Shown: in pieces, positions 1-64,000 of the stretch
Position numbering within the stretch: the first letter of the stretch is position 1
Layout of the letters: each line of letters starts with the position of its first letter
Assembly: GCA_965113315.1 (NCBI GenBank)
Contig: OZ220367.1
DNA length: 64,000 nt
Strand: one strand, 5' to 3'
Source of the DNA: Podarcis vaucheri
Taxonomy: Eukaryota
Position numbers and translations under genes: made by a program
The notes under the pieces: model-generated
What the model saw: the letters and a program-made list of their open reading frames with translations, nothing else
What the model was told of the DNA's origin: nothing
Databases searched by the model: none

Positions 1-129
1 TTGCTTGCCTTTTCTCTAAACTAAAAACAAACCCAATGCTGCCACCTTTCCTCAGGGCACCGGCTCCATCCCCTTGCTTAGATTCCCTCTACCAAAGCTG
101 AAAGCAGCCTGAAGTTCCTCCTGATCGTG

Positions 130-660
130 AATGGGAAACAGCTGGCGAAGCCGGCGGCCTGCCAGGGAAGGGATCTCTTCCTAACCTGCTCCACGGAGCC
201 CGTTCCTTGCAAGCGCTCCGTGTCCCTCGGATGGCAAGCGCCTTTGGAAACGCGGAGCAGGCGCTTGCCGGCGAGCAGCCCCCCCGCCCCTTCCCAAGCT
301 AATCCTTTTAAAACCGAAAGCCCCTTAACCCGCTGGCGAGAAGCTTAGCCGGGCCTCGCCCACCCACCGGCTTCCTCTCGGAGGTTTTTGGGGAGCGCAG
401 GGCGCGGCGAGGCCCGGCGGCGCGTCGGGGTGCAAAGGCTGCCCGTGCCGGCCAGGCGTCGGTGGCGGCGTCGGCGCTGCTGCAGCGGCTGCTCCTCCTG
501 CGAGCAGGGAGGCGCGCGCGCGCTAGGGCGCAAGGCTGGCAGTGGCTGCGGGGAGCCCGGCGGAGGAAGGAACTTGTCCCTTCCCTCTGGACTCGCGCCC
601 CCCCCAGATGTTGCGCCCGGTGCGGCCGGCACCCTTGGCACCCCCCACGCTACGCCACTG
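130..660 (-). promoter_or_regulatory. CpG island; probable promoter/non-coding first exon of the neighbouring minus-strand gene (CHST15 by synteny)
   Basis: Dense CpG/GC-rich tract in AT-rich surroundings. Minus-strand donor-like CCG|GTGGGT at 368/367. The gene identity is inferred only from recalled amniote order CHST15-OAT-NKX1-2; no coding sequence is seen. Confidence 0.6.
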
Positions 661-1098
661 CATACACACAAACCTGCTCTACTTGCTACCTGAAGGCAGA
701 AGCAACAAAGCACACATTTGTAACATCTGCTCCCTTTTGCCAAGAAGGCTTGGTAACATATTGCGTTGAACATAAAATCATAGAATTGTTGAGTTGGGCT
801 GAAATGCAGAGGAACTTCCTGAACACCTTGTTAGTCTAGATGTATGACTCTTGCTTAAGATTTGAAAGGTCCCAGGTTCAAATCCCAAGCTAAGACTTTA
901 CATTGCTTTATTTGTTTATTTATTTATGCTGGGATGGGTGAAACTTCTGATTTTCCTTCAAAAAGAAAGTGAGTAACGTCAAATGTCCATCAGGGCCTGT
1001 CAGAGTTTTTCTCTTCTTCCTTCAGTGAGCAGCATGAGGTGCTATGAGCTCTGCTGAACCACACTCGTATGGACAGGGGGCAAAATACTAAATACCTG

Positions 1099-1172
1099 AG
1101 GCACCACTGGGAGTCGAACCCAGGATCTCCTGTTTACTAGACAGGTGCTTTAGCCAGCTTAGCCATGGTGCC
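1099..1172 (-). tRNA. tRNA-Thr(AGT), variant copy or young pseudogene
   Basis: Minus strand reads GGCACCA TG GCTA AGCTGGCTA AAGC A CCTGT CTAGTAA ACAGG AGATC CTGGG TTCGACT CCCAG TGGTGCC T. Full cloverleaf, AGT anticodon, intact A box and B box, TTTT ~14 nt downstream. One D-stem mismatch. Confidence 0.88.
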
Positions 1173-3379
1173 TGATGCTGCATGCCTGGCCCACTCACTT
1201 CCAGGTAACAGGAGATGAGCATTGTGTAAGCATCATGCACTTCCTTAAAGTCCTTGGGACGGGCATGTCGGCATGATCCTATGTCTGGTCATCACTCCCA
1301 GATCTCCTGCTTTCCAGCTGCCCCTGGAGGCTAGTACTTGTTTTTAAAAGAGAAACAAGGTCAGGCTTTGGAGTATCTCATGGAATTTAGTGGCCGTGTA
1401 AGAGGAGCATTGTCAGCTTTGGGACCCACCAAATTCCAAAACAGAGTTTATCGTGCACCTTATGAATGCTTCAGGGTTTCAGATGTGTGTGGGAAGGGGG
1501 AAGAAGATATACCACCCACATCTGGCAGAATCCATCTTATCTCTATATACATGTTTTCTAAGATCAACATGCAAGTTTGGAAAATTCAAGCACAAGAGAT
1601 ATGCCACATCCTCCCCCTCTTCCTCCTGCTATGCAGCGGCGATTAAATTGTTGGTAGGTCAAGCACTACATGTTTGGAAAATTAATGCTTCTACCTACAA
1701 GAAGCAAATCCATACCTTCATCAGACCCCTGGAGAAAAGCATCTGTTTGGCCACTGTAGGAACCAAATGCCTCTCATCTGGCAGCTGATGAGGTTATGGA
1801 TTTTCTACTTGTAGGCAGTAGTGGAGGGTGGGGTGGCGGTACTTACTTGACCTCCCAACAATTTCATCACCGCTGCTAACCAGGAGGTAGAGTGGGATGA
1901 TGTGGCAGGTCTCTTGTGCATTGATTTGGTATGATCTTTATTTGGTAGGCATCCTTCCTGATATATAGATTTGTTCAGGCATCCATCTTAATGAATAAAC
2001 TCAACATGGGGTTTTCTATTTGCAGGAGTGCTTAAGCTGTGTGACTCCACCTATGCTCAACTTTTATATTTGTAAATAAACCCAAATACTGCAAAAACAA
2101 AACAAAAAAGTCTAAAACCCAACATCTTAATTATCCAGTCTTTTCTGCTTCCAAAGGAAACCAAGCCCAGGGAAATGCTGTTCCTGAAACTTCTCAGCAC
2201 TCGGTGGGGAACACATCACTATCTTTTGACTTCACAATGTTCTGACTTTACAGAGGTAGTAGGGTGGTTGTTTTTTTCCTAATTCTGTTTATATACACTG
2301 AAATGCTCCAGGGACGGAAGATGCACTGCTTGGATTTACCAGGGTGGTGCAGACCTGCAAGGAGTTTGGCTGCAGCTCAGAGAAGCTCCAGAGTGCTGCT
2401 GCTCAATGAAGCAAGTGGAAACATGATCAGAGCAGACTTGGGCCTAGAATACCAAAAGGGTGGTAATGCTTAATTTATAAATCTTCCAGATTGATGTAAG
2501 TAGCAGTGCATCCTCAGAAAGAAAAGTGGCTCTTACCGTATTGACCTAAGAGATATCAAGTAGCCAGGATTTCCTGCTTCCTTATCATTAAGGTTGGAAG
2601 AGGAACCAGTGTCTCACCTGTCAGGACAGGCAAAGGCACTGGGTGCACAGAGCACTCTGGCTGCCACGACCCCCACCCCAATCCCGTTCCTGGAAGCGCA
2701 GGTCATCCTGTTAATTGGACTTTGATTGGAGTAAACTACAGGCACGTGCCAGAGACAATGAGATAAGAAACTGCAAAAACAACCCAGCTACAAGGATGAA
2801 ATGTTTGGATTGAGTGCAGATTTTATTCGGTGAAAGAGACGATGCGGGGAGGGGAGCCCATGGTTTGCTTAATTAAGGTTTTTCTCTACATTTTGATATG
2901 GCAACCCTCGCCCCACTCCAGAATGCAAGATTTAAAAATATCTGCACAAGTGAGGATGGAGGGAACTGGAATATAATATGGAATTTAACAAAACTGGAAC
3001 TTCGTGTGAGAGAGAAAGGAACTGAGAGGGAAAGAGGGGGAAATGCTATGCTTTTAAAATATAGAGCAAAATCCTCCCTAACCTCGATTATCCACAAAGG
3101 AATGTGTTTGAGATAAGGATAAATTACCGTAACTGAGCGGCAGGGAGGAAAGGGATCTACCAGCTGTGAGAATAGAAGTTTTTGGATTAACTATCTGCAG
3201 TCTGGATTCAGACCGTTCTTCCTAGGTTGGAAAAATGGCAAAGAGGGTTTTTTTTCCCTAGAAGCCAAATAATGGGACGAAACAATGCAGTAACTTTTGG
3301 AAACTGAGGTAACAGCTTCTTCTGATACATGACGGGAACCATCAACAGTTGCAGGAATAGAGGATAAAAAACTATATAT

Positions 3380-3515
3380 CAGGCATCCCCAACCTGCAGT
3401 CCTCCAGATGTTTTGGCCTACAACTCCCATGATCCCTAGCTAACAGGACCAATGGTCAGGGATGATGGGAATTGTAGTCCAAAATGTCTGGAGGGCCAAA
3501 GGTTGGGGATGCCTG
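3380..3515. mobile_element. hAT-type MITE (136 bp, near-palindromic)
   Basis: TIRs CAGGCATCCCCAA...TTGGGGATGCCTG; perfect 8-bp TSD CTATATAT (3372-3379, 3516-3523). Confidence 0.9.
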
Positions 3516-6196
3516 CTATATATGGACGGGGAAACTTCATGGGGGAAATTGTCACACGTAGGAAAGAATAAGGATTACAGCTAAAGTTCCTCACTTGAAA
3601 CTTTATAAATTACCTGTTATACCAACACGAATTGAAATCACAAGATTGTAGCTGTTATATAAGGGATTATTATATCTGAATGAAATGGAAATTATTAACA
3701 CTTTGGAATGCATAAAAAATGTAGAAGAATGAACTTATCAACTGTAGCATGCAAGGGAGCCAGTTTAATTAATTTGTATAATTTGACATTTTAATAATTG
3801 GCATTAATAATTGCATTAATTGGATAAAATTGGTATTGTTATAATGAGGCTATTATTGGCACAATGCTGGAAAAGCAGTAAAAAAATCTATTTTTTTTAC
3901 AAAAGAGATATCAAGAAGCCCTTTATTTCTCCTGATCTCTTGTGCAATTTTTTTTGTATGATCCTTGGGTCCAATGCCAAAAGAAATACATCCTTCCTGG
4001 TATATATCTTTGTTAAGGCATCCGTCTTAATGATTAAACTCAACATGAAAAACCACATCTTCCATTATTTTCATCCACACAGATAAAAATTAGCTTCAAC
4101 TCTGGGACAAAGGGGAGAGTGGGGAAAACCCAACAGCAACAACAACAGACAAATCCTACTATGGATCACAACTGAGTTCTTGAGAACCTTTACTTTAGTA
4201 GCTGCTTGAACCAAACAGAGCAGCTTCCAATCCCAAGCAGTGCACTGAGTAAAGGTGAAGATTCTTGGAATATGATGTTTGCACTTGGCCTGAAAGTCAG
4301 GAAATTATTTGGTCACACCCTGCTGGGTTTCTCATAGCAGGCCCCAAGGGTTGAAGAAAACTGTGGTTATAGACCCTTCCTCTTTAAGATGGTGATGATG
4401 GGGGTGCTGAACAAGCATTGATTGTTGTTGCTTCCTGCCTCTCAAAATTATATCTTACTGCAGAGTTATTGCAGATGAATTATGTATGAGGCTGAAATCA
4501 CTTTTCCAAAGTACTTGCAGCCTCTAGCAGAGCTGCAAAACAGACCAAGGTCCATCTTCAGTCTATGTGGTTATAGCATTCTGCATGGCGTTATTCCATT
4601 GAAAATGAATGTGCTTAAATCATAACTGCTGCTATCAAGTATTTGTATCTAGATCAATCTTATCTCTGCCCTTTCATTGGTTGGGGCCTGCTGAGCAGAG
4701 TGTCCACTTCTAACTGCTAGGTGAGAAGAAATCTACTGTTAGCACTATTTGGTTTCCATTTAGCTGAATCAGTCTGTCTCTATTTCCTATCCGAGACAAT
4801 AAGGGACTCAGTTTGCTCAGACCTAATGGTTTATTGATCTGCTGCATGGCATATATGCCTTGTAATAAATAAGAAAAGGGGCAAAGGGTCCTTCATTTTA
4901 AATGCAAGACATGGCACTCCTTTAAAGTGTTTCTTTTGCCATCTGTATTAATTCACTGAAATTAGTCATTACCTGATTTCACGTCCCATTGATCCCAAGC
5001 GCAGACAGAACTCTCGGAGCTCAAAAAAAATTGGGAATAGTCCTGCCATTAGTATGGATAGAAGAGTTCTGTTTCGTTGCTTTATCAGCGAAAAGGTTCC
5101 TATCAAGCTCTTCTCAACACGGCTTGGGTTTTTGTGTATGCTTGAGACTGCCCTGTTCCGGGACTAATGAGGAAACGTCGCCAGCAATTCCAAATGCCTA
5201 GGATCAAAGATGGTGCAAAACGTCTACAAGTAGCTCCCTGAGAAAAGAGAATTACGACGGCCATATAATACCCAATCAGAGCCAAATAATGAGTCACACT
5301 GCTTGGGAATATTAGCATTCTACTCATTAACATGAAGAATGGACATTGATGCTATGCTAGCATGGAGCCATTTTATGTGCTGGGGAGGGGACTTTTCTTG
5401 TGGTAAGTTTGCTTTCCAGTGCCATTCTCCCTGTAGGTACCATAACCATGACTAATAACAGTCCCAGAGCATGCAATGTCTTCCAGAAAATGAAAAGCAC
5501 TTGCTCCTCTTTTCATCACTTTGTTATGCAAAGTTCATTTATTCAGAAAGGTAGTGTCCAGTCCTGGTTTATTCCTTTTCTGGAACTCATTGCATAGCCC
5601 TGAAGGTACTATTTTTCTGTGTTGCTTGCTGCACACAGCCATATATTGCCCAGTGGGGGCATTAAGACCAATGAATTGGCTTGTGGTGATACAGAGGCAG
5701 ACATTTTCATTGGTGACTCTGGTGTTGTGGAATGCACTTCCTCCTGAAATATGAGAGGTCCTGGCATTCCACCAGCTGTGTAAACACACATGTTTGCAGA
5801 GACATTTCCTTGATCTCTTAACTTGAGTCTCCTGTTTTAATTGCTGTTTTGTTTCAAGCATCCTGTCTCATCTGTTCTTCTCTTCCTCATAATTCCCAGC
5901 TATATCTTGTCGTTTGAACTCTCCCTCTTTCTGGCCATCTCCTTCTCTCTGTCTGCTGTTGGCTCTCCTCACTTCTCCGCCATCCCCAGTGCTGCCTGCA
6001 CATCCAGTCAGAACTTAAATGCCTTTTGGATAGGTAGCAACTCTACCCCCTTACTGTTTCCAACTGAATGCCAACATTCAGTTAACAATGAAAACATCTA
6101 AAGCCTTCATCAAAAGGACATTAGGCCGCTGGAAACAGTGTGAGTAAGTGAGTGAGTGGCTGAGGATGGGTGGGGGAATCCACTTGATTCCTTTAT

Positions 6197-6300
6197 CATA
6201 GGAACACAATAAGAGCCCTTCAGGATCAGGACAAAGGCCCATCTAGTCCAGCACCCTATTCTCACAATGGTCAACCAAATGCCTCTGAGAAGCCTGCAAG
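6197..6300 (-). mobile_element. CR1-type LINE 3' fragment
   Basis: GGATCAGG..AAAGGCCCATCTAGTCCAGCA..CT motif, typical of reptile CR1 3' ends (recognition only). Confidence 0.5.
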
Positions 6301-6461
6301 CCACCAACAGCCAACACCTGTAATATTCTCAATTTCTTACCAGTAGCAGAACTCATTCAGCCCCACTGGTGGATCTCAAAACTCTGAAGGTGGCCAATCC
6401 ACCATGATTCCTCGGATCAGGCATACACTGTTCTTCCCCTGCCAGTTCCCTTGTACTGTAA

Positions 6462-6895
6462 TTAATAAATAAATAAATAAATAATAATAAATTTTATTTA
6501 TATCCCGCCCTCCCCAGCCAAAACCGGGCTCAGGGCAGCTAACAATAAAACAGTACAAAAGTACAGCATAAACAACACTCTAAAATCATTCATTATAAAA
6601 TGAATTAATTCAAGCCACTGGCAACCATTGGGCCAGAGCTCCACGAAGATTGCCGAGGGAGGGAGTCAGGCTGTGCCCTAGCCAAAGGCCTGGTGGAACA
6701 GCTCTGTCTTGCAGGCCCTGAGGAAAAATGTAAAGTCCCGCAGGGCCCTGGTCTCTTGCGACAGAGTGTTCCACCAGATCGGAGCCACAGCCGAAAAAGC
6801 CCTGGCTCTAGTTGAGGCCAGCCTAACTTCTCTGTGGCCTGGGACCTTCAAGATGTTTTTATTTGAAGACCGTAAGTTTCTCTGTGGGGCATACC
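6462..6895 (-). mobile_element. L2-type LINE 3' end, 5'-truncated
   Basis: (TAAA)n/(TAA)n tail followed by TTTATATCCCGCCCTCCCCAGCC...CTCAGGGCAGCT 3' stem motif, then RT C-terminal-like sequence. The same 3' end recurs on + at 13731-13804. Confidence 0.65.
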
Positions 6896-8720
6896 ATGGT
6901 GAACCCTTGAAGTGTAGCTTATCACAGAAAATTAAGTCTGCTTAGTACTTTAATTGGCATGTCAATACACTTCAAGAATGCCTTGCCTAAAATGTGGCAT
7001 GACCCTCTCCAGAATTTTTCCCAGTAGTTCAGCAGTCCCAGTAACTACCGGGGTCCCTGCATCTGTAATTAAGAAAGCAAAAGAGAGAGCTATGTGCTAT
7101 ATAGCCAGTGTAATGTGTAGTTTGGTCCTGAGAAACCCGTTGCTCTCTGCAAGTTGAGCTGTTAGGAGGCCCTATTTCATACCCTACGGGCTACAGCCAA
7201 ACAGGATAAATGTCAAAAAATATTAGCAACATCTTTCTAAAGACTTTTCTCTGTTTTCTAATGAGACATCAAAGACAAAAAGATTTATTTCAGAGAAAAC
7301 AGTAGCAATGAAAACTGACAATCAGTGAAGTGCCATGAAGTGGTAACCAAACAAAGTATTAAGGGAAATCCTTTGAAAGGTAGGATCCTAGCACAGCCCG
7401 GAGTAGATTTCCAATAAACAAACAAACAAACCAAACTATGGGCATGGCATGAACCAAACGGATTATTGCTCTTTTATCATCCTTTGAACTAAATCCTGCT
7501 TGGCATTCTCACCCCTAAAGTCAGAGGAAATAACCATACAAATCAATTTAGTGGGATTCAAACCTCCTGGCCAGATTCTAACCTCATCAACATCACTTTA
7601 TATTGTGGCAAAACCTCCATTTATTTCAGTGTATGCATTTCCAGTTTCTGCAAAGCCAAGTCTGTGGCAGCTTTGTTGAAATGAATTTTTTTTCTTGTGT
7701 TTGGCACTTCAGTCCTAAATACATAGACTTGGAAAGTAAACCCAACTTACTTCATTGTAAGAAAGTTTCAAATACATGTATTTATGATCTAAACTTAGCA
7801 GCTCTGTTCTATATAGTTGTGTTAGTTCTTCTGGCATTAATAGCAAAAATTGTATGACAATATTGGCAAGTAAGGGCTCATCCTGACTCTCAGCTGCCCC
7901 AACCCCAATAGATGGCAAGAGAGAATCAAATATTTGTAGAACAGAGCATGCACATTGTCAAACAAAATCAAATACTGGAAGTAAAATATAATTGCCTGCC
8001 AAATTCTATCAGACATCAAATATCAGGTGTCAAATGGCATAAGCTGTCAGATATTGAATATTTTCTAAGTTCTAACAGAAGTTGTCAAATACAAAATATA
8101 ACCGCATATTAGCCAATACTGTCAAATATAAAATTTCCAATATCAAACATTGAAATCAAATACCAAATTTTCCTGGATATCAAATACTTATGCTGAATGC
8201 AAATATTCAATGATCATTTTGAGCAGAATGGATGGAGACAGAATCAGTGGTATCAGGTTTATTGCCTGTAAGCAGGAGGACCATTCGGCTGCTATGACTG
8301 TATCTATCTTCAGTGGCCTATTTACCATAGTAAATTTGCACACCAGAATTGTATTTGATAGTAAACCCTGAGTATAGTAAACACCACAGAAGCAGACTCC
8401 TTCCTTCTAAACCCTGAACAATTACCAAAGTGTCTAAGAATTTGCCTTCATCTCACACCACTTTCACACGCCAAAAAACATTCACAGCATGACAGCTTCC
8501 TGTAATCCTCAACGCGCACACATATCCCTAGATAGCTCAGAACAGTTTTAACAAAATATTGCTCTGAAGGTACACTCAAGCAACTTACTGAAGGCGGCTA
8601 AGGAGCTTGTTTACACCCAGCATACTTGAAGGACTAAGTACATCACAATCTTAAGCATGCTTACTCAGAAGGAAGTCCTGCTGAGCTCCTTAACAGGGTC
8701 TTTACCCCTACTAAGGCTGC

Positions 8721-9127
8721 TGTCACGGTCTGGTTCACGGGCGATCAAAGTCCCGGCTGAGGATGTCGGGACCGGGGGCAAGATGGCAGAGTGGGAGCAG
8801 GAACAGAAGTCCAGAAGCCAGGAGTCAGAAAGCCAAGGGTCTGAGGGTCAGGAAGTAAGGAGTCATGAAGTCAGGGGTCCGAGGATCAAGAAGGAAGGAG
8901 TCAAGGAGCCAAACACAGCAAGGCAGGGAATGTGTTGCTGCAGCAAAGAGCTGAAGGGAAATGCTGACCTTATATCCTTTCCTGGCTCTTGCCACCAGGT
9001 GCTGTGAGTTACCAATCAGCCTCACTTATGTGGCTGCGCCTTGCCTCTTCAGAACAAACTTAGGAAGGCCCCAGTCCTGCAAAGTCCTACTGGTCACAGG
9101 GCCTGGCTCCTGCACGCACTCCTGACA
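8721..9127. mobile_element. solo LTR (Gypsy/ERV-like), 407 bp
   Basis: TGTCA...TGACA termini; perfect 5-bp TSD GCTGC (8716-8720, 9128-9132). Confidence 0.8.
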
Positions 9128-9882
9128 GCTGCTGCCAATCTGTCACTATTTTGTGGGTAGGATTCAATACCATACCAGTAAATTCAAGTTGTGCAGTTAA
9201 AGTGAATTGGGCACTGGTAAGTGTGGGATAACACCTATTTGATGTGATGACCTATGACCCTGCCACAAATAAACGTGAATGCGTGCTCAGTGAACAGTAG
9301 ACCTTCCTGCAAATTTTGTGCAAACATGTCAGAAAGAATGCATAATGAGCAGGTCATCTGGAAGTGAGTTTTGTGTTCTTAGGGTTGCAGTCGCTGCTGC
9401 TCCCAGCTCCTTGTGATTATACTACCAGGGTTATTAGCTGCAAATTTCTTAAAGACTGGTCACTGAAGAAATGCAATTCCTGGTGATTGTGGTCTCATCA
9501 TTTTCTGTCTCTGGTTCTATGTTGTGTGTTTCCTGTACAGTACTTAGGAAAGCCCACTGCAGAAACATTTTTAATAGCACTGGATCTTATTTGTAATTTT
9601 AATGCCCCCCAGGAAACTTAGAACTTGGCATATCCTGCCCTTGCTGCAATTCCTGGATTAATAGTCAGGGCAAAGTGTGAACTTTGAGTATTTCCACATG
9701 CCCAAAAAGCTTCTGCCTTTATAGCAACGAATTGCCTTGAACAGAAGGTACACGAGCATTTGAAGTAGAGCAACCTGCTGCTTTGCTTTCCCAACTATCT
9801 TTGGGTGCCACACAGGTTTTTAAGAAGATTCCTCTCATTGCCCCCCTCCTCTGCATTGACATCTCACCATATTGAAAGAAGT

Positions 9883-10902
9883 TACAGATAGGTAGCCGTG
9901 TTGGTCTGCCATAGTCAAAATAAAAAAATTCCTTCCAGTAGCACCTTAAAGACCAGCTAAGTTAGTTCTTGGTATGAGCTTTTGTGTGCATGCACACTTC
10001 TTCAGATAGACTGAAACAGAAGTTGCCAGATCCTTCTATATAGTGAGAAGGTGGGGAGGGGTATTACTCAGAAGGGTGGTGGGAATGGGAGATTGGCAGA
10101 TAGCTGAGATGAGCCTGTTGACGACTCTTAACGACTGCAATAGGTCTTACAGGAAAAGGCAAGGGGTGAGAAGGTGAAAAATGGCTTAGTCATGTATAAT
10201 GAGATAAGAATCCAATGTCTCTGTTCAGACCAGGTCTCTCCATTGTTTTAAGTTTGGTAATGAGTTGCAATTCAGCAGCTTCTCTTTCCAGTCTATTTCT
10301 GAAATTCCTTTGTAGTAAAACAGCTACTTTGAGATCTTGTATAGAATGTCCTGGGAGATTGAAGTGTTCTCCTACTGGTTTCTCTGTTTTGTGATTCTTG
10401 ATGTCAGATTTATGTCCGTTTATTCTTTGGCGTAAGGTTTGGCCTGTTTGTCCAATATAGAGAGCTGAAGCACACTGTTGGCATTTGATGGCATACACAA
10501 TGTTAGACGATGAGCAATTAAATAGTCCCGAGATGGTATGTGTGATGTTGTTGGGGCCAGTAATGGTGTTGTCCGGGTGTATGTGGCAGCAAAGTTGGCA
10601 TCTGGGTTTATTGCAGGCTCTGGTGCCAGTGTCCGTGTTAAGTCTGGTTGTAGTATTATTGTGGGTTAGGAGTTGTTTAAGATTGGGTGGCTATCTGTAG
10701 GCAATGAAAGGTCTTCCTCCCAGAGCTTGAGAAAGAGAACTGTCATTGTCCAGGAGAGGTTGTAGATCTCTGATGATGCGTTGTACTGTTTTAACTTGGG
10801 AGCTGTATGTGATGACTAGAGGTGTTCTGTTATTTTCTTTTGGGGGGCTGTCTTCCAGCAAGTTCTCTCTGGGTATCAGTCTGGCTCTGTTGATCTGTTG
10901 AT
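9883..10902 (-). mobile_element. Penelope-like retroelement (Neptune-type), 5'-truncated, with pLTR
   Basis: Minus frame reads ...CNKPRCQLC...FNCSSSNIVYAIKCQQC..LYIGQTGQTLRQRINGHKSDI..HFN..H..E...GLN (Cys linker plus GIY-YIG endonuclease). 15-bp flanking direct repeat CATATTGAAAGAAGT (9868-9882, 10903-10917). Hammerhead-like motif in the 3' part. Confidence 0.9.
10190..10900 (-). pseudogene. GIY-YIG endonuclease and linker of the Penelope-like ORF (truncated, in-frame TAG near 10693)
   Basis: ORF 10190..10498 has the VY/YIG-T-R-H-E-N GIY-YIG motifs. The frame continues upstream through the Cys-rich linker, with one stop (AYR*PPNLK). Confidence 0.85.
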
Positions 10903-11416
10903 CATATTGAAAGAAGTCACAGTAACGTCAATGTCAAATGCTAGCTAGATTGACCAATTTCACTAGTTTTTCAGAAAGCAGCATGGTCGCAAGAAGTCTT
11001 AAGAAAAGTAGTTTTAGTTTACTATTTAGTTTTCCTATTTACTCACAATGGTTTAGGGAAACCATTGAAGTATAGATTGATTTCAGTAAGCAAAGTTCTC
11101 AGTTGGAAGAGTGCTTCATTAATTCAGCTGTGGTCAATAGCCTCTTGACCCACCAATAAAGCATTAAATATAATCTGGATTCCTTAGACTTCTAGTCAAA
11201 CACTTGAGTCTTTGAATGGGTTTACCGTGATGATGTGCAGAGTGACCTTCCATGATTTGACCTTGGCTAAATCTATATTGCAGGAGTTATTTTCATTGAT
11301 GCATTCATGATTCATGGGTGAAAGATAGCCATATTATCACTAATGATCAATCAGCATTTTCCTCCCTTAAGTCTTATTCTAAGAGTTGGCAGGCACATAA
11401 AAGAATATGAACACTA

Positions 11417-11642
11417 CAGTGGTACCTCAGGTTAAGAACTTAATTCCTTCCAGAGGTCCGTTCTTAACCTGAAACTGTTCTTAACCTGAAGCACCACTTT
11501 AGCTAATGGGGCCTCCTGCTGCCGCTGCGCCTCCGCTGCATGATTTCTGTTCTCATCCTGAAGCAAAGTTCTTAACCCGAGATACTATTTCTGGATTAGC
11601 AAAGCCTGTAACCTGAAGCAACTGTAACCCGAGGTACCACTG
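11417..11642. mobile_element. Tigger/pogo-type MITE
   Basis: TA-CAGTGGTACCTC...GAGGTACCACTG-TA; same family as 22967, 56893 and 59047. Confidence 0.88.
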
Positions 11643-12958
11643 TATTTTGTTTCTTCTTATAATTGCGATTTGATTTACCATCCGCTTTTAGCCTTATTTT
11701 TCTTTACCATCTCTAATGCACAATTCAACCAACAGTGATATAAAGAGAACCATGAAATGGATCAGAATTTAATGGAACCACATTGCCCTTACACATTTTC
11801 CATGGTCAGAAGAAGTGCTCATCATTAGAGAGCTGGTGTGGTTAACTGACTAGAGAGTTGGACTCAGACCAGGAAGAACTGGGTTTAGATTGCATGAATC
11901 TCACTCATGGGCTGTGAGCATCTTTCAGCCTGAGATACTTCATAGGGTTGTTGAGAGATAAAATAACTACCATGAGTTCATTTGAAGGAAGGGTAGGATG
12001 GGAATGTGATAGATAAATTTACCACGGCAGGAAAATGGAGAAGAAATTGTCATGTAAGAATGCAGTTGAAATTTTGTGTCCAGATTTCAGTGTTCTGGTC
12101 AGAACTCTTCATATACTGTTCTCAACAACAACTTTCAATATAAAATCAGTTAAGGGTGAAATCGACCACATTCTTCAAAGCAGATATTGAAGTAGCCATT
12201 GCTTTGAGTAATAGGCATACAACCAACTCTTAAGTTGTTCCCATTTCAATCTAAAATTGAACAATTCTAATTACACTGGGGATTTGGAAATCTAATTTTG
12301 GGGTTACATCCAGCCTCATATAACCAACATGCTTAAGGCTAATTAATGCATGAAGGGGTTAAGACCATAAAGTAAGCTGTCCTGCCAGGCTTAGCTAGGT
12401 CAGTCCACCTCAACTTGGGAGGAAGGGTTATCCAGCCTTTGTTCTACCCATTCCATCATCTGAACCCTACCAATAAGGAGGTCTAAGCTGGATGCTCCAT
12501 CTTTGTGTTTCTATACAAATAATTTAGAAACATTTACCATTTTGGAACCTAAGCTTTACTGCCTGTCTTTTATTGCTGCTGAATGGGAAAGCACATGACT
12601 CTGACCATTGAAGAGTTTGTAAATAAACAATTTTTAACTTACCAAACGTATGGTCTTTTTCTATGCTAAGGGAAGTGGGAACTTCAAAAGCAGCTTAGAA
12701 TTGGATATTTTAAAGGTATAACAGTCTGTATTTCCAAGCTTTACTTCGCTACATGTTTCGTGTTTTTAAATAACTGCTGGGGTTCTCTCACCAAAGAGTT
12801 CTTGCCCTGAACCTGGATCTAGGCATCCAGGGAATTCTCCTTTTTTATTTTACCATATCTATTTTTCCTTTAGCCAAATCAAACCAACAGATTTTGACTT
12901 GGTGGGAGGAAATGTCTTAAGCATTACTTTATTGGTCTGGTAGTCTTAAATCACTGTA

Positions 12959-13295
12959 CAGTGGTGCCCAGCAAGACGAATGCCTCGCAAGACGGAAAAC
13001 TTGCTAGACGAAAGAGTTTTCCGTTTTGGAGGTGCTTCGCAAAACGAATTTCCTATGGGCTTGCTTCGCAAGACGACAATGTCTTGCGAGTTCCTGCTGG
13101 TTTTTATTTCTCCCCCCCCCTTTTTTCTAAGCCACTAAGCCGCTTATCAGCTGATCCGATCAGCAGATAAGCCGCTAAAAGCCGCTAATAGCGCTAATCC
13201 GCTAATCCGTCAATGGGCTTGCTTCGCAAGACGAAAAAACCGCTAGACGAAGAGAATCACAGAACGGATTCTTTTCGTCTTGCGGGGCACCACTG
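12959..13295. mobile_element. Tigger-type MITE sharing termini with the element at 60471-62638
   Basis: TA-CAGTGGTGCCCAGCAAGACGAA...TTCGTCTTGCGGGGCACCACTG-TA. The first ~120 bp closely match 60471-60600. Confidence 0.88.
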
Positions 13296-13730
13296 TATTG
13301 GTCCGGCAGTCTTGAGGAGTATTCAGTGAGTCAGACATAATCCATTCAGGGCCAAACTAGACATCATAAACAGATGCATGTAACATTCCCCACAACCTTT
13401 TAATAAATAAAAATAAATTAAAGACCAACCTCAACGTACTGAGGCTGGACACAGAGGAATGACAAGAGGAGAGGATCCTTAACCTTCTCTCTGCCTGCCT
13501 GCCTGCCAGCTAGCCAGCCAGCCATTTTTTGCCTCTCAAAATCTTCCCCAAGGTGCTTCCTCACCAGGCCCAGTGCTAGCACTCAGCATACAGGAGCAAT
13601 CCACATTTTCCTAGAACACATCTCAATAGAAACAGGGACCAGCCAGTCTGTATTTACCAATATGAAAAGTTGTATTGTGAAATCATCATACAGTTGCCTA
13701 GTTTAGGATAGATTTGGATGCACACTTACT

Positions 13731-13804
13731 AGCCGCCCTGAGCCCGGACTTGGCTGGGGAGGGTGGGGTATAAATAAAAATTTATTATTATTATTATTAT
13801 TATT
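13731..13804 (+). mobile_element. L2-type 3' terminal fragment with (TTA)n tail
   Basis: Reverse complement of the 3' end at 6462-6545. Confidence 0.6.
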
Positions 13805-15714
13805 AGAGTCATGCTTTCTTTCTATATGAGCATACCTGCATGGATTTGTGCATACTGCCTGTCGCCAATAATACTACACCACAAAATACATTGAGGATCA
13901 TTTTGGGTCACATGTTTTGGGTGCCCAGTAACACATACTGATGCTCATGCATATCCAAGCCAATGCATATCATGGCATAATGTAGCACAAATAAGAGAAC
14001 AGCAGCTTATGTGTGATAAGTGCTGTTCTATTCATGGATGGGTAAGAGCTGCAGGCCAGGCTTGAAAAATCCTCTCCATCAGCAAGAGATTGAAAAAACT
14101 AAGGGCTGGGGAAAGATACAGAGAGAGGTTGAGAAAGGGCAGTTCAATCTTACCAATGAAATTTGCCTGTCATCGAACCCTTCAGGCTATTGCAAAAAAG
14201 AAAGAGGAACCTCTCAAAGGACCAACTGTACCACCTCAGGACTTCCCTCCAGATGCCTTCAAAGAAACAATGGCAACTTCCTCCAGAGTTGTATAATCCT
14301 TGCTGCATCTCTTATCAACCACAAACAAGAAGTGACACTGTTGTCAGTCTTCAAGTGTGCTAAGACTACCCATTTGGCCACCACCACTGAGCTAGTGGCA
14401 TGTTAGGATGGGTAAAAACCTGTCCCTGCCACACGCATTTGGATCCCATATTAAGCACATAGGTGATGCAATGAAGTACTTGGTGGTTCCCATATATCCT
14501 CAAGAGCTGAAGTCAACTATACCACATGGGCAAAATAAAGCCATGTTCAAAAAATCCTTCAAAATAAAGTGAAAGGACTAAGTAGTCTAAATGAGAGGCA
14601 CAGATAGGATAACTATTTTCCCCCTCTAGACAACCAAAACATTAAGTATCCCTTTAATACAATGCATGGAAAACTTATTATTCCTAGATCCGGCTTCCTA
14701 TGCATAGTTTGGTTGGGCCCTGTATAATTATATGAGTGGAAACACGCTGTTAATAACACCAAAAATTATAAGGAGGTTAGGATAATATGCGTAATCACTG
14801 TGGGTTGCACCTTGTTAGATTCTGGAGAAGGAAAATGTTACATTCTCTTTTTTTAATAATAATAAAAAACCAAGGACACAGTCTTGTAGTAATAATGCAA
14901 AGGGAAGGTGAAAAATGAGGTAAGGCAGCTTTGGTTATGCATAACAAAGACCTTCATTTTCACAGCCATTATGAAAACAAGCTTTTCAAAGGTACTCGGG
15001 TGCCATACAGCAAGTCTCAATCGTATGTGCTTACTCTGTTATTAAATTTAGCCTCAGGGTCTCTGGTTATAAATGAGAGATCTTTATGGCTTCAGTTTGA
15101 TGTATTTAGCACTAGAGTCACTGTAGTAGAAACCAAACTGAAATGACAGCTTCCCCATAGAAACCCAGTAGCAGGACTGTGCCTGCTTTTGAGAGGTTGC
15201 CACAATATTTGGGGAGGGGGAATCAACAGACGCTGTAGAAATTCATTAGCAGGAGGATTGTCCTGTCAGTTCCTAAACAGCTACCAGGGCAATCCGGATA
15301 TTTTTTTACTAGAATTCCCATCATCCCTATTGGCCTTGGTAGCTGGGGCAGATGGGAGTTGTAGTCTAAAGAAGACAATACAGCTAAGATGGGGCAAATG
15401 CTTGTCCTAAAAATGCTGTACTGGTTACTCCAGAACACACAAATTATATGGCTGAAACAATGCTATTTTTCTAGGAAAAGAGGAGCTGAAACTCACCATG
15501 AACACCTCCTTTGTTCTCTTATATTGGCAATGGCGCCCACCTGGTTCCTACCACCAGAGGTGTCGTAATTGAGTTCTGGTGAATTCCAGATGGGAAAAAA
15601 GCCCTGGTAGCAAAAGGCTCAGGCTACCATTTGGCAAGCAAGGGAGAAGAACTTAGCAACCAAAAGCTTTGTATTCACATGCCAAAAGAAGTTCGTGGAG
15701 AAGTCTCAGTAATA

Positions 15715-15916
15715 CAGTAGAACCTCGATTTTCGAGCATCTCAGAAGCCAACTGATTCGGAACCTGAGCACCGAAAACCCAGATGTGAATGCTTCTGTTT
15801 TCAAACGCGCCTCGGACGTTGAATGGCTGACGGTCAATTGCACCTTAGTTGTTGAACGTTTCGGATTTCAAACAGTCTTCCAGAACGGATTATGTTCAAC
15901 AACCAAGGTTCCACTG
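15715..15916. mobile_element. Tigger-type MITE (older)
   Basis: TA-CAGTAGAACCTCG...CAAGGTTCCACTG-TA. Confidence 0.7.
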
Positions 15917-16148
15917 TATCAGATGCCCTAAATGAAAAGGCTGAGAGTGCATGCTTGAACCTTAAAGCGAGGTGGAAGGTCAATCCTGGGATTGCAGTTT
16001 CAGAAAATCAACCAAATGTGCTTTAAAGCTCCATACTGATCAAAATGATCTCAGTCTGGGTTAAAGGGGCTGCACTTAAATCACTCCACAAATTGCACTA
16101 CAACCCAGTGCAGTTGCCTAAAATTAAAACAACTTGCTTTGTCTAGCC

Positions 16149-16284
16149 CAGGCATAGGCAAACTCGGCCCTCCAGATGTTTTGGGACTACAACTCCCATC
16201 ATCCCTGACCACTGGTCCTGTTAGTGAGGGATGATGTGAGTTGTAGTCCCAAAACATCTGGAGGGCCGAGTTTGCCTATGTCTG
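16149..16284. mobile_element. hAT-type MITE (136 bp), same family as 3380-3515
   Basis: CAGGCATAGGCAAACTCGGCCCTCCAGATG... with inverted end; perfect 8-bp TSD GTCTAGCC. Confidence 0.9.
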
Positions 16285-19200
16285 GTCTAGCCTGTTGGAG
16301 AAGGTGTAAAGAACAGGGTGCTCGACAAAATTGCCTTTTGGCCTAAGCAAGTCATTCAGTACACCCCTGTAGTGTTGAAGATCATATCACAGGTTGTTGG
16401 GGATATGTTGTTTCAGCAGCCCATGGTGGCGTCTCCTTTAAATTCCATGAAAGATCAATGTGGCAGCACCAGCTCATACCAGGAGATACCTAGCAAGGAT
16501 ATAATGGGGAACCTCTCTGTTTATGAACAACAGTGAGACATCATTTGTTTAGTCTCCTGCAATTCCACCCCATCTCTGTATGGCCCACTTGTATATAATG
16601 AGACGCACCACTCCAACTCAACAGGCATGCTCAAACTGGGTTTCCACAAGTCCAAACATTAACACTGCATGCCACTGAGAATGTTCCCTACTGCAGCCAA
16701 GTAGGAAGCATGCCAGGTTTCATCGCAAGGGTGCATATTCACCTGTCATCAATTGCAAGGTTTGCACAAAACTTTCTGCTAATCCATTGGTGGGTGAGTG
16801 GGATGGTGCAGAGAGGTAAATGTGAATGCCATTTTGGTACATAAAGTGTTTAAATTCTTCTGAAGCAAACTGTGGGTCATTGTCATTGACGACTCTGCAA
16901 ATATCATATGAAGGGGACTCTTGACAAATTCAGATATATAGCAGAGTCTTTGTTTAATTTATTTTTCACAGCACATTAGTAGCTCTCTTGCGGCACACCG
17001 CTGTGCTCCTGCAGCACACAGTTTGGGAATTTTCTGACCTAGGTAGTAGGCTGCTTTTAGTATCCTGCCAAAAATAAGTCTGAATTTTTGAACAGATGTG
17101 GCATTGCCAGGAAGAGCTGAGTGGGTAGAGGGGCTTTTTATTTTCCTATATGAAAGGGTCAATGGTCACAACAATCATCCAAGCATTGTATTGTATCTGT
17201 AAAATAAATAGATTTCAATGCCATGTGTGGTAACAGGTTTTTTTCCATCAATATATAACAGGCTCTAGAAAAGGAACGGGGGGATCTTTGCTAAAACACA
17301 GAAAGTTTCAAGGTTATGTTTTCTTCCTGCAGCTTTGTTTTTCCTAAGATAACTGATGTGAATACAAGCAGTCAAGACAACTAAGGAAGAATTTAAAAAA
17401 ATAACAAACTGGATTGTGGGAAAGTACAAGACGGGATGGAAATGTCAAGATGCACTGTTTATTCAAACCAATGGTGACCTTCACTTCAAGGCTATTTCTT
17501 GGAGCTTCAAAGAAAAACACCATTGGAGGATTGCATACCTGCCAATTTTTTTAAAAATCCAAGATTTTGGGTTCTGGCCTGGGACTTTGAAGTCTCCACC
17601 TCTACCAGGACCTTCTAGCATGAAGCAGAAGTAAAGCCAAGAAAAGCATCCTATATATAACTTTTTTTTTTTTCTGGACCATTAACTGTGTGCTAAAAGT
17701 GGCCCTTTCCTCACATTCCAGTCACACATTCAGTCAATGCAGTGACAGGGACTGAGATTGCAACCACTGGCACTGCTCCCATACATTCAGCATAAAATGA
17801 GAATGGGCTGCATGAACAATCAACTAACTGAATAAGTGCAAGGTTTGTACTCATGAGATGAAACCTTTATATAAGATAGTGCCAACATGAAATCTGCCCC
17901 TCTCCACCACCACTTACAGCTTCCCAAAAGGTTTTACTACGCCACATCTTCTAAAGCAGGGTGCTTTGAGGGTGGTATAGCAAATGTCTAAGAAATCTGT
18001 AAGAAACTTCTTGTTGAAACATCTTCAGCAAACAGAAAGAATTTTTGCAACCCTAATCATGGCGCCTTGATTATTTCGGGGGAGGGAGTTGCTGCATGGG
18101 TGGGGAGAGTTGCCCGTGACTGTTCCTCTGGTTTGCAAATGTGCCCTCAGGTCCAAAAAGGTTGGCAACCCCTGCTTTAGTATTGTGTCCACTCACTGCG
18201 ATCTATGCGGCTTTTCATGTGACACCATTCCTTCTCTGCAGGGATGGAAGAATCCGTCATCCTCCCTTATACAATGCATTTTTGTACACCCATTTGTGTG
18301 TTCATTACATAACTGTGTTGCAAAATCTGAAGCAGCGCAAATTTTGCAGAATTTTTGTTTTGTTGCATATTGTTTTGGAAAGTGTGAATTAATACAAACT
18401 GAGTCAAATTTCTCACCCAAACCTATTTCTCTACCACATTTTCTGTGTTCTCAGACAGCCTCCTCACACCGACTTGAAGAAAGCAGCAAGGCTCTCTGCA
18501 TAAGTTCTTTCCTTTCCTTCCATCCACGTTTCCTGGGGACTAGGCCAAAAGAATGCCTGTGGTATATACAGTCCTGCATGGAGAGTCCAGTCACTCACTA
18601 CTAGACGATGTGACAAGGATTTCCCACCCCCAGGAAACACAGCAAGGAAGGAAGAATGGATATCCTTGCCACTTGCTCTCAGGAAACACAACACTTCGTT
18701 TAAACTGAAAAGGGGTGGAAGAACCCCCAGCTGCATCATATTGCATTATGGTATGCCACCCGCAGTCCCCCAAATCTCTGAGGAATTTGCTGTGGCTCCC
18801 AACTCAGCTTCAGGCATTTCACACACACTTCCCAACTGTAAGCTCTGCTGAGATAATCAGCACACAAACATCTTTAATGATTAGGCCATGTGGGGTACAA
18901 ATCCATAAGCAGAACTTGACATGTACTCACCCTAGTCCTCTAGGTAGAAGTAGGGAAAATGGGGAGAAGGGAGATCCAGTTTCTCCAAATGGAGTTCATA
19001 AGTAAACAAACTTCAGAAATAGAGCTTTTTACCTGCTGATAATCCATCTGCAACACCTGGGTGCATGCCTATTGTTTTAATCAGGCTTTGCAGAGATTAG
19101 AGTTGAAAGCATAGTATTCAAAAGTGTGTTACACTCCTCTTGCCCTCTTTTCATCTTATCTCTTTTCCATCTCCATAATTTTATCTTGCTAACCAATTTC

Positions 19201-20095
19201 TCTTCCCCCACCTTGTCCCCTGCTTTTATTTTAATTAAATTCTTCCTAAGACTTGTAGCTTAACCAAGATTTATATTAAGGAGACAGCCTGCTCAACAGG
19301 CAGGTTTCTTCGCCCTTAGCTTTCAGAGTCACATTTATCATTCAATTTTTGACCATCTGTGCATGTTCTTTTTCTACTGTGGGTTTGGGGTTGTTTTTTT
19401 ACTTAAAATAACAGAGAAGCAAAGGGCGAAAACAACAAAAGCACAAGAAATTAAACTTAAGGCTTGTGAAACAGATTGGGAAAAGGCATGGTACAGTAGG
19501 GCATAAATTCACCTACATAAACAAGCTTTTGCCGTAACTTCGCCTAAGGAAAGCACCAAATTAAATGCCCTTTCCAGAGTTAGCACATAGGGGTCAGGGG
19601 AGTAGGGATCACTGCCCTGTAATATATGGGTTCAGTTGAATGTCTGAATATACATTGGTCCATGACAGGCCCTACTACCATGTTCTCACCTCTACACACT
19701 CTGTGTGCTTTTTCTTTGCAAGTGTGGTACAATCTGGAAAAGACATACAGTAATTGCATGCAGCTCTCTAAGAGAGAATATTCAGCACAAAGCCGACATC
19801 CTCATGGATCCTTGGGGAAGCTTAAGCTGCTCCAAGTTTGTACATGCAAATGTACCAACAAAAAATAGTTGGATTTATCAGGGGGCGCTACCAATTCACT
19901 TTGTATGAAGAAATTTTGTTAGTAGTTATTCCTGCTTTGTAGAGTTTCCTGTTAACTTGTTCTACAAGTTTAGGGTGGGTAGCACAATTTATACAGACTT
20001 TATTTCATGCCAACTTGTGAAATCCTTTGGGCTCACCAGGTGATCTTCAAAACTGAGCTGAGAATTGAACCCAAGTCTCATCACCAAACCCAACT

Positions 20096-20437
20096 CAGTG
20101 CCGGATTTATGTATAAGCTAAACAAACTATAGCTTAGAGCCCCACTGTCTTGGGGGCCCAAAAAAAATTTAAAGGAAAAAAAACTGGATGTACATTTCCA
20201 AAATATTAGATAAAAAACAAATAAAATAAAACCTACATACAGCAACAGTGTATTGTGTTGTGTAGGTTCCTATTTGTTATGTGCAACTGACTTTAAATAC
20301 CTATTAGGTCCATAAATATATATATATTCAAAACAAAAAAACAGCGACAATTTGTTGTTGACAATGACAGCTGGACATATAAAGGGCCACATTACCTTCA
20401 ATAGCTTAGGGCCTCAACAAACATAAATCCGGCCCTG
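20096..20437. mobile_element. non-autonomous DNA transposon, hAT(Tip100)-like
   Basis: TIRs CAGTGCCGGATTTAT...ATAAATCCGGCCCTG and subterminal TAGCTTAG repeats. TSD is not clean. Confidence 0.65.
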
Positions 20438-22966
20438 TTTCTACTCCCGGCACAGTTACAACAAAATTTTTTTTAAAAAAATATAAAAACTTTTAAAAGG
20501 TGAGCTATAAAAGCAAATTGCTTGTTAGTAAACCAAAGGTTAGATGAGCTATTAGTAGGACAATTGTATCAGTTTCGGGGTTGCTTTTCAGAATAACCTG
20601 AAGCATAGTTGGTATTAAGGACTAGGAGATGCTGCAGCAGCAATTATCTACCTATAGGATCAATATGAGAGAAATATGGGGGATAAAATGGTTTCAGTTT
20701 GCATTTTAATATGGCCCTAGCCTAGTTTGCATGTCGCAAACCAGTACACAAACTGAAATGCAGCTGCTCTTCAAAATCTGCACTTTTTCCAACCATCTAA
20801 ACTCTTGTGAACACAATGCTGGATAGTAGGTGTAGAACACTCACCTTTTTTTGTATCTATCCTTTCTCCACTGGAAAAGGAAAATCTGAGCCTCCGTATC
20901 TGGAAAAACATATGGTGACATTTTCCCATCACTATAGCAAAGCATAGGCTCTTCTTAAAACCCTTCCCTTCAGAATCCTAAGATCCCACAGTGTTCTGTG
21001 TCTGGAACAGCTGAAGAGACAAGTTACCTCAGCATCATATGCGGCCTGGGGCCTAATATGTTACATCTGAAACACGGCTGCGTGAAACCTGGATGGGCCT
21101 AACCTCAAGAAGATTCTGGGCCTCTTCTCTCTATTGTTGTTTTCTCTTTTTTTCTGTTATTGTTCAAATGGAAGTCTCTAGTCCTTTTACTTGCTGATTT
21201 ATAAGAGGAAGTGTGCAGGCAGTTTTCTACTCAGTTGTTCAATAAGAAGCAAACTTGCTAATGTTTAGCCTGCCAGTTCTCTCCACTCTTGAATTCAGTT
21301 TAACTGGAAGGCGCTTGTATTAAACATGTGTTTATATGTGTAGCTACGCCTCAGGGACTTGCTCAAACCTCAAGCAGACAACAACACACACACACACCAC
21401 TCATTGTTATTGTCCAGTAATAACATCGCCTCTCCTAACCTGTTACACCTGCACACCTCAAGTTACAGATTCCTGGCAAACTTCCGATACTTCTGGGGAG
21501 AAAGTGTTGGGCTCCCAGAAGCACTGTAGATTTTCAAGAGCTGTGGGGTCTTTTCCCCTCTTGAACTGTGTTGTTTTCCTTTCTTTCTAACTTCCCTGAA
21601 AAGATACATCTGGAAAGGTACAGGCCTCCAACCAGCACTTGGAGGCAACATATCTGCCCCATGCTTTGGTCTTCTCTTTGCACACTCTCTCTGGTGGTCA
21701 GCAGAATGCACGGCACTAAGAGTTGTCAAGCAGCGAAGCTAATGCTGCTTTTTGGTTTCGACTCACAAGATAACAGAGAAATGGCTGAAGTAGAGGAATT
21801 GGTATGGCTGTTGTTTTTTAAATTCATGGAAAGAAACCAATCTGTAATGAAAAGAAAGCTGCGGTATTTAGTAAGTGTTAGATGAGCTCTTGTGTACTTC
21901 ATTGCCATTTTACCTCTTGTGTGGCCTCTGCAGTTCTCATTTTTGACTTTATAGAGAAAATGCTCTGTGCAAGCAAATTCCGCCCTTTGCGGCTGGTTCT
22001 GTCGCCATTTGAGCACAACACGCAGAATAGGTTAAATCAAAGTTCTATACAATAGCAAGGCAATCAATAATAGTGTTTGAAAGCTTAAACTCTAAATTTT
22101 ATTCAGCAGTACAGCCCTGGTGTTATCCAGTTTGTGAGATGAGAGAATGCCGTATAAATAACAGTATATAGCCCTGAAAAGTCCACAGTAAACACATAAT
22201 AGAATTTGCTTTCAGTGTTCTGCCACCATTCATAAATCACTCTGGCCAAACTCCCGCCGTTTATGGCAGGACTCATATCCCTAAAGTGAATTACGGTCTC
22301 ATCTCCAGTATGCAACCAGCTATTGTCCCAAATATAACAGAGGTGAAAAGCAACATTGGAGGGGTGCTGTGTATGCACATGTGTTCAGAAGACATTCAGC
22401 GGATCACTAGGATAGAGGCTTGAAGGAATATTGCTGTGTGTTGGCAAGAGTCTCAATCTAATGAAGAGACAGTGAAATAATGTCTTAAATCTACAAGAGT
22501 TATGACGAGCAACAAGCATGTTCTGCTTGTTTCACAGTTTTCAATGTTCATTTTATCCTGGAGCATGGCTCAGGAAAACAGAAGAAAAATAGTTTGACTT
22601 CTTGTTAAACTAGAGAATATTCTTTTTTGAATTCACAAATCTACATCTATTGGGCAAGAACACAGCTTAAGAATGGTTTTATGTTTTTAAAATACTTTTA
22701 CCTTGTCTGGTCAAATTTACTTCATTTACTAAGGCCATGGCTAACAGTAAGCCGGGCACTGTATTATGAATCTGGTAATTTTGGAAACAATCCAGGTTTC
22801 TTAGCGTTTAGACATATACAACTCCCTTGTGAGAGTTCTGTCTGCACCTATTCTACATATTCTGCCTTTAACCACCTCTTCACCTCTCCTGATTATAATT
22901 TGAGAACTCTTAACAGTTGTAAATGTGGTTCTCTTGTGCTAGGTGTGAAGTACTGGCTTTACTGTA

Positions 22967-23208
22967 CAGTGGTACCTCGGGTTACATACGCTTCAGGTTA
23001 CATATGCTTCAGGTTACAGACTCCACTAACCCAGAAATAGTACCTCAGGTTAAGAACTTTGCTTCAGGAACAGAACAGAAATCGTGCTCCGGCGGCGTGG
23101 CAGCAGCAGGAGGCCCCATTAGCTAAAGTGGTGCTTCAGGTTAAGAACAGTTTCAGGTTAAGAATGGACCTCCGGAACGAATTAAGTACTTAACCCGAGG
23201 TACCACTG
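22967..23208. mobile_element. Tigger/pogo-type MITE
   Basis: TA-CAGTGGTACCTCGGGTTA...TAACCCGAGGTACCACTG-TA. Confidence 0.9.
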
Positions 23209-24929
23209 TATATTCAAGTCAAAGGTTTCACTACTATTTTTATGTCATACACAGACAACTGGTGCAGCCCTGTAGCTAACTGTGATTTCCCCCCTTCTCC
23301 GTTGATGTCCATCCTAGTGCACAGCACATAAGGTGTTCAAACTATATGAGAAAGGGAATAGTTGGATCTGTAATGAAAAGGAAGGTGGTTTTATGTGGTG
23401 GGATTGTGTAACAGCAGTAACATTTTGGAAGTTGGCAATGACTTTGCATAAATATTCCAAATAAATGGGCCACTTGAGATTGTCTCTTCTACCCAACTAT
23501 TAAAGATGCAGGAATTCTGTCCTCTTTTACATCTGTCCACCTTAGCCAGCACAGCCATTTATTGAATTAGGTGATAATAGGGCTGTCCTACACCTGGATT
23601 TTCCCAGACATTACTGGGATTTCAAAGGTGGGATTTCAAGGGGGGGGGGTCCGAAAGGCCGCGCTTTGTCCTGCATCTTTGGCAAGTCAATTTAAAAAAA
23701 AAAATGTGTTCTTTCATTTTCAACAATTTCATTAGTTTCCTTTAAAAAAAGTTCAACAACTTTCGTAGTGTCCTGGTTTTTACGTTTTGAAATATGGCAA
23801 CCCTAGAATGTATGCACACTTTCCTGGGAATAAGCCCTACTGAATTCAGCCTCAATCTGGGGTGCACCAAACCTTGCACCACCCCAGGACATCAGCCACT
23901 TCTTTCCACTGTTGGGAAGAAAACGTAATAAGCGTGTCATTGCTTGTATTCAGACCACGTTTGCTGCAGCCAAGGCACAGTATGATAACAAGTGGGGCCA
24001 GAAAGAAAGGTGCAGGCTATGGGTCCTTTGGAGAATGGGTAGCCTTGCTGCCAGTCAGTTTAGGCCAGCTGCCGTTTTTGAACAATTGCTCTTTCCAAAT
24101 GAATAGCATCCTTTGAGTTTGTAAAATCCTCCACAGCTTATCTTTTCCTCCAGGGCATTCTTCTCTAAGAAAAGAAAGAACAAATGTCAGAACAGAGTTT
24201 TAATGGGAAGAACTCAGACAGGTAACTTGAAAAATAACCCACTGTGGTGTATTTAGTATTATATGAGTTTTCCAGCTACAGTTGTCCAAACCATCCTGTT
24301 TACTCCAATTTAACCCATCTCTGAGCCTTTCTGAAACAGGCTTTATCTTTACTGCCAACACTTTTGTAGGAGTAATGCGAGAGCCTGGCTTCTGACCCCT
24401 CCCGTGTCATCTCTTCCTTGGTCAAGATTTAGAATGCCAACTCTTTGGAGCTGTTGACTTATGTTACTCGCTAAATCACCATGTTCAGTGATGGCACTAC
24501 ACAAATAAAAACAGTTAATACAATCCCATCCCTAACACAGCAGATGAGACAGGAAAGGACAACTTCTTGAATAATCTCCTCAGGTCAGTTGTCATCCTGC
24601 TGTTCTTATTCAGTACTTTCTTTTTTAAAAAAAAGTCTGGATGTGTGCTTCAGTACAGGTTTCACACAGTGAAATACCTTACAGCCTCATGCAGCTGCTT
24701 TAAAATATTTCTTTTTAAGTGTGGTTTCAGATCTCCTGCAGTCCTTGTATTTTGTATTTTGCACTTTCCACCATATATTTAACCTATTTGTGGTCTCTGA
24801 TGAGTTCTGATCATTGAGAACTTTGTTGGCCTGAGAGATTTTACTACCTGAAGCAGAGGCCCAATGGGACCTATCCCTTTGTCTCACTGAGATCACAGCT
24901 GATTATACTTTGATAGATAGGGACTCTGA

Positions 24930-25060
24930 GAAAATCTCAACTAAAGCATCCATGGCAGATGGCCACCCATCTCATCTTAAAAACATCCAGTGAAGGAGAG
25001 TCCACCACCTTCCGAGGGAGTCTGTTCCACTGACAAACAACTCTTACCATCAGAAAGGTC
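24930..25060 (-). mobile_element. CR1 LINE fragment
   Basis: CTAAAGCATCCATGGCAGATGGCCA...TTAAAAACATCCAGTGAAGGAGAGTCCACCACC; same family at 52010-52110 and 56320-56395. Confidence 0.6.
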
Positions 25061-26158
25061 CACTGTCACCTGGTTTTTGCTGCTTCTCTATCTTAAGCCA
25101 CTCAAAGAGTGTTGCTGTTCTTCTCTCAATTTCAGCTCTGGCGTACCTCACTCACAAGCCCTCCTCTAGGAAACACAGATCTCAGCTTCTGACACCAGTG
25201 TTGAACGCCACCCACAATCTCTGAGCAGTACAAGATTCCAGGGGGGTTCCAGACGTGCTTACCCAGAGTCTGTGTTTCCTTTTGGGAATCAGGCACAGCA
25301 GAGACTGTAGTGTCTTTATGACAGATGGTTTACTTGCACATATATACAACCTGCACCCACCATGGAGGGATTCACAGCAACAACACTCCAAGAAGGCCTT
25401 GCTTCTCCCACAGCTGCAGCTTTGAGTTCAAGAAAACACAGAGATCAGCCATTGTGCTCAGACCCTCTCTCCAGCATGCTGGCTGCTGTATTATTCCTGC
25501 CTTCGTCTATCCCACCCCCAGAGTGCCACCTGAAGCAGGCATTTTCTTCACACTGCTGTATGACAGGATTGACTCTAGACAAGAAAGATCTGGATAACTA
25601 CTGGCTTTTGGAGAGCAGCCATTACTTCATCACCCTAGTAAGCCTTGCTGCAACCTGAAATGTTTTTGGCACTAGGCACAGCTGAACCTAATGTTAGTCT
25701 GCATAACATTTCCACCAACTGCTTCCATTTTAAGGCTACTACAAACTGTGAGCTTGAGCTCTCCCTCATACCAAGCAACGTTTTTTCCCTCTCTCCTGTC
25801 AACAATAGCATTGACGCAGAGAATATAAAATCCTAATAACCCCTTTTTTACTTCCCACTGACCTGTATCAAATTGTTCAGGGCCTTTCAAATCACCCCAG
25901 AAATCTATTTTTGCTTGCCAGCAGCTTGTCTCAGAAAAACTCCCCCACAGTTTTGCTCAGAAGATGGAACCCACTGGGCAGATGGAGCTGCAATATATTT
26001 CCCCTCCTTCTTTCTTGGAAGATTTTTATTTTGCATTAGTGTTACATTTGCAGATAATCTGTGTTGTGCATTATAGAACAGGATTGTTGTTTTTCCAAGA
26101 TTGTATTTAGCATTTCTGCCAACCTAAGAAACATATGTAAAAAAACAACAACCAAGTA

Positions 26159-26595
26159 CAGTGGTACCTTGGTTTACGAACTAAATCCATTCTGGAAGCC
26201 TGTTCTTAAACTAAAGCCGTTCTTAAACTGAGGTGCACTTTCCCTAATGAGGCCTCCCACCACCAGTGCTCTTCTACCATTCAGCTTCCATTCTTTGTTG
26301 TTGTTTAGTCATGTCCGACTCTTCGTGACCCCATGGACCAGAGCACACCAGGGACTCCTGTCTTCCACTGCCTCCCGCAGTTTGGTCAGACTCATGCTGG
26401 TAGCTTCGAGAACACTTCGAGAAAGCAGGCGTCTTTTAATTTCGTGGCTGCCATCACCATCTGCAGTGATCATGTAGCCCAAGAAAGTGAAATCTTGAGG
26501 TAATGTTCACTAGCGGGAACACTACTTCTGGTTTTGTGGAGTTCGTATACTGAATAGTTTGTAAACACAGCTGTTCTTAAACCGAGGGACCACTG
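26159..26595. mobile_element. Tigger-type MITE interrupted by a BovB fragment
   Basis: TA-CAGTGGTACCTTGGTTTA...CCGAGGGACCACTG-TA. Inverted relative of 27642-27882 with ~200 bp of extra sequence. Confidence 0.8.
26295..26496 (-). mobile_element. BovB (RTE) LINE 3' end with internal deletion
   Basis: (CAA)n tail and first ~120 nt nearly identical to 30445-30575, then a jump to more upstream RT-like sequence (GATGGTGATGGCAGCCACGAAATTAAAAGACGC). Confidence 0.75.
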
Positions 26596-27641
26596 TACTA
26601 TTCCATTGCTTGTATGGTTATTGTTGGTCAATTAATGTAAACATTAGAGAGACTAAAAATGACTATAAATAAAGAGCTGATAAGTACATCAATATTGAAA
26701 CAATGAAAATGAAACATTGTTTTCTGTTATTATTTTCCCAGTTTGGGAGGAAATAATAGTAGACAATAAATATAGCTATTGATTAATTGCAGGCCATGGT
26801 GTTGAAAAATTATTTTTGAATGCATTTCGGAAAGATCTAGCAAAAGAAAATAACAGTACGAGAGAAGTTTGTTTTCCTACTGATGGCCTATGACCATCCT
26901 CTCTACCTTGGATTTCAATTTATATGCTCATCTAGTGCAGTTAAAATGTGGAATTGCTTTTTCTACCCCTGCCTCCATGCAAATCCCTTAGCTTATATGC
27001 AAGCAAAGGAAAATGTTTAAATATTCTCAGATATTTTTTTGGGAACAGATGTTTGAATTGCCTTCATGCAGCAATAATTGAAAGATTGTGGCTGGGGAAT
27101 AGAGCAATATGGACTACTAAAGGACATCCATGTTGTCAGGATGTGCTTTCAATGTTAATTGTCTGTTTTAGAATTTGGTAATTTGCAAATAAGAAGCAAT
27201 CGTAGGCTCTTAATATTCTGCAATAACAGTTTCAAACACTGCCTTGGGCACACAGTCATTCCAGAAATAACTTGGGGTAGTGTCTTACATGAGGGGGGAA
27301 ATACTACTTACCTATGGGCCAGGGGAGGGGAGAGATTCTTCTACAAAAAGAGAAGACTCCCAAACCAGTTAAGAGGGTTGTGGAGATCCCTTGGGTCTGT
27401 TACTTGGAGTACCTCAGGAGTAGGGTCATCTAAGGGGTGTGGAACTGACAGGAAGTACCACCTTGTTTAAGAACCAAAGTATTAAGCAGCAACAGCTGTG
27501 CAACAACGGAGAAAGCACTGAAGTGAAATAACACTATAATCTGAAGTATCCTATGTTTTACCCACTTGTGTCATAAACTTCCTTTGTTAAATAAAATCTT
27601 TATTGTTTATTTGATCAAATCCTGCCTGATACTCCAAATTA

Positions 27642-27882
27642 CAGTGGTACCTCGGTTTAAGAACAGTCCTATTTATGAACGATTTTGTTTACGAACTCTG
27701 CAAAACCGGAAATAGTGTCTTGGTTTGCGAACTTTACCTTGGTCTAAGAACGTAATCTGAATGCTAGAAGGGCACCGGCAGCGGGAGGCCTCATTAGGGA
27801 AAGCGCGCCTTAGTTTAAGAACGGTTTCAGTTTAAGAACGGACTTCCGGAACGGATTAAGTTCATAAACCAAGGTACCACTG
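27642..27882. mobile_element. Tigger-type MITE
   Basis: TA-CAGTGGTACCTCGGTTTA...TAAACCAAGGTACCACTG-TA. Confidence 0.88.
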
Positions 27883-30444
27883 TATTACGTTTTCCCTCAC
27901 ACAAGTCCCCCACAAGATAATCTGAGGTAGTTTGTGGAAATTCATGGAATTGGTGTTCTGTGAGGTGGGTGCACTATATTGAAGTGAGAGTGGGCCCAAC
28001 TGCACCAGGGGGGAAAGTGCCGTTGCACTGTTGCATGTTCACGGAGGAGACCATCATTACCGCCATGTCAAGGGCTCCAAAAGTTTGGCCCTGGACAGGG
28101 CCTGGTTGTGGAATTTACAGTTTGTGCATCACAATGGCTAAAGAGCACAAAGCAAGTAGTACGAATTTAGCATGCATCATGTTTGTAAGCCCATCTTAGA
28201 ATTTGAAGGTGCTGAATACCTATTTAAAACATGGGGACTTAGCTATTTTACGCTCTTCTGGATCAACTTTGACCAGCTGGAAAGCTCAGCCAGCAAGAGG
28301 GAAGACATTTCACATTTTCAAAAACAAGCCAGGACCTGAAATGTGTCCCATGGCAGATCAAAAAGGCATGTAGCTCATGTAGAGAAATAAATATTGCTTA
28401 AGGACAGAGAATTGTCAGTACTAGAATCCTATACATTTTTGATGGCTTCAAAGGAGGCTCGTTTAAGAGCCAGTGAGCCTACTGCAGCTTGGTGGAAAAT
28501 ATTCTCTCTAGGGAAGGTCCTGGCAGCCTGGGCAATTGGGCCAGACTATGGGAATTTTTCCAGACAGGCCAGACACATATTTGTCCAAGGGAGCAAGCAC
28601 CCTTTCTTCATAGTAATGTCCTTTTTACAGAATTAATGTCTCCATGTGGAGCTGAAGTGAAAGCTATAAATGCCTTGTATAAAGGTTTGTTAGTTTCTTT
28701 CCCTCTTCTTCCCCCCCCCCACCACAAAAACCAATCCAGCACTACACAAAAGAGAAAAGATGACAAAACTAACAGCTGCCTTCTTATGGAAGCCACTTGA
28801 AATTACCTCAGGGCAGCAGCTTCACACATCAGGCTGTCCCATGACCACACTGCAAGAAGAAGAAAGGCGAGGCAATTTTATATGCAGTTCTGGCAGCAAC
28901 CATATCAACAAGTGGCAGCCCATAGAAGTGACTAAGAAAAATGGAAATGGCAGGGAAACATTTCAAGCTGCTAATTTTCTGGCTAAAGGATGAAAAGAAC
29001 TGGAGATGGAATCACAAGTTACACCCCTCAACTGCATAGCTGATCTCACCTACATTTGTAAGCACTGAGCAAGTGTACTCCTAGTGAAGGAAATTCTGAG
29101 GCTGCTTGCATATGATGGGAGTAAAAATATTAATGCAAATCGCAAGCTTGTGTGAGTGTGATCTGGGCTGGAGCTGGGAACAAAGTGTTAAAGCCCCTAC
29201 CCCTATATCAGGAACCTGATCTCAATCTTGAGAATGGGGTGGGAATCACGATTGCAGTTTCCTCTTTTTTGCCATTCATGGAATTGAGCTTTTTCAAAAG
29301 CATGTAAGTAGAATCCCTTCACAGAACATAGACTTTCCCTCCCACCCTCTCACACACAAAAACAAGCTGTGGGACACAAGAAAGAGGCCATAAAGCACAA
29401 CTTGCATGTGAAAAAAAAAAGTCCTTTCAGAAAATTGTATTTGTATTGTGTGAGGTTCAAAATGTCTCTGATTCCACATTACTCATGGCTATAAATTGTA
29501 AAGAGGATATTCTTGGAAAAGTCAGTTCTGCAGACAGTCTGCCTAATAACCTTTTTCAGTTAATCTACATACAGTCATACAAAATTATGCTTTTAATGTA
29601 TTTTTTGTGTTAGCTTTGTCCATTAAAAGGAAAACATCCTCAGCATGGATGCTATCTTCATAAATCTGGTGATCTCAGCGATGCAAATATAATCGCTGAA
29701 AAATTGACTAGCTTCACTGGAATGCTTAGCTGGGGCGACATTAATCTTGTTTTCATTTCTGTGCTCATGAAGGTTAACTTGAGAGTGCAGGGAGCATAAG
29801 CCTTTATTTTACTCCCAGCTTCTACTGAATGCAAATGCAGACACTTTTGCACGAAGAGGGAAAAGTCATTTTAACCTTGTTAGGCCATAGGGGAAGGAGC
29901 TGTCCTTTGTTGACATGAGAGTGAGGGGTTGAGAAGTCCATTTATTCATATCGCAGTTCTTCAGATCTATGTATGTTTGCCAGATGTTACTGATCCTGTC
30001 AATGTAGGAAGAACATTTTGCTACTGATCTCGGTGAGAAAACACCTGTTTCTGCTGTGCAAATAGGTAGTTATCTATAGTAACACTTTGGTCATGGCAGG
30101 AAAACCACAACAATGTGAATGCTGCTGCCAGGTCAGCCATGTCCTAGAACTCACTGGGAATAGAGGCCTGCCCTCTTTCCAAAACATGTTGATCCTTTCA
30201 TGATGCTTGGTAACAGCTAGACAGGCAAGGAGTGGGCCAACATCATTCATCATGCTGTTTCTCTGTTTTGTTGTTGATACCTCTTAGGGGTTCTGTTGTG
30301 GAAACTTGGTCATAATGAAAGGAGTGGCAGAACTCAAGTGCAATTTTTGCTGGTGGGGGGCAGGAAGACTGTATCTATAAGCAAATCAAAAATTACCCTT
30401 TAAAGCACAGTCCTATGTATGTCTGCTCAGGTAAAAAGTGCCTT

Positions 30445-31001
30445 GTTGTTGTTTAGTCGTTTAGTCGTGTCCGACTCCTCGTGACTCCATGGACCAGAGC
30501 ACGCCAGGGACTCCTGTCTTCCACTGCCTCCCGCAGTTTGGTCAAACTCATGCTAGTAGCTTCAAGAACACTATCCAACCATCTCATCCTCTGTCATCCC
30601 CTTCTCCTTGTGCCCTCCATCTTTCCCAACATCAGGGTCTTTTCCAGGGAGTCTTCTCTTCTCCTGAGGTGGCCAAAGTATTGGAGCCTCAGCTTCACGA
30701 TCTGTCCTTCCAGTGAGCGCTCAGGGCTGATTTCCTTCAGAATGGAGAGGTTTGATCTTCTTGCAGTCCATGGGACTCTCAAGAGTCTCCTCCAGCACCA
30801 TAAAAAACCCCCAGCCTTCATGGATCACTGCCTTGCCATGGCGAAGGGGCTTGGATAACTCAGAGAAGCTATGAACTACGCCGAGCAGGGCACCCAAGAT
30901 GAACAGGTCATAGTAGAGAGTTTTGACCAAACGTGATCCACCTGGCAAGCCACTCCAGTATCCCTGCCAAGAAAACTTCATGGACAAAGACAATAGGCAT
31001 A
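30445..31001 (-). mobile_element. BovB (RTE) LINE insertion: 3' end on minus plus inverted 5' segment
   Basis: Minus ORF LWCWRRLLRVPWTARRSNLSILKEISPERSLEGQIVKLRLQYFGHL.RR.DSLEKTLMLGK is the BovB C-terminus; (CAA)n tail; BovB 5'-UTR-like sequence on + at ~30810-31001; TSD TAAAAAGTG(C/T)CTT at 30432-30444 and 31002-31014. Confidence 0.88.
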
Positions 31002-34000
31002 TAAAAAGTGTCTTACTCCTATGCAAATGTGCACAGGATTGCAGCCTACTGCTAGCCAGAGGAACACTCTCTCTTAGGGATGGGTCAATCTGTCGGGTTT
31101 GGCTTCTCTCCCTTTCCAGTCTTGTGTTCTGTTTGCCACATTTCCACATCAGTTAATGAACACTTTTTTTAAAACAAGCCTTCACAAATATATATTCAAC
31201 CGTTTTGGGAACATTTCTCATACTGTATACATTTTTGCATGCGGCCTTCCCCAACAATGCATCTTATTTTCACTAATCTGTACCAATTTGTACACATACT
31301 TCCCCCAACATATGAATTCTTATGTCCTTTTTTTGTTGGAAAACAGCATCGCAAGGTGCAGAATGGTGCAAATTCCGAAGGAAGCTGCATTTGGAATGTG
31401 AAGCAGCTGGTGATTACTGATCTAGGCTGCAATTTTACTCGAAAGTGGCCAAAATGCATTAGGTGTATAGTTACGATTGTTGTTTCCACCACTCTATATG
31501 AAAACTGCACATTCTGAAGACGTTTACATGCAATCATCTGTGGAACAAAATTTATCTTAATTGCCTTAGACTGAATTCATAAGCATGGTACTCATTTGAC
31601 TAAAATGCAGATTGGGTAGGCATGTGACATATATCCTTTGGCAAAACACAAGCACTGCAGAGTTTCAGAAATGTTTGCCTCAAACACTATATTTTCATCA
31701 GTGTACAAAAAAGAACACCCCTATTGGGCAAATTTCTGATATATCCTAGGCTTGCTTTTGAAATATATAGTAATTTATCTGTTTTGAGCACAGCAGGAAC
31801 ATCATCTGAGGAAATGCTTAAAAATGGACATTATGCCTATGGGCCCTACAGAATATTGGGCTCTGATATATGTCTGAGCTCCTAAAAATAAAAAAGATAT
31901 AAAACTCTCCAGATTTCATTATTTGAATGCATTATACAGATTAGACAGACCTACATATTATTGCAGTTGTAAAATTGATTTAAAGTGACAGAAGCAGAAG
32001 AGGGGTGTAGAGATAGGAAATACTGAGTTATGGATAGGGCCCACACTTCCTCAAACTAGTGCCCTTCCAGAGGTTTTGGATTACTGTACTGCTCGCATCA
32101 GCCCTCAGCTGATGGAAATTGCAGTCTACAATTTTTGGAGGGGCACCAGCTTGGGGCAAGCTGCTGTACACAGCCACAGACGCTTTAGTCAAATGCATTT
32201 GAATATGAGCAAAGGCAATAGTTCTAAAAACAAAGTGTATTCCTTGTTTCAGATGATACACACGTCAAGAGTACACCTCAGCTCCTGAGAGACATTTCTC
32301 CTATACTGAAGAAAGGTGGCCGTCTCTCAAAATGGTGGTCAGCACCTGCCATTTTTATAGAAACGAATATGTCAGCTGATTAGATGTCACTTTTGATTAT
32401 TAAAATAGGCATAACTAATTAAATCACTGAATCAAATTAAATCACCTAAGAGAGTAACCCCATGTTCACCTGTCAGGGTCTGGAAAACCTCTGGAACCAC
32501 TTCACCAGCAGACATGGAGCACTGTTGGAGTGCCCCTGTTAAGATGGCAGAAAGCTCTGCTGGTGTAGATGTTCTACCAGAAGAGATGGGGAACCAGGTG
32601 TCTCAGGTGTGCGTAGATAACGATGCTCTGGATAAAAGTGCCTTCATTACCCCAGCCACTTAGAGATTTTATTATAATCAAGTGGTATATACATTTTGTT
32701 AAAGATAGATAAATGAAACTTACTTAGAGAATCAGCCTGACTTCGTGCCAGCCCTGGAGCTGGTATAAGAAATTTATAGTGAAAAATGTAGGTAGTGTGG
32801 GCTTTTATCCTAGTCACAGTGAAACAGGAGGGCACAGGGTGTGGTCACTGCTCTGCCACGTAATATCTCCTCTCCCTGCCCAGGTCAGGTAATTTACAAC
32901 ATATGCAAAAGCTTCAGTTATAGGGAACCTCTTACAACCACTGGGCAGGGTAATGAGACCTTTCTTGAGCAACAAGTCTTTACCTCACTTACATGGAAGC
33001 AAGCTCTACTGGAACCCATGGAGAAAATTGCCTCAAACTGAGCTGCAGTGAGTCCCTTAAACACCTTAATCCTAACAATATATGCTTTATAAACTCTTAG
33101 GGCAGAAAGCTGACAAAGAATCCGTGTTCTGACAGATCTGATACTCTTTTTTGCTCCTCCTTTAAAGAAGTGATTTCAGTTTCAGCCAGAGGCTGTCACA
33201 GAAATGACAAGAGGATAACCGAGCATAGCGGCTGGCTAAAATTAGAACCCAGTTTGCTGTCTAACACATGTGGAGGAAGGAAGTATCAAATGATGTGATG
33301 TTATTCCCATGATGTGCCATGTATTTTTCAGCTAGTCAAGAAACAGCGGGTTCTATGCTGACCTTCTAGCCAATAGCTTCAGAGAAAGAATGAACCAGGA
33401 AAGTCTAAGACCTGTCTTATAGACCAATGTGACATCAGATGGAATCCAGGTTGCATGCAACTTGCTTAGTGAATTTTTAAATTTGTTTAGAGAATTTGTC
33501 GTTTTAAAAAACAAAAAACCTAAATGAAATACAAACACAAAAGGAGTCTTCTAAGCAGCAGCTTCAGTCTCTGCTAGGAGTTTGGAAAGCGTTCTGAGAC
33601 ATACTGAACTTATTTGGAAAAGGATGAACCAGGAAACTATGGTTACCAGTTCTTGAATTAGCCTTCATCTTTAACCAACTTCAAACTGTGGCTTGCTCCA
33701 AACCTAGGTACCATAAGTTTCCCGGCTTGGATTCTTAGGAGATTGTGGTCAGTTTAAGATTTTTTCATTTAAATCACAGCACAGGGGAAAGGGAATGGGC
33801 TGCATGCAAGGACAAAAGGCTCATTCATGTTGAATCCACCCATCTCCCTGACCTAAATCTGATGTTTTCTCCACAGAACAAAACAGCTTTTTGGGTTCTT
33901 CGGTATCCGTATGTGGATCAAGTCTCAACTACTGTACAGAAGGAAAAAAATGAGACTTTCTTGTGCTTCTGTAAGAGTCACCCTGTAGTAAAACAGATTG

Positions 34001-37000
34001 TTTCTTGTATTGAACTTTCAGGTATACAGTACATAAATGGTTTCTTGCGTTGAGCTTTCATATATATAACAATCTTCTGTTTGTGTTTAAATAATTGGTT
34101 GTTGTGTTTAGTGTGGGGGGCCTATTAGCCCTAAACCTAAATACAGAACAAGACAGATTTAGCTGCAGAAGACTGGTAGATCTTGGTTCTCATTTAACAA
34201 GATATGGAAGCTTAGAAGATGAGCAGAGGTCTCCTACCTAAAGTATTTCTGCTCCATAATAAAAAATGGGCATGTAGCACCACCTTCTGGCTGCTTGTTC
34301 AAAAACGCAGAGCAAATAATTAAGGACTGAAAAAGAAAACAGCCAAAGGTTGTGGTGTACTTAACCTTTGTTCCAAACAGGACTGCTGATCATAGTCAAC
34401 AAGAGAATGTTTGTTTTCTTACACATATCTCAAGCTGTTAAAAAAATTGTTGTAATGGGCAGCTGCTCAGGAGTCTCAAACAGCCTTCCCCAACCTCTTT
34501 CTGTCCAGATGTTTTGGACTACTTCCATCACCCCTCTCAATTTGTGCCAATTGCTGGACCTGGTGGCAGTTGTAGTCCAAACATCGGGAGGGCACCACGT
34601 TGGAGAACTCTGATCTAAGATAAAATATTGCTGGTAAAGAAAAAAAGAGTACACCATTTCCCAATATTATATTCTAATGTATGTAAAGGCCAACATTATT
34701 TTGGGGATCATTTTGTACAATAAGGCTTATATTGCCATCTTCCTATCATTAGCAGCAAAGAATTTCTATGTATGAGAATATATAAAATTAATGTGTATCA
34801 TTCTTGAATACTATAAGTTTAGAACCGTTTCTTATTAACAACTCTTCCCAATAAGCTCAAGGTAGACTCCTACCAGGGACCTCTTCTGCATCTCACTAGA
34901 GAAAAAAACACCTGCCCTGTTTAACCTGTGTTGCCTTTTCAAGTCATGCTGCAGGCAAACCTTCTGGGGGAATCTTACAACAGAAGAGAGTTTCACAAAA
35001 AGGACAGGCATGGATCATGCTTATAAGGCAAACTATTAAACTAGAACCTGCATTAAAAAGAAAATTTTCAACCTTTTCCTCGCAAGCAGAAAGCTGTTTC
35101 AAGAAGCCAGTTCTATGCACATCCAGCTAAATCTCTAACAAAGAAGAAATAACTTTTCTCTCAAGGGGCATTCCCGTGGCAACAGAATGTTAGCCTGTTT
35201 CTTACATTCTCACCTGCTCTTTACCTTTCCCAATGAGCAGACCAATCCATCCTGCCAAAGGCAGCCATCTTCCTCAACAGCATGTGTTGACAATTCTGTA
35301 GTACTAGGAACGTATCAGTACTATTTGGGTTCACCTTATCACTGTAGATCAGGGGTCAGGGCACTGACAATAGAATCGTATTGTTTCTTGTTCAAACTGT
35401 GAATGCCCCCCACCCTCTTCCAGAGTTCCACCTGGCTGACAAATTCCTAGCAGGACGCAAAACCAAAAAAAAAAAAGGGTCCTCACTGATGGGCCAGCAG
35501 AACTGCCCGAACCTGTTGCCTCAGCAACACCACAGGACTGGATCAGCTGTTGGCCAAGAGGTGCAGAGCCATTGCTCAGGTGACAAGTTACCCTCACAAC
35601 AGGTGCCCAATTGCCCTGCAAGACAGAGGAAGAGAGCACTTCCTGCCATGAAGTACAGCAGAGGGTAGCCAAGGATTCATGCCTGACAGCACTTGAAGCC
35701 ATGGAACAGTTAGGCTGAAAAAGAGGCATAGGACAATATAAAACTCTGCACTTCTGGAGCTCAAGCTGCAGGAAGGGTGGTGAGAGTCCTGACCCTGTAT
35801 GGGAGCAGAGTACACACTTCCACAAGGGCTTCATAAAGTGGCCACATGTAAACAGCCCCGGCATGGACAGCTCCCCTGCAGGAACAGCAGGGACAGAGGC
35901 AAGTGGTCAGCAGCTGTGCATGAGAAACGCCAGTCTTGCAGCTTAAATCTGGACTGAACTAGAGAGATGGTGACCCAAATTCAACCACTGGCTAGAGGGA
36001 TATTCCACTAGTCAAGGGCAAGAATAACTGTTGGAAGGGATTTCATATTGCACAACAGATGTGCTAGCAGTAGCTGGTTGTGTAATCAGTCGTGCAACAA
36101 TAAATATAGGAGCTACAGTCATCCGTTGCACAACCAGCCACAGGAAACATGGTAGCTTCCTGCCTTCTGTTGCACAAGCCATTCCGTGAGTACAACTAGT
36201 ACACCGCTTAGGGAATTTAACTTACCGTAGTGCGGCATTGAATTCCTCCCAGTATTTTCAAACTATGAGCTAGCTGGAAGTGAAGAAAGCCTCTCTGGGA
36301 ATCTGACCCCTTGTGAAGGAGTCCTTGCATACTTCCACATTTCTCTGCCTCTACAGTTGCAGATGCAAAGCATCACAAGGGCAACACAAGACTCCAGTAC
36401 TTTCTTATCCAAGAGGAAGCTAAACCTGACAGTGAACATCACACTATTGCACACAGCAGGGGCAGTGCAGTTTCAAAACTACACCTCTATTTTGATCAAT
36501 AGTAGCTTGTTAGAGAAAAGTGTCTGGAATGGCCAAGTTGGGAATGATCACTGTAATTAGCTTGATTGTAAAAGATGAGCATGTATTGTTCTTCACTGCA
36601 GGAAATGACTAGCCAAGAAAAAGGTTAATGGAGAAGTCTTCACGCACATACACTATAAAAGCAATGCTTTTAAAAACCTTAAAAAGTTTCCATTTTGATG
36701 ATGAAATTGCATCTCTCTCAACAGAGACATGCTACGCTACACTAGTTATTATTAACAAAACAACTCTATCCCAATCGAAAAACAACAACAGTATCAATAT
36801 TAGAACAAATTTTACCTTTACATTCAAATTTTTTTAACTGCAATGTTGGGTAGGTGACAAGTACTAGATTCAGCATCCAATGCCAGTTCGCCATTAATTT
36901 TAAAATGCAATGAATATGCTTGTTATAGCAACAAAACACTGACCAGTAAGATATCCATTTGAGCTACCTTTATGAACCAGTACAGATTTCAAAAAGGTGA

Positions 37001-37447
37001 GAGATTCTACTGTTCTTGATCCTCTGAAGCTAGGATTTCCAGTCAGGATACAATCATTAGCACCAACAGCAAGATTTCAGTCCTCCATACAGGGGCAAAT
37101 GGCAAAAGAAAAAGTTTGAAATGTCTGGGGGGTTTTAAATAGCTTATTAAGATGTTAGCATTTGGTACAACAGTTTCATATAATTTATATTTTGGCTGAC
37201 ATGTAAAAGGAGACATAGCCAAAGTCACAATAAATCAAAAACAATTTTAGTCATTTGCTTTCCCCCCCCCCAAGTCCATTATTTTTTAAAAAATTAAAAC
37301 TGATTTTAAAAGGCTTTTGGTTTGCAACCCAGCGGGAATAGTTGGATGGAAAATATTGAACTTGAAAGGGGGGCGGGGTTCAAGAATATTTCTTTCGTAG
37401 TAGCGTTATGGAATCAAAGTTGAAGGCAGACATTGAACACTGTGCCT

Positions 37448-50244
<12,797 letters not shown>

Positions 50245-52009
50245 GGTTACAGTGCGCTGAAGGTCTGAAAAAAGAAAAAATGGCACATAGGGAATTGGGT
50301 CAGAATCATGAAACTCAAGGGGACGCTCGCTTCAACACCACACTGCAAACAAAACCTATACAAATAGTTATGATTACATGCAGGATTTTGAGAGGGCCTT
50401 CTTACATAGACAAAGCATTTCAACACAGAAACCTAGATCCTAGTGCACTATTAAAAATTCTCCACAGAACAGCTGATATGATCTTCATGAGGTAGACACA
50501 GACTTTGCACAGCTAAGCTAGAAAACATGGGACAACACGGTAGACCCAAACCCAAGTTCCCAACCCAAGAGTCTGTCTTACATGCAACACACAACAAAAC
50601 ATACTCTTGCTAAGGTACATGCCTTTCCCATTAGGTGTGAGTTCACGCCAGGATGAGTCATGGAAAGTTGCATCACACCAAGCCTGTCAGTTAAAAGCTT
50701 TGGTATGCTTAAGTTACCTTGGGATATCTCACAGTCAACATCCAGATTTGTGCTCAGCTTATAGCAAGGCCTTTCTCAGTCCATTCCTTCTTGGCCAACA
50801 TTCTGAGGGCCACATGCCAGTGGTGCGCAGGGCCAGAGGCAAAACTGGGAGGAGCAATAGGTGTCGACCACACAAGAGTTGGAGGCTTATATCGACACGC
50901 ATACACCAACCTACATTATTGCAATTCAAGAACATATTCCAGCCAAGCAACACTCAAAGAGGGTGCAGAGAAGGGCCCGGGAGGTATGTGCCTTGTGGAG
51001 AGTCCTGAGAGCTGGACAGAGAGGCCTCAAGCTCCTAGACCTGAGGTTCCCCATATCTGACCTACAGCTTGAAGACCAGTATTGCCAGTTCTCATCACTA
51101 TGTTCCAAGCTCTGAGTCATGAAAGAACTATTGCATAGGCCCTGCATCTTGAAAACCAACATGTAAGATGCTGTGCTAGAGGATTTTCTATAGCATTTTC
51201 AATTATCAAATGTTTTTCACAGTTGGTCACATAGCAGCAGATAAAACACCATGAGAACTTAACAAAAAAATCATAATCCCAAGTGCCTAGTTGCTTTGAT
51301 TCTTAAAGTCCTGATGCAGGGATTAGAAATATTTTTCCAGGCTGCTGAACTCTACTGCAAATGTTCCCCTGTGGAGCTTTTAAAGAACAATTAATCTGAG
51401 TTACAATACAACCCTTGTCACCAGAGCATTGCAACACTGACAGCAGACAGACTAATCTTCAATATAAATAAGACCTACTTTTACCTTTCAGTATCATTCG
51501 GTTCATAAGACCAAAGGGGATTGTTGTTGTGGTTTTTTAAAAATGGTTTATGCAAGCGTTTGAAGAACTAAGCAAAACCATACATATACAGACCTCTGCT
51601 CAACCATTACTAGATGGTTCAGTCAAAAGACAGGTAATCCTATGCCATTGTGTGTGTGCTGATTAACTGCTTGTCATATTAAACATGAAACAGAATATAT
51701 TGGCCAAGGAAAAGAAAAGCTCTAAAAAAAAATATTAACTCTTCCCCCATCCTAAAAAAAAGTGACTTTACCAGATGCTTATACTCAATTTTTATAAGCT
51801 GTTTAAGGAGCATCCCTCACAGTGGAGCGGGAAAGTAAAACACATTTCTAGGAGTGAAGCCTACAAAAGCTTGATTCTTTAATGTACTTGCAAGGGAATA
51901 AGGCCCATTGAACATTGAAAGACCTGTTTCCAAGCAAACATACATAGAACTGACAGTTGTTAGTATCCTACCATTCCAGCATACAAAGATGACACATAGC
52001 TTTTCTAAT

Positions 52010-52110
52010 TCATAGAATCATAAGAGCTGGAAGGGACCCAAGGGTCATCTAGTCCAACCCCCTGCAATGCAATGCAGGAATCTCAGCTAAAGCATCCATG
52101 ACAGATGACC
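52010..52110 (-). mobile_element. CR1 LINE 3' end
   Basis: CATAGAATCATA tail and GGAAGGGACC..AGGGTCATCTAGTCCAACCCCCTG stem-loop motif. Confidence 0.75.
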
Positions 52111-52138
52111 ATGTTGTACAGGAAGAGTCAATAGCTAC

Positions 52139-52216
52139 TTCTGTTAATATTGACAGTATTCTGTTAATATTCTGTTAATATTGAATATTCTGTTAATATT
52201 CTGTTAATATGTTAAT
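52139..52216. repeat. short minisatellite (TTCTGTTAATA)n, ~6 imperfect copies
   Basis: Directly visible. Confidence 0.85.
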
Positions 52217-52428
52217 GGAGTTCCAATGTGACATTTAGAAATTTCACCCCCCAAAATAGCAAGTATTGCACTACATAAGATTTGGATAGGACCCAGATTT
52301 AAAATTGCATCACTGAAAGCTTGCAACAGGATGAACTTCTCAATGATAGGACTATACAGGCCTGGCCCACTACACACCCCTCACGGGGAGAAAAAGCTAG
52401 CTTGCTTAATTAGCATATACAAGAAATA

Positions 52429-53827
52429 CCGTATTTTTCGGCCCATAAGACGCACCGGCCCATAAGACGCACCTAGATTTTTTGGGGGGAAATAAAGGAA
52501 AAAAATTTTATTTCCCCCCCAGGTGCGCTGCGCTACACCAGGAGCTTGGGGCGTGCGGAGCTCAGCGCGCCCCAAGCTTCTGCGTGCCGGCAAGGTCTCC
52601 GCTAGCGTGGGAGAGCCGGGCGCCTCTCCCAGGGCTAGCGGACCCCTGCGCTAATCCAGAAGCTTGGGGCGAGCTGAGGTCAGCGCGCCCCAAGCTTCTA
52701 GGTGCGCGCAAGCAGTCCGCTGCCGCCCCAAGCCTCGCGCATCCGGCAGGAGGTCCCACCGGGTGCGCGAGGCTTGGGGCGGCAGCGGACTGCTCGCGCG
52801 CACCTAGAAGCTTGGTCCACTGCCGCCCCAAGCGTCGCGCACCCAGCAGGAGGTCCCACCGGGTGCGCGAGGCTTGGGGCGGCAGCGGACTGCTCGCGCG
52901 CACCTAGAAGCTTGGTCCGCTGCCACCCCAAGCCTCGCGCACCCGGCAGGAGGTCCCACCGGGTGCGCGACGCTTGGGGCGGCAGCGGACTACTCGCGCG
53001 AACCTAGAAGCTTGGTCCGCTGCCGCCCCAAGCCTCGCGCACCCGGCAGGAGGTCCCACCGGGTGCGCGACGCTTGGGGCGGCAGCGGACTGATCGCGCG
53101 AACCTAGAAGCTTGGTCCGCTGCCGCCCCAAGCCTCGCGCACCCGGCAGGAGGTCCCACCGGGTGCGCGAGGCTTGGGGCGCCAGCGGACTGCTCGCGCG
53201 CACCTAGAAGCTTGGTCCGCTGCCGCCCCAAGCCTCGCGCACCCGGCAGGAGGTCCCACCGGGTGCGCGAGGCTTGGGGCGGCAGCGGACTGCTCGCGCG
53301 CACCTAGAAGCTTGGTCCGCTGCCGCCCCAAGCCTCGCGCACCCGGCAGGAGGTCCCACCGGGTGCGCGAGGCTTGGGGCGGCAGCGGACTGCTCGCGCG
53401 AACCTAGAAGCTTGGTCCGCTGCCGCCCCAAGCCTCGCGCACCCGGCAGGAGGTCCCACCGGGTGCGCGAGGCTTGGGGCGGCAGCGGACTGCTCGCGCG
53501 AACCTAGAAGCTTGGGGCGTGCGGAGCTCAGCGCGCCCCAAGCTTCTAGGTGCGCGCAAGCAGTCCGCTGCCGCCCCAAGCCTCGCGCACCCGGTGGGAC
53601 CTCCTGCCGGGTGCGCGAGGCTTGCAGACACTCGCCCGAAGCAGGGGGAGCCCTCCCGAGGACTCCCCGTGCTTCGGGCGACAGGCTGCCGCCCCAAGCC
53701 TCGCGCCCCCGATGGGACCTCCTGCCGGGCGCGCGAGGCTTGCAGGCATTCGCCCCATAAGACGCACCCCGATTTCCCCTTCATTTTTGGAGGGGAAAAA
53801 GTGCGTCTTATGGTGCGAAAAATACGG
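52429..53827. mobile_element. non-autonomous TcMar-Tc2-type element (1399 bp) in OAT intron 1
   Basis: TA TSD; TIR CCGTATTTTTCG..CCATAAGACGCAC / GTGCGTCTTATGG..CGAAAAATACGG; subterminal CCCATAAGACGCACC repeats. Confidence 0.9.
52715..53514. repeat. 8 x 100-bp tandem array of palindromic (hairpin) units
   Basis: Unit = 32-bp arm + 12-nt loop + 32-bp inverse arm + 24-nt spacer. Hand count of one unit gives 75% GC and 13 CpG. Confidence 0.97.
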
Positions 53828-55499
53828 TAAGTGCTGGTTTTAGAAAGAGGCAAATTTATGGTTTATTAAAATACTATGAATCTAACTGCAACTGCTGTGA
53901 TACTTACTGTCACTTCCTAACCTTGGGAAGTGTGACGAGTTGCCTTTGAAACCCTTCTCATAAGGCAACAGCACACAAAAGATGAGCCAGTAATCCGTTT
54001 TGAGAATACTCAGATTTTATATTTTCTGTTCGTATATACATTTTTACTTGTACTGTAATGATTTTGGAAGAATGTTCTGAATCTGCTGATTATAAAGGCA
54101 TTTTGAATGAGAAGTAAATCCATCCAAACTGGTGCTTTCTCAGGTCCATTTTCTTATTTAATCCTTTTAGCTTTACAGCCTAGTTACCAGATTCATCTCA
54201 CTGCCAAATATTTACAGACACATCACTACATGCAAATAATGGAAACAAGGATAGTGACACACATGGGTAAAGTGCAAGAAAGCAAGGTTTTTGGGTGTCC
54301 AAAAATCCGGGGGGGGGGGGAGCATCTTAGCAAGGAAAGGACACCTGCCCAGTGGAACTGAGAATAGTCAGGCTAGAAACATACGATATTTCTTCAGAGA
54401 GCTAGCATCAGTAAACAAGAGACACTTGCTTGAGGCATATATACCCATCCCACTTTTGCCTTCTGAAACAGGTTTTGCATGCTTCATGTTGGTTTAAAAA
54501 CCCACAGAAGCCTGTTTGACAAAACCCTAGTAGGACAAAAAAAAAGTGTTTATGAGAGAGATGGAGAACTTGCAGTCCTCCAGATGTTGCTGGACTACAA
54601 CTCCAATTATCCCTTAGCATTGACTGTGCTGGCTGCAGTTGGTGGCAGTTGGCAGTCTAGCAACATCTGGAAGGCCCAATGTTCACCATATAGGGTTTAT
54701 TACATGGGTAGTAATGGTGGGAAGAACAAAACAGGAACTCTGCACAGTTTTGATTGCCATGCCTCAAAAGGAACCTTGTGGAGTTGGAAAAGATGTGTCT
54801 CTTTAAAAGCAGTTTAAACCAAATCATGGAGGATAAGGTTGACAATGATAGTTGTGTACTACTTCTGCTGTTGGATGCATTATGCCTCTGAATACCAGTT
54901 GCTGGACAGCATGAGTGGGAAGGGTGCTAGTATGCTCACACCCTGCTTGACAACATCCCATAGACATCTAGTTGGTCTTTGTGAGAGAAGCATGTTGGAT
55001 CAGATTGGCCTTTGGCCTGAACCTACAGGGATCTTCATATGCCTCTTCTAGACCAGTTTGCTCTTAAAAGCTGTAGTCTATTCCACCTCAAGTTTCCGTT
55101 GTACTGTGCCAGAAAACTACTAACAGTGCACTCCTATACATGTCTACTCAGAAGCAAGCCCCATGGGACTAATGCCTGGGTGAGTGTGCATATATTTCCT
55201 TTGCTACCCACTTTATTTACTCTCAAGGAAACCAGAAAAAGCCAGGGGCCTCCTTTAGCTGAGATCTTGTACCAGCAGGGTTTTACGGCTCTGCAAAAAT
55301 GGAAGAAGTGAAGAGGGCCATCAAGGCTCTCTAAGAAGGAGAAATGAATGATGGAGACTTATTAAACTTGGAACACGGAATACATCATAAAACAAACCAA
55401 TTGTGCGCGCGCGCACACACACACACCCTCCGACATGCAGATTTTGAAAAGGCAGAGGATGTGTGATAAGGCTTCACGTACCCACCGCAGGCTGAAGGG

Positions 55500-56280
55500 T
55501 GCTGTGCGCACATTTCTAAGCAAAGACAATCTGGGGCTAAAGCGCAGGAAGAAGCCAGGGTTTGCGCACGCCCGTTGAAGCCGGTCGGGCAAACATACAT
55601 ACACTCTGTGCATGCTCAGACACACAGCGTCCCAGTTACATGCGCCAGAGCAGCCCGCGGGTCTCCAGCGGAGCTGAGGATCCAAATTATGTTGGGGAGG
55701 CTCGTGGGAGGGGACGGACGACAAAGCAGTCAAAGGGGAAGAGAGCCAAAGGGCGCCCATAGGAGGGAAAGCGCTGCATGGCCAGGGCCTCGCTCCAGCC
55801 CGACGGCCGCCGCCCGCTTCCCCATCCTCACGGGCATGACGGGGTGCAGCAGCCGCGGAAGGGGGTCTCTCCGAGGGAACAAGCAGGCGGCCGGCCGGCC
55901 GACTCCTCCCCACGCCCACCGGGCCTCCCTCCCACCGCCGCGCTACCTTCCCGATGCGACTCTCCTCCGCTCCGGCGAGAAAGGGCAAGCGCGGCTTCCT
56001 CGGCCGCCTGTCACAGCTCAAAAGACCGGCCACGTCACAAGCCCCCCCTGGCAAGACGCGCCGGCGCCGGCGCGCCCCATTGGCCTCCCCTGCACGCCGC
56101 GCCCAATCACGGCGCGGCGAAGGCGCCTCCCCCGGAAGAGCTCGCTCGCTATGAGCTGCCTGCTTGTCCCCACCTCTGCCGCTCATTGATCCTCTTCGGT
56201 GCATTCCTAGCGCCGCTCTCGACCAATCAGGGTTTGCGCGTAGGATTCTTTGGGTTCCTCCTGGGCGCCTCGCTGCCTCT
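55500..56280 (-). promoter_or_regulatory. OAT: OAT CpG-island promoter
   Basis: CpG-dense tract 5.7 kb upstream of the first coding exon. CCAAT boxes at ~56079, 56103 and 56223; CRE/ATF-like TGACGTG (56031-56037 minus); ETS-like CCGGAAG (~56132); no TATA. Confidence 0.8.
55947..56020 (-). other. OAT: probable OAT non-coding exon 1 (5' boundary approximate)
   Basis: Donor-like GGGAAG|GTAGCG at 55947/55946, just downstream of the promoter motifs. The first coding exon has an acceptor upstream of its ATG, so an upstream exon is required. Confidence 0.55.
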
Positions 56281-56892
56281 TTCCTTCTTGCCTTTCCGAT
56301 ACAGATTAATGATCAAGCCTACCTAAAGCATCCGTGATAGATGGCCATCCAAACTCTGCTTAAAAACCTCCAAGGAAGGAGAGTCCATCACATGCTGAGG
56401 ATATTAATTTTGTCTAGACATATTTTAGATAAATAAGGCCCTGTATGTTCAGTTGATTAGACTTATTCCTCCAATGGTAGGTAGTTATTTCTAGATCCAG
56501 ATTTTCTTGGGCACCTGAGTTTAAAAGAAGAAGGGGAAAGTTCCACAAATTTGAAAGAAACCATAGAAAAGGAGGAGTTGAAGTGCAAAATCAATGAACG
56601 GAATAAGCGTTCAACACCCTTCCCGTTTCCTGTTCCTCTGAGGCTGCTTTTCTCTAGGAACAATGACAGGGTTTTGCCACACGTTCCTGTTTCTGCACTT
56701 CAACTCCAATCTCATCTTTTTTAAAATAAAAAAACCTGATCCAGAGATACATTCATAGAGAATGGGTAGCTAAATCCAAGGCTAAAGAAAGATGATAGGA
56801 ATACCAGCTGGTGGGGACAGATAAGAAGCAGAGGTGTGAATAGGAGAATGGGGACAAAACTAGAATTTAGGTGGCTCTGGCTCTGCCAACTA

Positions 56893-57134
56893 CAGTGGTT
56901 CCTCGGGTTAAGAACTTAATTCGTTCTGTAGGTCTGTTCTTAACCTGAAACTGTTCTTAACCTGAGGTACCACTTTAGCTAATGAGGCCTCCCGCTGCTG
57001 CCACCGCGCTGCTGCGCGATTTCTGTTCTCATCCTGAAGCAAAGTTCTTAACCCAAGGTACTATTTCTGGGTTAGCGGAGTCTGTAACATGAAGCGTCTG
57101 TAACCTGAAGCGTCTGTAACCTGAGGTACTACTG
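56893..57134. mobile_element. Tigger/pogo-type MITE
   Basis: TA-CAGTGGTTCCTCGGGTTA...TAACCTGAGGTACTACTG-TA. Confidence 0.88.
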
Positions 57135-58919
57135 TATTGGTCTCCCTTGTACCCTACAAGTACCAATGAAGAGGAACCACCACTGTTAAGAAATAAGGGC
57201 TGCTGCTCTCGTGCCAACTTGCTTCTGTGCTTCCAAGATTCACATGGCTGAACACTGGCAAGCAGGGAGCAGGACAAGAAAGAACTTTGGTCCAGTTAAT
57301 GAGGGATCTTCTGTACTTAACCTGCCTGCCACTGACCTCGAAAGAGCATCTGATGTGTCTGGAAAGGGAGTGAAGTGTTTTGAGCAGTGTTTCCTTCCAC
57401 ACCACCCTGCTCTGTCACCATTCAATTGGTTAATTATAAATCGGACAACATGCATTTAAAGGCAAACCTACGAAATTTGCAGTTTTCAAAACAATATGCC
57501 AATTGAAAGAGAGCCATCCTTAGAAATTCACACTTCTCTGACTTTTGCAATGCATTTCTCCAGACAAGTAATATGTACAAACAAATGCATAAATTTGGCT
57601 AAAGCACAGCTTGACCCTTTGCAGATCATCACTAACTTTTTTCCTGGCATTATTGGAACACTGTTTTCCTCTATATAGAAAGATTATCAACATCTACTAA
57701 TGAATAAATATCAACAATACACATTAATAACAGTTGTCAACCTAATATGTTTTCTCTTAAAAAAATACCACACACACACATATATCTAATACACACAAAG
57801 TACTTGATCTGTTTTACTATCTTACTATTTTATTTTGCAATTGGTCATGTTAGAAACCAGAACAGATATAAGAAAACACTATCCCACTTAGCAGTGAGGT
57901 GAAGCTGGAAGGGCAAGCCATGGTGGTACTTACAAAGCAAATGCCAGTAAAAATAGTATAAATCTTTCTTCTTTTCACTTATAAATCTTCTTCTTCTTGC
58001 CATCATTTCCCTCTCCTCATATAATTCATTATATTATTCCTATGTATTTTTAACCTACAATTCATCATATAATCCCAAGGTGGATCTCTTCCATCCTCCA
58101 TATTTTTTCATTATCTATTTCCATTTCGCTGTTTCCTCTCTTTACCTTTTCCCATCTCTGTGCCTTTTCTTCCAGCCTTGACCTTACTTGGCTTCTTGGC
58201 ACCTGGTTTCTTGGTTTCTGCCAACCTGGCAGTGCTCCATGGCCATGAGGTAACACATGTGTGTTCTGCTGATAAATAAATCACTCCACCTCCAGCCCGA
58301 CAAAAATACGTCTAAGAACCTTTGTGATGTGTGAGAAATCCTCAGTTCACCTTCCTGTGAGAATATAATAGATTACGAGACTTTACACTGAGCCAGATGA
58401 ACAGCACAATCTTAGACATGCCTTTTGATTGAGTTCAATTGGGTGTATTCTCAGGTAAACATATATGAATTGCAGTGTTAGGGAAGTTAACCTCTTGGTC
58501 CTGCTCAGGGCTGTGGACCCATTGGCTCTGCAGCTGTTGTTGAACTCCAATGAGTAGGGATGATGGGAGTTGTGGTCCAGCAACATCTGGAGGGGGCAAA
58601 GTTCCCCCAGTCCTGAGCCAGCTGCTTTCTCCCTTTTCAGCAGGGTCAAATCACTCCATTAGGACAACTGGGTTCTCTTTCTTCATCTGTTCCAACTGTA
58701 GCAAATGTAAACGGCCATACTCACAGCAGTTGTGTGGGTGTATAATATTTTCTAGCACCGGAAATCAATAAATTAGAAAGAACGGGATAAAAGAAAAATG
58801 ATTATAAAATGGGGGGGGGGACCTGCTCCAAAGGCAGGAAGAGAAGAGAAGCCTTGCTGGATTTTTGATACTTTTCTTAAAGGCCTATGAAAAGATTAAG
58901 TTCTACTAAGGTAATTTTA

Positions 58920-59045
58920 CAGAAGGGTAACTGTGTTCCAGCAAAAAAACAAAACCCTGCAAAGAGACTTGTGGTACCTTAAAGTCTAGCACATTTATTA
59001 CAGCATACACTATTGTGGACTACAATGCACTCCTGAGTTGCAGGT
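58920..59045 (-). mobile_element. old Penelope-like pLTR remnant interrupted by a Tigger MITE
   Basis: TGTGGTACCTTAAAGTCTAGC resembles GTAGCACCTTAAAGACCAGC of the element at 9883. The hammerhead position is degraded. Confidence 0.45.
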
Positions 59046-59046
59046 A

Positions 59047-59272
59047 CAGTAGTACCTTGAGTTAAGGACTTAATTCGTTCTTGAGGTCCGTTCTTAACCT
59101 GAAACTGTTCTTAACCTGAGGTACCACTTTAGCTAATGGGGCCTCCCGCTGCCGCTGCACCACCACTACGCAATTTCTGTTCTCATCCTGAAGCAAAGTT
59201 CTTAACCCGAGGTACTATTTCTGGGTTAGCGAAGTCTGTAACCTAAAGCGTCTGTAACCCGAGGTACCACTG
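59047..59272. mobile_element. Tigger/pogo-type MITE
   Basis: TA-CAGTAGTACCTTGAGTTA...TAACCCGAGGTACCACTG-TA. Confidence 0.88.
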
Positions 59273-60470
59273 TACATGGTTAAAGTGGGAGGGGTATTGT
59301 AAACAGTAATGTCAGAAGGAAACAAAATACAGAAAAGTACAGAGGGCGATAATTTTCCTTCTTAACAGTGGCCATTCACAAAAAGAACCAGTTGTTGATA
59401 AAAATCCATTTTGAGCTTACCTCTGAGAAAATATGGAAAAGAGAAAACATGCACAAGATGTCCTACCACCCTTCTGTTGTGCCATAAGAGGTTGAACATT
59501 TTTAAACAATTTATGAAAACCTTTTAAAAACTCCACAGAACACCACAAACAGGGTGAAGAGTTGTGTTGTTCACTGGTGATATCATGGGATGTATCCAAT
59601 AGGTGCCATATACAACTACATTGTATATATAGCACAGTGTGCTGGGAAGATGTAATTCTGCCACCCAGAAGTGCTACCTTGGGGAAATATTTCTGAATCC
59701 AGCCATTCACCTGGGAACAACTGCAAGGTTGTGTTTAAGACATCCCATTCAAATTATTGGGAGTTATTTCCATGTAATTATGGGCACCCCAATAACTCTT
59801 GGTCCCTTCTGTTCTTTGACTCTTCAGCCCTCTTGGCAACATGCAACCATGTATTAGAAAAACTGTTTTTTTTAAAAAAAAGAAAAGAAATTGTGCATGT
59901 TTTGTATGAAAGCAATTAATCAGTTGTTGCAAAATCTCTCAACAGCCAGATCCAGTCTGACATCAATGGGAAGTTGCTTCTGTAATTCGAACTGAGGGAT
60001 TGGACTTGTGGTGTTATCTAAACTCTGACCTCTAGCCTGTTGTTATATAGCTAAGTATCTTATCTTATCTGCTAAAACAAACAGAAAGCAGCATATCATC
60101 ATCCAGGCTGGAACTGCTCCAACCGAATAGAGCAATGAATGATATGCAATATCTTGGATACTAAGTTATCATTCAGTCTTTCACCATCCTTGAAATCATG
60201 TGCTTGGGGTATGCACACTGCACCCACTTTTTAAAAAAATGAAAAAGAAAGATTTGAAGGAGAACAAAGTAAGAAAGCACAAAGAAGGACCAGTGTGTGT
60301 AAGCTAGAAGCTGGAAGCAAGGCTGCAGGCTGGGTGACAGAGTTATGTCTGATTTCTGTTTCAATCCAGGGCTGTGGCTACAGGAGGAGCAAGACCCTCT
60401 TGGGGTATTAATGCTAGGGACCCCTCCATTGTAGGTTCAAGTTGTATACTGTATGTGTAAATAAACCATA

Positions 60471-62638
60471 CAGTGGTGCCCCGCAAGACGAATGCCTCGC
60501 AAGATGAAAAACTCGCTAGACGAAAGGGTTTTGCGTATTTTGAGCTGCTTCGCAAGACGAATTTCCCTATGGGCTTGTTTCGCAAGACGAAAAAAATGTC
60601 TTGCAAGTTTGTTTCCTTTTTCTTAAAACCGTTAATACCCAGGGTGCATTGCTTGAAGAGGTGCAGTTGCGACTTGACTTCGAGGAGCAACTCATAGCAC
60701 GCGGTGTGGTAGCCTTTTTTGAGGTTTTTGAAGACTTTGTTGATTTTTGAAGCTTTTCCAAAACTTCTTTTGCGGCCATTTGGCAAGTTAAACTTTTAAA
60801 ACTTTTTTGGGGGTTTTTGGATTTTGGGTTGGGGTGTTTGGAATTCAAGGACTTGGTGTTGGGGAGGGATTTGCAAGAATCTGGAAGCTTGGTTTTTTTC
60901 ATGCATTTTTATGACTTTTTGTGACCATTGGGCCACTCTGCTGTTTTTTTAAAAAAAAAATTCTGGGTTTGAATTTCTGTGTGGTGGGTGGCTGGGGGAA
61001 CAGTTGAGGAGGGGTTTGCAAGAATCCAGAAGCTTGTGTGGTTTTTTCCTGCATTTTTATTATTTTCTGTGTCCATTGGGCCACTCTGCTGCTTTTTTAT
61101 AAAAAAAATTCTGGGTTTGAATTTCTGTGTGGTGGGTGGCTGGGGGAACAGTTGGGGAGGGGTTTGCAATTTCTGTGTGGTGGGTGGCTGGGGAAATAGT
61201 TGAGGTTTTTGAAGACTTTGGTGATTTTTGAAGCTTTTCCAAAACTTCTTTTGCAGCCATTCGGTAAGTTAAACTTTTAAAACTTTTTTTGGGGGGTTGG
61301 ATTTGGGGTTGGGGGGTTTGGAATTCAAGGACTTGGTTCTGGGTTTGAATTTCTGTGTGGTGGGTGGCTGGGTGCTTTTGAATTTTTTGGATGTGAAGCA
61401 CTGTTTTTTTTGGGGGGGGTTTACGAAGGTAGGAGCTGTGCTGCCATGGCACCCAAGAAGACTGCTGCTGCAGAGGCTGGCGAGGGGAAGAAGGCGAAGG
61501 TTACGCTGGAAATGAAGAAGGAGATCATCCGGAAGCACGACGGTGGAATGCATGTGACAGACCTCGCCAGGGAGTACGGGAGGAATCCATCGACGATCGG
61601 GACCATCCTGAAGATGAGGGAGAAGATCCTTGCGACTGATGCAGCCAAGGGAGCCACCAGGATCGTGAAGAACTGCCCAGCTGTTCTGGAGGAGGTGGAG
61701 AAGTTGCTGCTCATCTGGTTAGAAGAGAAGCCGTGTGCAGGGGACACAGTGACTGAGGCCGTCATTTATGAGAAGGCCAAGGCCTTGCACGCAGACCTCG
61801 TCCGGGAACAGCCAGGAACCTCAGGCGAGCCAGAAGTCTTCAAGGCAAGCAGAGGCTGGTTTGACCGGTTCAATACAAGATCTGGAATCCACAGCGTGGT
61901 CAGGCATGCACCAGAGTCAACAGTGGTGCAGGACATTGTTTCCTTGGGGAGGACCATGGGCCTGTAGGTCACAGAGGAGGATGTCAGCGAGCTGGTGGAG
62001 GAGCACGACCACGAGCTGACCACCCAGGAGCTTGTCGAACTGCAGGCAGAGGCTGCGCAGGAGCAGGCCTCGCTGGAAGAGGAGGAAGCAACTGAGGAAC
62101 GGCTGTCCTCCAAAGAACTGAGGGACATTTGCCTGAAGTGTAAGGATGTGCAGGCTTTTACACAGTGGCACCACCCTGACAAGCATGTGGCACCTGACCT
62201 TGCGAACACTTTTGATACGAGGGTCATGTCGCCTTTCAGGGAGGTGCTGAAAAGGTGGATGAAGCAGCAGACCATGGACAGGTTCTTCAGCAAGAAGCAA
62301 AGAGTGGAAGAGGAACCTTCTTCGAGTTGACCCCCAGAGTCTTAGAAAATGTACTGTACACTTTGTTGATTTTTAAATGTTTTTCTGTCATGTTTAGAAA
62401 CTAAATTTATTGTTCCTTCAATTTTTGAAATGCTCTTTACAGTATGTGCGACTTTAAAGAGCACTTAATAAACTCTTGTTGTACCAAATTTGGCTTTGTT
62501 TGGACTTTTTTTGACCATAGGAACGCATTAATTGAATTTCAATGCATTCCTATGGGATTTCGTGCTTCGCAAGATGAAAAATTCGCTAAACGAAAAAACT
62601 CGCGGAATGAATTAATTTCGTCTTGCGAGGCACCACTG
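60471..62638 (+). mobile_element. Tigger/pogo DNA transposon, internally deleted (2168 bp)
   Basis: TA TSD; TIR CAGTGGTGCC(C/T)CGCAAGACGAA; transposase remnant inside. Confidence 0.93.
61446..62330 (+). pseudogene. Tigger transposase remnant: CENP-B-type HTH domains fused in frame to the C-terminus, DDE domain absent, one TAG at 61965-61967
   Basis: GCCATGG Kozak. ..VTLEMKKEII..VTDLAREYGRNPSTIGTILK (psq/CENP-B HTH), EVEKLLLIWL..EKAK..FKASRGWFDRF (HTH_Tnp_Tc5), then DVSELVEEHDHELTTQEL..KQQTMDRFF. ORFs 61410 and 61995 are in the same frame. Confidence 0.9.
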
Positions 62639-64000
62639 TATATCATAAAGACACCACAGTCTCTGCTGTCCTTCATTCCAAAGGAAACATGAACCCTGGG
62701 TTAGTGCCTGGAACCCCTGGTCTTCCACACAGCTTGGAGACTGGGTGGTGTGCAACAATATTATTCTGGATACACCTGCTAGTAGCTGCAGATGTGTTCT
62801 TCTGCTTTTCCCACTTACTCATCTCATCAAGTGAGGCATGATTAGGAGTAAGAAAAATCTAGGTTTTAATTGAAATCAGCTTAAGAAATTAAATTAAATT
62901 GAAATTAATGTAAAGAAATTGTCAAATCGGATTATCCAAACATTAAAGCAATTAAATTACATTTAAAGAAATTGCATTTAATTTATCTAAATGTAAATCA
63001 AATTACATGTTAATAAATTACATAGAAAAAGAATTGAATTTAAATTAAAACAAAATCAATGACATAGAAACTTAGGAACATAAAAAGTGAATTGCCACTC
63101 ACAGTCCTGGATTTGCTGGGCAAGATGAGATACATTGTCTTTGGAGAGAGAGATCCAATAATTATAATAGCTGCTTAGGAAGAAATGCATGTTTTTAAAG
63201 TTCATAACCAAGATTTTAAAAACCCAGATAAACAAAACAAAAAAGAGGAAGTATCACACCACCATTAGTTTCTAGTAAAGACTGCACCAGGTGCCCATAC
63301 TCACCTCAGTTACACACATGTAAAAAAAAAAAAGGAGTTTTGAAACCCTTTTTAAGCAGTAGCATTGGGGGAGAAATTCAATGCAGTTTGCATTTAAAGG
63401 CAAACATAGCTAATATGCACTTCCCAAATCAATTGGCTACCCAAAGCATAGCCATTATTCAGAATTCACACTCCACCAAACGTTGCAGTGCAGTTCTCCC
63501 ACCAAGTAACATGGACCAAAAATGCATACACTTTAATAAAGCATGCAGAAAAAAGCATACATCAGTGAAAAGAACCTTTAAAAATGCATTTCATCAGGAG
63601 AAATTGTTTGGCAAAAAAAAGTGGGCATTAAGTGAAATTGCATTCAAAAATGCATATACTATGATACATTTCTACTAAAGACTTATGAATATTTATTTAT
63701 TTAATCATTAGTTTGATATACAATGCACTTTTCTATTGAAAAGAAAAATCAGAGCAGGTTGAGGTTGAGTCTTTCTTCTTCCTTGGAAATTCCAGCCCCA
63801 GCTGGCTGCCTGCGCACATACACAATTGACAAATGCTGGTGAATTCTCATGAGGACTTTGCAAACTGATGTGAAAATGTGGAGAACAGAACTTAAGATTA
63901 GAAAAATGAGAAACAGAGAGAAATCAAATTGGACAGATTTTTCTGTTCCTAGAAAATGGGGAATAACCAAACCATCATTCTCACCTCCCTTACCTGTTGA

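What the first reader, a model, noticed from the sequence alone, without database searches (positions are those of the whole stretch)
52690..53750. Transposon-borne array of eight tandem, pre-miRNA-sized GC-rich hairpins in OAT intron 1
Seen: an exact 100-bp period x8. Each unit is GTCCGCTGCCGCCCCAAGCCTCGCGCACCCGG (32) - CAGGAGGTCCCA (12-nt loop) - exact inverse arm (32) - 24-nt spacer containing AAGCTT. Further partial hairpins flank the array, and the whole lies inside TA-flanked Tc2 TIRs. Established: Microprocessor prefers ~33-35-bp stems with loops of 10 nt or more and single-stranded flanks, and MITEs can give rise to miRNAs. Inference: this is a mobile, copy-number-variable polycistronic hairpin cassette co-transcribed with OAT, able to yield small RNAs against its own family or to form serial cruciforms. 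I do not recognise this architecture from described vertebrate repeats, and it is the best candidate for an undescribed system here.
Basis: partly seen in the sequence, partly recalled or inferred. Interest (0 to 1): 0.8.

Follow-up and report, generated by a model that had tools for sequence, protein, structure and literature searches.

The report
Lizard mini-transposon carrying hairpin-repeat array
A 1.4-kb non-coding cut-and-paste transposon, inserted recently in the first intron of a lizard's OAT gene, carries eight tandem 100-base GC-rich palindromic units; this is a real example of the known "tandem repeats inside a miniature transposon", and nothing here shows that it makes microRNAs.

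Summary
At 52715-53514 there are eight head-to-tail 100-bp units with no indels, 0-4 mismatches each. Each unit is a 32-nt arm, a 12-nt loop, the inverse arm and a 24-nt spacer with AAGCTT. The array sits in a 1,399-bp element (52429-53827) with 27-bp terminal inverted repeats and a TA on each side.

Contigs from two sister species join 52426 directly to 53828. That is a clean empty site with one TA, so the insertion is recent and lineage-specific. The ends of the element lie three to four orders of magnitude above single-copy depth in all three species, and array-like units tens to hundreds of times above.

A second element with homologous ends (38264-39541) carries a non-palindromic 160-bp x3.5 array. 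The frame therefore picks up tandem repeats of any kind.

I found no support for a miRNA cluster:
- Rfam gives only sub-threshold generic hairpin matches on both strands.
- Two pairing registers are equally stable.
- All arm substitutions break pairs and none is compensated.
- The locus is absent from sister species.
- No small-RNA data could be reached.

Tandem-repeat-bearing MITEs are already described, in Xenopus among vertebrates. This scan had already noted several similar hairpin-array elements elsewhere in this genome.

The parts
52427..52428 (.). Left TA target-site duplication
   Evidence: Sequence. Sister-species contigs carry a single TA at the empty site, joining 52426 to 53828 (table 8, records 10 and 17).
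52429..52455 (+). Left terminal inverted repeat CCGTATTTTTCGGCCCATAAGACGCAC
   Evidence: Pattern search: 4 matches in the window against 0.00 expected. Summed depth is about 1e5-3e5 against about 26 single-copy.
52439..52473 (+). Two direct 17-bp subterminal copies (CGGCCCATAAGACGCAC), probably transposase-binding repeats
   Evidence: TRF period 17 x2.1 at 100%. The same architecture occurs in the second element and in metagenome MITEs.
52543..52697 (.). Left interior: a chain of short palindromes. Two are AAGCTTGGGGCG-n12-CGCCCCAAGCTT-type modules at about 52543-52579 and 52660-52697, with a CCGCTAGC...GCTAGCGG hairpin between them.
   Evidence: Sequence; whole-element fold; alignment of the two array boundaries.
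52715..53514 (.). Array of 8 x 100-bp units (32-nt arm, 12-nt loop, 32-nt inverse arm, 24-nt spacer with HindIII site). 74% GC, CpG observed/expected 0.96.
53508..53545 (.). Small palindrome at the right array boundary. It is the centre (53526/53527) of a 98-nt-arm palindrome that mirrors unit 8.
   Evidence: the repeat finder I5: arms 53429-53526 and 53527-53624, 96% complementary, 0 nt between them; alignment.
53563..53624 (.). Ninth hairpin copy in inverted orientation (loop TGGGACCTCCTG, the reverse complement of the array loop), with a truncated right arm
53625..53684 (.). Unrelated GC-rich hairpin (CTCGCCCGAAGCA...TGCTTCGGGCGA)
   Evidence: Sequence; fold.
53685..53742 (.). Shortened, diverged hairpin copy with inverted loop
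   Evidence: match 53688-53712 with 2 mismatches.
53801..53827 (-). Right terminal inverted repeat. Together with 53752-53769 it forms a subterminal hairpin of the ATAAGACGCAC motif.
   Evidence: Summed depth is about 8e5 against about 26 single-copy.
53828..53829 (.). Right TA target-site duplication
38264..39541 (.). Second element of the same frame, in the opposite orientation, with TA at 38262-3 and 39542-3. Its interior holds a 160-bp x3.5 tandem array (38843-39407) that does not form a hairpin.
   Evidence: The ends are homologous over about 90 bp. The unit folds no better than shuffles, z = +0.5.
50035..50331 (-). Context: stop-free stretch holding the OAT start-codon exon (MFSKLAH...). 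OAT runs on the minus strand, so the element lies upstream of this exon in the transcript.
55400..56300 (.). Context: CpG island, the likely OAT promoter and first exon (inferred)

Best explanation
This is a young copy of a very abundant non-autonomous, TA-targeting cut-and-paste DNA transposon. The frame is MITE-like and of Tc1/mariner type. The element is moved in trans by a transposase that recognises the 27-bp terminal inverted repeats and the subterminal ATAAGACGCAC repeats.

Its interior is non-coding cargo: a chain of GC-rich palindromic modules. One module (arm-loop-arm-spacer, 100 bp) has been amplified head-to-tail to eight copies by replication slippage or unequal exchange. Palindromes that stall forks and allow template switching probably favoured this. 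The same process explains the inverted ninth copy and the mirror-image variants.

The perfect stems are a by-product of a palindromic seed unit and recent amplification, not of selection for a folded RNA. The element inserted into OAT intron 1 in one lizard lineage only and most likely has no host function.

Shown here: the anatomy, the TA duplication, the empty site in sister species, the family abundance, the folding and the absence of compensation. Inferred: the transposase partner, the amplification mechanism and the neutrality.
For: - TIRs plus TA on both sides.
- Single-copy-depth contigs from organisms B and E run from 53828 straight to 52426. They lack exactly the 1,399-bp element plus one TA. 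Flank divergence is only about 1-1.6% (table 8, records 17 and 10).
- Summed depth of the ends is 1e5-8e5 against about 26 single-copy in organism A, with similar ratios in B and E. Array bins are about 1e3-1e4 in A and are also above baseline in B and E.
- Contigs from other copies link 52642 to 53507, skipping the array, or join the parts differently (table 5c).
- A second element in the same window has both ends homologous over about 90 bp but an unrelated, non-hairpin 160-bp x3.5 array. The frame therefore acts as a cassette for tandem repeats in general.
- The same TIR and subterminal-repeat architecture is found in 160-345-bp TA-flanked MITEs on eukaryote-like metagenome contigs.
- No ATG-started ORF of 60 aa or more lies in the element.
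- CpG observed/expected is 0.96 and units are 96-100% identical to the consensus, so the array is young.
- All 8 mispaired arm positions in units 1-5 are one-sided and none is compensated in either register.
- The architecture is a described kind: DTC84 (PMC3879986), Tetris (PMC4079207), and Xenopus Xstir and miDNA4 (PMC12628747, PMC9659126).
Against: - No autonomous partner or transposase was found, so the superfamily assignment rests on TA plus TIR alone.
- Depth sums from contigs are not copy numbers, as the tool itself warns. Abundance is therefore an order of magnitude only.
- Presence in organism A rests on the assembly itself and on junction contigs that reach only 27 nt into the TIR, below the tool's 31-nt bridging rule. 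X1 may also be the assembly's own sample.
- The unit count of eight could not be checked with long reads.
- Lack of function is an inference from youth and non-conservation. No small-RNA, methylation or expression data for the species that carries the insertion were available.
Confidence: 0.85

Rival explanations
1. Hairpin small-RNA cassette. The array is transcribed within the OAT pre-mRNA, or from other family copies. Its roughly 33-bp hairpins or longer nested duplexes are cut by Drosha/Dicer, or by Dicer alone, into miRNA- or siRNA-like RNAs that act on the thousands of family copies or on host transcripts.
For: - Each unit forms a 32-36-bp stem on either strand, far more stable than shuffles.
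- The element lies inside a transcribed gene, between the likely promoter CpG island and the ATG exon.
- Palindromic MITEs have given rise to miRNAs before: Made1 gave hsa-mir-548 (PMC1784062).
- The family is abundant, so targets would exist.
Against: - No Rfam miRNA family reaches its gathering score. The sub-threshold matches go to more than ten unrelated families on both strands, which means generic hairpin shape.
- Registers arm-loop-arm (-83.0 kcal/mol) and arm-spacer-arm (-83.4 kcal/mol) are equal, and the whole array folds into long nested duplexes with an ill-defined ensemble. There are no defined hairpins with single-stranded flanks.
- On the OAT-sense strand the apical loop shrinks to 4 nt in the minimum-energy fold.
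- The stems are perfect and about 80% GC. The folding energy per nucleotide scaled by GC content (MFEI) is 1.4-1.5. From general knowledge, this is well beyond typical animal pre-miRNAs.
- No arm change is compensated.
- The insertion is absent in two sister species.
- Bulk RNA-seq of a sister species gave 0 reads on array-like sequence. Given the DNA depth ratio of ends to array (about 200:1), fewer than 1 read was expected, so this result is uninformative.
Confidence: 0.07
2. Cis-regulatory side effect. The insertion brings an 800-bp CpG-island-like block with 16 GC-box cores (GGGCGG/CCGCCC) into OAT intron 1, about 1.6 kb from the promoter island. It changes OAT transcription, methylation or elongation in this lineage.
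For: - The element is 70% GC against 43% for the window, and the array has CpG observed/expected 0.96.
- 16 of the window's 25 GGGCGG/CCGCCC motifs lie in the element.
- Its position is near the presumed promoter.
Against: - There is no expression, methylation or binding data.
- Young transposons in vertebrates are usually methylated and silent (general knowledge).
- The high CpG content is explained by youth alone.
- The thousands of other family copies argue against a locus-specific role.
Confidence: 0.05
3. Assembly artefact in the unit count. The element and the hairpin unit are real, but the number of units (eight) is mis-assembled.
For: - Short-read contigs cannot span the array, and no listed piece covers the whole stretch.
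- Palindromic GC-rich arrays are hard for every sequencing platform (general knowledge).
Against: - Units carry their own variants in an ordered pattern.
- The bin holding the unit with three private variants (52804-52920) sits at single-copy depth, 29.9, in a run of the same species. Those variants are therefore present in reads at the expected dose.
Confidence: 0.08

Closest known systems
Tandem-repeat-containing MITEs: DTC84/pearl of bivalves (PMC3879986), Xenopus Xstir/Xmix, and the Tc1/mariner MITE miDNA4 (reviewed in PMC12628747 and PMC9659126)
   Same: A short non-coding element with inverted ends and a target-site duplication. It is high in copy number and has a central array of a variable number of tandem units. 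The flanking parts act as a 'cassette' for different internal repeats, and palindromes at unit junctions are proposed as hotspots of length change. miDNA4 is a vertebrate Tc1/mariner-type case.
   Different: Here the repeat unit is itself a near-perfect 76-nt GC-rich palindrome (32-bp arms), so the array has two equivalent pairing registers. The ends share nothing with those families. The family is from a lizard, and I found no open paper that prints its TIR.
Foldback-type transposons such as Tetris of Drosophila virilis (PMC4079207)
   Same: A non-autonomous DNA element rich in internal inverted and tandem repeats that can seed satellite arrays. The interior is largely one big nested palindrome.
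   Different: In Tetris the tandem repeats sit within long terminal inverted repeats. Here the TIRs are short (27 bp) and the array is central.
MITE-derived miRNA genes: hsa-mir-548 from Made1 (PMC1784062)
   Same: A palindromic Tc1/mariner-type MITE whose transcript forms a very stable hairpin of pre-miRNA size.
   Different: For Made1 the hairpin is the whole 80-bp element (37-bp TIRs) and mature miRNAs are documented. Here the hairpins are internal tandem cargo, GC-rich and perfect, with no small-RNA evidence and no conservation.
Tandem pre-miRNA clusters in introns or repeat arrays (primate C19MC, mouse Sfmbt2 cluster, fish mir-430); named from general knowledge, not tested here
   Same: Many hairpins repeated head-to-tail inside one transcription unit.
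   Different: Those have imperfect stems, defined flanks, sequenced mature products and conservation within their clades. None of this is shown here.

Membership tests
Tandem-repeat-containing MITE (non-autonomous DNA transposon with an internal array) | Terminal inverted repeats | tested here: met
   27-bp TIRs at 52429-52455 and 53801-53827, against 0 expected by chance.
Tandem-repeat-containing MITE (non-autonomous DNA transposon with an internal array) | Target-site duplication and an empty site in relatives | tested here: met
   TA on both sides. Contigs of two sister species join 52426 to 53828 with a single TA.
Tandem-repeat-containing MITE (non-autonomous DNA transposon with an internal array) | No coding capacity | tested here: met
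   Only GTG/TTG-started ORFs that follow the repeat period, and no ATG ORF of 60 aa or more. The ORFs were not scanned against Pfam.
Tandem-repeat-containing MITE (non-autonomous DNA transposon with an internal array) | High copy number of the frame | tested here: met
   Summed depth of the ends is 1e5-8e5 against about 26 in flanks, in three species. This is an order of magnitude only. There is a second copy in the same 64 kb.
Tandem-repeat-containing MITE (non-autonomous DNA transposon with an internal array) | Internal tandem array whose content or copy number varies between copies | tested here: met
   8 x 100 bp here and 3.5 x 160 bp in the second element. Contigs from other copies skip the array (table 5c).
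   No transposase ORF lies next to the TIR in the window or in 31 metagenome loci. Repbase and Dfam are not available. A literature search for the TIR string gave nothing relevant.
Canonical animal miRNA cluster | Roughly 35-bp imperfect stem, apical loop of 10 nt or more, single-stranded basal flanks | tested here: inconclusive
   The stem length fits (32-36 bp). However, the stems are perfect and about 80% GC, and the loop closes to 4 nt on the OAT-sense strand. A second register of equal energy uses the 'flanks', and the whole array prefers nested long duplexes.
Canonical animal miRNA cluster | Match to a described miRNA family | tested here: not met
   The best Rfam score is 65.2 bits against a gathering score of 90. 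Matches go to many unrelated families on both strands.
Canonical animal miRNA cluster | Conservation and compensatory maintenance of the stem | tested here: not met
   The insertion is absent in two sister species. All 8 mispaired arm positions are uncompensated.
Canonical animal miRNA cluster | Sequenced mature 5p/3p small RNAs | not testable with these tools
   No small-RNA run was offered. The one RNA run laid was bulk RNA-seq of a species that lacks this insertion, and it was uninformative for the array.

The most novel reading that the evidence does not exclude
In wall lizards one super-abundant MITE frame repeatedly breeds arrays of perfect GC-rich palindromes, with periods of about 89-119 bp at several loci. 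When carried into introns such as OAT intron 1, these arrays would be processed into siRNA- or miRNA-like small RNAs. They would then form a newborn, lineage-specific, transposon-borne hairpin-RNA system that silences its own family or rewires host genes.
Probability: 0.06. Interest if true: 0.6.

Novelty: new member of a known kind. Interest (0 to 1): 0.27.

Why it matters
As it stands, this is a well-documented case of a known phenomenon: tandem repeats born and carried inside a miniature DNA transposon. It has three useful extras. A precise empty site in sister species dates the insertion as recent. A sibling element in the same gene carries a different, non-hairpin array, which shows that the frame is a general cassette. 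The repeat unit is an unusually long, perfect, GC-rich palindrome.

It is a good marker locus for recent DNA-transposon activity in lizards and for how palindromic satellites arise. It would matter more only if small RNAs from such arrays were found.

Tried and rejected
- **Rfam**: scanned at a permissive E-value. Only sub-threshold, both-strand, multi-family hairpin matches came back, so a known miRNA or other known RNA is rejected.
- **Coding potential**: only periodic GTG/TTG ORFs in GC-rich repeats, so coding is rejected.
- **RNA evidence**: the only raw RNA run was from a species without this insertion. It gave 0 reads on the array and 0 on the unique intron flanks. The DNA ends-to-array depth ratio of about 200:1 predicts fewer than 1 read, so I count this as uninformative, not as evidence of silence.
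- **Viral contigs**: 0 matches for the TIR, so nothing points to a viral vector.
- **Metagenome contigs**: 31 contigs with the TIR. They are short TA-flanked MITEs with the same end architecture, no GC-rich hairpin array and no transposase. They show that the frame is widespread but do not settle the superfamily.
- **Literature search for the TIR string**: only unrelated primer hits.
- **Hairpin formation as a property of all arrays in this frame**: rejected, because the 160-bp unit of the second element folds no better than shuffles.
- **Whole-array fold**: the idea of eight independent hairpins was not borne out. The minimum-energy structure mixes local hairpins with multi-unit nested duplexes.

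Full report
**1. Observation**

The sequence at 52715-53514 is a tandem array of eight 100-bp units. Tandem Repeats Finder gives period 100, 8.0 copies, 97% matches and 0% indels. Read in register, the units differ from the consensus (unit 6) by 1, 3, 4, 3, 1, 0, 1 and 1 positions.

'Exact' is true of the period and of the arms of units 6-8. Units 1-5 carry 1-3 arm positions that do not pair.

One unit folds at -93.6 kcal/mol as RNA (z = -9.9) and at -54.1 kcal/mol as single-stranded DNA (z = -10.6). The array is 74% GC with CpG observed/expected 0.96, in a window of 43% GC.

**2. The element around it**

The array lies in a 1,399-bp element, 52429-53827. Its 27-bp ends, CCGTATTTTTCG-nn-CCATAAGACGCAC, are inverted repeats. 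The pattern occurs 4 times in the window against 0.00 expected by chance. A TA stands on each side, at 52427-8 and 53828-9.

The left end has two direct 17-bp copies of the ATAAGACGCAC motif. The right end has a direct and an inverted copy that form a subterminal hairpin.

The interior outside the array is a chain of palindromes:
- three small AAGCTTGGGGCG-n12-CGCCCCAAGCTT modules;
- two unrelated GC-rich hairpins;
- a ninth hairpin copy at 53563-53624 whose loop is the reverse complement of the array loop;
- a shortened copy at 53685-53742.

The array is bounded on both sides by a direct repeat of about 88 bp (small palindrome, inverted spacer, arm; 52660-52746 and 53508-53594). The right boundary is the centre of a 98-nt-arm palindrome with 96% complementarity and no gap (I5). 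There is no ATG-started ORF of 60 aa or more.

**3. It moved, and recently**

I laid contigs of three related species and one RNA run on 51400-54900.

In organism B (X4, record 17, 1,122 bp, depth 30.8) and organism E (X11, record 10, 1,051 bp, depth 12.8), a single-copy contig runs from 54601 down to 53828 and continues without a break at 52426. These contigs lack exactly the element plus one TA. That is a clean empty site. Their flanks differ from the window by about 1-1.6%.

In organism A, the best holder of the stretch at 0.78 of the sampled words, contigs run from each flank into the TIR without a mismatch (records 3 and 7). They reach only 27 nt into the element, below the tool's 31-nt bridging rule, and this run may be the assembly's own sample. 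The filled state therefore rests mainly on the assembly.

The insertion is younger than the split from B and E. This fits the undecayed CpG content.

**4. It belongs to a big family**

Summed contig depth over the two ends is 1e5-8e5, against about 26-30 in unique flanks in organism A. The ratios are similar in B and E. The tool warns that such sums are not copy numbers, so I read them only as 'thousands or more'.

The array bins are at about 1e3-1e4 in A. They are also above baseline in B (2e2-4e4), and in most bins in E (one, 53272-53388, sits at baseline). The hairpin unit is therefore not unique to this locus or species.

The bin that holds unit 2, which has three private variants, sits at 29.9. 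This is single-copy depth, as expected if that unit exists once. Table 5c lists contigs from other copies that connect 52642 to 53507, skipping the array, or that join the parts in other ways. Interior structure therefore varies between copies.

**5. A sibling element shows the frame is a cassette**

At 38264-39541, in a downstream OAT intron, lies a second TA-flanked element with the same TIR. Both of its ends align with the two ends of the first element over about 90 bp, in the opposite orientation.

Its interior is unrelated and holds a 160-bp x3.5 tandem array. That unit folds no better than shuffled sequence (z = +0.5). The frame therefore carries tandem repeats whether or not they are hairpins.

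**6. The frame outside lizards**

The TIR pattern has no match in viral contigs. It matches 31 eukaryote-like metagenome contigs (GC mostly 36-43%) from a handful of projects.

Several of these hold complete TA-flanked MITEs of 162-345 bp. They have the same layout: the TIR CCGTATTTTTCGATAGATAACACGCACC followed by one to three subterminal direct copies of a TATAACGCGCACC-type motif. None has a GC-rich array.

No transposase ORF lay next to any TIR. TA plus TIR supports a Tc1/mariner-type frame and no more.

**7. Gene context**

Short conserved OAT motifs, followed by Pfam on the stop-free stretches, place six class-III aminotransferase exons on the minus strand. They run from the ATG exon (within 50035-50331) down to 40191-40343.

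A CpG island at about 55400-56300 is the likely promoter. The element lies between them, so 'intron 1' is plausible but inferred.

OAT-sense RNA would be the reverse complement of the + strand. Because the unit is palindromic, it folds on both strands.

**8. The miRNA reading**

Size alone fits, with stems of 32-36 bp. Everything else is neutral or against.
- Rfam gives 52 matches at an E-value of 1 or less. All are below the gathering scores, spread over more than ten unrelated miRNA families and over both strands. Any long hairpin gives this pattern.
- Each right arm pairs equally well with its own left arm (-83.0 kcal/mol, 76 nt) and with the next unit's left arm across the spacer (-83.4 kcal/mol, 88 nt). 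There is no unique hairpin with single-stranded flanks.
- The whole element folds into a mixture of local hairpins and multi-unit nested duplexes. The frequency of the minimum-energy structure in the ensemble is 0.
- On the OAT-sense strand the loop closes to 4 nt in the minimum-energy fold.
- The folding energy per nucleotide scaled by GC content (MFEI) is 1.4-1.5 with perfect stems of about 80% GC. From general knowledge, this is outside the usual range of animal pre-miRNAs and looks more like a Dicer substrate.
- All 8 mispaired arm positions in units 1-5 are one-sided in both registers. Nothing shows selection for pairing.
- The locus is absent in sister species.

The RNA-seq run (organism E, 12% of the run read) gave 0 reads on array-like sequence and about 100 on the right end. 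The DNA depth ratio of ends to array in that species is about 200:1, so fewer than one read was expected. The unique intron flanks also had 0 reads. This run says nothing either way. No small-RNA library was available.

**9. Mechanism**

The best reading is a selfish non-autonomous transposon moved in trans through its TIRs and subterminal repeats. Its palindromic interior module was amplified head-to-tail. This is inferred.

Three features fit stepwise tandem duplication with occasional template switching between palindrome arms:
- the shared variants of neighbouring units (units 3 and 4 share two; units 3, 4, 7 and 8 share the spacer C>A);
- the direct repeat that bounds the array;
- the inverted ninth copy.

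The literature proposes the same for arrays inside MITEs. It cites palindromes at unit junctions as hotspots (PMC3879986), stem-loop-mediated extension in Xenopus Xstir, and microhomology-mediated expansion in the Tc1/mariner MITE miDNA4 (PMC12628747, PMC9659126).

**10. Comparison and novelty**

The architecture is a described kind, including in vertebrates. The claim of an undescribed system does not hold.

What is particular here is the long, perfect, GC-rich palindromic unit and the clean dating by empty sites. First-stage notes, and two follow-ups in this scan, describe similar elements elsewhere in the same genome: 89-bp x6, 113-bp x24, and arrays of about 115 and 119 bp. I did not see those sequences. 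They agree with the depth evidence that the type recurs.

I rate this as a new member of a known kind, with interest 0.27. The open possibility, small RNAs from such arrays, gets about 6%.

The OAT exons were searched one by one by reference.

Noticed in passing
window 38262-39543: A second TA-flanked element of the same TIR frame lies in a downstream OAT intron. It carries a 160-bp x3.5 non-palindromic tandem array (38843-39407) plus a (GA)n tract. Its two ends match the two ends of the studied element in opposite orientation.
   Followed up: partly
window 52834, 52971, 53071: The same arm variant (index 19, C>G) sits in the left arm of unit 2 and, as its mirror image, in the right arms of units 3 and 4. 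It is uncompensated in both local registers. This suggests exchange or template switching between arms in inverted orientation, followed by unequal exchange. It is also the subject of note s1-854274.
   Followed up: partly
L001 155-328, L012 571-744, L020 2255-2416, L027 1158-1371, L016 1630-1956, L010 1095-1439: Complete 162-345-bp TA-flanked MITEs with a nearly identical TIR (CCGTATTTTTCGATAGATAACACGCACC) and subterminal direct repeats occur on AT-rich, eukaryote-like contigs of a few JGI metagenome projects. The host was not identified here. The TIR type is therefore widespread. Whether this reflects deep conservation or horizontal transfer between prey and lizard was not examined.
   Followed up: partly
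window 51985-52120 and 54559-54675: SINE-like repeats next to the element reach summed depths of about 1e5-1e6 in all three species. They are the only parts of the stretch well covered in RNA-seq (depth 200-350).
   Followed up: no
window 52139-52210: A TTCTGTTAATA-based minisatellite (periods 11 and 29) lies just upstream of the element.
   Followed up: no
window 60858-61169: Another tandem repeat, 148 bp x2.1 at 91% identity. It was not examined.
   Followed up: no
window 52244: Organism B carries an 8-bp CACACACA insertion in the flank. This and other small indels and SNPs distinguish the three species at this locus and could be used as markers.
   Followed up: no
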